A stretch of 64,000 nucleotides of DNA from Guillardia theta CCMP2712 (Eukaryota > Protista > Cryptophyta), in contig NW_005434554.1 in the NCBI RefSeq assembly GCF_000315625.1, forward strand, positions 123,297 to 187,296, written 5' to 3'. Every line of letters begins with the position of its first letter. Positions within the stretch are counted from its first letter, which is position 1. The notes beneath the pieces are model-generated. The model was not told the DNA's origin, ran no database searches, and was given only the letters and a program-made list of their open reading frames with translations. Both the position numbers and the translations under genes were made by a program. Below are positions 1-64,000 of this stretch, in pieces.

Positions 1-173
1 AGGAGGAGGGGGAGGAAGAGGACGAGGGAGGAGGAGGAGGAGGAGGAGGAGGTGGTGGTGGTGGTGGTGGTGGTGGAGGAGGAGGAGGAGGAGGAGGAGG
101 AGGAGGAGGTGGAAGAGGAGGAGGAGGAGGAGGAGGAGGAGGTGGTGGTGGTGGAGGTCTGACAATTCCCAAG

Positions 174-4801
<4,628 letters not shown>

Positions 4802-4815
4802 TGAGAACGATTGAT

Positions 4816-6218
<1,403 letters not shown>

Positions 6219-7487
6219 NNNNNNNNNNNNNNNNNNNNNNNNNNNNNNNNNNNNNNNNNNNNNNNNNNNNNNNNNNNNNNNNNNNNNNNNNNNNNNNNNN
6301 NNNNNNNNNNNNNNNNNNCCTCCTCCTCCTCCTCCTCCTCCTCCTCCTCCTCCTCATCCTCATCCTCATCATCATCATCTCGTTCTGCATCCTTGCATGT
6401 TCCTATTTCCAGCGAACTTCTTGTGAAAAAAAAATTGATCAGTTAGTGTAAAACCGTAGAGGCTTCAACTTGTGCCAACCGTACCAGGCCCAGTCCGGAT
6501 TGCCCGGCGCGCCGCGGCGGCGAGTCACTGAGCCTGAGGAGTCCGGCCCTCAGGCTGGCGCGGCCCGCGGTCGCTGTCTGTCCTCGTTAACGAAAAATCC
6601 ACAACCTTTTGTATTCATAAAGTGGTGTGTCCTGGTACAAATTTCACCGACAGTTCGTTAAATTTCACTAGTAACCGTTTTCAACGGTAAACGTACAGAC
6701 AGTAGCCTACCGCTGACAGTGGACTTGAGTCAGTTAGTTTCAAGCTGCCGCGCGGCGCGCCGGCGCCGCGTGCCGCTCGGACGCCCGGCCCGGGGGGCAC
6801 TGTACTACGGTACCGCCGATGGTCACCGCCGGGTGCGCCGGGCCCGGCTAGCAGCGGGGATGAGGGGCGATTGGGGGAGGCTGTAAGGTGATTGAAAATC
6901 AAGTTATAAGTGAGACAATGGCGGCGAGGGAGCGGAGGGAGAGGGGAAGGAGGAGGGGGAGGGGGGGCAGACGACTAGAGGAGGAGGGAGAGGAGAGATA
7001 GAGGGAAGGAGGGGAAGAGTGTGTTTGGAGGTATAGAAGAGAGAGAAGAAGAAGAATAGAGGCAGGGAGAGATAAGAGGGAGAGGGAGTGAGACAGGGAG
7101 AGAGAGGAGTGAATGGAGAGAAGAAATTGGGGGAGAGAAGAGGAGAGGAGTGAATTCAGAGGAAGCGAACAAGGAAGATATGGGATGAGACAGGAGCAGG
7201 TGCAAGAGCGGCGAGCAGAGGTTGGCACTGTTATCGGGGGGCAGTGGGAGCAGGGATTTGCAGGGGGCAGGAGGCAAGGGGGTCGATCAATGAACGGAAG
7301 GTGTAAGAGAGAGAGCAGAGAAGAGAGGCCCAAGGAACACGGGAATGATTGAGGCCCAGGAGATAAGATGGAGAAGGGGAGTGCTGGTATTGAGGGGGAC
7401 GCACATATCGTTCTCACCTTCGCTGACGTCGGTACTTGCAGAAGTTCCATGGACTGAGTCGATCGCTTCCCTCACTCTTCCTCAGCC

Positions 7488-9696
7488 ATGCTAGTCAAGA
7501 CTCCTCACCTCCCTCGTCTCGGCCTCCCCCTCCTCCTCATAGCCACAAGCGTCGCCTTGGAGCGCAGGCCCCTGCGAGCAGCCTTCCTGTCATGCAGCGT
7601 CGGACATGGAGGACTGTCTCGCAAGCCTTCTCATCGCGTGCAGCTGCGAGCATGCGCTGCCAGCCTTGACGGACCGGAAGACAAGAGGCCACGAGCTCTC
7701 GTCCGTGAGGCTCGCCTTGCGCTCATCCAAGCTGAGCTGGCGGAGCGACGGGCGATGGAGCTGAAGGGGAGACAAGGGATGGACCTTCTGCCCGACCTCG
7801 AGGGCTGGATCCGAGTGAAGCTGCTGTGGCGGAGGATGGGAAACGCCTTGTACCGCACGTGGATCCGAGTTTTCATGGAGGTGGCGTCCTCCGACCCCCT
7901 GCGGCTCTACAAGAGTTCGCCCTTCATGGACGAGCGGGAGCGAAAGCGGCTGATTGACGAAGCCTTTAACCAGCTGGAGCTGCATGCCGGCAGTGTTGAT
8001 CGCAGGAGCTTGACGGATGTGGTGGCGCGAGCATGGGGTAAGCTGCCGGCAAGCAGCGTGGTGGACAAGCTCATGGAAGAATGCGACGCTAACCAGGACG
8101 GACGGATCGACCGCGAGGAGTTCGAAGACGCGGTCAGAGCTCTGCTAGACTACAGCGACGCCAAGGGGATGCAAGTGCTGCTGCGGCAGCGAGCGGTGGA
8201 GGAGAGAGCAGCGATCTTGGAGGCTCTGAAGCAAGTGAAGCTCGAAGGAGGAGGAGCGCAAACCGCCAAGGACCTTGACAACCTCCGTCTCGACGGCAGA
8301 ATCAAACTGTGGAACAGCGCCAGCGTCGTGCTCGACAACACGACCAACGAGCGTGTCAAGGCAGAGACTAACATCGCGAACCTTGAGGAGCAGCTCGGGC
8401 TCCGGCCGAGTCTCTTCACGCGGTTCAGGTACGTGGGGGTTCGGTACCTCGGCATCATCGGCTTCTTGCTCCTCGTCATGGCCAACCACGCCAAGGCAAC
8501 GCTGGCAGGAAGCATCGCACAGGCGCTGGGAGCTTTCTCCTGCCTCGTCTACCTGGTCTTCGTCATCTTCGCACGTCAGATCGACCGTCTCCTCCAGAGG
8601 ATCAAAGTCCACATGGCCCCAGACGGGTCTGGCCGCGACAGGTGGGCTCGTCGCGAGGCTGGTCGGCTGCTTGCGGCCTACGTGCATGGCGTTCCGATTG
8701 CAGCCGTTGCTCGTCCACATCCCGGGCTTCGTGAAGTTGCCGTGTACCCGCGGAGGGAGGGCGAGTGGGACATGCAGGAGCTGCAGCGCTCCATCTCTGT
8801 GGACGGATACATGTCGGCAGGGCTGAGCAAGTCGCAGCTGCACAAGCAGGCGGCGATCCAGATGACAGGGCTGATGGCTGAGGCTATGAAGCACGGCAAT
8901 GCGATCGAAGGGTTTAGATACCTCGCCGTGCTCGAGAGGTCTTCCTCCTTTCCTGACCCTCCTCCCTCCTCCTTGTCCCCTCATTCTCTTCGTTTCCCCT
9001 CCACCACTTGTCTTCCTCTACCTCCTCCTTTCATCCCTCCTGTTGTTCATTCTGCTCACTTGCCGCAGACTTGTACTCTTCAGTCAACGGCCCTTGTCGC
9101 GCGAGGATCGACAGGTGCAAGCTTCCCAGCAGGAGCCCAACAAGCTGATCGCCTTGACAGGCACTCTTGCGGTGGGGAGTAGTGCATGGGCACCGGCTGC
9201 TCAAGCAGCATGCGGCAGCGTTCGAAGGGATGGTGAAGAGCTTTCAGGTTGGCACCGACCTCGAGGAACGACTTCACTGACTGCACTGCTAGCAAGGAGA
9301 CGAGCTGCATCAGGTGGTCGGGGAGCTGGAGACAGCAGGAGGCGTATCCTACGAGCGACATCTCAAGGTCCTTGCGCTCTTCCCCATCCTCCCATCTCAC
9401 TTGCAGCAGATGCTCGAAGCAGAAGATGAGACGCCTCAGGGCGGCACCAGATCCCCGTCAGCTGGAAGCCAGATAGAGGCGGCGGCTGCGGCAGCGGAGG
9501 AGGAGGAGGTCGACTACTCGCAGGTCTTCATCCCCTCTTGCTCTACAAGCATGACAGCTGCTCAGGCTCTGGACACGAGCATGAAGCGATCGTTGGAGCG
9601 GCTTGACGATGCCATAGCGACAAGGTGGAAGGGAGCGTTCCGAGATTCGGCTGAGCCTGAAGCAGGTCCAAGACGGAGGCATCAGACAAGTCATGA
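7488..9696 (+). CDS. Signal-peptide membrane protein with an EF-hand pair, two TM helices and a VIR3/FtsH(M41)-like domain; probably plastid-directed
   Basis: Hydrophobic N-terminus; canonical EF loop DANQDGRIDREE; two TM stretches; WARREAGRLLAAYVHGVPI matches the M41-like HEAGH helix; GLMAEAMKHGNAIEG. Small 3' introns lead to ...RSKTEASDKS* at 9694-9696. Confidence 0.7.
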
Positions 9697-9712
9697 CGAG
9701 GCGAAGAACAAT

Positions 9713-10474
9713 TCAAGTGTTTGCATGTTTCTTGCGAGCATGAAGAAGCTGCTTCACTTGCTTCCGCTGCTGCCGCTCCCTCTCGATCCTCTCCTTCTCT
9801 TCCTTGCTCTGCGCATGCTCTTCGACCAGCGCGGAGCGTCGCTGCTCCCGCTGACGTGTGTCGGGGACGAGCAGCATCTCAATGCCCTGAGCTGCCGCCG
9901 CCGCCGCAACTCGCTCGTTGTCGTTCCTCACTCGCGAGAGCACACGTCGAACTCCAGCGGCCTGCAGCGCCATGAAGCAGTTCTTGCAAGGTGGCATGCT
10001 GATGTACGCGTCGCTCCCTTCCACCGCCACTCCTCTGCGTGCACAGGCAGAGATGGCATTGATCTCAGCATGCACGTCCGAGGCCATGGGCGTGTACAAG
10101 GGTGTGTTGGTGGCCATAGCGAGTACCTGCCGATCCTTCACGAGCACACACGCCATGTGCCCTCCGCGGCATCGCGAGTTGCGGGTGAGGAGGAGTACAA
10201 GGTCCATGTAGTTCTCGTCCTGGGGCAGCTCCTCCAAGTAGACCCAACCAAACCGTCGCAAGCCTCCTTCTCCCTCTTCCCTCATGGTGTCAGGAAATAC
10301 TTGTGCAGGTATCCCTCTATCGATCGGCAGCTCTGCAAGATCCTCCTCCTCTCTCCATGCTGGTCTCCTCTCCTCTCGTTGCTCGTCTTCCTCCTTCCCT
10401 CCTGACTGTTCCTTTTCCTCCTCCTCGTCCTTCACCCGCAGCTTGTCCATCGCTTCCAGCCCCGCGCACGCCAT
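9713..10474 (-). CDS. Zn-dependent cytidine/dCMP-type deaminase family protein (single exon)
   Basis: HAEINAI and SMPPCKNC motifs; charged C-terminal tail. Confidence 0.88.
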   Translation of the reverse strand: MACAGLEAMDKLRVKDEEEEKEQSGGKEEDEQREERRPAWREEEDLAELPIDRGIPAQVFPDTMREEGEGGLRRFGWVYLEELPQDENYMDLVLLLTRNSRCRGGHMACVLVKDRQVLAMATNTPLYTPMASDVHAEINAISACARRGVAVEGSDAYISMPPCKNCFMALQAAGVRRVLSRVRNDNERVAAAAAAQGIEMLLVPDTRQREQRRSALVEEHAQSKEEKERIERERQQRKQVKQLLHARKKHANT

Positions 10475-10627
10475 TGCGTGTTCGTCCGACCCCAACACAC
10501 ACACCGTTACGTAGGGTAGGGTAATTCAAGTACAGGTGGTGGTATAAGAAAAAATATGGAGAGAGTATAGGGTGGGTAGTTCTTTTGGAGCAATGAGGGT
10601 AGGGTAGGGGGAAGAAGGAGCAACTTC

Positions 10628-11360
10628 ATGGGAGAGGAGGTGAAGTACGACGACGGTGGAAGATACGTGGGAGGCGTTAGAGGAGGAGGAGGAGGAGGAG
10701 GAGGAGGAGGAGGAGGAGGACGAGGTGGTGGAGGAGGAGGAGGAACGGTGAAAGGAGGAGGGGGCGCAGTGAGGCGAGATGGGTTTGGGACCTATTTCTA
10801 CCCCAACGGCGACGTGTTCCAAGGTCACTTTGTGTGCGGGAGACGACATGGGCAAGGAGTGTACAAGTACTCGGAGGGAGGCATCTACGATGGGGAGTGG
10901 TCGCACGACAAGATGCATGGCAAGGGGAGGTTCACCTACGCATCAGGTAATGTGTATGAGGGGCTGTGGTTCGAGGACGTACCACACGGGGTGGGAAAGT
11001 TCACGGAGGGAGATGTTGTCCAGGTGATAGAGCACAACATGGGCAAGGTATGTCCTGCTTCCTCTGCTGCTCATGAAGAACTTGTAGCAGCCCCTCCTTG
11101 CTCGCTCTCTGGGCTTGCTTGGGCGGTTGGACTGATGATTATTGCGTCCACTTCTTTCGCTCCCTCATTGCTGGATTTGCATGACGATCTTGCAGGAAGT
11201 TCGACGTGAAGTGAAAAAGCAGCCACAGGAGGAGCAGAGAGATTGGCTCTCCTCCCTCTTCTCATGCAGCTCAATGCACCGCAGGTTGAATCTGCTAACA
11301 CACGCCGACATGTCTCAACTGTTTTATGGCAGTTACTCGCTCTGTACATGGAAGGGTTGA
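10628..11360 (+). CDS. MORN-repeat protein
   Basis: Repeats such as GFGTYFYPNGDVFQGHFVCGRRHGQGVYKYSEGGIYDGEWSHDKMHGKGRFTYASGNVYEGLW; probable intron from ~11047 to 11195. Confidence 0.85.
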
Positions 11361-11537
11361 AGCCTGTTGGTGGCACTGGAGGAGTGCGCATGTGTTATGA
11401 TGAAATGCAAAGGTAATAAGTCAAATGAAGTGATGAAAATACAATAGAATGAGGAGAAGATGAAGTCGAAACATCCATTCCTCGCCTCCTTCCCGTGTAC
11501 GCATCCCCTTCTCCTGATCTCCTCTCGTCTTATCACC

Positions 11538-12312
11538 TCACTTCCTCTTACGCTTCTTCCGTTTCGCGTTTGCTTCATCTTCTTGCTCATCTTCACGCTT
11601 CCCCTCCCCGTCCTCCTCCTTCATATCGTTCCCATGTGCGTGAATCATCGCTCGCGCCCACATCGCTCTTCCCACTGTCTCCGCATTCCATTCACCCCCC
11701 AGTGCCTTTGCCTTGGAGCTCAGAGCCTCAGCGAAGGACAGGTAAGTCGCCAGCGTGTACTCCCTTTTCATCCCACAGCCTTCGAGCGCCTCGTCTGACA
11801 TGAACGGGAAACGCTCGGGATCGATGTGCGCAAGGAGAGCGCTGGCCGTCGCTGGGCCGATGCCCTTCAGTTCGCAGAGCTTGTTCATCACATCCTTCAA
11901 CTTCGTCACATTCTTCTTGTTGCCTGCGCTGTCTCCGAGCATCTTCATCACTTCCCCTGTTACTTGTTGGACCTGCTGGTTGCTGTTCTTGCGCAATTGC
12001 CCCATGAGAGGGCGGAACTTCCCCTTCGTCAACTAACAGGCGTGAGCATTGAAGCAAGGAAAGGGCGCGGCTAACCTTCCAATTCATGACGATCTCCATA
12101 TCTTCCAGTTTCAGCCCGCGATCTTGTTCCACCTTGGTCGGCAGCTTCTTTCGTAGCCATTCATCCCAGGCCAGGAGCTCCTTCTCCTTCTTCTTGGATC
12201 TCCCGACTATGCTCATGGCAGTCTGATACATGAGCAGCGCTCTACCCCATTCCTCTGCCGATGTCACCTTGAACAGCCTCCGCGCTTCTGCGCTCCCTGC
12301 TCGCTCGGCCAT
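11538..12312 (-). CDS. Amun-like helix-hairpin-helix (DNA-glycosylase-fold) protein, 2 exons
   Basis: VMNWK|LTKGKFRP, LCELKGIGPATASALLA and PFMSDEA motifs; intron ~12033-12076; C-terminal NLS AKRKKRKRK. Confidence 0.75.
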
Positions 12313-13529
12313 TGTGATGGCAGCACTGAGTTCGTCGAGTAGTGTGCCAGCCTTCAGTGGCGGCGGGCCCGGTGAGAGTCGGTATCGTGACCGGGCCGCT
12401 GACCACCTGGACAGTGACTGCTCTGACTCCTCCGAACGGGCCTGCAGTCGTATCCGGGTTTGCTCCAGAAGTATCATTGCCCTCTACAGGATTTGAAATA
12501 TCCATCTCAAAATTTGTCGACATCCATTGCAAATTGAAATATGGGAAGGGATATGAATGCTTTTAGAACTTTTTAAAGAAATCTCCCGCATCCGATCTTG
12601 TCGCATCATTATATTCGAAAACCTCTTCTTTCGCTCAATGCGATTCCTTGAGAAGATCTCTTTTCGAGGACAGGAGGCCGCAGGGAAATGAAAAGGTCGA
12701 AACAGCCGCATCCCACCAGGACTCTGTCGGGACTGCCAGTATCCTGAGCTTGAAACGACGCGAGTTTTGAGACCTGCCTGTCAGCAGCGGCCCCACCCCG
12801 CGGCCTCGAGAGAACAATATCTCGGGGTCGAGTTCTGCCCTTGTCCCCACCTATAAATCATTTTGAGGCGAGCCCGACTGATGTGGTACCTTAGATGGAA
12901 ACTTTCCTTTCTTGCTTTCTAAAGTACCATGATGATGGTAGTGTAAATGGCAAGCTGGGAACGTTCCTCTTAAAGTACCATAGGAGGTCAGGCTTCCGAT
13001 CAGGTTCAATCCGTGCTTGCTGACCGGTGCCGGCCTCCATGACGTAGTGCTGACAGAAATCACATGGGACACCCTTGTGTTGAAGCCGCGGGGTGCCCGG
13101 TGCCTTGGGTGGGTGGTTCAGGAGTAATCCATGGGTGGTGTGGTACTGCTAAACCTCATAACTTCTAAAAGATGTCTTTCGAATCTTCAACTCTTCGATT
13201 TACTCCAAATCATCATGATCTCCGTGCTAAAACTCGGTACCAGAATTTATAGATGAAAGTCGAAAAGAGATTGTTTCAAGTACAGGGGCCGCATGGTGAA
13301 TGGCCCCTTTGGATTACTACCGATGAATCACGAGGGTTTTTTTTCTTCTTCGGTTTCCACCTTTATTAAAGAACCTTGACACGAAATCTCTTCATCCTCC
13401 TCCTCCACGCCCATACCTACACGCTCTTCACACCTGCAAACTACCTCCGACTCCTTCACCCCCTCGCTAGCTCTTCAACCCCTCTTCTTGTTCCAATCTC
13501 TGTGAACACATCAGCAACTGCAGACAGAC

Positions 13530-14504
13530 ATGATGGCAGATAGGACAATGGTCGACATCACGTGCGAAGCCGCGACTGAAGTCAAGAGCGAAGACATTTG
13601 CAGACTCCTGCGTAGCAACTTTACCGAAGAGATCTTCGAACGCCTCAAGTCCCCTGGCAACAGGTCGCCTCAGGACACAGACGAAGACGAGGACATGCCC
13701 TTCAACAAGGATGGAAGCAAGCGGAGCGTCAAGCCAGCAAGCTCCAAGAGACAACAACTGACGGCTGAGGAGGCATGTGAGATCTACATGCTGAGACCTA
13801 CACTGAACAAGGACGGAAGCATGAGACGAGGGAGCATGCTGCACTGCAAGTCTGTCGCACCCAAGTATGGCGTTACCCCAAAGACCATTCGCGATGTGTG
13901 GAGTGGCAGGAGCTGGGCAGAAGCCACGAAGCATCTGTGGACCCCCGAGGAAGTGAAGAGAAGGAGGGCCCTGCCCTTCGACCCCTTCCTGGAGAAGGAT
14001 GACGACTCTCTACAGACCTTCTTCCGCAGCCCCATCCAAGAGCCACTCCTGAAGGAGAAGTCCAGCAACATCTGGCAGGATTTCTCGTCAAGCATCACGG
14101 GGAGGAGCAGGGAGGCATCTCCTGTGGCTGCTGTCATCGAGCCGGCGAGCATGCAGAGCCTCTCGGGAGTCTCGAGCCCCATCCTCCAGCCCATGGTCCA
14201 GCAGCAGCTCATCCATCAACTCCAGCACAGCGCTGAGCGGGCCAGCCCTCCTCCTTCTCTACCCACCGTGCTTCCTGGGGTGGACCGCACGGTCGTGCAG
14301 AGTCTCCTCAATGTCCTGCAGATGCAGTCGCTGCAGAAGAGCTCTGTGCAGCTGAAGAGCCCCCTGTTCAACTTCGTGAGCGGCAGCGCTCCCTGTACAC
14401 TCCCGGGGATTCAGGCGTCTGTCGCCCTGACCCCAGGCTGCTTCTCGATGGCCTACAACGTCCAGCCTTGTTCCCCTACCTCCTCAGTGAGCATCAAGTA
14501 CTAG
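13530..14504 (+). CDS. Single-exon putative HTH DNA-binding protein
   Basis: 324-aa ORF containing LTAEEACEIY...VAPKYGVTPKTIRDVWSGRSW (HTH-like), followed by an S/P/Q-rich tail. Confidence 0.7.
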   Translation: MMADRTMVDITCEAATEVKSEDICRLLRSNFTEEIFERLKSPGNRSPQDTDEDEDMPFNKDGSKRSVKPASSKRQQLTAEEACEIYMLRPTLNKDGSMRRGSMLHCKSVAPKYGVTPKTIRDVWSGRSWAEATKHLWTPEEVKRRRALPFDPFLEKDDDSLQTFFRSPIQEPLLKEKSSNIWQDFSSSITGRSREASPVAAVIEPASMQSLSGVSSPILQPMVQQQLIHQLQHSAERASPPPSLPTVLPGVDRTVVQSLLNVLQMQSLQKSSVQLKSPLFNFVSGSAPCTLPGIQASVALTPGCFSMAYNVQPCSPTSSVSIKY

Positions 14505-14580
14505 TGGGTTGTAAGTGTTGAGTTGCCGTGTATATCGTAATAAATACTGTACAATAGTGCGAGAGTGGCGCATCCCTGTG

Positions 14581-17301
14581 CTATTGCTGGCATGCTCCCT
14601 GTCCCCCTTGCCCCTCCAGCCTCTCCCTCAGGGCCCCCAGCAGCGGCTTCACGTTCTTGTCGTCTCTTGCCATCCCCAGCAGCTCGCTGGGTATGTTGCG
14701 AACCATCGGGTTCCCTGCGATGGACCTGAGGAGGAGAGGAGGGAACTAGTCAAGTCGAGGGAGCGGGAGGAGTGGGAGCAACTCACAGGCTGTAGAGCCA
14801 AGTCATCTCCAGCAGAGAGCCCTGCTCATGGATCATCAGCAAAGAGAGGTTAAGAGGGCTGGCTGACCACTTGGACGATGCGGTTGCCCTCCACGTCGAG
14901 GTGCCGCAACGATGTCAGTGTTGCGATGTCGTCGTGCAGCTGCGAATGAAGTCAGAGGAGGAGGCCGGGGAAGGGTCAAGAGTGGTGGCCGTTGGAAGAT
15001 CAGATGAAGTTGGGAGGTGAAAGATGAGGCAAGATTGTTGGGTGGCACAAGATCAAGTACCGAATCCAATTTGTTCTGGTACAACCCAAGCCATCTCAGC
15101 TTGCGCAGTTGAAGGATGCAAGAGCTTGGAAAGGGTCAGAGGAGGAAAGGGGAGCGGTGGGGGAAGAGGAGAGGGGGAGGGGAAGGGAGACAGGGAGAGG
15201 GAGAGGGAGAGGGAGAGGAAGGTCCTCACGGGATGGGCCCTGAGAGCGAACACAGGGAGGCAGAGAGAACCATCAGGGTAGAGAGGCAGCCAAGGGAGTC
15301 TGGTAGGGTCGTGACGGAGTTGGAGTGGATAGATAGGTGTGCTCTGCGAGGAAGGTGAGAAGGAAGGGGAGGCTAGGGAACGGGATGTTACAGGTTCCTG
15401 CAGGACAGGGTCCACATGGGGAAGCCTGACAGGCTGGTCTTGACAGAGGTTCAATGTCAACTCTATGATCGCAAGGTTTGCTCACCTTGTAGAAATCGAG
15501 GGAGAGGATGGTGTTGTTGCAGAGCTCGTGCATGTCGCCCGTGTTGCTGAAGAGAGATTCGTTCCGCCCGACCGAGAAAGTCTGCAATCTAGGATGTTGC
15601 AGGAGGTACGCCGGGATCTTCTTGAGATCGTTGGAGTGGACGTGGAGCTGGCACAGACTAGTCATGTCAAGGACAAAGTCTGACACAAAGGCAGGTAAGA
15701 CAACGTTGAAAGCACAACACCTCTACCGGGCAGGCTCTGCAGTCGATTCGAAGTCATGTTCAGGTAGGTCAAACAACCCAGACTTGTCAGCATGTCCGGG
15801 AACACGCCGATGTTGTTTCTCCCCTGCAACCCCCCACTCACTGGCGATCAGCAAAGCGCCTCCACTTCCACCTCACCAGCTCAAGTTTCGTCAAACTCGA
15901 CATGCTCTGCACGCACTTTGGTAGCCAAGTCAACCAACACTCGTGCAAGCTGAAGGTTCGCATGTTCACGAAGTTGTCAAATTTCTCCAAGCAGCGGTCC
16001 TGCAGAGTGTTTGACCCAAGGTTCAGCCGGGTGAGCGAGCTGAGAAGCGACATCTCGGGGGGCAGATCAAACACCCCCCCGCCCTGTGCTTGCAGCTCCA
16101 GCACCTCCAGCCTCGTCCACTGCTTCACTTCTGCGGGCAGACGCGTGAAGTTGTTGCAAGATAGATCGAGACACTTGAGGTCCAAGTCCAGCAGCCAGGT
16201 CGGGAAGCCATCGTCGCTCATCCGCAGCCCCGAGAGGTCTACGTCACTCAACAAGTTGAACGCGAGTGTCACCGGGATCGCCGTCCGGGCTCCTTCCGGG
16301 TCCCCATCATTTCCTAGAGCGAGAACTTCCAGGTTGGTGAAGCGGGTGATCCAGCCGGGAACGTTGGGGATCGCGTTGTACCCGAGGTCGAGGAACTGCA
16401 GGTTAGCGAAGCTTCTGATCACCGCTGGGAACTCGTTCAGACAGTTCCCTCCCAGGATGAGGGTGGTAAGGTTTGTGAGCTGATCGTAGCTTCGAGGCAG
16501 CTTCCTAAGGCGATTCATGGAGAGGTTAAGGTGCTTCAGCCTTTCCAGGTTTGTGAGGACAGACAGGTCTTCCACATTCTCATTGAACAAGTTCCCTCCC
16601 AGATCGAGGTGCTCCAGCCTGGTGCAGATGTAGAATGCATCCTGGAACGGCGCGATACTTGAGATGTCCAGGTGTCCGAGGTCCAGCAAAGTCAAGTTTG
16701 GCAGGTCAGAGAGCATGACCAGAGTCTCTTCGATCCCTTGGTCTTGCAACCCACAATCAGACAACTTCAAGCTGGTCAGTTCTGTATTCTCGGACAAGAC
16801 CCTGATCAACGTCGTACTAGTCAGATCCTCCCGCCTCAGTTCGCTCGCGCACTCAAAGTAGTCCTGGTCTGTTGAGCCGTCTACCCATTCTTGAAAGCCG
16901 GTTGAAATATCCAGCTCTGTCAGTTTGCACTTGGCTCTTGCCACGATGTTCTCGAGTCTTTCGTCATTCAGAGGGATCAGGGCAGGCCATCGAAATCTCC
17001 TCCAAAACTGATCTGATTCTAGAAGCTGAGCCCACCTTTTGCATACACACCGAGCTACAACATGTAGGCAATGTTCAGTCGTGAAATGAATAATCAGCAA
17101 ATCGCATGCCAGGAGAAATTGGACTACAATTAGGAATGATGCTCACAAAGGAATTATTGATCAGGACAGAAGACACCTACCTCGCAGAAGCGCAGGGATA
17201 TTTAGTTCGAGCTCTTGCAAACATATCGCGAGCTCCTCGTCTCTCATAGACACATTCATGCTTGTTTCCCCTTCCGTCTTGCTCAGCCTGTGTAATCTCA
17301 T
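14581..17301 (-). CDS. F-box-like + leucine-rich repeat protein, multi-exon
   Basis: VVARCVCKRWAQL F-box-like end; many LxxLxLxxN repeats in the 15838-17100 ORF and in downstream exons; LRR cap NIPSELL...ALRERL. Start may lie further upstream, to ~17555. Confidence 0.85.
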
Positions 17302-17367
17302 GAGTCTGAAACAGTGGAGTCTGTTCAGTTCCAATCTAATGAGGGTTTCTCCTCCTTATCATCTTAC

Positions 17368-17486
17368 TCCTCTCCTCTCCTCTCCTCTCCTCTCCTCTCC
17401 TCTCCTCTCCTCTCCTCTCCTCTCCTCTCCTCTCCTCTCCTCTCCTCTCTTCTCCTCTCATCTCCTCTCCTCTCCTCTCCTCTCCT
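17368..17486. repeat. (CTCCT)n pentanucleotide repeat
   Basis: Direct reading. Confidence 0.9.
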
Positions 17487-18891
17487 CTTGCCTGGCTTCC
17501 TTTCGTCGCAATGGTCTCTCGTTGCGCCCGCTCGCAGCATGACACTGATCTCCATGTTGCCAAAGAAACGGCTCTGGTTGCGAGCGTAACGTATTATTTA
17601 GACTGGGTGGGTGTTGGCGAACACCCGTCCTGTGCCGTTGCTACGGTAGGACAGTGGTAAAATAGTGGGGTCATGATAGGATATTTGAGGGGTGTAAATA
17701 GTAATGGGTGGGTACTGGCTCCGTTTGGGGTACATGGAATTCTACTAGATGGGGGTGGGGGTTATGGATGGGCTTCGGGGAAACAGGATTGTGAAGAATA
17801 TTTCAAAATATATTATGAATTTTCAACAATATAATAAAATTGTATTCAAATTTGTCTCCAGAAATGTGAAATTGTTGGGGAGGTCTTGCTTTGTAGTCAT
17901 GTGGGTGGGAATCATTTGGGGGCTAGGGGTACTTTTTGTACCCACCCTTGATACTGTGAAAATATGAATAAAGTACCGGTGATCCCTAGAATGGACTAGC
18001 CGGTATCGTTATGGATGGGTAGGCCAGGACGAGAGAGGGTGTAGAGCAAAGTTGAGGGTAGGGGTGGTCCTTGCAAGGCTCAAGAGGTAGGGTGATAACG
18101 GAAAGGAGGGGTACAGAATACAAACGGGGGTGATCGTTCCATGGTGGGTGGTTTATCTCTGTATGACCCCCTACATTTGGGTTATATTGAATGATTTTTA
18201 GTAGGTGAGGGTACTTCGGGAGTTTCTGTAAGGACGATAACGGGTGGGTTTGTGGAAATGTACGGTAGGGGTACTTTTAGAGGAAGTAAAGGTTTGGGTA
18301 GGGTCGTAGGCAGAAGTGCTGGGGGTAGGGGGTAGTGGTGGGATGGGGGCTCATGACATGCAAGCATATTGAGGAATGCTGGGAAGGAGGGCGAAAAAAA
18401 ATGAAGAGGAGGGGAGGAGAGGGGAGAGAGGAGAGGAGAGGAGAGGAGAGAGGGAGAGAGGTTTTCTAGAGGATATGCGAGGCGAGGCGAGGCCGAACCA
18501 GCTGAGGTGATCCAAGTTCCGAGCTGGTCAAAGTGAAGCAGAGATCAGATGGAACTTACCAAACTTGACAAGGAGTTTCTGTGAGTGGTGAGAGATGAGA
18601 GGCATGGGTTGAAAGATGATAGGAACAAGATGATGAAGAAAACTTGAAGTGAAGGCATTGAAGGCACTGAGGAAGGACCGGAAGCCATAGAAGCTAGCAG
18701 CACATCGCTGGCAGAGATTAGGTATCATCGCAGGGGAAGCGAGCAGCAAGGATGGGTGGCTTCCGAGCATGCAGCTCTACCCATAGGAACGCACATTCCG
18801 TGTGCTGTCCCCATTTTCCTGTCGCAAGGCTCAATCTGACTCGAGCTCTCGTGCTCTGATCAGGACCAGCGTTCTTGGACCTCCTTCGGCC

Positions 18892-21800
18892 ATGGAGTTC
18901 TTAAAGAAGGGAGTGCAGGCTGCGAAGAAAGTCGGGTCACAGGCTGTGAGCCAATTGATGGATGTAATTCATCTCCTCCCTCTCTCCTTCCTCTCTTCCT
19001 CCTCCCCTTCGCTGAGTGCTGAATGCCTCAGGCGGTTGATGAGAACTCGACGACGTCCCTCGGCCTTGGCACCTCCTCCAACGACGTGGAGTTCGAAGCT
19101 GGAGTCAAGCACTTCATGACGCTGAACAACTCTCTCAAGCAAATCGGCACCAAGGCGCAGGCGCTGATTCAATCCATCCGCTCCCAAGGACAGGTAACGG
19201 ACAGCTCTCGCACCTTCCTTCGCGCCCTTATGTTCAGCTTTGCCACTGTCAAGCACCTGGCTCTCGCTCTAGGATCGTGCTGACTGGCGTCGCAGAATGC
19301 TCTTGGAGTTGTTGAGCTGGTGGAGGCTTCTCTTGAGATGGAGTTTGGAGAAGACAGCATGTGGACAAATGCAGCGTACAAGCTGAGAAGCTTGAACCAG
19401 CAGGTCGATGCTTGTTGGTAGGCCGTGAGCTCGTCCTGAAATGCGATCCGTGCACAGATTGATGGGAAGTTTAACCAGCAGCTCTGTACACTGCTGCAGA
19501 GAGATATCCTGGACAAGATAAGCGCAGAACTGGAAACAAACTCTCAGACCAAAATGTTTATCGATCAACGAAGGTCGATGAAGGAGGCAACGAAGTAAGG
19601 CGCCGCTGTAGACTGCAGTCTTTTGTCCTTACCCAGATCCTCCTCTTGCCCCTCCCCTTCTTCCGCGCCCTCCCTCCCCTTCTTCCGCGTCCTCCCCTCT
19701 GACTCGCTGGAATCTCTCAGGGCGGAGGCTGACGATGCTCTCCACAAGCTTGCAGCCATCATCAGGTGATGGAGCGCAATGGCAAGTGAACCACAGCTGC
19801 AGCTGACTCGCATGCAGGAGGAGGAACATGCTGCTGGCTCATCTGGTGACTGTGTTCATGTCGCACCAGTACAACTACTACGTCCGGCTCGCTGATCAGT
19901 GCCAGCACCTTCGACAGGTGAGACGAAGGCCGGGAGAAGTTGGAGGGCAGCTGCTGACCCCGGCCTGCTTCCCAGCTCACCGTGGAGTGCAAGGAGCTCC
20001 TCAACGGAGCATCGAGTGACGTGCACACGCCTCCAACTCAGTCCGCTGTCCCCAACCACGTCCAGCAAATCCCTCCGATGCCCAAGGAAACGCCGCAGGA
20101 CCCGAACGGGAACGCGGCTGTCCCTGCGAAGGTGGAGGAGGCGGCGGCCCCTGTTGTTCAGAAGGAAGTCCAGGAGGCGCCCTTGCCCACTCCAGCTGAG
20201 GAGAAGCCGGCGAAGGAGGAGGCGAAGGAGGCAGATCTGCTGTCCATGCTGGACTCTGATCAGCCGGCAGAGACAGAAAAGGCGAACAGCAACGGGGGCC
20301 CGAGGAGACTCTCGCAGGAAGCAAGTCAGGCCGACAGGCAGCAGGAGACCGCTGACCTGCTAGGAGAAGCTTCCTCTGCTGTCCCCCAGTCCACCGACCT
20401 CCTGGGAGACCTCCTCTCTGAACCTCAGGTACTCCCTCCCTCTCCTGTCTCGCACCGCCTCAGCCCCCGTCAGGTCAGGAGCGCTCCTCCCAAGAACAAT
20501 CCGCAGGACGACCTTCTGGGCGACTTCACGAGCTCCGCGCCCTCACGAGCGAAGCCGAAGCCCTCCGGTCCTGCCGATGACCTCCTCGACTTCTCCTCTA
20601 CCAAGGCTTCTACCCCCGCCGATCCTCTTGCTGACTTCTTCGGTAATGCCCGCTGGTGGTTCCGTGCAGTCCCCACCTCCTCCTCGCCGCTGATCAGGCT
20701 CCTCTACTTGCCACTCCTCCTGCTCTCTCGCTGTGCTCTAGATAGCATCGCTGTCCTTCGTTGTCCCCTCCTCGTACATCAAGATCACAGAGGTTGACTA
20801 CCCTGCAGGGCATAGCACGAGCTCGACCAAGGCGAACAAAGACCCGATCTTCGTGAGTGCTCCTCCTCTCTCCCGCAACCTTGTTCCCCCCCCCCCCCCC
20901 TCACCTCCTCCTTCCCCTTCACTTCTCTCGCTCACCGATGCAGCAGGACGTGTTCAACAATAGCGATATGCTCGGTGGAATGGGCAATGGCGACTCGCCC
21001 GTGGTCGGTGGCGACGAGGAGCCGTTGAAGCCCGTGGCGAGAGGCGCGAGATTCCGAGCAGGCGACGAGTTTAAGGGGACAGGAACCAACAGGTGGGAGT
21101 TGCAGAGGGAGAGGAGCAGGAGCAGGAAGAGGAGGAGGAGCAGGAGGAGGGAAGATATCGTGTTGGGGACGCGTTGAGGTAGAGGAGAAGGGTCTGACGG
21201 CTCTGGGGGTGCAGGGAGGAGCTACAACGGCAGTTCGAGCAGCACATTGCAGAGAAAGCGCAGGCAAAGGCGGAGGAAGTTCGAAGGCAAGAGGAAGATA
21301 AGAAGAATTACGAAGACATGAAGTTTCAGGCACAGGTAAAAAATGAGCATATCTCCTTGTGACGACCATATCTGAGTGAATTCTCTCTCCCCCCTCTCTC
21401 TTTTGCTCTTGTTCTACCTGTTCTTCACCCATTCCTCCTCCTCCTACTCCTACTCCTACTCCTACTCCTACTCCTACTCCTACTCCTACTCCTCCTGCTC
21501 CCTACTTGCCAACCTGAACTTCTTTTCTCCATCCTCTCCGACGCTATAGGATATGGTGGATAAGAAGATTGTTGGCTGGGCTGGGCCGAAGCACAACCGA
21601 AAGAACCTTCGAGCGATGCTTGCTAGCTTCGACACGGTGAGGACCGCAGCCCTTCTCCCTCACTCCCTCCTCCTGTCGCTCTGTTGAGCCTCCTCCGCAC
21701 CCTGCACTTCTGCTTCGCTTTTCTCCTCTCCTGCTGCCCCTGCTTTCCCCTCCTCCTCTCCTCAACTCCCTCCCCTCCCCCTTGTCTCTCCCTTCCTCTT

Positions 21801-22391
21801 CCACTTCCTCCTCCCTCTCACTTTCCCCCTCCCCCCTTGTGCTGCTCCATCGCTGGTATCTCTCACTCCCTCCTTCTTTGGCTTCAGGTCCTATGGGACG
21901 AGGCCAAGGCCAAGTGGAAGACCGTCGGGCTGCACGAGCTTGTCATGCCTGCCGATGTCAAGAAGATCCACAGGAAGGCCATTCTCATCGTACATCCTGG
22001 TAGGAGCTCGACTAACTCCCCTCTCCTCCCCCCCCTTCCTTTCCTCCTGCGATCTTTTTCTTCTCCCTCCTCCTTCTGCCCTTCTTCAACCTGTCATGAT
22101 GTTTCTCTGGCGTTCCCATTCTCCCTCCTCTTCCCCTCCTTCTACCCTCCTCCTCCTTTCCCTCATCTCTGCTCCTATCCTCCGCTTACAAACCCTACGA
22201 TCTCCCTTCATGCTCTATCTCATGGCTCTTCCGCCCTCCCTCTCCTCGCTCCCTGTCTTCCCCTCCTTGCTCACGGGCTCTCTCGCAGACAAAGTTCACA
22301 ACGCTTCCATCGAGGCGAAGATCCTCGCAGAGCAGGTGCATGCGGTGCTGCATGAGGCCTTGGAGACCTTCAGGAAACAGGAGTCGTGTTA
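18892..22391 (+). CDS. Auxilin-like J-domain protein with an N-terminal BAR-like helical domain
   Basis: N-terminus MEFLKKGVQAAKK...NDVEFEAGVKHF...LKQI is N-BAR-like. The central region has DLL/DFF clathrin/AP2-type motifs. The C-terminus WAGPKHNRKNLRAMLAS...VLW...WKTVGLHELVMPADVKKIHRKAILIVHP|DK is an auxilin J-domain with HPD split by an intron. Confidence 0.85.
21442..21492. repeat. (TACTCC)n intronic hexamer repeat
   Basis: Direct reading. Confidence 0.9.
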
Positions 22392-23089
22392 AGGCGAGGA
22401 GGGAGGCGCTTGTTTGTTTGTGGAGGAGGAGGAGGAGGAGGAGGAGGAGGAGACGAGGGAACAAAAGTTATCACTTTCTGGTGACTTTATTGCTAACGGA
22501 ACCGCATCCTCCTCGCTGCTGCAACAGCACGAGCAGCCATCATCATTGGTTTCGACCTCCATCGCNNNNNNNNNNNNNNNNNNNNNNNNNNNNNNNNNNN
22601 NNNNNNNNNNNNNNNNNNNNNNNNNNNNNNNNNNNNNNNNNNNNNNNNNNNNNNNNNNNNNNNNNGGGCAGGCACGAGACTGAAGGAGGGGAAATCAACA
22701 GTTGCGTAGCTTCGGCTGAGAAAAGGTACTTTAAAAACCTTTCTTACTGTTATCCTGTGAAAGCAGTGTAGAAAGTAAATTTTTGTATCTAGTCTACAGG
22801 CACAACAGCGCTCGCTGCTCCTTTGTTTCGGCTCTGTTGTACATGAAGATTGGGGGCTTCTTCCTTGTCGATGATTACAGCACTGCTGAAAAGCCGAAGC
22901 ACGCAAGCGAAGAAAGCGCGCAGGCCGCCAATCAAACGAACCCGAGCGTATCCATCCCACTCTCAAATCGCCGAATCAAGTTTCAACTCGTCCAACTAAA
23001 CTACATTCAGTGCAGCCCCGGTGATCTGGCTTCCGGCCGCCAGGCCCGGGCCCGCTACAAGCCTAGCCCTCCAGCTAGCGTAATGGTAG

Positions 23090-23309
23090 TCAACCATCAC
23101 CGATCATCCGAAACTCCTCCTCCTCCTCCTCCTCCTCCTCCTCCTCCTCCTCCTCCTCCTCCTCCTCCTCCTCCTCCTCCTCCTCCTCCCTTTCTCGATG
23201 GGGCGATTCCATCATGGTGCTCATCCTCCTCCCCCCGTACGGCGTCGCATGTTCAACGGCGCGCTGTGCTAGCAAAAGAGGATTCCTGCCCCTTCCATCT
23301 CCCAGCGTG

Positions 23310-23342
<33 letters not shown>

Positions 23343-25348
23343 GGTGCCTCCTCCCCTGTCGGGACCCAACGCTCCACAAGCACTCGGCGGGCTGCAAGGC
23401 TGGAGGAGGGGACAAGGAGAGCAGGGGAGGGGACAAGGAGAGCAGAGGAGGTGGGAGGGATGATCTCAGCAGAGGGGAGAGGGGCGAGATGGATCATGGG
23501 CTGGTCTCTATACGCTATCGCCGTCTGTTCCCCGCTCGGATACCCCGGGAGCAATCCTTCAGTTTGGCTCTCAGAGGCCCTCGGGGTTGGCAGCGGCAAG
23601 GAGAAGGAGTCGACCATCTCCTTGGCTCCTTCCCTTGTCTTCCACGGCCCCTTCGTCTGTGCTTGCCCGCTCCATCTCTCGCTCTTCTTCTTCTGTTCCT
23701 CCAGCACTTTCTTCCAGAAGTTTGGAACTTGCAGCTGCTCCTGCTGCCTTTTGACTCCTCCCTGCTGCTTCATAGTCCCTTCGACACCCATCTGTTGATC
23801 CTGCTGCTGCTTCCCCTGCTCGTGCTTTACAGCTTGAGGTCTATTCCCATTCTGCAAATTCCGCTGCTGCTGCTGCTGCTGCTTCTTACCGAGAACGTCG
23901 GCTAGCCGCCGCAAGTACGCGGAAACGTTATGCAGCTCTCGCCACATCCTCTCATCCTCACCAACCGATACATTTTGCGATGCTGTTGACGATAAAGGAG
24001 GTGTTGTTTCTGTTGTTGCTGTTGCTGTTGCTGTTGCTGTTGATGGTGGTGCCAACTCCCCCTTTTCGTCTCGAGAGATCCAGCAGCTTCTATCAACGAG
24101 CATGGGCATGAAACTGTCGTCGCAAGGCAGAAAGCCTGGGGGCAGCCAGGAGGTTTCATTTGTGTTGATGTTGGAGAAGAACACCCGACCCTCAGGGTCG
24201 TTCATCGCCATCCATCCATCCTACACGTCAAGATCATCGAACGCACAATAGAAGACAAACAACTCAGCACCGTGAGCACCACAGGAGCGAATCTTTCCTC
24301 TCCCCCCTTCCGCACGAATTGCCATCCAGGAAACACGTTGTAGCCCCAGCGCGACTGATTATGCTGTTCTCTGCTGGTCTGGTTGATTCCAGCCTGCTTG
24401 AAGAGTCAAGACACTTTCCGTCAAGTTGATCGTCAGCACCTTCGAGTGATGAATTTCGCTGATCAAGTTGTGCAAAGAGTCGGAGATCTGCTTGAAATAT
24501 CCTCTTTCCTCGTCCATAAAAGTTTTCTTTGAATTCAACTCGAGGGTTCGGTTTTGTGAGATTTGCATCAGGACAGCTATGTACTCTTCAAGTGTCTTGG
24601 TCATCTTCTCGCTCCTCCCCAACATAGAAGCCACTACCCTCACCTATAGGAATAGTTACCTCCGCACAAACCCTCGTTCATGGCAACGTCAAACCGTATG
24701 TTGCAGAGCAGTCTCGTTCTTCTTGGCGCGGTGCAATGAACGCCAAAGTTTCGCTACTTCAACCTCACTGTCGTTGTACAGTCTCTCCATGCTCTCTTCC
24801 TTCGCCACCAACTTGTCGTTCATCTCCATCACCTCATGCATCTTGTTGTGTGAATCTATCAACCTGTGCTTCTCCTCATGAAGCTGGCTTTGCAAATCTT
24901 TCATTTCTGCACAGATGGAACTGATTCCCGATGTGTTCATCTCGCTAGCGCTCTCATCGCAGGAAAGCGGCTGATTCTGCTCAGCAGCAGTTTGTATGCT
25001 CCTGGATACAACGTTGGAAATTGCCCTTTTCAGCGCTGCCTGCGCCATCTGAGAGGCTTCCGGGTTCCCTGCGGCCTTGATCATCATCTGAATGGCCTCC
25101 ACGAGGTCTGCATGCGATGAGTTCGACGAGGACAGCAGCCGGATAACGCGCGAGAGCAGCAGGTCCTCTCTCGACGGCTTGAAAACCCCTGGAGGACGGT
25201 GGTCAGTCACTGGGTCATGGCACTGCCGCAGGTGACGCTGCCCCATGGGCTGCGGCTCACCTTGCGTGTCTAGCCCGATCAGGAGCAGGCAGGCCATCAG
25301 CATCGCCCCCCCTACGCCCCTCACTCTCCCCGCCGCCCTCCCCGCCAT
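23090..25348 (-). CDS. Signal/TM-anchored coiled-coil protein with a WW domain, multi-exon (3' end uncertain)
   Basis: Hydrophobic AMLMACLLLIGL; coiled-coil exons; GWMAMNDPEGRVFFSNINTNETSWLPP is a WW domain. Confidence 0.65.
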
Positions 25349-25538
25349 GTCGGTTTCTATTCTCGGCGAGCTGTCAATGCCAATAAAACGGTTTGTAACG
25401 GTATAGAGCGGGGATGTGGTCCCGAAATCTGGGGAAATTTCTGGGGAAATTTCGGCTGGGAAATTTGGGGAAAGAGTGGGGAGGAGGGGAGGGGTCGTAA
25501 CGGTGCAACGGACGGCGCGGAGGTGGGATGGCGCGGTA

Positions 25539-27142
25539 ATGGGGCTGAAGGAGGAGGCAGGAGAGGAGGAGACACGACACAAGAGCAGGCGACCAGGTAG
25601 AACACAGCCGCCTGCATGCAGGTCAACAAACTTGAAGCATGGGGGCCATGATGGCGATAGCTCGAAGAAGGAGAAGAAGAATGCTGTGGGGGCTGCAGGA
25701 GGGGGGCAACAAATCCTGCAGGGCAAAGACAGGAAGGTGACCATCGCTCGGGTGCTATGGGAGAAGGAAGGAGAAGGAAACGGTTGGGATCAAGTGAAAA
25801 GTTTCGATGAGCAGCAACAGTGCGAGTTGCTGTTTCGCTATGCCAGGTTTGCAGAGGCGTATCTGGCAGCGAAAAGGTGCCGAAAGAAGGGCACGTCGGT
25901 GAAGGTGAACGTTCCAGTCGTTTACAACAGCAAGCTCGTTCCCATCGACTTCGGGAGGCCTTCTGAGTGGAGATCGGGAGTAGCATCTCGCGTCCTGTCC
26001 AACGAACTGAGAGTTGCCACCATCATCTTCGACCATAAGGACGATTGGGCAGACGAAGGCTATCAGCTTGACGACGTGCTTGCCCAAGATACAAGACATG
26101 TATGGATTGGATGTGAGGCAGATACGCATGACGGAGGTCTTCGATACCAAGAAGACCGCTCAGTCAAGGTTCAGATCATGAACAACAATCCGAAATTCCC
26201 CGAGCTGTTGGATATCACTATGCCAGATTTGTCGTTTTTTGCTGTTTTCGATGGGCATGGAGGCGAAGGTACGGTAGATTTTGTACAAGATCACCTGCCA
26301 AAGAATTTTGCGAAAGAGTTGAGGAAGTGCCTGAACAGAAAGCTGCGAGGCAGGTTCAGCACATGCCTGGCCACCGCGCTGAAGCAGGCATTCAAGTTAA
26401 CGGACAACGTGATCAAAGAGATGATAGATTCCAGGGAATGGGAAGAGCAATCGGTCCAAGGCACCAAGACTTGCATGGATTCTAGTGGTGCGGCGGCTGT
26501 CGCTGCCGTCCTGTGCGGTCGCGAGCTCGTGATCGCGCATGTTGGGGACTGCCGAGCGGTGATGTCGGATAAGCAGGGCAAGTCGAAGCTCCTGACCAAG
26601 GACCACACTTATTACAACATCGAAGAGCGCGAGCGAGTCGAGAGTATCGGAGGAAGCTGGGAACACTCTCGTCTCAACTCCATACTGGGGGTCTCACGTG
26701 CGTTCGGCGACTTCTGCTTCCAGACTAGGGCTAAGGTGGCTGGACTCTCCGCTGAGCCGGAGATCTTCCAGACGAGCATAACAGACGAGCACGAGCTGCT
26801 GCTGCTGGCCTCTGATGGCTTCTGGTCGGAAGAGAACAGTCAGGGTTTCGGTTTCAGAGACTCTGCGGAGGCGGTCACGTGCCTTAGGGCGCACCTGCAA
26901 CGGAACAACAACGACCTGAAGGACGCGCTCAAGCTCGCCATCTCCCGTGCGGTGAAGTGCAGCGAGACCGACAACACGACGGGGATTCTCATCTCCTTTC
27001 ATAAGCTGGAACAGGTCTGACTGACACGCTCTGGTTGTTTGCTGGTGATGACCTTGTGCTTCAGGAATCTTTTAAACCCATCTCGTTCCCCAAAGAGCGT
27101 CCAAGGTTCTTCTGCAAACCTTCCCGTTCCACGGAAGCCTAG
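25539..27142 (+). CDS. Protein phosphatase 2C (PPM) family protein
   Basis: RYQED, FFAVFDGHGG, AHVGDCRAV, LGVSRAFGD, LLASDGFW and DNTT motifs; small last exon after intron ~27015-27065. Confidence 0.93.
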
Positions 27143-27822
27143 GCTTAGCGTTCATGTTTATATCTCTTGAAGCTGCTCATCTCAACCTTGATGGCAGTCT
27201 CCAGGTTTTGCCACAGTTTGTGAGTGGTGGAGTTTTTGTTTGCACATATAGCAATACACTTCACTGAATTCACTCGTTCTCAACGATGTGCTACATTTAA
27301 CGACAAGCCATCTGTGATAACTTCGAATATGACGACAACGAGATCTATGAAGAAGGAATGACGCTTGAGAGAAAGAGAGGGATAGGGAAAACAGCAGCAC
27401 AATCCAGCTATTCCCGTTGCTGGCAGATACATAAGTCTGAACAATCACTCCGCATGTCCTACCCATTCAAACTTCCCTGAATGATCAGGAGCATGTAAAT
27501 ATGAAAGATGCCATGGTACGACCAGGTGCCATCTACATATCAATGGAGTCGAAGAGAGTATCTGTTCGATCGTTCTCCGCTATGACCATACATCGATTCT
27601 TTCCTGCACAATAAACTCCTTATCGTTCACTCTCCACTCCTCCATCATCACCGCTTTCTCCTCCATCGTATCATCTTCTCTCTTCTCTGTCACAACCTCA
27701 CACTGAACATCTCCTTTCTCTCCCTCCCTCCCTCCCACCCACCCACCCTCCCTCCTCTCTCTCTCTCTCTCTGTCTCTGTCTCTGTCTCTGTCTCTCTCA
27801 CTCACTCACTCTCACTCACTCA

Positions 27823-27857
<35 letters not shown>

Positions 27858-28423
27858 TCTCTCTCTGCACTGCTACTTCACGTCCCGCACTTCTTGCATC
27901 ATCAACTGCATCATCGTCTGGGGCAACCGTAGCTACAGTCGGGGTTGCTGAACACTCCTAGTGGGTAGGGTGGTAGGAAAGTGAGGTGAAGTACCCTTGA
28001 AAAGACTATTAAAAGTAGGGTGGGTAGGTGATCGACGAGGGGTAGTATGAATGGTGGTTGGGAAATAGGCCTTCGATGCAGATTTTCCAACTGAGAGAAG
28101 GGGAGGGTGAGAGGAGAGGAGGAGGAGGAGGAGGAGGAGGAGCGACAGATGGACAAGAGAGACAGAGCGAGAGAAGAGTGAGAGCGGGAAAGGAAGAAGA
28201 GAATGCAGGCAAGGCCATACGACAGTGCGTAGATTGAGTGTCGTTGGAATGGAGAGCAGGCAAAGGACGAGGTGGACATGAGACCCTCAAGACTGTGAGA
28301 CAAGAGGGTGAGGGAGAGAAAGACTGAATCGAGGAAGCAAACACAAGTGCGTCAGTGCGGAGGAGGGAGGAGAGCCTCGTCACGTATCGAGGCGGCGATA
28401 CAAGGAAGCGAACAAGAGGCAAG

Positions 28424-31400
28424 ATGCGAAGGAGCACCAACAAGCATGTGAGCTCGAAGACGCGCGGGAAGCTGATAGAAGCGAATCTCCTCGCGAGACG
28501 ATCTTGGGGAGGCGGTCTGGATGCCGAGAAGGAGAAGGTGGAGTTGCAGGTGACCGGGGTGAACAGCGAGGGGGAGAGGAAGAGGAAAGAGCTTGAGAGA
28601 CGCTTGTGGGAGACGAGGACGAGTCTGGACGAGTTAGAGGGAGCAAAGCACGAGCTGCTGGACGAGTCGATGAGGAGCATGGAGCACATGCTGTCTGAGC
28701 TCGAGAAGATCCGCTCCCATGGCGACAGCATGCGAGAGAGCATCGAGAGGGCGAAGCTGCAGCTGGAGAAGGCGGACCATCTCAAGGAGTTCTGCCTGCG
28801 GAACAACGAGATGCTCAGGAGCGAGACGCTGGAGATGCAGGTGGTGCAGGAAGAGGAAGGAGAAGGGGTCTCTCAAAGCATATCCAAGTACCTCCCCCAG
28901 GGGATCGGCGTGTGCGCTGAATGTAAGCCGATGAAGCGCTCGCTGGAGTATTGTAGGATAGAGTCAGGACACACGGAGCAGGTAAGAGAGGAGGGCGAGA
29001 GGGAAAGGATAGTCTACCTTCATCAACGATATCGCGACCTCCTGCTGGCAAGGACGAGCCTGTTTGATCGCTCGAAAGCTTCATTTGCTGACGGGCTGTT
29101 GGAAAACTTCAGTTTGAAGCTGCAGAAGCTGGAGGACTTTGGCATGTTTCAGAATCAAGATTGGATGGACGAGATTTCCAAGAAGAACAATCACGTTGAG
29201 AACGGTTTCTACAAGAAATCTTCAACATTACAGCCGACTTTCGATCGCGCCTACTCTTACTCCGGCAAGGGATTGTTAGGCAACATGAAATGTGTTCCCA
29301 GGAAGCGTTTTTTCTTCACATGCGGCAACTTGTTTGTGATCCAAGAGTTTGATCGAGCTGAACAACAATGCTTCTCCCAGCACGACGACCTCATCACTTC
29401 TTTCTCAGGTCATCCTCGAGAGGACCCTTCCACCATGGCGTCTGGTCAGAGCGGCGAGGGGAAAGTCTTCATATGGGACGTGGATACCTTGCAGACTGTG
29501 GCGGAATTGAGCACAACTCCCTCGGAGGAGAAGAAGAAGCATGCGGTGTTGTGGCTCGACCTGCCCAAGGGAGTCCGAGCTCTCTCCTTCAACGTGCAGG
29601 GCGATCACCTGGCAGTGCTGGGGGACGACGAGCAGCAGACCCTCCTGGTGTTCTCTTGCCATGTCCGACACAATCGGCGACCCTGGTCCCAGTGCGAGTG
29701 CATCGCCAAGTGCTCTGCCTCGCAGCTCAAGGTTGTGGTGTGCGAGTACGACAGGTACAGCTCGAGGCTTGTGACGGGCGGGGTGAACCACCTGGCCATC
29801 TGGTCGGTGAGGGCCGGGGCCCTGGAGCAGGAGAACGTGAGGAGCGGGCATGAGGTGTCGGAGGAGACGCACGTGTCGATCGGGTTCGTGGAGCGAGACC
29901 TGATGCTGACGGGAACGAGCTCGGGGCTGATCTTCGTGTGGCGAGGATCGCGACTCCATCGGATCATCTCAAACGCGCACGTGGGGCCCGTGCTGAGCAT
30001 CAGCTGCGAGGGAGCGAAGGTGACCACGGGAGGTCAGGACGAGAAGGTCTGCCTGTGGAACTTCGACCCTCTCTTCCGCATCGCCAACCCCGGCAAGCTC
30101 AAGGACGGGGAGATGCTGGTGGAGGAGCTCTTCCTCCCTCGCATCAGCGGGTTTGACTCCACGAGGGAGGAGGAGGCAAGCGACTCGTTGGGGGCGAACC
30201 TCAGCATCGGGAGCGTGTGCTCGGTCTCCTGGAACGTGAACCAGCTCTACTGCGGCACTTGGAACAACCACATCCTCGTGCTGGACGTGGCCAGGAAGAC
30301 AGTCGAGTTCTACGTGGCTGGACACCATGGTGAAGCGATGAGCGGGCTAGCGTTGGACCCTCAAACAGAGACGATGGCAACGGTGGGGCATGACGGAGTT
30401 ATCATCGTCACTGACACGAGGAAGGGACGACCCAAGTGCGCTCTTAACCTCAACGCGAGTTCTTTCAAGGCAGAGAGGAGACAGAGGAGGAAGACCAAGA
30501 TCACCTGCGTTGACTTGCACCCGACGGGCTCCGTTGCTGTTGCTACGGATGACGGGGTAATCTTCGGGTTCAAGCTGGTGGAAGCGACTCAGTCAGCACT
30601 GGGGCTGGAGCAGAACCTGATGTCGAAGTTGCTCCTCCGGCGAGACAGGCCAACTTCCATCCGGTTCTCACCAACAGCAACGAGACTTGCTGTGGGCATG
30701 CAGAGCGGGAGAGTGTGTGTCTACGACTTCGATGACTTGGTGCAGCAAACGATTGATCCCGTGGTTTGCCTGGGGTTGCGACAGGCCGTGACCAACATGG
30801 ATTGGAACCTTGAAGGCTCCAACATCCGATGCACAGACATGTACAACAACCTGAGGATGTACAACGCGCATAACGGCAATGAAATCTTCAACCAGAAATT
30901 GAAATTCCGAGCGACGGTGAAGAGAATGAGAGAAAGGGGCAGGTCCTCCATGTCTCCGATCGCTGTTAGCCTAACGGACTCGCTCCCATACCTCGTGACG
31001 TCTGTCGACAAGCTCTTCGACGTCAGGGGTAGGCGGTCAGACGACCTCGAGTACGGGAACGCTCAGATCTCAGTCGGCGATGAGCTGCTGACTGTCAACG
31101 GGATGGAGGTCCAGGACATGAGAGCAGGGGAGCTGCAGCTGCTGCTGTACGGGAGCGTCTGCACCAGGGAGTGCTCGACTGACTGCGGGCATGCCAACAT
31201 AACTCTAGAGCTCATGAGATCTGTCGAGCTGGAAAGAACGACTGGGAAGATGGCAGAGGAGCAGGAGGTGAAGGAACAAGGACGGAAGAAGATAGAATGG
31301 AACTCCCTGTCGTGTCCTTTGAGCTGGGAATGCTCGGACCTCTTCCTGCAAGAGGACGAGGCTTCAGCGCTCCGCTCTGTCACCTACCTGTCGGACAAGG

Positions 31401-34400
31401 AGACTGTGATTGCTGGCAACGTGTATGGAAACATACATGTTCTCACTAGAAATGGTGGAGGCATACATGTTCTCAGAAGAGACGCGGGAGGGACAGGCGG
31501 CAAGGTAGCAGAAGATTCACAGCAGACCATTCAGTGCTCCGTCGATTTCATTGTTGCGCATGCCGACAAAAAGATCTTCGTCACAGCCTCTCGCACCTTC
31601 GAGCTCACAGTGCAATGGAGGCTGGTGGCGGTGGAAGCGACAGCGCGTGTAGAGCATGCAGACGATGAGCTGGTGGCCATGAGGGACGAGTACAGGGAGT
31701 GGTACGGGGCGTCCACGAAGGTGGTGGGTCAAATCGCATGGCAGAGGAGGGAGGAGGACAGTCTGCAACGTCAGCTGAGGTGGGTGCAGAGCAGCGTACC
31801 TGCCCCGAGCAAGGAGGCTCGCAGAGTTCGCAGCGAGTACGAGGTGAGGATAGAGCATGTGCTCGGGCAGGCGCGGGCGACGAGGAGGAGGGCGATGGCG
31901 GTGCTGGCTAGCGGGGAGATGCTCTATCCTCTTGGTATCTACTGCGTTGTGGAGAACTTGATGGAGGAGGAGACGCGGCAGCGGCTGTTTGTCGGGCATG
32001 TGAACTTGGTCACTACCCTGACGGTTCACCCGAACAAGCGGCTGGTGGCTAGCGGGGATGCAGGACCGGTAGCTAAAGTCTGCGTGTGGGACGCGGAGGG
32101 TGCGGAGTGGGTTGACGGGGTGCTGACGTCGGAGATGCTAGGTGAAGCTATTGCTTCCTTTGACCTCGCTGACGGGCAGCAGGTCTATCAGGATACTTCA
32201 GCTCTCCCATCTCCTCCCTTGAGTTCTCGAGGGATGGGAGGCTGCTGATGATCGCGGAGGAAGGAGGAGGAGGGGACGTGCTGATCTTTGACTGGGAGCT
32301 TCAACCTGAGTCTCCCCTAGCACGAACTTCCCTCCCTCACGGCCCCCCCATCGTCGCTTGTCACATCCCTGACACCAACCTGATCGTGTTGTGCTTTCAC
32401 CGGGGCAACAAGCTCCTGCAGGTTCACGACCCGAGCGACGAGGACGCGAGCTCCTCGTGCTCCTTGTCCCTCACGTCGACGCGAGTCTCGGATGGACATC
32501 ATGCCTGGGCTCTGCTTCAAGTTGCCTCCCCGGGGCTGGAGGGGAACGTGCGTCAAGGAGGTGGGGAGGACTCTCTGACTGACGAGCGGCAGGTGGAGGA
32601 GGCAGGGCTGGCGTACCTGACGGCAGGACAGACGTGGATGGAGGCGGTTGCGAGCGAGTGGTGGGCGAGCGGGACGACAGGAGGGGAGCTGCTGCTGTGG
32701 CATAAGGAGGAGCTGGTGCAGTCGGAGAGGGCGCATGAGGGCTGCTTGCTGGCTGTAGCGTCAAACTATGAGTTCCGCAGCGGCTACTTCAAGACTGAAG
32801 GAGACGGGAAGGACTTGCAAGACTCGGGCGACAAGGGGACAGGGGAGAGAGTGTCGTGGAGGAGGGCGAGGCAGAACAAGGAGCTTGACGTGAAAGCTGA
32901 CAGGGACCTCGTGGTGACGGTAGGAGCTGACGAGACCATGCGAGTCTGGAAGCTGTCGGACAGCTTCGTGGTGGGAGGAAGGAGATTCAAGATCGACGAG
33001 CTGTACGCGCGGCTGAAGATGCTGTCACAGAGCATCCGGTCGCGTCTGATTCTCATCTCCACCATCGACCTCTGGATCAAGACCATCCAATCTCTTGACG
33101 TGTTCGAGCTTCTCAGTCAGAGCCACGTCATCGGTCCTCATGAGTGGTACCCGATCCTTGAGAAGAACAAGAAGCTGGCGGAGACTTACGTTGACTTCTT
33201 CAACTTCATGCTTGACGTCCAACGGTTCTGTGCCGCCAAGTATCAAACAGACACTTCGGAGTTGATACAGAGAGTGTTTCATTGGAAAACACGATCAAGA
33301 CAATGAGGGCGGAGAAACTTCAGGTCGTCTCGTGACTTGAAGATGCGACGCTGACTGAAATATGACAGGACAAAGTTAAAATCCTCACCCATCAGAATGA
33401 AATTTCAAGGTTGAAAAAGCTGCTCAGCGAGCAGAACTTTGCAATACAGAAGAGCGTTGCCCTGGTTGAAGAATTCAAGGTAGATCATCTCAAGAACAAC
33501 CTGGTGCCTGATATGTCTGATGTTGTGTGATACTCTGACTTCATATTGCTAGTCATCGTCGGATACTCTCCAACCTCAGTTCTTGAACTTCACTTCCTCT
33601 TCCGAGGTTGTGCTGGGGTATCGTGACATGTCAATGTTCCACCTGAACCTCAAAGACGGTACTCGCACATCCTCCTCGTCTCGTTGCTGACAGCTGTGCT
33701 GATAGGCTGCTGGCGAACGATCCATCAGGGCTTCGCTGCCGACGTGACGCAGATCAGAGCCTCTGTCGACGTCAACGAGATGGTGACAGCTGGAAACTCT
33801 TCCCACGTGAACTTCTGGCGGGTTGACAACTACAAGCTGAGAAAGCACAAGCTCGATCGAGTCGTGAGCAGCGTCGACACGTGCGAGAGCTTCACCGTCT
33901 GCGGCTGCGAGGATGGCGCAATGGTGTTCATGCTGAATGACAAGCAGAAGCTCACCTACACCATCCAGCTGGGAAAGGAGAAGATCCACCGGGTGAGGAT
34001 CAACAAGGCAGGCGACATGCTGGCAGCAGCGGTTTCGCGCGAGGTTCTCATCTGCAATGTACAGAAGTTGAAGGGGGAGGGGGAGGGGGAGGATGGAAAT
34101 GCCTCGCTCGCCTCCTCCTCCTCGATCGTTGGACGTCTGTCAGGCCACACGTCTCAGGTCTCTGAGCTCGACTGGTCTGTCGACGGGGAGTGGCTCCGCT
34201 CAGTCTCGTTAGAAGCAGGAGAGCTCTTGTTCTGGGACGCTTTCAAGTGCCGCCGCCTCTCCCCCTTCCTCTCTCGCGATGTTGAGTGGCTCAGCGCAAG
34301 CTGCTCCTTGGGATGGCACGTGATACCGGGGCACGAGCACACGTGGCTGGACGAGAAGCTGGTGAGCAAGCACCTCCGAGTGACGCGGGGGATGCAGGTC

Positions 34401-35872
34401 ACCCGCCAGCTGGTGGAGGAGGAGTCGAGAGCCGTGGTGGGAACGGTCTCGAGGTTGACGGGGGAGGACGTCTGCCTTGTGCAGTGGCACAACAAGGTGG
34501 CCAAGTCCTTCTGGCAGATGGAGAAGGAAGCTGAGAACGAGGACAAGCGCAAACAGCTGCGGCTGCTGGACAACACCCGGGAAAACTACATCCTGGTTAC
34601 GGACTCTTGGAAGGACCAGGAGGAAGGAATTCAGCTCGTGGGGTGCGGCGATCGCAACGGGCATGTTCTGATCTTCGACTCTTCCCAGCACGCGTTTCCA
34701 CGGCCCATCCTCCAAGTGCAGGTACACTCCGGGCCAGTTTCTCAGCTCAGCTTCTCGATGGATGGGAGTCGTATCTTCACCTACGGGGAGGACTCTTGCT
34801 TAACTGCCTGGCGGTTTCAAAAGCGAGCAGCTGGGGTGTGTCTTGCTGACTTCCTGCTGGACTGCTCGACAGGCAGCTCGATCCACTTCTTCAAGAGGCT
34901 CAAGGAGCTGCCAGCCATGCTGTTCCCGTCCGATCGAGTGGGGGGCCGGGAGAGGATGAAGCACGTGCTGAAGCTGGTGGATCAGATGCGGTCAGGAGTG
35001 AGAGGAGACTCGGACAGGTCGGTCGGAGTGATCATGTCGTTTGATGAGAGGATGGGGATCGAGTTGTTCCAGCAGAGGAAGCAGCCGAGAGTGATCGAGC
35101 AGATAGCAGAGGAGCTCTTGTTGCTGTTCGACATCCCCAGCAGAAGGGTCGAGTTCCATGTTATCGATCGCAAGGTCTGCACTACCTTCCAGTTCAACCT
35201 CCTCCCGAGGTTCTCGCAGTCGGAGCCGTCGACGCATCAATGTCTTTCTCTGCTCCTGCAAGAGATCATAAACCCCTTCGTGCTCAAGAAGCGTCAGAGC
35301 AGCTTCAAGTACCTCCAGCATGTCATCCTTGCAAACAAAGTCGAAACCTTCAGAACCAGCGGGAACAAGCAGCTCCAGCAGCAGGTGGAGGAGCAGGACA
35401 GCAAGAGCGCAAACCTGATAGCTCGCCTCCGGCGCTTCGAGCAAAGATTTCGCATCTACCACCGGAGAATCTTCGAGGGCATCCAGCCCACCAAGGTGAC
35501 GCAGTCGAGGAGCGGACAGCAGCGGGTGAAGTTCAACGAGACGATCATGACAAGGGGAGAGCTGAAGCTGCTCTTCAACCTCCTCGACCATGGGAACAGG
35601 AAAGTCATTCGTGTGGACGACCTGCTGAAGGCCGTCAAGAACAACCCCGACCTTGCCAACATCCTCAACGTGGCCACGGAGAGCAGTCAGAGCATGATGT
35701 AGCTGCCCTGTGCCGGTAGCCCCGGGCCCTCTGACTTGCTCTCTCAGATTGAAGCGGATCGAGTCAAAGTTGCCCAACTCCCCCAAGGAACTGATGAGCA
35801 GGGAGATCGACGCCAACGACTTCATCAGCATCTTCAAGGGTGAGTTCACCTGCCTTCTCCTCCTTTTCTTGG

Positions 35873-35969
<97 letters not shown>

Positions 35970-38431
35970 TTCCCCTCTTCTCTTTCTCCTCCTCTCTTAC
36001 CTCCCTCTCCTGTCTCACCTCCCTCTCTCCTCCCCCTCTCCTCCCCCTCTCCTCCCGCTGCTCCTCTTCCTCCTCCTCCAACACCACCACTTCCTCCTCC
36101 TCCTCTTCATCTGCCCATGTGATCAACGCGGGTTGAGCTTGGGCCCTGACAATCTGCGCAGAGGAGAGAAGTAAGACGGAAGAGGAGCAGGAAGTGAAGA
36201 GGATCGAAGGAGATCGGTGGAGCATCAGGAACAGAATCCACCAGGCCCCAGGGACTCACCTGACCTCCCTCCTCGTCTCTCGCCCATGGCGTGAGGCGAT
36301 TAGGAGGGAGAGGTCGCCCTCAGAGCTCTGGGAGCACGGCATTCACTCCCTCACCAGCCTCATGGCTGATCGCAACACTAACAAGGATGTTGAAGCTGGG
36401 GGAGGCGTCAAAGCTTCCCTGCAGTCCACCACTGACGAGGGTACTCCTTCTCTTCTGCTCTGCTCTACCGTGTTGAGCTCTTCTCTTGGACTGACTTTCC
36501 TTGACAGCCTTCAGACGGCACATGAAGCAGTACGCGCCTGTCAAGACAGCATTGGAAGTGTTTCAAGTGTTGGACGTCAACAGTCGAGGCTTCATCACCT
36601 TCTCATCCTTGTGCGACGCACTGCAAGCAGGGGATGATGCAGTCAAGCTGGGGATATTCATCCTCGACTCGTTCCAAGCCTTCACCGCAAGGCTCTCTCG
36701 ATACCTGTGCTCCCAGCCCTCCCCTACTCTCTCCCTCCTCTTACGCCCTGGCAGGTTTGGAGAGGAGGAGATCAGCGGCAGCCGCCCCATCTCGCTCGAT
36801 CACTTCCTCGAGAGATTCAGCGCAACTTCCAGAGGTCTTGACATGTCTTCAAGCTGCTGATGCTGACGGGGGTCGCGCGTCAGACAAGCTCTCGGTCGTT
36901 GTCCCCTTCAGGCCTCCCATGAAGCCTAGTAAGATCTCAGCCTCCCTCACGCTCCACCTCTTCCAGGAGATCCAGGGGGGCCTGGGCAGGAGCGTCAAGT
37001 TCGAAGATCTCATGCAGTATGTGAAGAGCAACCGAACGTGCTCGGACGCCCTGGGGCTCACGGACTGGCTGAAGCAAGGCGATGCTGCGGAGAGAGTTTC
37101 ACTCCACATGTACCAACTCTCCTCTTGCCCAGTCCACCTCTGACGATGCTTCAGTTTCGGGAGCAGCAGCGGCTGGAAGGAGAGGGAGCTGCTGCTAGAG
37201 GACTTCCTCGTAGCCTTCGCGCACGTGTCGAAAGGTTAGCGGAGCCTCTGACAGCTGGAGGGTTGCTGACGACTGACAGACAAGCTCGGCGTTTCTCGCC
37301 CTTACAAGATGCCGCGGTGGAAGCAGAGCCTCCCCAAAATCTCCCTGCCCACCGCGATGAAAGTGTTTGACATGTGCTCGGACAAGCCCGCGCACTCCAT
37401 CTCCTTCGGGCAGCTCATCGAGAGTCTGGAGAGATACCCCAACATGGTTGAGATGATGCAGCTGGGTGAGGTGATGAAGGAGGAGGACAGGGCAGCCACT
37501 ATCTTTCAATCCATGTACTGCGATAGCTCCCTCCTGCCTGCTGCTCACTGTGACGCTCAGGTTCGGCTCCAAGGAGATGGACTTCAGGAAGAGCATCTCG
37601 TTTCAAGACTTCATCCGCATCTTTTCTTCGCAAGACAAACGTGCTCTGCCTCCCCTCCTCCTCCTCCCTCGCTGACGTCAGTTTGACGCAGACGCTCTTG
37701 GCCTGTCCAAGGGCTTCAAGCGCAAGAGGAGGAGGGCGCGAGTGACCCTCCTGCCTGTGGACATGGCGAGCAAGTGCTTCGAAGAGCTGGACGAGAGGAG
37801 AAGAGGCTTCATAACTCATAGCGAACTCATCTCGAAGCTCTACGACAAGCCGCACCTCGCTAAGGCCCTCGGGTTGGCGAACAAGATGTCCTTCATGCCC
37901 CGGCAGCGCTTCTCCCTCTTCCTCTACGGCATCTTGTACGCTCCTCTCCCACACGCCTCCTCCTGACTTCACCGCAGCAACCCCGGCAAGAGCGAAGTGG
38001 CAGAGGCGCAGAAGTACTCCTCCCGGCACTTCGTCAAGACTCTCTCCGGCACCGACCTCGCCGGTCAGTCCAACGCCCTGCGCAACTGGAGGAAGCTCTT
38101 CCGCAGCCAACTCGATCGCCCGAGGTGGACGCAGCTCGTGACTCGGCTCCTCATCTTCAACCTCTCCCTCTTCTCCGTCAAGGGCATCCGGAGGATCCGC
38201 AACGCTGCTGTGCAGGCCGCCGAGCTGACCGTGCGCTTCATGGAGGCGATTGACTCACCCAGAGCAGTGCTGCACAAGGGGGACGGGGACAAAATCGCTG
38301 CCGTGCTGTGCCAGGTGGTTTACATTGCCAACTTCAACGGGCCCGTGCACGAGTCGCAGCTGGACCTCGCGGTCTCTCGAGTCAGGAGGCTGCTGGACTC
38401 GATGAGGAGCAAGGGCTTGTCGGCTACTTGA
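28424..38431 (+). CDS. Very large EML (HELP/WD40 TAPE)-like microtubule-associated protein with a PDZ-like insert and a C-terminal EF-hand region
   Basis: Many WD40 repeats; HELP-like RIEHVLG and FDRAYSYSG; EML-type LSCPLSW and SASCSLGW segments; EF loops (LDHGNRKVIRVDDL, LDVNSRGFITFSSL, LDERRRGFITHSEL). ORFs 28355-32248, 32248-33306, 33684-35702 and small exons to 38431 appear joinable by GT-AG introns, but this could be two genes. Confidence 0.75.
35873..35966. repeat. (CTG)n trinucleotide tract (~31 units), intronic
   Basis: Direct reading; it follows the splice donor at ~35840. Confidence 0.95.
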
Positions 38432-39027
38432 GGTGAGTGAGTGTGAGGCAAGTGAAGCAGCAAGCGATCAGTGAAGCGACATGTACACGATGACAACCAA
38501 CGACACTCGCATATCTGATGACGCCTTAGCGCCGCCGGCTCTTTCCCGGCGAAACTTGATTTTTTCAAAAGTTACTTATCAGCTGCGATGAGTCCTTTCG
38601 GTTACCAAACGTGTGTCGTAAATTTCATCCACATTCACGAAACGCTCTGATACTACAACGTTTCTGGAAAATTACAATTGAGTGAACCCTGCCAGCCTGC
38701 ACCCCTACCACCACCGACTAGAAGTACCCCCACCCCCTCTATGGCCTTGCTCCACCATGCATGGTACCACAATAATCATGAACGCAAAAAGCTCCTGATG
38801 ACCCCTACCCCCTTTCTACCACTCCTTTCGGTCCTCCGCCGTTAACCCCTTCCCATACGAAATCCCTTCACCTTCCTACGCATCTACCCTTCTCCACTTT
38901 CCAACTCATTCTCAACCCCCTTCTTCCCTATCCTTCTTCCTCTTCCTCTCCCTCTCTCTCTCCCTCTCTCTCTCCCTCTTCTTCGTCTCCAGTTTCGTTG
39001 TTGCCTTGAAACGAACAAACAATATCG

Positions 39028-39971
39028 ATGCATCCCTTCGAAGATCCTTACCCTCCCCTTCCTCTCATCCCAAAAGATGAAGTCGCTCAGGTGAACTATG
39101 AGTTCAAACTCTTTTCTCCTGATTTGCATAACACAATCGTCCCAGGTCAGGATGTATGAGATCCAAGCAAGCCCCCCCTGCGTCATGGTCAGAGCGCTCC
39201 TCGCCTATGGAGGACTCAAGTACGAGAGCGTCCTCGTCAACATGATGAGCACAAGGCATCTGGACATTCCGACCCTGGTCGTTAACGGCATGCAGGTGCC
39301 TGCCGCCACAACAAACCAAGCCGACTCAGCCTGACGTCCTGCCCAGATTAACGACTCCTACATCATCTACAAAGAGCTCTCCGCCATCATCTTCGAGCGA
39401 TCTCTCTCGGCCCTAGAGTGCCAGCAGATCCATGACATCACGTACGGGATGCTGCTGGCGTTCCAGTCGGAGTTCTTCAGCTCTCTGGCCGTGAGGAAGA
39501 AGTTCGTCCGCCTGTCCTTCGCGGGCAACGGCTGCTTCACGTGCTTCTTCCACCCTCTCATCCGCATGTACGTGGGCCGTGCTCCCAACCGCATCCAGTA
39601 AGTCCAAGAGGGTGAGGGCGAGGGCTGATGACTGCTACCACAGCGCGGCCCATCCTGACCTGCAGTCGTTGGACTTCTACGGGAAGAAGTTTAGCGCGGA
39701 GATCAACAAGGGGACGTTTCACGGAGGAGCTCAGCCCGGGCCCGTCGACATCATGGTGTGGGCCCTGACGGAGCTCGGCAAGGTGAGGCCTGGGTGTGGG
39801 TGAGGGGGGTCGGGGGGCTTGGGGGGGCACGGGGGCTGGAGGAGAGGAGAGGGGCGGGTCGGGGACTGACGAGGGAACGCTTGGCAGCACATGGGCCTCG
39901 AGCCGAGCATCGAGCGGTGGATCGCGGGGTGCGGTCTGAGAGCATGGTCCAACGCGATGGAGGGTACTTGA
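39028..39971 (+). CDS. mPGES2-like glutaredoxin/GST-fold protein, copy 1
   Basis: Spliced VRMYEIQASPPCVMVRALLAYGGLKYESVLVN...IPTLVVNGMQ|INDSYIIY...FHGGAQPGPVDIMVW matches the prostaglandin E synthase-2 pattern. Confidence 0.8.
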
Positions 39972-40440
39972 ATGTGTAGAGGAGGGGGAGGAGACTGAGA
40001 CAGGGTGGCACGTCAGATGTGATGGGGAGGAAGCAATCTCTCTGGTGGGACCAATAGAAGTCAACGTCTTTCTGCTGGAGTATTGCTCTCGTTGGAGTTG
40101 GTGCGTGCGCGCGCGTATGTGAAGGGGGTTGGAAGGGAATCAGAACCGGGCAGGAGGGGGGAGCGGAATGAGCTGTAAAGAAAATGATTGCTAGCTTGTA
40201 AATAGTAAGAGGGCCTTCAGAAAGGAGGAGAATTCAAAGTACTCCCTTGTTTCTTAGAGCCGATGTAAAGTTTGAGTGCTGTATTTTTGCTTGACAATGA
40301 AATTACACTGAACGTCGCATACCTCCTCACCGGGAAAAATACAAGATTAAGAGCTCAGCTTCTTGCATTTGATAGACATAGCAGTCGCTGGTCAAATCGG
40401 AAAACTTGCAGCTGTGAAGGCTTGTCGGGGTTTACATGCT

Positions 40441-41922
40441 CTAGCGCTGGAGAAGCTTGACCAGCTTCTCCAAGACAGGCCCACATCGCTCGTGGATCTG
40501 CAGGCAGGGTCATGGACAGCATCTGACTCTGCAGGGCTGACAGACCTTGAGGTGGTTGACTTGTTGTTTGTCCATCCTTGTCTCTCCTATGTTGATGGCT
40601 GCGATGGGAATCTTGCGCCTGTGAGCCTCTTGCACCAACCGGAAGGACGACAGTACCTGCTCAGTGCTGTCACTCGTTCGGCTTCATCCCCCCTCAGCCC
40701 TCTCCAACCGAGACAGAGGAGCCGATCACAAGCAGACCAGAAGCTCCTTGAACTAGCTCACTAGCCTGGTCCTTCTTGTCCTTGGGAACGATATCGCCTT
40801 CACAACCGTCAGATGCTGCCAAGTGAAAGACCCGAACGAGAACCGAAGAAAACAACGTCAGGTTTCATGATCCCTCCGCATTCTTTGCACTCTGAACCAG
40901 GGCAAAAGTTCAGAAGCGGCACAAAATTTCGTGCTGTCCACCAGGCACGTGAAAATCCTCGAAGTCTGAGTTAGTCAGGTTAACATCGCCTGGACAACAT
41001 CAGCTCCATCACATAGCTCACGTCGAGTGTACCGTCCGCTCGCATCTCGGCAGTGAAGTAGTGATCGTGATGGGACAGCCATTCTCTGTTTGCCGGCTCG
41101 AGATGATGATCATGGAACTCTTGCCGTGACCTGCGGAGGGTCAGGACAAAACCTCAGGTCCGCGGGGTGGGAGCGATCACATTCGGTTCCCACAGGACAT
41201 GCATCGGACGATGTCGTTCCTCCCATGCAGATCAAGGACCTTGACACTCCCAGCCTGCAAGCTCTGTCATCTGAGGATCGTCATGGCTGACGGCCAACCT
41301 TCTGGTGTAGCCCATCAACGTTCTGGGTGACGATGTGGTCGAACACCTTCATGCCCTCAAGTCTCTGCAGGGCGACATGCCCCAGGTTCCTACAGCTCTT
41401 CCTCAGTCTCCTCGCACCGTCTCAAGGGGCACTCACGGTCGAGCACGAGCAAGAGGCTGCCAACCGAAGAAAGACCTTGCCCAGTACCTGCTCCTTATGA
41501 GATAGGCGGCCAGTTCAAGGCAGAGGCATGCATACACCTTCTCCTACTGTTGACGGACGTCATGAACCTGTTGTGCATGATGGGCTTGTGGCCCTTGCTG
41601 TACGAACCATTGGGGGATCTGCAGCATGGATCAGTCAAGTTGTCTACCAGGTGGCCATCCCTCCTCCTCACCGGTAGTCAGGTATCCCACTCTCCGTGCT
41701 CACTCCCGCGCCTGTCAGAGCTACGATCCTCTGCGAGCTGCACCTGTCGATCCAGGAAGCAAGCTTATATGCAGCATCCTGCTCTTGGCCATGGCCCGTT
41801 GGAGGCTCGAAGGAGGGGTTGCTTTGCCTAGCGCAACAGTGATCGGGCTAGCACCGCAGATTCAGCACATGCCACCTCACGACGTGTGACGAGAAGCGCT
41901 TGCGTAAACAGGAATTGATCAT
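40441..41922 (-). CDS. SIRT4: Class II (SIRT4-like) NAD-dependent sirtuin with a mitochondrial-type presequence, many tiny introns
   Basis: Spliced [16 protein letters not shown]|[53 protein letters not shown] and AINIGETR. N-terminus [12 protein letters not shown]. Confidence 0.9.
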
Positions 41923-43050
41923 CCAGCTCCAGAACTGAACGAAAAGAAATAGCCTCAGCGAGGGACACTCGCTCTCACTCCATTCACAATCGCCTGAAGG
42001 CTGTTTCCAGCATTCAACAAACCTTCCACCCAACCATCCTCACTGCTATCCCACCCTCCTCTCCCTACTTCACCTCTCCTTGGAAAACCAAAACCACAGT
42101 TGTCCTCCCTGCCTCCTCCCTGCCTCCTCCCTGCCTCTTCCCTGCCTCTTCCCTGCCTCCTCCCATGCCTGCTCCCCCTCCAGGTGTTTCCCTTGCCCAT
42201 CCTGCAAAGACCCGACCGTTCAATACCGTTATCTATAACGGCGCATTGAAACCGTAGAAACAAATCAATAATAAAAAAGTCAGCGGCAGGGATATCCTTT
42301 TTACTACTAAAAAAAAGAGTTGTAGAGGCATGTACCATAAAGGCATTATTAAAACTACTATATGTAAAATAGTACCATCGAAACTTGATAAAGCGAGGGA
42401 CGTCCCAGACACAGGTAGAAAAGATAGTCAAATAATTATTGCATGTAATGGTACAAATGAAGCCCCGTTACGATCCCATCGAGTATGTGTTGTATTGTCC
42501 AGTATAAAATTTTGTAGTATCCTGGTAGATCTCTCACTAAAATAAAATTATATTGTAAATATGACATTATAGCAATCCTTTTAAAAAAGGGTACCGCTTT
42601 ATCAAGACCATGACCGTACCCCCGTATACCCACCAAGTAAACCTACCCCATTTCACATCACCCCCATTATTCACTCAAAGTACCCCATCTTTTCCCTGAA
42701 GAAGTGTTTGGGATGGTACCACCCCTGCGTAAAATACGTGGATTCATTGTTGGTCCACTAGAGACTCTTCCGGTCCCTTCCCTACTCTCAACTGCTCCCC
42801 GTTCCCCCACCTCCTCCTGTCTCTCGACCTCTCTCCGCCTATCCTTCTCCTCATCTCTCCTGCGCTCTGCTCCCTCACATTGTAATCTCCTCTCGTCCTT
42901 CGGTTTCTGTCTTCTGAACTGTTGATCCTGCGACTTCTTGTTTCCAAAACGCCCTCGTTTCGCTTTACACACCCTGTACAAGCTATTTCTTGGATACATT
43001 CATCATTGGTACGCAACCGAGTCTTATAGGGAAGTATACTTCAGGTCCAA

Positions 43051-44071
43051 ATGACGGAACAAATCACTGATATCCAATGGCAACCCAACAAGGAAGGCCA
43101 GGATCTCCCCCAGCCCCTCCCCATAACCCGCAAGGATCAGATCACCAATGTAACTCCTCTCCTTCCCTCGCTTTCCTCATCTTCCTCTCTCCTCCTGACT
43201 TGCATGATCGCCCTAGGTCAAGTTATACGAGATCCAAGCAAGCCCCCCCTGCGTCATGGTCAGAGCGCTCCTCTCGTACGGTGACATCAGTTACGAGAGC
43301 GTCCTCGTCAACATGATGAGCAAGAAAGAGCTCAAGTGGTCTACCTACCAAAAGATCCCCATCCTGGTCGTCAACGGCATGCAGGTGCCTGACACTAATT
43401 GCGAGCCGACTGAGCCTGACATCCTGCCCAGATCAACGACTCCTACATCATCTACAAAGAGCTCTGTGCAATCGTCTTTGGACGAATACTGTCGGATGTA
43501 GAATCGAAGCAGATCCATGACATCACGTACGGGATGCTGCTGGCGTTCCAGTCGGAGTTCTTCGGCTCTCTGGCCGTGAGGAAGAAGTTCGTCCGCCTGT
43601 CCTTCGCGGGCAATTGGTGCTTTGCGTGTTGTTTTCACCCATGTATCCGCATGTACGTGGGCCGTGCTCCCAACCGCATCCAGTAAGTCCAAGAGGGTGA
43701 GGGCGGGCGGGCTGATGACTGCTGCGACAGCGCGGCCCGTCCAGATTTGCAGTCGTTGGACTTCTACGGGAAGAAGTTTCGTTCAGAGTTCAGGGGGACG
43801 TATCACTGCGGTGTAGAACCAGGACCCGTCGACATCATGGTGTGGGCCCTGACGGAGCTCGGCAAGGTGAGGCCTGGGTGTGGGTGAGGGGGTCGGGGAG
43901 ATGGGCCGGGGGGGACGAGGGGGGATGAGGAAGGGGCTGAGACTTGAGTCATTGTCTGACTGGGAGACTTGGCAGCATATGGAGCTGGGGCCCACTATCG
44001 ATCGTTGGATTACCTCTTGCGATTTGACTGATTGGTATCAAGCTATCAATGGTGATCGCACATTCACATGA
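43051..44071 (+). CDS. mPGES2-like glutaredoxin/GST-fold protein, copy 2
   Basis: Same exon structure as copy 1; YEIQASPPC...KKELKWSTYQKIPILVV...NDS. Confidence 0.82.
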
Positions 44072-45399
44072 AGACTGCCATTGCCGAATCTGATCTTCAA
44101 CTTTGCTCCGCAGGTCTGATGAAGACCAAGAAATCCCTCTGGTGGGAGCAGTAATAAGGACCATAACGAAGATGTTTCATGACGTGGGACAGAGCCAGTC
44201 AGTGGGGTTGGATACCGGACCAGCTTTTAATGGATGTCCATTCCTGCAGGAAATGGGACTTGAGAAGTTGCCTTGCCAGCAGCAAAGGGACTTCAGTATG
44301 CCTTCACAAGTTTTTCGGCCGCTCAGGCTCCCTTGCGGCGTACGGGAGTTATCCGGGAGTCCGGGAGTTCGACTCGGATGCAGTGGTCGCCATCGAATCA
44401 GGGCACTTCGGCAGTTTTCGACTCTGTATCGGCGAAGGCAGACGAGCAACTTTCAAGTTTGTCGGATTAGGACCCGCCGCCGCGCGGCCCGGACCGCCGC
44501 GTTGACCGTCACTCCCCTGAGTACACTGACACGACTCAGGCAGCGAGTTGTACGGTGCCGCTCTTCTGCCTGTCTCACGGTCCAGTGGGGCCTAGTTGCT
44601 CGGCGGCGTTTCGGTTCATAAGTTTATAAGTTTCGGATAGTGCGGCGGCCTCAGTGCCCGGCCATAGACTCGGCGCCTCACCTGGCGCGCGGATTCACTG
44701 TCAACAGCACCACCATGACGCGAAAAATGGCGGGAGCGCTCTAACAAACGAAGTTGTCACAGTGTGCAAGAATGAAGCACTGCGCGTATCAAAAAGAATG
44801 TTTAAAAGTAAAGTTGTTCAATGATTCAATGAATTAAGAAAGTTGCCGCTCTAAACTGACTCAGTGACTACTCACGGTTCCGAGTTCCAAGCCTTACGAG
44901 TGAGTTCAACCGTGATTTCGCGCAATCCTTCCGCCATATCTCCTGCCAGGGACATCATGGCATGGCACTCACAGTCAACCAGCCTGGGTGGCAGTGTTAC
45001 GGTTTCAAGTTCCGGAGTCCGGCCCATACTCGACCGAAGAGATCCCGGGCCCGGGCTAGTCATCAGTGTTTGTGTCCTAAGGGGTCATAGGGAGGTCTTA
45101 TAAGGTACGGTAGGTCACTTTTACACAGGATTTGTCTTCACCCCCCCAGATGACCATAAAAGTACGGGTAGATTTGCCGTTCTGATTCAGACATGGGGTA
45201 GTGGAATTGCTTGTTGCGGTAGGGGTGATGGGGAGAATCGCAGGGGTCCCAAACAGTTGAGATGAAATTTGGGGGGTGGGGTATAGCTTATACCCGTATT
45301 GTTATCTGAAATTTTCATCTAAATATATGGGTAGGGTGTATGACTGTTATGGGTCAAGTGATAGTGGATCTTGCATGGTGGGGTGGGTTATTCTGCAAG

Positions 45400-46534
45400 A
45401 TGTCCGCGATGGCAGGATCGCTGAAAATGATGAGGACGGCGGCGTTGCGAGGAAACAGCAGCGCAATGAGTGATGCCGGTCAAGGTAGCTTCAGATTCTT
45501 GAAGCTCAAGTCGGGGAACCTTCCTTCTCGCACTCTCCCTCTTTCCTCGAGGTCGTTCACATCCCTTGCGTCCTTTCCTCGTTTGTCCTGCTGTGCTGCG
45601 ACCAACCTTGCTTTCGGAGGATCTCTGCGTACCTCTGGTACAGTCGGAGGCTTCCAGGGGCTTAGAAACATGTACGGTGTCCATGCATTTCCTCTCTCAT
45701 TCAATCGCTTCCTCCCTTTTGCCTCTGCTCTTGAGAATCGGTCATATGCCTCGCATCCCGGCACGCCTGAGACCATGTATGCTACAACCATCCTATGCGT
45801 GCGAAAAGGAGGCAAGGTTGTAGTGATCGGGGACGGTCAAGTCACTCAGGGTTCCTACGTTGTCAAGGACAATGCAAAGAAGGTTCGGACACTGCAGAAC
45901 GGGAAGATTTTGACTGGGTTTGCTGGTGCTGCTGTGGATGCTTTGGCTCTGTTTGACAGGCTTGAAAGCAAGCTGGACCAGTATCCAGAGCTCATGCGTG
46001 CGTGTGTCGAACTTGCCAAGGAATGGAGGAGCGACAAGAGTTTGCGTCGAACTCTGAATGCCGTCATGGTCGTCGCTGACAAAGATCTCTCGCTTACGAT
46101 ATCGGGTGCGTCGATTTTTGAATAATCTTCCCCGCTCCTCCTTTTCCCCTCCTCCCCCTCCTCCCTCTCCTCCTCCTCCTCCTCCTCCTCCTGATCATTA
46201 TCATGATCTATTGTTTGATTTTTGGGTCATGCTTTCGTACTGATACAGCTGTTATGACGCAGGTAACGGAGACATCCTCGAACCGATGAACGGGGTCATT
46301 GGCATTGGCAGCGGTGGAATCTATGCACAGTGTGCAGCAATGGCGTTGATCGACATAGAGTCGCTCGATGCCGAGGAGGTAGCGAGGAGGTCGATGAAGA
46401 TTGCGAGCGACACCTGCATCTACACCAACCACAACTACGTGGTCCAGGTTCTTGACGGCAACAGTGACAAGAAGCCTGTTGAGGAAAAGAAGGACGGGCA
46501 GGCAAGCAACCAAGAGAAGGCGAGCCAGACATAG
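45400..46534 (+). CDS. hslV: Mitochondrial HslV (ClpQ) protease subunit, 2 exons
   Basis: Long R/S-rich presequence, then [45 protein letters not shown] and [12 protein letters not shown]; intron ~46106-46262. Confidence 0.95.
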
Positions 46535-46835
46535 GAGGGGCCATGCAGCCTGCGCATGCTCAAATTCGCCCTGCACCGCCTCTACTTAATAAAGTCGATC
46601 TGTTCATCGATACCGCTGCGTCTGGAACAAAGGGTACAGCACCAAGACAGACAGGAACCTTGGTGCCCCCCCGTCAGGAGCTGAGCAAAATCCTATCATG
46701 TGGATAGAAGCACTTGGAAGATGATGGTAAGAGGGACATGGTGGGAGGAGGAGTAAGGGGATCAATTCATGAGGTCATGAAAAAGTTAATTGAGCAAGGG
46801 GCGAGGTGTTTTGAGGTGAGGAAAAAATGTAGCAA

Positions 46836-47879
46836 TTAGAGGTAGGTGGGTGACGAGAGGGTCAGAAATCTTTCGGATTCAACTTGAAAGAGGTGTGTTA
46901 TGATCGGAGCTGACACAATCATGAAACTTCTTTCAGCGTTTAAGAGTGTATTAGCCTCAGATGCGTGAAGCGAGTTTCTGCGTTGCTCGAGAGGATCCTC
47001 AAGTTGTGAGAGCGTCCATCCTCCATCCCTGCCATGACGGAACTCTTCTGATGATAGAAGACATGGACAAGTGGCATGCTCGATCCTTCTAGTCGTTCTC
47101 GTGCTCCCCATGGCAGAGCTAGCCGCGCGGTGCACTCGTAGGGAGCCCATGTTTGCTTTTACAGCTTCCTGTGCGCCAAAATCCGGCTGGAGTTTTAAAT
47201 TTGTAACTGGTAATTAATTTGTTTTTAATAAGTATTTTATACCTTTATTAGTATCCCGATATCGTTATATGTACCAAAATTTTATTTTATTTTCTGTATA
47301 CAAAATATACAAAATTTTGAATGCAAACAGTATCAGAACGCATCTAAAAGATAATAAAATCCATTTACTACATCGCTCACCTTCTCTGCTATGCAGCCTC
47401 CTACGGGACCTCCAGAGGAAGCAGAGAACGAAGAGCAAGCAGAGGAAGAGGAGGAAGAAGAATAGCCCAGAGTATGAAAGACAACGAGGACGAAGATTAT
47501 CACCGCAGACAAAGGGAAGTAGGATCAGGAGCAGAAGGAGAAGGAGAACGAGATGTTCAAGGAGGAGGAGGAGGAGGAGGGGAGGTAAGCCCACTTGCAT
47601 TCGAGGGTTATGTTGACGATGCGACCATATTGAATGAGTAGAACAGAAATACGAACAGTCTTGGATTGTTCTAGCAAGAGATGAATGGAAGTGTGGAGTT
47701 TGGGTAACAGGAAGCCGAGAGCAAGAAACCACGACCTGACTACCTTGCAAACTCCCTGTGAGGGGAAGACGAGTGTGTACATCTTTGTTGAGCCGAGTTT
47801 TTAACTTCAAACCATGGCTCATGTGCATTGTGGTGGTTTCAATGACTTCCTTGTACAGGCGGGGGTTCAGCTTGTGCAT
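46836..47879 (-). CDS. Possible hypothetical multi-exon gene divergent from the amylase
   Basis: Complex ORF starting MHKLNPRLYKEV at 47879 and a second open stretch at 46836-47150, with GT..AG-bounded intervening sequence. No family recognised. Confidence 0.3.
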
Positions 47880-47893
47880 GAAGATCTGACCTC

Positions 47894-50800
47894 ATGAACG
47901 AAAAGGGTAAGAGGATAAGCAGGATGCTCGGAGCGTCCGTTGCCTTCCTCTGCCTTCTCGCCCATTCTTCGTACGTCTCTTCCTCTGCTCTCCTCCCGCT
48001 GGTCAAGAACCCGGCGGTGTACTCGCTCGATGCTCGGTGACGACAGATGTGCTTCCTCGCGGCCAGCAGTGACGTGGAGGACAGGATCATGGTGTCGGAA
48101 CTGAAGCTGCGGCTGGGCAACCAGGCGACTATCAACGAGATGGCAGACGAGGACCTTGACGAGTGAGAGAGGGGAGGAGAGCAAGGGCGCGGGAGGAGAG
48201 CAAGGGCGAGAGTGGAGAGCAGCGTGTATGAGGCGTTTCATGGAGAAGGGGTTGGAGAGAAGTGGGAGGAGAAGGGGGGAGGGGAGGGGAGGGGAGGAGA
48301 GGAGAGGAGAGGAGAGGAGAGGGCGAGGGCGAGGGCGATCTAATGGGTGAGGCAGCTATGCTGAAGCTGGTTTCGACGCTCTCTGCTTGATGGGAGTCTG
48401 GCAGCCGAGCAAGTTCAGCCTGCAGAAGTCAATGAAAGGAAGCGGAGGAGGCGAAGGAGCAGCCACGGCAGCTGCTGGAGCAGCCAGCTCTCCATACGCC
48501 ATCGTCGATTACTCTGTGAACAACGAGTTCGGCGGGAACTTGGCGCTGGCAAAGCTGCGCAGTAGATTGCACGAGCGAGGTCAGATGGAGGAGCCTCCGG
48601 AGAGGAGAGGGGAGGAAAGGATAAGGGAGGGGAGGGGAGGGGAGGGGAGGAGAGGAGAGGAGAGAGGAGGAGAGAAGAAGCGAGGGGAGGAGAGGAGAGG
48701 AGAGGATAGCAGGTGAGGGGAGGAGGAAGGGATGCTGACGATGGGGCAATGGGGGAGGACAGAAGTTGTTGTGGATGGGGAATGAGTAATGACATGGCTG
48801 TAGGCCTGAGGTTGTTCCTTGACTTCGTTCCCAACCACATGGCCGTCGACCATNNNNNNNNNNNNNNNNNNNNNNNNNNNNNNNNNNNNNNNNNNNNNNN
48901 NNNNNNNNNNNNNNNNNNNNNNNNNNNNNNNNNNNNNNNNNNNNNNNNNNNNNNNNNNNNNNNNNNNNNNNNNNNNNNNNNNNNNNNNNNNNNNNNNNNN
49001 NNNNNNNNNNNNNNNNNNNNNNNNNNNNNNNNNNNNNNNNNNNNNNNNNNNNNNNNNNNNNNNNNNNNNNNNNNNNNNNNNNNNNNNNNNNNNNNNNNNN
49101 NNNNNNNNNNNNNNNNNNNNNNNNNNNNNNNNNNNNNNNNNNNNNCCCCCCACACCCCTCTCTCCAGGCTCTGTCTTCCCCTCCCCCCAACCTCTTTTTC
49201 CCTCCTTCTCCCTCCTTCTGCGTCCTCTGGACTCTCGCCTACATCATCAGTTTCCTCGCACCTCCCTCACGGTCTCACCTGCCTCTCTGCAGATTCAGGG
49301 CAAGGCAGAGGACTTGGAGAGAGAGCCACAGGTGAGATGAAACGGATTGAGATGAAGTGAAATGACTCCTCCGCCTCCTCTTCCTCCCTCCTCGTCCTCC
49401 CTCCTCCCCCACTCCTTCCTCCTCCTCCTCAGAATTTTTTCCGCGTTGGGTCGAATGTGTTTGCTCATGGGAGGGACCCATACTTTGACGGTTGGGAGGA
49501 TACAGTCCAGTTGAACTACGGTGAAGCGATCTTCCTTTCTACAGTCCCTCTCTTCTTCCTCCTCCTTCCTGTCTCCTTCTTCTATCCTTAATCTCTCCTC
49601 CCTACCTGTCTTCTTCTATCCTCTCTCTTTCGTACATACACCCTTCCACTATCTCCTCATTCTCCTCTCTCGTTTCTCTCCCACTCCTCTCTCCCTCTCT
49701 AAGTCCTCTCCTCCCTCCTCCCTCCTCCCTACTCCCTCTTCTCTTGTTCCTCCCCTCTCCTCCCCTTCATCGTCATGTGATCAAGGTCTTTACAGCAAAT
49801 CCTGATCTGCGCGCTGAGATGTGCACAATCTTAACCAAGATCGTGAGCATCTGCGACGGAGTGAGATGTAAGAATCGCTTGAGGAAGGAGGAGGAGGAGG
49901 AGGAGGAGGAGGAGGAGGAGGGAGTAGTTGCTGAAACCTTTTGTAGGCGATATGGCTATGCTGCTCTGCCCGGTAGATTACTCAACGACCTTTCTCCTTC
50001 CCCCATGCCCCATAGCTTTTCTCCTCCTCCTCCTCCTCATCCTCCTCCTTCCTACTTCAGTCATGAGGAGCGGCAGGACATTCTGGAACAAACGTGGGGC
50101 AAGCACCTCGGAAGTGTTGGCGCTTTCAAGGAGCCGTTCTGGCCTGATGCCATCAAAGTAGCGCGAGCGATTCACGAAGGTCAGAGAAGGAGCGGGAGAG
50201 GGAGAGGGAGAGGGAGAGGGAGAGGGAGAGGGAGAGGGAGAGGATGGTAGAAGAAATTAAGTAATGAAGGGGGTGGGAGGAAGAGGGAGAAGAAGGAGGG
50301 AGGGAGGGAGGGAGGGAGGGAGGGAGGAGAGTTCCTCTGAGTGTGATTGTACAGATTTCATCCTCATGGGTGAGGTCTACTGGGGAAGGGACTTGGACCT
50401 GCAGCAGTTCGGGTTTGACTTCACCTTCGACAAGAACCTCTACGACAAGTGCATCGAAGGAAACGCTCTCGCCGTCCGCCAGCACCTCGGCACACCGCTT
50501 CCTTCCCAGGTTCTTCCCTCTTCGCTCCCCCGCCCCCCTCCGCGCCTCTTCCTCTGGCCCCTCTTTCACCAACGCCTCCTCCTTTCTCTCCGCTTCCACC
50601 AAGACATTCTTCGCTTCCTCCTCTTCCTCCAGCTATTTATCTCACCTCTCCCTCTCCCTCCCTCCCTCCTCTCCGCGTCCTCACGCTTCTGGTCTCACGC
50701 ATGCGAGCAGGACCGTATGGTGCGCTACCTTGAGAACCACGAAGAGAAACGGATAGCTCAGGCAAGGCGGAGGAAGAAGAGGAGGGAGAGGAGGCGAGGA

Positions 50801-51282
50801 AGAAGAGGGAGAGAGAAGAGGAGGAGGAGGAGGAGGAGGAGGGAGAGAGAAGAAGAGGGAGAGGAGGAGGAGGAGGAGGAGGAGGAGTGGAGAAGAGATC
50901 TTGCTTGCAAGTTGGAATGAAGATGGATATTGCATGGTGGGGAGCGGGAGGGTGAATGTTGAATCTACAGGTGGTGCAAGAGATAGATAAGCATACAGCC
51001 TGTGCTGTCCTGACCTACACGTTGCCGGGCATGCGATTCTTTCATGATGGGGCAGCTGCAGGTAAAGCAAGGGAAGAGGAGTGGAGGGGGGGGAGGGGGA
51101 GGGGGAGGGGGGGGGGGGTATGGAGGGAGGTCGAGAGGGGAAGGGCAAGGGGAAATGGGGACATGATGAGCAGCAGCAGCAGCAGCAGCACCAACTGAGG
51201 GTGATGGCAGGGGAGAAGATTCAGATCGATTTGACTTCGCAGCTGCGTGAGCGCGAGAGCGACCAGACTCGTCGTCTGCAGC
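47894..51282 (+). CDS. GH13 alpha-amylase-family protein with signal peptide, multi-exon, 3' end in gap
   Basis: MLGASVAFLCLLAHSS; SPYAIVDY; LDFVPNH; HGRDPYFDGWEDTVQLNY; DGVRCDMA; MGEVYW; GFDFTFDK; YLENHEEKR; TLPGMRFFHDG. Confidence 0.88.
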
Positions 51283-51420
51283 NNNNNNNNNNNNNNNNNN
51301 NNNNNNNNNNNNNNNNNNNNNNNNNNNNNNNNNNNNNNNNNNNNNNNNNNNNNNNNNNNNNNNNNNNNNNNNNNNNNNNNNNCAGCATAAGGAGCAGGAG
51401 CAGGAGGAAAGGATTACTTG

Positions 51421-51612
51421 TCAAGAATCACCGGGCAGAGGGTTCCACACGCCCCATCCTCGACTGAGAGCAGGTGAGAGGGAAGGAGGAGGAGGAGAAA
51501 CTCACGGGAGATGTTGAGGGTCAAGCCATTCGAGAAACATCTGCGGGGATATGAGACTGATGGGGAGAGAGAGACGAGGCGGTACAGAGATGAAGAATGT
51601 GATAATGATGGA

Positions 51613-51661
<49 letters not shown>

Positions 51662-54600
51662 GTGATGATGGTGATGACGATGATGGAGATCATGATCATG
51701 ATGGTGATGTAGATGATGGAGATGATGATGATGGTGATGTAGATGATGTAGATGACGATGATGATGATGGTGATGTAGATGATGGTGATGGTGATGGTGA
51801 TGGTGATGATAGAGATATTGAGATGTGCATGTAGATTTGCATGTGGATGTGGATGAGAAGGTAGAGTTTGTGGAGGAGGACGAGAGTCAATCGCATCCGA
51901 ACAAACTTCTTACCGTCCTCCATCTTCGAATGAAGGCGCACAAATCCACCTGCCACGTCATCGCATCACATACAGCAACCAACACTCCTCCGACCTGAGC
52001 TGCGACCACTAGCTCCCCATGGGAGGGACCGGAAGGAGGAGGAGGAGGAGAAAATTCGACAGACGACAGCTGACTGGAGAGATCTTGCAGCTGCTGCCGA
52101 TCCGACAGGTCGAGCTCCTCCGGCTGCAGCTCCTGCAGATGTTCTCTGACGAACGTTCGTACGATCTTTCTCAGCTCTTCCTTCCTCTCCTCTGGTATCT
52201 CTCCCCTGCTGGTCAAAGTCTTCAAGCACTTCCTGCCATCCCTGGTCACTACGACCGCCGAACTTCCCCTGCTAGCTACGGTCCCACCTGACCCTGACCG
52301 CTTCCTTGTCCCTCATCTCAACTTCTGATCGGCTGGAATGGAGCGGTGCACTGCACTCGAGAGCAAGCTGGGAGGCTGATCAGGAGGAGGAGGAAGGAAG
52401 GAGGAAGATCGATTCAGTTCACCTCTCTCCTCAGCTCGTTCGCCTTCATGTCGGCGAGTTGCATACATGCCGTGCACAGCAGGACGATGTCGTGGCTGGA
52501 GCGGCTTTTCAACACCTGCTCTGGAATCTCAGCAGAAATTTCCACATCTTATCTCTCACGATGTCCAACCTCCCTCTCAGACACGCACAAATCCCTTCTC
52601 GCCTCCTTCACCTGTCTTGCTCCTCTTGATCCTTTTCTGGATCCTCCTCCTCCTCTCCCTCTCCCTCTTCTTGTTCTTCTTCCTCGTCCCCGACTTCCTC
52701 TTCCTCATCTTCCTCCTCCCTCCTCTTCCTCCCCCTACAAATCTCCTTCACCTCCGGGAAGTGACGACGGTAACAGTGCGGTACGACGCTGTGCCTGTGC
52801 AGCCCCTGGCCGCTCCCGCATCGAACGCAGATGTTCTCCTTGCTCGACAGGTAGTACTCGTTCCCTTCGTGTCCTCTCCCCTTGGGCTCGAAACGCAGGC
52901 GGATAGCAAACTGCCTTCCCTCCATGCAGCTACAGCTCAGCTCGTTCAGATCGACGATGTTCTTCCTCTGCCGATTGCGCCTGCCGCCGTCAGGATCGCT
53001 GTCTTGCTGGTGCTGAGTGGTTTGCCCGGCCTTCCCTCTCCCTTCTTCAGCACATCCAGGGCTGTGAACAACATCTGCAAGCATCTTTCAGCAAGGGAAG
53101 CCAGCACAGGCTGGTAGCAGCGGAACACGCAGAGGAGGAAGCAACAACAGTCTCAACCTGCGAGCTCATGGTTGATGTACCAGAGGATCCTGTCGATCTT
53201 GATGTTGCTGAGCTGCCTCCCTTGTGGGTCCTGCGGCGCAAACAAGACAAGGTGAACTGAATCAAGAATGTGCAACGCTGGCAGGAAGAAACAGGTACAA
53301 GCGAGGCAGTGGAGGGGATGGAAGCTGGTACCAGCAGCATGCAGTTGTGGTATAAGCTCGTCTGCCTTGTAGCAAGCTTCGAAGCTTTCTCCTTGTGTCC
53401 ACTCCTCCTCCTCTTCTCCTCCTGCTCCCGCTCTCTACCTACACTACTTGTGCTCTTTTTCACCCTCTTTCCCCGCTTGTCTTCCCCAAACGGAACGTCA
53501 ATCAAGTGAGCATGACAACTCGCAGGGTGCAGACTGCTCCATCCCCACTGCAAGCTTGGATGCGTCCAATGCAATGACGAAGATTCTCCTCCTCCACCAC
53601 AACCACCAGCTCCTCCTCCTCCTCCTCCTCCTCGTTGTGTGAACGCCTGTATGATCAGGACTTACGAGCTACCAAGGGCAAGCAAGAAACCAATCATACT
53701 CACCATGTACAGGAAGACACTCACGAGCGCATCTTCAGCGGCATACAAGACCTGGCGAGGCATCAGCCTCGTCATCAACATGTCAGGAAGGGTCATGTCA
53801 CTTGTTCCTCGCCCAGCGTTTCTGCTTGCCAGTCACTCGTCGTGATGCGCTGCACTGACGTCAGCCTTGAGATCAACGTCATCAGCTCGCACCCTGTCCT
53901 TCCTCAAGTCGATGGAGAAGTGCTTGGCAAGAGACTGAGCAAGGGTCTTACTTCACTTCCTCGTCCTCACAACCAGCTGCTTCACCTTCAAGCCGAAAGC
54001 ATCGACATTGTAGAGGCTACTCAGCCATCGCAAGTCCAACACCGACCTTGAGTCATCAGCGCTCACGTCAGCCAACTTGCCGATAGTTTTGACCCGAGTC
54101 ACCTTGTCTTGACCCCCAGCGTCTTCTCCAGCCTCTCCGCATCCTGGGGAAGGAGAACAGTGAGCGAGTTTGATCTCAGCTGCCGCGACGTACATGCATG
54201 ATGTTCACTCCGACTTTCACGATGCTGACCTCACTCAGCAGCTGCCCAAGTCTGTGGAGCCGACACGGTGCGGAAGACCTGAGGGCTTGTGCAAGCTGAA
54301 TGACGAGGGTAAGGTCCTCGCATGAGAGCTCGACCCTCCCTGTCAGGTAACAGACATGACAGTAGAACCAACTACCTGCAGTACAGACACTCGTAGATCT
54401 CCGCTCTCTTCGCTCCCGTCCTCCTGGCTGTCAGTAGCCTGCGATCCTGCGCAACGTCGTCTGTCAGGAGGGACTTGCTTGCTTGACCGCAGCTTCACCC
54501 GAGCACCACTCTGCATCGAGACCGACGACAGTGGGAAACTTGGAGAGGAGGAGCGACACATCGGCCTCGATGCTCTCACACGTTCGGCTCACCTTCACTA

Positions 54601-54907
54601 ACACCTGGCCATGTCAATGGTCACTCCCCTCCATGAAAGGCACGCAGAGGTACGAGGGAACATAGCAGGTCAGGAGTCAGGAGTAGGGGATCACTAGGAC
54701 GAAGGAGAGGGTTTCGAGCGAAGGCCAAGTGGGAAGCTGCAGGGAGGATGGACTCATGTCATGCCATCGACGTATGCTGTAGTGAGGATGCCTTACCCTC
54801 TTGTCTCCTAGGAGGGTCAGGTACTCTCCTCCCTGTGACTCCTTGGGCGTCACGTCTCTGCTCCACCAGCCTCGGACCAACACTGCGAGCAACCAACTCC
54901 ATCCCAT
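51421..54907 (-). CDS. EXD2: EXD2-like DEDDy 3'-5' exonuclease with C-terminal HNH-like Zn domain, multi-exon
   Basis: VVGLDAEW (ExoI), VKVGVNI, VLDL, LYAAEDA (ExoIII); TSLYHNCML; LRFEPKG..YYLSSKENICVRCG..HSVVPHCYRRHFP; HDIVLLCTAC; HGELVV..FIRRWR|MFLEWLDPQHLPRGW. Start could extend upstream toward the gap. Confidence 0.87.
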
Positions 54908-55614
54908 GTATGTCTTTATCTGCCGAGACAGCGCTCCAATTAGCTTCCGTATCGCTTCTGTGTCCGGTTCTGGCCCCTCCTTTCCTCCCCACTTCACTCC
55001 CTCTCTCCCTCCCTCCCTCCCTCCCTCCCTCCCTCCCTCCCTTTCTNNNNNNNNNNNNNNNNNNNNNNNNNNNNNNNNNNNNNNNNNNNNNNNNNNNNNN
55101 NNNNNNNNNNNNNNNNNNNNNNNNNNNNNNNNNNNNNNNNNNNNNNNNNNNNNNNNNNNNNNNNNNNNNNNNNNNNNNNNNNNNNNNNNNNNNNNNNNNN
55201 NNNNNNNNNNNNNNNNNNNNNNNNNNNNNNNNNNNNNNNNNNNNNNNNNNNNNNNNNNNNNNNNNNNNNNNNNNNNNNNNNNNNNNNNNNNNNNNNNNNN
55301 NNNNNNNNNNNNNNNNNNNNNNNNNNNNNNNNNNNNNNNNNNNNNNNNNNNNNNNNNNNNNAGCTGCCATTTTCTCCTCCACTCGTGATCGTGAGATGCG
55401 TGATCGTGGAGGGTGGTCCTAGTGTAGGCGCTGATATCATCTTACCTAAGGGTATCCGGGTTGCTCTGCGAGCAGCGGGTGATACTTCGTATTGAAGAGC
55501 AGGATAGGGTGGGGTTGGTGCAAGGGAGCTGGGTGGGGCTGTGGGTGGGGTGGAAGCGATGATTTTGGTGGGTCCATGTGCAGGCGGTAAGCTAGGTGCG
55601 ACGCACAGGATGGA

Positions 55615-57414
55615 ATGAGGGATGAAGGAGGAGGAATGGTGAAGGGAAGAGCTTGTGAACATGAAGAAGCAGACGATGGAGGAAGGGAGTGCGAAGAGAG
55701 TGATCTGAAAGAGGAGTGCGCACACCGTGAGGAACCACAAACTTGCCATGAAGGATGTAACGGCCAGGAGAAGATCCCGAGCCAATCTTGTCAGCTCTGC
55801 TCCGTGCTAGCCTACTGCTGCTTTGTCTGCCTCAAGCCCTCAAAGAATAAAGAAAAATGCAAGGATGAGAAGCTCTGCCCAGGCGGACTACAGCACAACT
55901 CAAAGGATCAATGCATCCAGCTTCTTCAAGCAAAAGGCAACGAGATCCTCGAGACATTCCTACAGGCGAATTTGACGAAAGAAGAACTCAAGCGCTTCAT
56001 ACAAGAGCATAAGATGAATAGACGGGCTTGTTCGAATGGCCGAGGAGTACTTCTCACAGGAAGCAAGCGAGAGCTGATTGCTGGGATTGCCAAGGAGCTA
56101 GAACAATGCGAGCATGACTGGCCTTGTTCGGTTACTATAGTCGGTCAAGATAATGTCAGACCGATTTTCGTGCGACGCAGGCTATCTCAGGCAGAGCGAA
56201 AGCACATCTTGCAAAAGACCGACGGGTACTGCTATCTCTGTAGTCGCCCTATCGCTCCGGGATCGCTATGGGACGCGGACCATGTTCTTGCTTTCGTTCA
56301 CAACCCCGAGAGGAACGACGTCGTCGGCAATATGCTCCCTGCTCATCCGAGCTGCAACCGCTCCAAGGGATGCCGCTCCCTCACCTGGTGCGCCAAGAAC
56401 TTATCTATCTCCACCAAGGTGATAGAGAACATCGGCTCGAACGTCGCCACGTTCGTGAAGGACGAACTGCACGATGCACTGAAGCTGAAGCACCGGTTGA
56501 AGAAGACCTCAGACAAGACCACGGAGCAGGCTTTGATTGACGCCAAGGAGGACGAGGGCTTGATCCACGAAATCTGCGACGAGCTACAGGGGCTCGTCAA
56601 GAGGGGAATCGACATGTCAAAACAAGTCCGCTTCATTGAAGATGGTGAGGTGAAGGGGGCTCTCGTTGCGATAGTCAAGGGCGGATCCTCCAAGGTGTAC
56701 AAGAGCAAGGTGACCATTGGCGGCGAGGATATCGTCTGTGCACTCAAGGATGTGCGTCAAGACCGCGAGAAACTCGAGCGAGAAGCCTACATGCTTGAGA
56801 GGTGTCGGCATGAGCATGTGGTGAAGTGCTACGGGATCATCGCGCTCAAGGGCGACATCCCCCAACAAGTCCTCGTGCTCGAGTACATCGACTTCACGTT
56901 GGCGGAAGAGGGCAGCGGCAAGGGGCCGAGCGGCCGGGAGATCTTCTGGAGGGAAGCGGTCAAGTCGGTCTCAGCTCTTGCTCGTGCCATACGACACGTG
57001 CACCGAATGCAGGTGCTCCACCGAGACATCAAGCCTGCCAACGTGCTGGTGAGCAAGCGGGGCGACGTCAAGCTTGCAGACTTCGGGGAGAGTCTCCTCT
57101 CAGACGATAGCGAGATCGCTCCCATCGTCGGAACGGAAGGCTACGTCGCACCGGAGCTGGAAAACCTCGGGGCAGTGCACAGCTGCGCCTCGGACGTGTA
57201 CAGCTTTGCCAAGACGTTAGAGACCTCAGGCCTCAAGTTTCTCATCGACGTGCGGGAGGATGCCTTGTTCTTCAAAGCACTGACGGCAGAATGCACCGTA
57301 CGCAATCCTGATGCGAGGTTGACAATGGATGCCGTGGTAGCCAGGCTCGAACAGTATGAGGCGGAAGAAAACAGAACCATGCAGAGCCAACCATTGAGGG
57401 GAATCAGCGTATGA
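55615..57414 (+). CDS. Cys/His cluster + SAP-like + HNH endonuclease + Ser/Thr protein kinase fusion, copy 1 (intronless)
   Basis: HNH: RRRLSQAERKHIL..GYCYLC..DADHV..NMLPAHPSCNRSKG. Kinase: CALK, REAYML, HRDIKPANVL, DFG, GTEGYVAPE, SDVYSF. Confidence 0.9.
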   Translation: MRDEGGGMVKGRACEHEEADDGGRECEESDLKEECAHREEPQTCHEGCNGQEKIPSQSCQLCSVLAYCCFVCLKPSKNKEKCKDEKLCPGGLQHNSKDQCIQLLQAKGNEILETFLQANLTKEELKRFIQEHKMNRRACSNGRGVLLTGSKRELIAGIAKELEQCEHDWPCSVTIVGQDNVRPIFVRRRLSQAERKHILQKTDGYCYLCSRPIAPGSLWDADHVLAFVHNPERNDVVGNMLPAHPSCNRSKGCRSLTWCAKNLSISTKVIENIGSNVATFVKDELHDALKLKHRLKKTSDKTTEQALIDAKEDEGLIHEICDELQGLVKRGIDMSKQVRFIEDGEVKGALVAIVKGGSSKVYKSKVTIGGEDIVCALKDVRQDREKLEREAYMLERCRHEHVVKCYGIIALKGDIPQQVLVLEYIDFTLAEEGSGKGPSGREIFWREAVKSVSALARAIRHVHRMQVLHRDIKPANVLVSKRGDVKLADFGESLLSDDSEIAPIVGTEGYVAPELENLGAVHSCASDVYSFAKTLETSGLKFLIDVREDALFFKALTAECTVRNPDARLTMDAVVARLEQYEAEENRTMQSQPLRGISV

Positions 57415-57595
57415 CCCTTGCTTCCCTTGGAGTCAAACAAACTTGCGGAGCCCGGCATTCCGTCTTCCGAAGTAAAGATAAAAAGTCTGAGGCACTGGTA
57501 AGATGATCTTAGGGTCCAAAGTTTACCCTAATCAAAAGTCTCCGGAACCACCCTGAGACTAATATTTTCAAACAAGAAGTCTCGTCATAGTTCGC

Positions 57596-58210
57596 TGCAG
57601 CAGCTTCAGTTGAGGTATAAGCTTGTCTGCCTAATAACAAACCTCGAGGCTTTCTCCTTGTGTCCACTCCTCCTCGGTCTCCTCCTCTCGCCCTCTGCCT
57701 AAGCTTTGAGCATTGACGAAGACTCCCCTCCTCCTGTGAGGGGCATCAGCCTCGTCATCCACATGTCACGAAAGGTCAGGTCACTTGTTCCTCGCACAGC
57801 GTCTATGCTTCCCCATCCCCCGCAGTACAGACACCCGTAGATCTCCGCTCTCTTCGCTCCCGTCCTCCTGGCTGTCAGTAGCCTGCGATCCTGCGCAACG
57901 TCGTCTGTCAGGAGGGACTTGCTTGCTTGACAGCAGCTTCACCCGAGCACCACTCTGCATCGCGACCCACGACAGGAAAACAACTATGACGGAAGAGAGG
58001 GTTTCGAGCGAAGGCCCAGTGGGAAGCTACGTAGCTGGCGAGGGAGGATGGACGCATGTCATGCCATCGACGTATGCTGCAGTTAGGATGCCTAAGTACT
58101 CTCCTCCCTGTGACTCCTTGGGCGCTACGTCTCTGCTCCACCAGCCTCGGACCAACACTGCGAGCAACCAACTCCATCCCATGTATGTCTTTATCTGCCG
58201 AGACAGCGCT
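57596..58210 (-). pseudogene. Internally deleted partial copy of the EXD2-like gene
   Basis: Collinear blocks match ~53333-53410, ~53757-53830, ~54378-54518 and ~54700-54934, with the intervening parts missing. Confidence 0.85.
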
Positions 58211-58591
58211 GGTTAGATCAGCTCCTGCTCTACCTCTATACGGATCATTCTTATCTCGTATCCGTATGACGACATGGTCGTTACCACCAGACGCAATTTC
58301 AGAGTAACCACGGAGCTGGTAGACCACCTTGGTGCAACAAACTGTTTTGGGGTTATACCACCCCACCCCAGGTACTAGGTGGATGAAAGTACCCGTCAGT
58401 CAGCTGTACCCCAGTAGTCTCCCAGTCAGTTACTACGATTAGCAGCACAGACTTCTTGGAGGGGGGGTACGTCGTAATGGAGGGGTGAGGGTGTTAGGAG
58501 TGAGAGAGATGTGGGGTATTGGTGGGGTAATAAGAGGTAAATTAGGGGACTGATGTGAGATGGGGTATTACGAGTAGGTGGGGTTGTATGA

Positions 58592-60511
58592 ATGCTGGGG
58601 TCCCTGGTGATAGCATGCGGACAGTTACAAGTCAGGCACGAAGGAGAACGCATGGAGAAGAGAGAAGCCTGCGAAGGAGACGGAGAGGTGAAGGAGAAGG
58701 GGAAGAAGAAGAAGAAAGATGAGGAGGAGGAAGAGGAGGAGGAGGAGAAAGATGATGATGTTGAGGAGAAGAAAGATGAGGAGGAGAAGAAGGAGGAGGA
58801 GAAGAAAGATGTGGAGGAGATGGAAGAGAAGAAAGATGACGAGGAGAAGGAGCAGGGGAAGAAGGAGGGGAAAAGCATCAAAGAAAGGAAACAAACTTGT
58901 GAATCCGAGAACGAATCTTGCCTGCTCTGCTCCGTGCTAGCCTACTGCTGCTTTGTCTGCCTCAAGCCCTCAAAGAATAAAGAAAAATGCAAGGATGAGA
59001 AGCTCTGCCCAGGCGGACTACAGCACAACTCAAAGGATCAATGCATCCACCTCCTCCAAGCAAAAGACAGATTGACCCTCGAGACATTCCTAAAGGCGAA
59101 TTTGACGAAAGAAGAACTCAGGCGCTTCATACGAGAGCATAAGATGAAAAGGATGGAATGTCCGAATGGCCGAGGAGTACTTCTCACAGGAAGCAAGCGA
59201 GAGCTGATTGCTGGGATTGCCAAGGAGCTAGAACAATGCGAGCATGACTGGCCTTGTTCGGTTACTATAGTCGGTCAAGAGGATGTCAAACCGATTTTCG
59301 TGCGACGCAGGCTATCTCAGGCAGAGCGAAAGCACATCTTGCAAAAGACCGACGGGTACTGCTATCTCTGTAGTCGCCCTATCGCTCCGGGATCGCTATG
59401 GGACGCGGACCATGTTCTTGCTTTCGTTCACAACCCCGAGAGGAACGACGTCGTCGGCAACATGCTCCCTGCTCATCCGAGCTGCAACCGCTCCAAGGGA
59501 TGCCGCTCCCTCACCTGGTGCGCCAAGAACTTATCTATCTCCACCAAGGTGATAGAGAACATCGGCTCGAACGTCGCCACGTTCGTGAAGGACGAACTGC
59601 ACGATGCTCTGAAGCTGAAGCACCGGTTGAAGAAGACCTCAGACAAGACCACGGAGCAGGCTTTGATTGACGCCAAGGAGGACGAGGGCTTGATCCACGA
59701 AATCTGCGACGAGCTACAGGGGCTCGTCAAGAGAGGAATCGACATGTCAGAACAAGTCCGCTTCATTGAAGATGGTGAGGTGAAGGGGGCTCTCGTTGCG
59801 ATAGTCAAGGGCGGATCCTCCAAGGTGTACAAGAGCAAGGTGACCATTGGCGGCGAGGATATCGTCTGTGCACTCAAGGATGTGCGTCAAGACCGCGAGA
59901 AACTCGAGCGAGAAGCCTACATGCTTGAGAGGTGTCGGCATGAGCATGTGGTGAAGTGCTACGGGATCATCGCGCTCAAGGGCGACATCCCCCAACAAGT
60001 CCTCGTGCTCGAGTACATCGACTTCACGTTGGCGGAAGAGGGCAGCGGCAAGGGGCCGAGCGGCCGGGAGATCTTCTGGAGGGAAGCGGTCAAGTCGGTC
60101 TCAGCTCTTGCTCGTGCCGTACGACACGTGCACCAAATGCAGGTGCTCCACCGAGACATCAAGCCCGCCAACGTGCTGGTGAGCAAGCAGGGCGACGTCA
60201 AGCTCGCAGACTTCGGGGAGAGTCTCCTCTCAGACGATAGCGAGATCGCTCACATCGTCGGAACGAAAGGCTACGTCGCACCGGAGCTGGAAAACCTCGG
60301 GGCAGTGCACAGCTGCGCCTCGGACGTGTACAGCTTCGCCAAGACGTTAGAGACCTCAGGCCTCAAGTTTCTCATCGACGTGCGGGAGGATGCCTTGTTC
60401 TTCAAAGCACTGACGGCAGACTGCACCGTAGACAATCCTGATGCGAGGTTGACAATGGATGCCGTGGTAGCCAGGCTCGAACAGTATGAGGCAGACAGTG
60501 TTGACCAGTAG
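58592..60511 (+). CDS. Cys/His cluster + SAP-like + HNH endonuclease + Ser/Thr kinase fusion, copy 2 (intronless, E/K-rich N-terminus)
   Basis: Near-identical to copy 1 from ~58925 to ~60492, with all motifs retained. Confidence 0.9.
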   Translation: MLGSLVIACGQLQVRHEGERMEKREACEGDGEVKEKGKKKKKDEEEEEEEEEKDDDVEEKKDEEEKKEEEKKDVEEMEEKKDDEEKEQGKKEGKSIKERKQTCESENESCLLCSVLAYCCFVCLKPSKNKEKCKDEKLCPGGLQHNSKDQCIHLLQAKDRLTLETFLKANLTKEELRRFIREHKMKRMECPNGRGVLLTGSKRELIAGIAKELEQCEHDWPCSVTIVGQEDVKPIFVRRRLSQAERKHILQKTDGYCYLCSRPIAPGSLWDADHVLAFVHNPERNDVVGNMLPAHPSCNRSKGCRSLTWCAKNLSISTKVIENIGSNVATFVKDELHDALKLKHRLKKTSDKTTEQALIDAKEDEGLIHEICDELQGLVKRGIDMSEQVRFIEDGEVKGALVAIVKGGSSKVYKSKVTIGGEDIVCALKDVRQDREKLEREAYMLERCRHEHVVKCYGIIALKGDIPQQVLVLEYIDFTLAEEGSGKGPSGREIFWREAVKSVSALARAVRHVHQMQVLHRDIKPANVLVSKQGDVKLADFGESLLSDDSEIAHIVGTKGYVAPELENLGAVHSCASDVYSFAKTLETSGLKFLIDVREDALFFKALTADCTVDNPDARLTMDAVVARLEQYEADSVDQ

Positions 60512-61212
60512 TGTTGTCGTTTTTCTTCACGAAATAAAGGTGACTTGACCCAACTTGGCAACATCATAGTAATCAACGGTTTGCGCCGGTGCTGCCCCGG
60601 ACAGTTTACGGATCCGACATATGTGAGCAGTGCCCGGCCAGTCAGATAGCGCCGAGTTACCAAAACTCTCCTGTAAACGTTTTGCAGACGAGCCTCGGAG
60701 GGCCTCCCCAGCTGTCTTGCTGAGGCTCCCTTTACAGTGTAGAGCCGTACTACGGTACAACAGAAAAACAGGGGTACTGTAGTGGGGAGGTGGTGTGTCC
60801 TTTAAAAAGGGGTCGTCGTTTAACAAAGTCATGCAGACTGCTGAAGCCTCCTTCGCAGCTTTGGATCGATCACAGGATGGCAGCCATGACATCTCTGCAG
60901 GATCATCACGTCGCTGCATTCCTTGATTGGTACCAAGGGAGTTTGAGCAGCCTTAGTGTAGAGCAAGAGAGCTAAACAAGGCGGGCCTGGCAATGATACT
61001 TTATTGAAGAAGGGCAAACCGGGCCCGGCAAACAAAGGAGGGGGAGGATAAAGCCTACCGTTGAAAACCGCCTCAATAAAATACTAGGAAACGAAGGAGG
61101 CAGCGAAAACCGCTACTCCAACACTACTCAGCTCAGTGACTGCGCGTCACTCAGTCTTCCGTAAGTTCCGCCGCCGGGGCTCACTGAGTGCCCGCCATGC
61201 CGGGATGTTCTA

Positions 61213-61260
61213 CTAGTGACTGAGCTAGTGACTGAGCTAGTGACTGAGCTAGTGACTGAG
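61213..61260. repeat. 4 x 12-bp tandem repeat (CTAGTGACTGAG)
   Basis: Direct reading; it lies within a GC-rich island with further TGAC/GTCA motifs. Confidence 0.9.
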
Positions 61261-61631
61261 CACTCATGACTCCGAGGCTGACCGCGTACTCTGTGACTGT
61301 GCCACGGTGAGTGAAGACAGCCGCGAGTCATTATCAGTGGGCCCGCCCCGCCGTAGATGGAAAGTGAGGGTGATGAAGTTTCGCATCTGCTCGGTGTGGA
61401 CTTGGGACAAATGGGGGGTAGGGTACAATAGTGGGTGTGTAGAAGGGGTGAGGGGTACTTAAACCTGCTTTATGGTTCAGAATATAGTGCAGTCAGTGAT
61501 ATGTATTAAGTTCCACATATATAGAAAGAGGGTAAGGTGTCCACTATGACTCAAGAAAACAGAGTCAGAATTTGAAGGGGGGGTGGGGTGATCCTAGCTG
61601 GGTAGGGGTAGCGTGAAGCAGCGACGAGGCC

Positions 61632-63575
61632 ATGGCTAGCACCGATATGGCAGGTAAGGAGGAGGAAGAGGACGATGACAAGGAGCGAAGATGAAGACAA
61701 GAACCAGAGAGTGAGGAAGATGAAGAGGATGAGAACAGAGAATGGCAAAGGGCTCGAGGGAGAGAAAGATCGAAAGGAGGAGGTGAAAGGGAAACGAGCG
61801 ATAAGCAGCAGTAGAGGTATTGAAATGTGGAGGGCAACTAAGAGAGGAAGAGCTGAGAAAGAACAAGATGGTTTCAGTGGTGAGGCGGATAGTAATTGTG
61901 TGGATGGATCGACAAGGTCTCACCTGGCATCGCAGTGAACGCCTTGGCTGCTGTGGGCCTCTTGGTTCTTCTCAAAGGAGCGTACAACGTGCTTGCCTTC
62001 ATGTACACCTCCTTCCTCCGAGGAGCGCAGAACCTGAAGAGACTCGGCTCTTGGGTTGTTGTCACGGTGCGTGATGGGAGAGCTCTGCTGCCTGCTAGGG
62101 ATCTGACGGATCGCGTTCGGCCGTGGTCGGTGCAGGGAGCCACGGACGGTATCGGCAAGGCGCTGGCGATGGAGGCGGCAAAGAAGGGGATGAACGTCGT
62201 GATTATCTCCAGGACCATGAGCAAGTTGCAAGAGGTGGAGAAGGAGATCACAGAGAAGAGCAAGGTCAAGGTGATCTCGGTAAGAAAGATGATGTTTGCT
62301 CCTTGCGCTGATACTAACCACTTCTGTTCAGATCGCCTTCGACTTCTCCAGCGCCTCCTCCAACGACTATGCTTCGCTCAAGACAAAGTTGACGGGGCTC
62401 GAGGTCAGGGTTCTTCTCATTCGCATCCTCCATGGCCGGTGAAAATTGTTGTGCTGCGCAGGGTGGAATCGCCGTCCTGTACAACAATGTCGGAGTTTCT
62501 TATGAGCACGCGGAGTACTTCACGGTGCAGCTCGTTGCTTTCGATGCGCACGACCTGCTGACTGTGAGAAGGATGTGAGCGAGGAGAGGATCGCTTCGAT
62601 CCTTGAAGTTAACAATGCTTCCATGCTGAAGATGACCAGAATGGTAGCATCCTCCTCTTTGACCCCTCCCCCCTNNNNNNNNNNNNNNNNNNNNNNNNNN
62701 NNNNNNNNNNNNNNNNNNNNNNNNNNNNNNNNNNNNNNNNNNNNNNNNNNNNNNNNNNNNNNNNNNNNNNNNNNCCCTCCTCTTGCATTCATTCTCATCT
62801 CCAGGTCCTTCCCGAGATGCAGAGCAGGAAGAAGGGCGTCGTTGTGAACGTGGGATCATTCGAAGGGAACATTAACGCTCCTTTCTATGCAGTTTACGGC
62901 GCCTCCAAGGTGATGAGCTTCACTGACTCTTCTGCATTCTTGCTGTATGACAAGGAGCCTGCCAGGCGTTCGTCGAGTCCTTCAGCAAGTCCATGAACGT
63001 GGAGCTGAGAGGGACTGGAGTGTGTGTGCAGAATCACGTCCCTCACTATGTGGCCACGAAGATGGCGATCCCCAACGAGAAGAGAAGTAGGAAGGAGCCT
63101 CTCTGCATGCAGCGTGCCTGACGGTCTTCTGCAGGGAAGGGAAGCTTCATGACGCCATGGCCGAACCAGTAAATCAATGCCACCCTCGTCGATGCCTGAT
63201 CGTTTGACGTGTATATGCTAGGTGGGCCAAGGCCTCGCTCGCTTGCGTCGGATATGAATCTTACTGCACTCCCTACTGGCCCCATGCCCTCCAGGTGCTT
63301 CATCCTGACCTTTGTCTTATGTCTTCGCTACTTCCTATCTCCTCCTCCTCCTCCTAATACTACCATCACCACCACCACCACCTTGTGCATTTCTTTTGCC
63401 TCTTTCTCCTCCACGTCCTCAGTCGCTATTTCTTCCAGCCCTGCCGCGTTTCTAATGCCCTTCTCTCACTCAGGCTGCCATTGCACTCTCGTTGCCTACA
63501 TGGCTTGTAGACAACATGCGCTACAAACAGAGCAAGCTCGTGAGATCTATCGCTCTTCGGAAGAAGCAGCAGTGA
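61632..63575 (+). CDS. SDR, very-long-chain 3-oxoacyl-CoA reductase (KCR/HSD17B12-like), multi-exon
   Basis: MASTDMA|VNALAAVGL (TM), WVVVT|GATDGIGKA, ISRTMSKL, YNNVGVSY, YGASK|AFV, PHYVATKM; ends ...ALRKKQQ*. Confidence 0.9.
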
Positions 63576-63665
63576 AGCAAGATAGTTGTTGGATGAGGTT
63601 TTTCAAATCTTCTCCATCCAGCTTATGTACATGAATGGGAACATTCTTGCAAGCCACACCTCTGA

Positions 63666-64000
63666 TCATTTTTCAACTTCAAAACGACACACAGGGCAAG
63701 TCCGATTTTCCTTGAACCATCCTTTGATGCAATCAGGGTGAAAGAAGTGCTTGCACGGGAGCGTCAAGATCTTGGCAGCAATCGTCAAATCGACAACACC
63801 TCCCTACCGTCCTCACCTTGTCGGTTGTCTCGTATTCACATTGGCAGATATGGCACTTGTCTTTCCGCGCTTTGGCTCTGTGTATCAACTGCACCGGAAA
63901 GCTCCTCATCTTCCTGCCAACCACTCTCACTCGCTCTTCCTCTCCCTCGACCGGAAGCGACCTGTCCGACACGCCCCTCTTGACTACATCTTCGTCGAGC
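63666..64000 (-). CDS. RING-H2 E3 ubiquitin ligase, 3' part
   Basis: CHICQCEYETTDKVRT|LPCKHFFHPDCIKGWFKENRTCPVCR. Confidence 0.88.

Follow-up and report, generated by a model that had tools for sequence, protein, structure and literature searches.

The 64,000-nt window of Guillardia theta CCMP2712 analysed here carries two tandem genes, each encoding a protein in which a domain predicted to share its fold and its catalytic residues with active HNH nucleases precedes an active-looking Ser/Thr protein kinase. These HNH-kinases belong to a small, sparse family that, where its origin can be traced, is eukaryotic, and at two old paralogous loci the gene has been stably retained head-to-head with an exonuclease-like gene, an arrangement suggestive of a module that degrades or processes DNA. 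Tentatively, the HNH-kinase can be read as a kinase-coupled DNA nuclease whose joint action with the exonuclease would serve genome conflict or the processing of DNA.

The two open reading frames lie on the forward strand at 55615-57414 (gene 1, 599 aa) and 58592-60511 (gene 2, 639 aa), exactly where an earlier note on this DNA had placed them; both are free of stops, and every motif quoted in that note was located in both genes. Gene 1 encodes, in order, an acidic N-terminus, a Cys string, a helical segment, the HNH domain, a helical linker and the kinase, and both its termini are common to a metagenome orthologue, P0002 (83% identity). Gene 2 is a tandem paralogue with the same motif set, offset by 51 aa, and new N- and C-terminal ends; its acidic E/D/K low-complexity N-terminus is encoded by a GA-rich imperfect repeat (58674-58880, forward strand; repeat family D1 and ORF translation). 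The proteins are 92% identical across 553 aa, and the DNA at 55784-57365 is 97.5% identical to that at 58914-60495 without gaps. The duplication brought along part of the exonuclease-like gene, which persists upstream of gene 2 as a minus-strand remnant of its 5' part (57742-58210) with three blastn matches to the intact gene: 53759-53830 with 57742-57813 (89%), 54375-54531 with 57819-57975 (97%) and 54693-54935 with 57983-58210 (82%). A third HNH-kinase copy in the genome is found on another contig, C168.

Gene 1 is transcribed and has no introns. Transcript-like contigs of 2069, 1856 + 217 and 2074 nt from three runs of three studies (X1, X2 and X6) align to 55558-57625, 55607-57649 and 55580-57653, respectively, with 0 mismatches and 0 gaps. 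Together they delimit an unspliced forward-strand mRNA of ~2.07 kb (55558-57653) with a 57-nt 5' UTR and a 3' UTR of ~210-240 nt, and coverage is zero beyond these limits. The earlier description of intronless genes in an intron-dense neighbourhood is thereby borne out for gene 1, and the adjoining minus-strand gene has short GT..AG introns; expression, which the earlier proposal of a functional nuclease presupposed, was also found. In one run a contig reached a depth of 1340, which, though depth is a poor measure, suggests that gene 1 is steadily expressed. Transcripts of gene 2 are weak, consisting of a 316-nt low-depth contig (58638-58953, run X2) and a few 3'-biased reads (60179-60532, run X19).

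The HNH domain and a family-specific helical extension occupy 56170-56500 of gene 1 (aa 186-295; profile, PDB and AF2 evidence) and 59300-59630 of gene 2, with an identical core protein sequence; the HNH itself, at 56170-56367 and 59300-59497, agrees with the 56173-56370 and 59303-59500 given previously. In gene 1 the motifs CYLC (206-209), DADH (220-223), GNML (238-241) and AHPSCNRSK (243-251) contain the predicted Zn ligands C206, C209, H244 and C247 and the catalytic residues D222-H223, N239 and N248. The window proteins alone score 17.5-19 bits against the Pfam HNH profile, below the 21.4-bit cut-off, whereas 41 of the 56 best relatives match PF01844 and a PDB profile search retrieved the HNH of 4h9d (E 2.5e-4), with Cap5 and Cas9 next. 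The AF2 model of the domain has pLDDT >90 and matches Cas9 HNH domains (VIA Z 10.6, 98 aa, rmsd 2.4-2.6; Foldseek concordant), followed by the HNH domains of Cap5, McrA, IscB, retron and Septu (PtuB) systems. The HNH assignment therefore holds at the level of family profile and structure.

The linker that follows in gene 1 (56501-56660) comprises two long helices in the AF2 secondary structure prediction and varies in length among relatives, with a median HNH-to-kinase gap of 84 aa. The kinase domains, at 56677-57330 (PF00069, E 3.5e-28) and 59807-60460 (E 3.1e-29), retain their catalytic motifs: in gene 1 these are VCALK (374-378, with K378), the alphaC Glu, HRDIKPAN (469-476, with HRD at 469-471 and N476), DFG (489-491) and APE (512-514), and all are intact in gene 2. 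The Gly loop of gene 1 (KGGSSKV, 355-361) retains the central Gly alone. Among solved kinases, MEK1/2, MST and Snf1 come closest (~1e-15), and there is no close subfamily. The HNH and Ser/Thr kinase architecture proposed earlier is thus upheld in both of its parts.

A family profile search of 1.8 billion representatives gave 427 matches, 58 of them at E<1e-10, amounting to a few dozen 50%-identity clusters. The HNH lies at the extreme N-terminus in most relatives, a kinase is present in 35 of the best 149 representatives and in every case is C-terminal to the HNH, and the accessory ends are variable. Named members come from a chrysophyte (Mallomonas), an amoebozoan (Sexangularia) and a choanoflagellate (Mylnosiga), along with an MMETSP transcript. 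By its sequence matches the family is patchy among protists and not a widespread housekeeping family, a possibility that had been held to count against the earlier proposal. The earlier suggestion of horizontal acquisition from bacteria or phages is unsupported, because GC around both genes is ordinary, the signature-bearing relatives are eukaryotic and the family signature is nearly missing from 185,579 prokaryotic genomes. An environmental ORFan-dense genome contains at least three diverged paralogues; the contigs that bear them are free of introns, 56-280 kb long and 58-64% in GC, and could be viral. No named family for the architecture was found here either, nor any description in the searchable literature, where an earlier mention of the exact architecture in Crinkler surveys is possible. 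Neither the pairing with an exonuclease gene nor the occurrence of the family in distant protists had been remarked on in the earlier note.

The HNH shares with Cas9/IscB- and McrA/Gme-type domains (PF01844/PF13395; PDB 7mpz, 9mb6, 6ghc, 4h9d) a beta-beta-alpha-metal treble-clef with flanking helices and the layout CxxC ... DH ... N ... [C/H]xxCN..K. However, identity is only 16-23%, and the family is set apart by the signature W-H/D-x-[ED]-H-V-x-A-F, a helical extension of ~45 aa, the kinase fusion and eukaryotic hosts, and lacks RuvC, guide RNA and a DNA-modification reader. Cap5, the HNH-SAVED effector of CBASS (PDB 7rwk, 8fm1), is similar in its N-terminal HNH and its opening R-x-x-S/T...W...G-x-CYLC (profile E 0.005), and by analogy the HNH-kinases may follow the same logic of an HNH controlled by a C-terminal regulatory domain. 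In contrast to bacterial Cap5, the eukaryotic family has a kinase instead of SAVED and no evident cyclic-nucleotide system.

Two eukaryotic groups had been invoked as relatives, and the proteins belong to neither. RNase L and Ire1 also combine a nuclease with a kinase fold in one chain (a kinase or pseudokinase with a KEN ribonuclease), and nucleotide binding and dimerisation of the kinase domain turn their nuclease on, a switch that might serve as a working analogy for HNH-kinase regulation. However, the order is reversed in the HNH-kinases, with the nuclease N-terminal, the HNH is a DNase-type fold and not a KEN RNase, ankyrin or lumenal sensor domains are absent, and homology is limited to the kinase fold. 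Among Crinklers (CRN/CR), AeCRN13 damages host DNA through an HNH-like motif. Crinklers are eukaryotic and likewise join nuclease domains that target DNA (REase, HNH) to protein kinases, and CRN-like proteins are also known from non-pathogens (PMC5289972, PMC12957317). However, the Crinkler N-terminal header (Ubl fold, LxLFLAK) was detected neither in the window proteins nor in 56 relatives, and the HNH-kinase proteins have no apparent signal peptide.

Divergent from gene 1, and separated from it by an intergenic assembly gap of 315 N (55047-55361), is a multi-exon minus-strand gene (53329-54865) resembling DEDDy-type 3'-5' exonucleases. Its conserved exons lie approximately at 54785-54865, 54494-54607, 54182-54331, 54102-54146, 53968-54057, 53443-53586 and 53329-53397. 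As in WRN/Mut-7/EXD2-type exonucleases (PF01612), ExoI, ExoII and ExoIII occur in the expected order, with the Y-x3-D form among them, through VGLDAEW, IVKVGVNI, and SDWQAETLGEEQ and VLYAAEDA joined over a ~50-nt GT..AG intron. The gene is colinearly similar to a G. theta PF01612 gene on contig C57 (tblastx, E 3e-4), yet Pfam gave no match to it, on single exons or in a six-frame genome scan; motifs and one weak paralogue match thus suggest an exonuclease-like protein. At the C168 locus the third HNH-kinase is head-to-head with a paralogue of this same gene. At the two paired loci the HNH-kinases have just 48% identity, and the loci have nothing else in common within ~10 kb. Next to family members on four other contigs, no such pair was observed.

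In the tentative reading given above, the HNH domain would nick or cut DNA, the in-chain kinase would gate it through autophosphorylation or nucleotide-dependent activation, or else mark nearby proteins, and the 3'-5' exonuclease would widen nicks and degrade DNA. The likeliest setting would be genome conflict, the target for destruction being viral or otherwise foreign DNA or, as an abortive response, the DNA of the cell itself. The antiviral or cell-suicide role suggested in the earlier note is likewise hypothetical. The patchy taxa, several diverged paralogues per genome, lack of introns, variable ends and fairly fast evolution (dN/dS 0.50 against the orthologue; 0.36 in the HNH) fit such a role. 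Against conflict, dN/dS <1 indicates constraint and not an arms race, and steady expression would be hard to reconcile with a toxic DNase that is not tightly restrained; the sub-cut-off Pfam HNH score, the assignment of the exonuclease from motifs and one weak match, and the four contigs on which no pairing was seen count against the explanation as a whole.

The same anatomy also suits a DNA-repair or replication-stress enzyme, a rather unlikely alternative in which the HNH, like that of ZRANB3, would act as a structure-specific nuclease, serving resection or fork processing with a WRN/EXD2-type exonuclease while the kinase signals damage locally. The conserved pairing, the apparently steady expression, purifying selection on the HNH and a structural match to the human ZRANB3 HNH (Z 5.5) agree with this. 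However, most eukaryotes should possess a core repair factor, whereas this family comes from a few scattered taxa; it is multi-copy, quickly diverging, intronless and variable at its ends, and no paired exonuclease was seen next to relatives on the four other contigs. Improbable is a selfish or formerly mobile gene that passed between protists with little host benefit and had its source in a giant virus, a Crinkler-like toxin cassette or an HNH endonuclease of the homing type. An intronless gene in an intron-rich genome, the patchy distribution, the paralogues on possibly viral contigs, closest HNH folds from mobile and defence systems, and the presence of HNH and kinase among Crinkler C-terminal modules (PMC5289972, PMC12957317) would suit it, but no terminal repeats or transposase were found around the genes, regional GC is ordinary, no Crinkler header was detected, none of the 73 HNH-bearing IMG/VR loci fetched has a kinase, and coding constraint and a pair kept at two old loci are evident. 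A DNA- or chromatin-tethered kinase with a non-cutting, nucleic-acid-binding HNH is very improbable: other eukaryotic HNH folds have lost activity, as in the teneurin C-terminal domain (PMC3417536), and relative P0138 has Arg for the catalytic His, but the family keeps the catalytic His, the two Asn and the Zn ligands almost without exception, all of them are present in 3/3 genome copies, and no part of the protein is under stronger constraint than the HNH.

In the kinase-coupled nuclease reading, the lineage-specific N-terminus, comprising the Cys string and helical segment, would set the location of the enzyme. Both segments are confined to the G. theta lineage, and the earlier labels of Zn-cluster and SAP/HEH found no significant profile or fold match. 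The helix-linker-helix segment (55972-56100, aa 120-162; LTKEEL at 120-125, GRGVLLTGSKRELIAGIAKEL at 142-162) is modelled as helices at low confidence and matches PF18953 (SAP_new25) below threshold (E 0.019-0.056, 13.5-15 bits; cut-off 26.3 bits). The Cys-rich hydrophobic stretch (55795-55833, aa 61-73), with low pLDDT and no homologues found outside the lineage, could be a zinc knuckle and could equally be a cysteine-string-type S-acylation site anchoring the protein to a membrane. It has 5-7 Cys per 15 residues with charged residues on both flanks, and is kept in 4/4 lineage members, the C168 paralogue having 7 Cys.

The two genes lying in tandem on the forward strand (gene 1, an ORF of 599 aa at 55615-57414; gene 2, an ORF of 639 aa at 58592-60511) encode an HNH nuclease domain joined to a protein kinase. 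This architecture was first put forward from motifs alone, all of which are found in place in both ORFs, and is now confirmed in the two proteins and in relatives from the same family. Taken singly, the two proteins match the HNH family PF01844 below its cut-off (17.5-19 bits against 21.4 bits; E 0.0016-0.0047; profile positions 1-45 of 47), but the match is made at the level of the family. Searching 1.84 billion cluster representatives with a profile built from four close sequences yields 427 proteins with E<1e-3, of which 58 reach E<1e-10, with homology that spans the HNH core and ~45-90 residues beyond it. PF01844 is matched in 41 of the 56 best relatives (best E 8e-8), and a family profile of 67 sequences finds the HNH nuclease 4h9d first in the PDB (E 2.5e-4), followed by Cap5 and Cas9.

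An AlphaFold model made with the four-sequence alignment was unusable (pLDDT 43), and the 67-sequence alignment was used instead. The resulting AF2 model exceeds pLDDT 90 across the HNH domain and has the beta-beta-alpha-metal / treble-clef fold, the treble clef having been anticipated in the earlier note. Comparison with VIA places eight Cas9 HNH domains nearest to the model (Z 10.6-8.7 over 97-99 aa, rmsd 2.4-2.9), followed by the HNH domains of Cap5, McrA, Gme, IscB, a retron and Septu (PtuB) as well as ZRANB3, in agreement with Foldseek (probability 1.00). The predicted catalytic residues of gene 1 are D222-H223, N239 and N248, with C206, C209, H244 and C247 as zinc ligands. Across the family these correspond to a catalytic Asp/Glu-His pair with two Asn and to the zinc ligands CxxC and [C/H]xxC. 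The catalytic and zinc residues are also present in gene 2 and in the third copy of the genome, on contig C168, and are nearly invariant in the 67 family sequences. The HNH assignment is sound because the family profile, the fold model and these nearly invariant residues all support it, and to judge from residues and model the domain looks catalytically competent.

The kinase is matched directly by PF00069 (gene 1, E 3e-28 and 99.2 bits; gene 2, E 3e-29 and 102.6 bits; cut-off 31.7 bits) over profile positions 9-184 of 263, the C-lobe past the APE motif being divergent. The VAIK Lys, alphaC Glu, HRD Asp, catalytic-loop Asn, DFG and APE are intact in gene 1, gene 2 and the C168 paralogue. The Gly loop, aligned by hand to the conserved Val, reads V-K-G-G-S-S-K-V and keeps the central of the three Gly of GxGxxG, which is canonical in relatives outside this lineage. 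Such a reduced loop would be compatible with kinase activity, though it is no proof of it. Among solved kinases, MEK1/2, MST and Snf1 lie closest (~1e-15), and by sequence the domain is a divergent eukaryotic protein kinase without a close subfamily. A protein kinase family match is present in 35 of the 56 best relatives, and among the 149 best representatives the kinase occurs in 35, always C-terminal to the HNH domain with a median spacing of 84 aa. A family-specific extension follows the HNH domain in 49 of the 56 best relatives as against 5 of the 93 others. When the kinase was used to test for a single origin of the fusion, the family kinases and the best unrelated kinases scored alike (28-36% identity). 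A word search with the whole protein was swamped by kinases, the full-length matches being the gene's own product and one orthologue. Searches of the proteins against PADLOC and NCBIfam returned the generic kinase models MAD6, PD-T4-6 and PknB together with PtuB and IscB HNH matches in relatives, and these do not discriminate between families. Homodimer prediction on aa 176-599 scored 0.00 and is uninformative on dimerisation. The linker after the HNH domain (profile region 56320-56430, aa 290-325 of gene 1) shows a likeness to the DEP domain of DEPTOR (PDB 7dkl) at E 0.17, a value too weak to support a DEP-domain reading, which was set aside as chance.

Nucleases are seldom fused to kinases, and the small number of such proteins studied so far, RNase L and Ire1, act as key switches in immunity and stress. 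The earlier note had drawn parallels with these and with Crinkler effectors, and in neither case does the likeness amount to membership. RNase L/Ire1, in which a nuclease is under the control of a kinase-fold domain, is the looser comparison, as its KEN ribonuclease lies C-terminal to the kinase whereas the HNH domain lies N-terminal to it here. The domain order is thus reversed, and no match to KEN (Ribonuc_2-5A) was found in gene 1 or gene 2. Crinkler effectors likewise join kinases to nucleases of the HNH or REase type (PMC5289972, PMC12957317), but their defining N-terminal header (a Ubl fold with an LxLFLAK-type motif) is missing from gene 1, gene 2 and the 56 relatives, and no Crinkler-family Pfam match was detected in the two proteins (E up to 1) or in those relatives (E up to 0.001). 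In most relatives the HNH domain starts ≤60 residues from the N-terminus. The closest working likeness is Cap5 of CBASS, which combines an HNH domain with a C-terminal regulatory domain; in Cap5 this is a SAVED sensor, for which gene 1 and gene 2 give no match, whereas the HNH-kinase carries its kinase there. By analogy, the HNH-kinase would be a kind of regulated effector nuclease. The fusion is described in no paper of the literature searched, a search whose reach did not extend to the main Crinkler survey, so that an earlier mention is possible, and the family appears to be unnamed.

The part of the protein in front of the HNH domain is far more restricted in its occurrence, residues 55-175 being common only to the three paralogues of the genome and one metagenome orthologue of gene 1. 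The module at aa 55-170 has no homologue in the genome beyond these paralogues, no lead in the Atlas and no significant match in Pfam or the PDB. A stretch within it resembling Snf1 kinase (E 0.78) was set aside as chance. The module contains 5-7 Cys in a hydrophobic stretch of 15 residues with acidic and basic residues on its flanks; this run could be a zinc binder, and in our own reading resembles cysteine-string S-acylation sites. For the SAP-like segment that the earlier note reported, the matches to PF18953 (E 0.056 and 0.019, 13.5-15 bits) fall below the 26.3-bit cut-off. The two helices of the segment are split by an insertion, the AF2 model is of low confidence there, and PF02037 gives no match. 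P0180, an unrelated member of the family whose N-terminus is extended by 290 aa, has a weak PF18953 (SAP_new25) match at 166-189, before the HNH domain (E 0.0026), which may keep the SAP idea alive but does not prove it.

As far as the searches reach, the fused HNH-kinase family is eukaryotic, sparse and patchy. Its named members come from the chrysophyte Mallomonas annulata, the amoebozoan Sexangularia sp., the choanoflagellate Mylnosiga fluctuans and an MMETSP transcript, all of which are presumably transcriptome-derived, judging by their source names (EukProt, MMETSP, UniRef). The remaining members lie on metagenome contigs, one of which (L014) carries ordinary eukaryotic neighbours. Three diverged paralogues with 40-55% identity (L100:10001-11860, L015:10001-11833 and L017:10001-12238; JGI metagenomes 3300056827 and 3300056825) are found on contigs of 56-280 kb that are gene-dense and apparently intron-free, with a GC of 58-64% and near-identical tetranucleotide use (r 0.93-0.98). 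Most of the neighbouring genes there have no Pfam match (mostly ORFans), and a search of 5.8 billion proteins finds no relative of one neighbour (714 aa). These contigs could come from a giant virus or from a protist as yet unknown. For the horizontal acquisition that the earlier note entertained, the searches lend no support to a recent transfer from bacteria or phages. Searching one genome per species across 185,579 bacterial and archaeal species with the family signature gave a single confirmed locus after the alignment was tightened (L099:1961-4939), the 73 confirmed loci in IMG/VR are short HNH cores on mostly phage-sized contigs with a kinase in none, and the GC of the region is unremarkable. 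The protein P0160 has no close relative in IMG/VR. The prokaryote-filed locus encodes a 992-aa HNH-kinase with an extra tail of ~600 aa on a contig from an 'uncultured bacterium' MAG, which is probably eukaryotic and mis-binned, as its genes look eukaryotic. The tail has no Pfam match, and by eye contains G..GKS and DLPG motifs reminiscent of a dynamin-like GTPase.

Gene 1 and gene 2 encode proteins of 92% identity, and their DNA can be aligned without gaps from 55784-57365 to 58914-60495 at 97.5% identity, with the extreme ends unlike. The N-terminus of gene 2 is new, being an acidic low-complexity segment encoded by a GA-rich imperfect repeat (58674-58880), and its last 5 codons and 3' flank also differ from those of gene 1. 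The metagenome orthologue (P0002, 83% identical) has both ends in common with gene 1, so it is gene 1 that keeps the older form. A search of the 87.1-Mb assembly (669 contigs) identified the third paralogue, of 615 aa and 48% identity, on contig C168. The two tandem copies differ at 40 positions, 21 of them in the N-terminal 119 codons (dN/dS 0.68), while the HNH core is identical. Between gene 1 and its metagenome orthologue, dS is 0.17 and dN 0.085, with a dN/dS of 0.50 overall and 0.36 in the HNH domain. The gene is under constraint, yet evolves faster than typical housekeeping genes. No flanking inverted repeats were found around the genes except low-complexity ones. A scan for sigma-70 promoters and terminators was set aside as irrelevant to a eukaryote.

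Three small assemblies from three studies each place a discrete contig over gene 1 (two contigs in the case of run X2), spanning 55558-57625, 55607-57649 and 55580-57653 with 0 mismatches and 0 gaps and leaving the flanks uncovered. The runs behind these contigs are guessed to be RNA. Bounded contigs together with a nearby spliced joint that has minus-strand GT..AG ends form a transcriptome pattern, indicating that gene 1 is transcribed. Its mRNA is therefore unspliced and ~2.07 kb long if the runs are RNA as guessed, and the absence of introns noted earlier holds for gene 1, as the contigs are colinear with the genome and ungapped. The 3'-biased RNA-seq run X19 also has reads in sense orientation at the 3' end of gene 1. 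Transcript support for gene 2 is weak, consisting of a low-depth contig of 316 nt at the 5' end and a few reads near the 3' end. Just downstream of gene 2, X19 reads starting at 60637-60641 have unmatched leading letters, and 14 of 14 show C>A at 60660. This group of reads (60637-60700) looks like the exon boundary of another transcript, or like reads of a paralogous place.

Head-to-head with gene 1 lies a multi-exon gene with short GT..AG introns (53329-54865, minus strand), in which the ExoI, ExoII and ExoIII motifs of DEDDy exonucleases are present and in order. By tblastx, two of its motif blocks align in colinear order with a gene of this genome that belongs to PF01612 (E 3e-4). Pfam searches of single exons and exon pieces, a PF01612 scan of the genome and a two-sequence profile against the PDB all gave no match, and for this reason the gene is called exonuclease-like. 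An identity with EXD2 was dropped, leaving the motifs and the same-genome paralogue match as support. A paralogue of the exonuclease-like gene occupies the same divergent position beside the third HNH-kinase on C168, and within ~10 kb the two loci have nothing in common besides this gene pair. The pairing has thus persisted through an old duplication, and the identity between the HNH-kinases of the two loci has since fallen to 48%. Upstream of gene 2 (57742-58210), the exonuclease gene survives only as remnants. No such neighbour is listed beside the relatives on four other contigs. On the contig of the metagenome orthologue, a divergent ORF ~100 nt upstream (L013:3-314, minus strand) resembles by eye a subtilisin-type protease (G-T/S-S-x-S-A-P), and thus the exonuclease is not the neighbour at that locus.

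The biological role can be approached from these features with differing degrees of confidence. The HNH domain would cut DNA, the kinase would gate the nuclease or signal from it, and the exonuclease would extend the DNA damage. A part in genome conflict through the destruction of DNA is plausible, if short of an even chance. Conflict genes fit better than core repair genes because the family shows a patchy spread, multiple diverged copies, no introns, variable ends and moderately fast evolution, and because its HNH domain is akin to those of defence and mobile-element nucleases, although no single feature is decisive. A role in DNA repair or fork processing is a less likely explanation. More specifically, the HNH-kinase and the divergent 3'-5' exonuclease may together form a protist innate-immunity module, a kinase-gated DNase that would be released or activated on infection to destroy the DNA of the virus or of the cell itself. 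In eukaryotes it would thereby parallel Cap5 and other effector nucleases of bacteria, and its relatives would be shared between distant protists and possibly giant viruses. This fuller proposal is speculative and rather unlikely as a whole. A selfish or virus-derived gene is improbable, and a non-cutting kinase tethered to DNA is the least probable reading. To our knowledge the innate immunity of algae is barely known. What is now defined, in several distant protist groups, is a compact and conserved architecture that joins an HNH DNase-type domain to a kinase that looks active. It comes with a family signature, a confident fold model and transcript evidence for gene 1, along with a candidate partner enzyme in the Guillardia theta genome. 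If the kinase gates the nuclease, a DNA-cutting enzyme would be controlled in a way that is new for eukaryotes, and algal antiviral defence would gain a testable candidate. If the protein is instead a repair factor or the product of a selfish gene, it still represents an unannotated family whose members are labelled only 'protein kinase' in databases.

Some minor observations concern the surroundings of the pair. The window contains eight assembly gaps (1946-2640, 4024-4552, 48854-49145, 55047-55361 and four runs of 100 N), of which the 315-N gap at 55047-55361 lies within the promoter region common to the exonuclease-like gene and gene 1, so that their true intergenic distance is not readable from the assembly. 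At 57822-58210, contigs from runs X2 and X6 align in three pieces with 1-2 mismatches each; one joint skips 52 nt with CT..AC ends, corresponding to a GT..AG intron on the minus strand, and another contains 97 foreign letters. These contigs probably represent transcripts from the intact copy of the exonuclease gene (54375-54935) that align here to the truncated one. Downstream of the exonuclease exons, a minus-strand open stretch of 159 aa (52611-53087), absent from the C168 locus and without a Pfam match, contains a Cys/His motif (C-x2-C ... H-x-H ... C) and, after it, an acidic tail; it may represent one more exon, either of the neighbour or of another gene.
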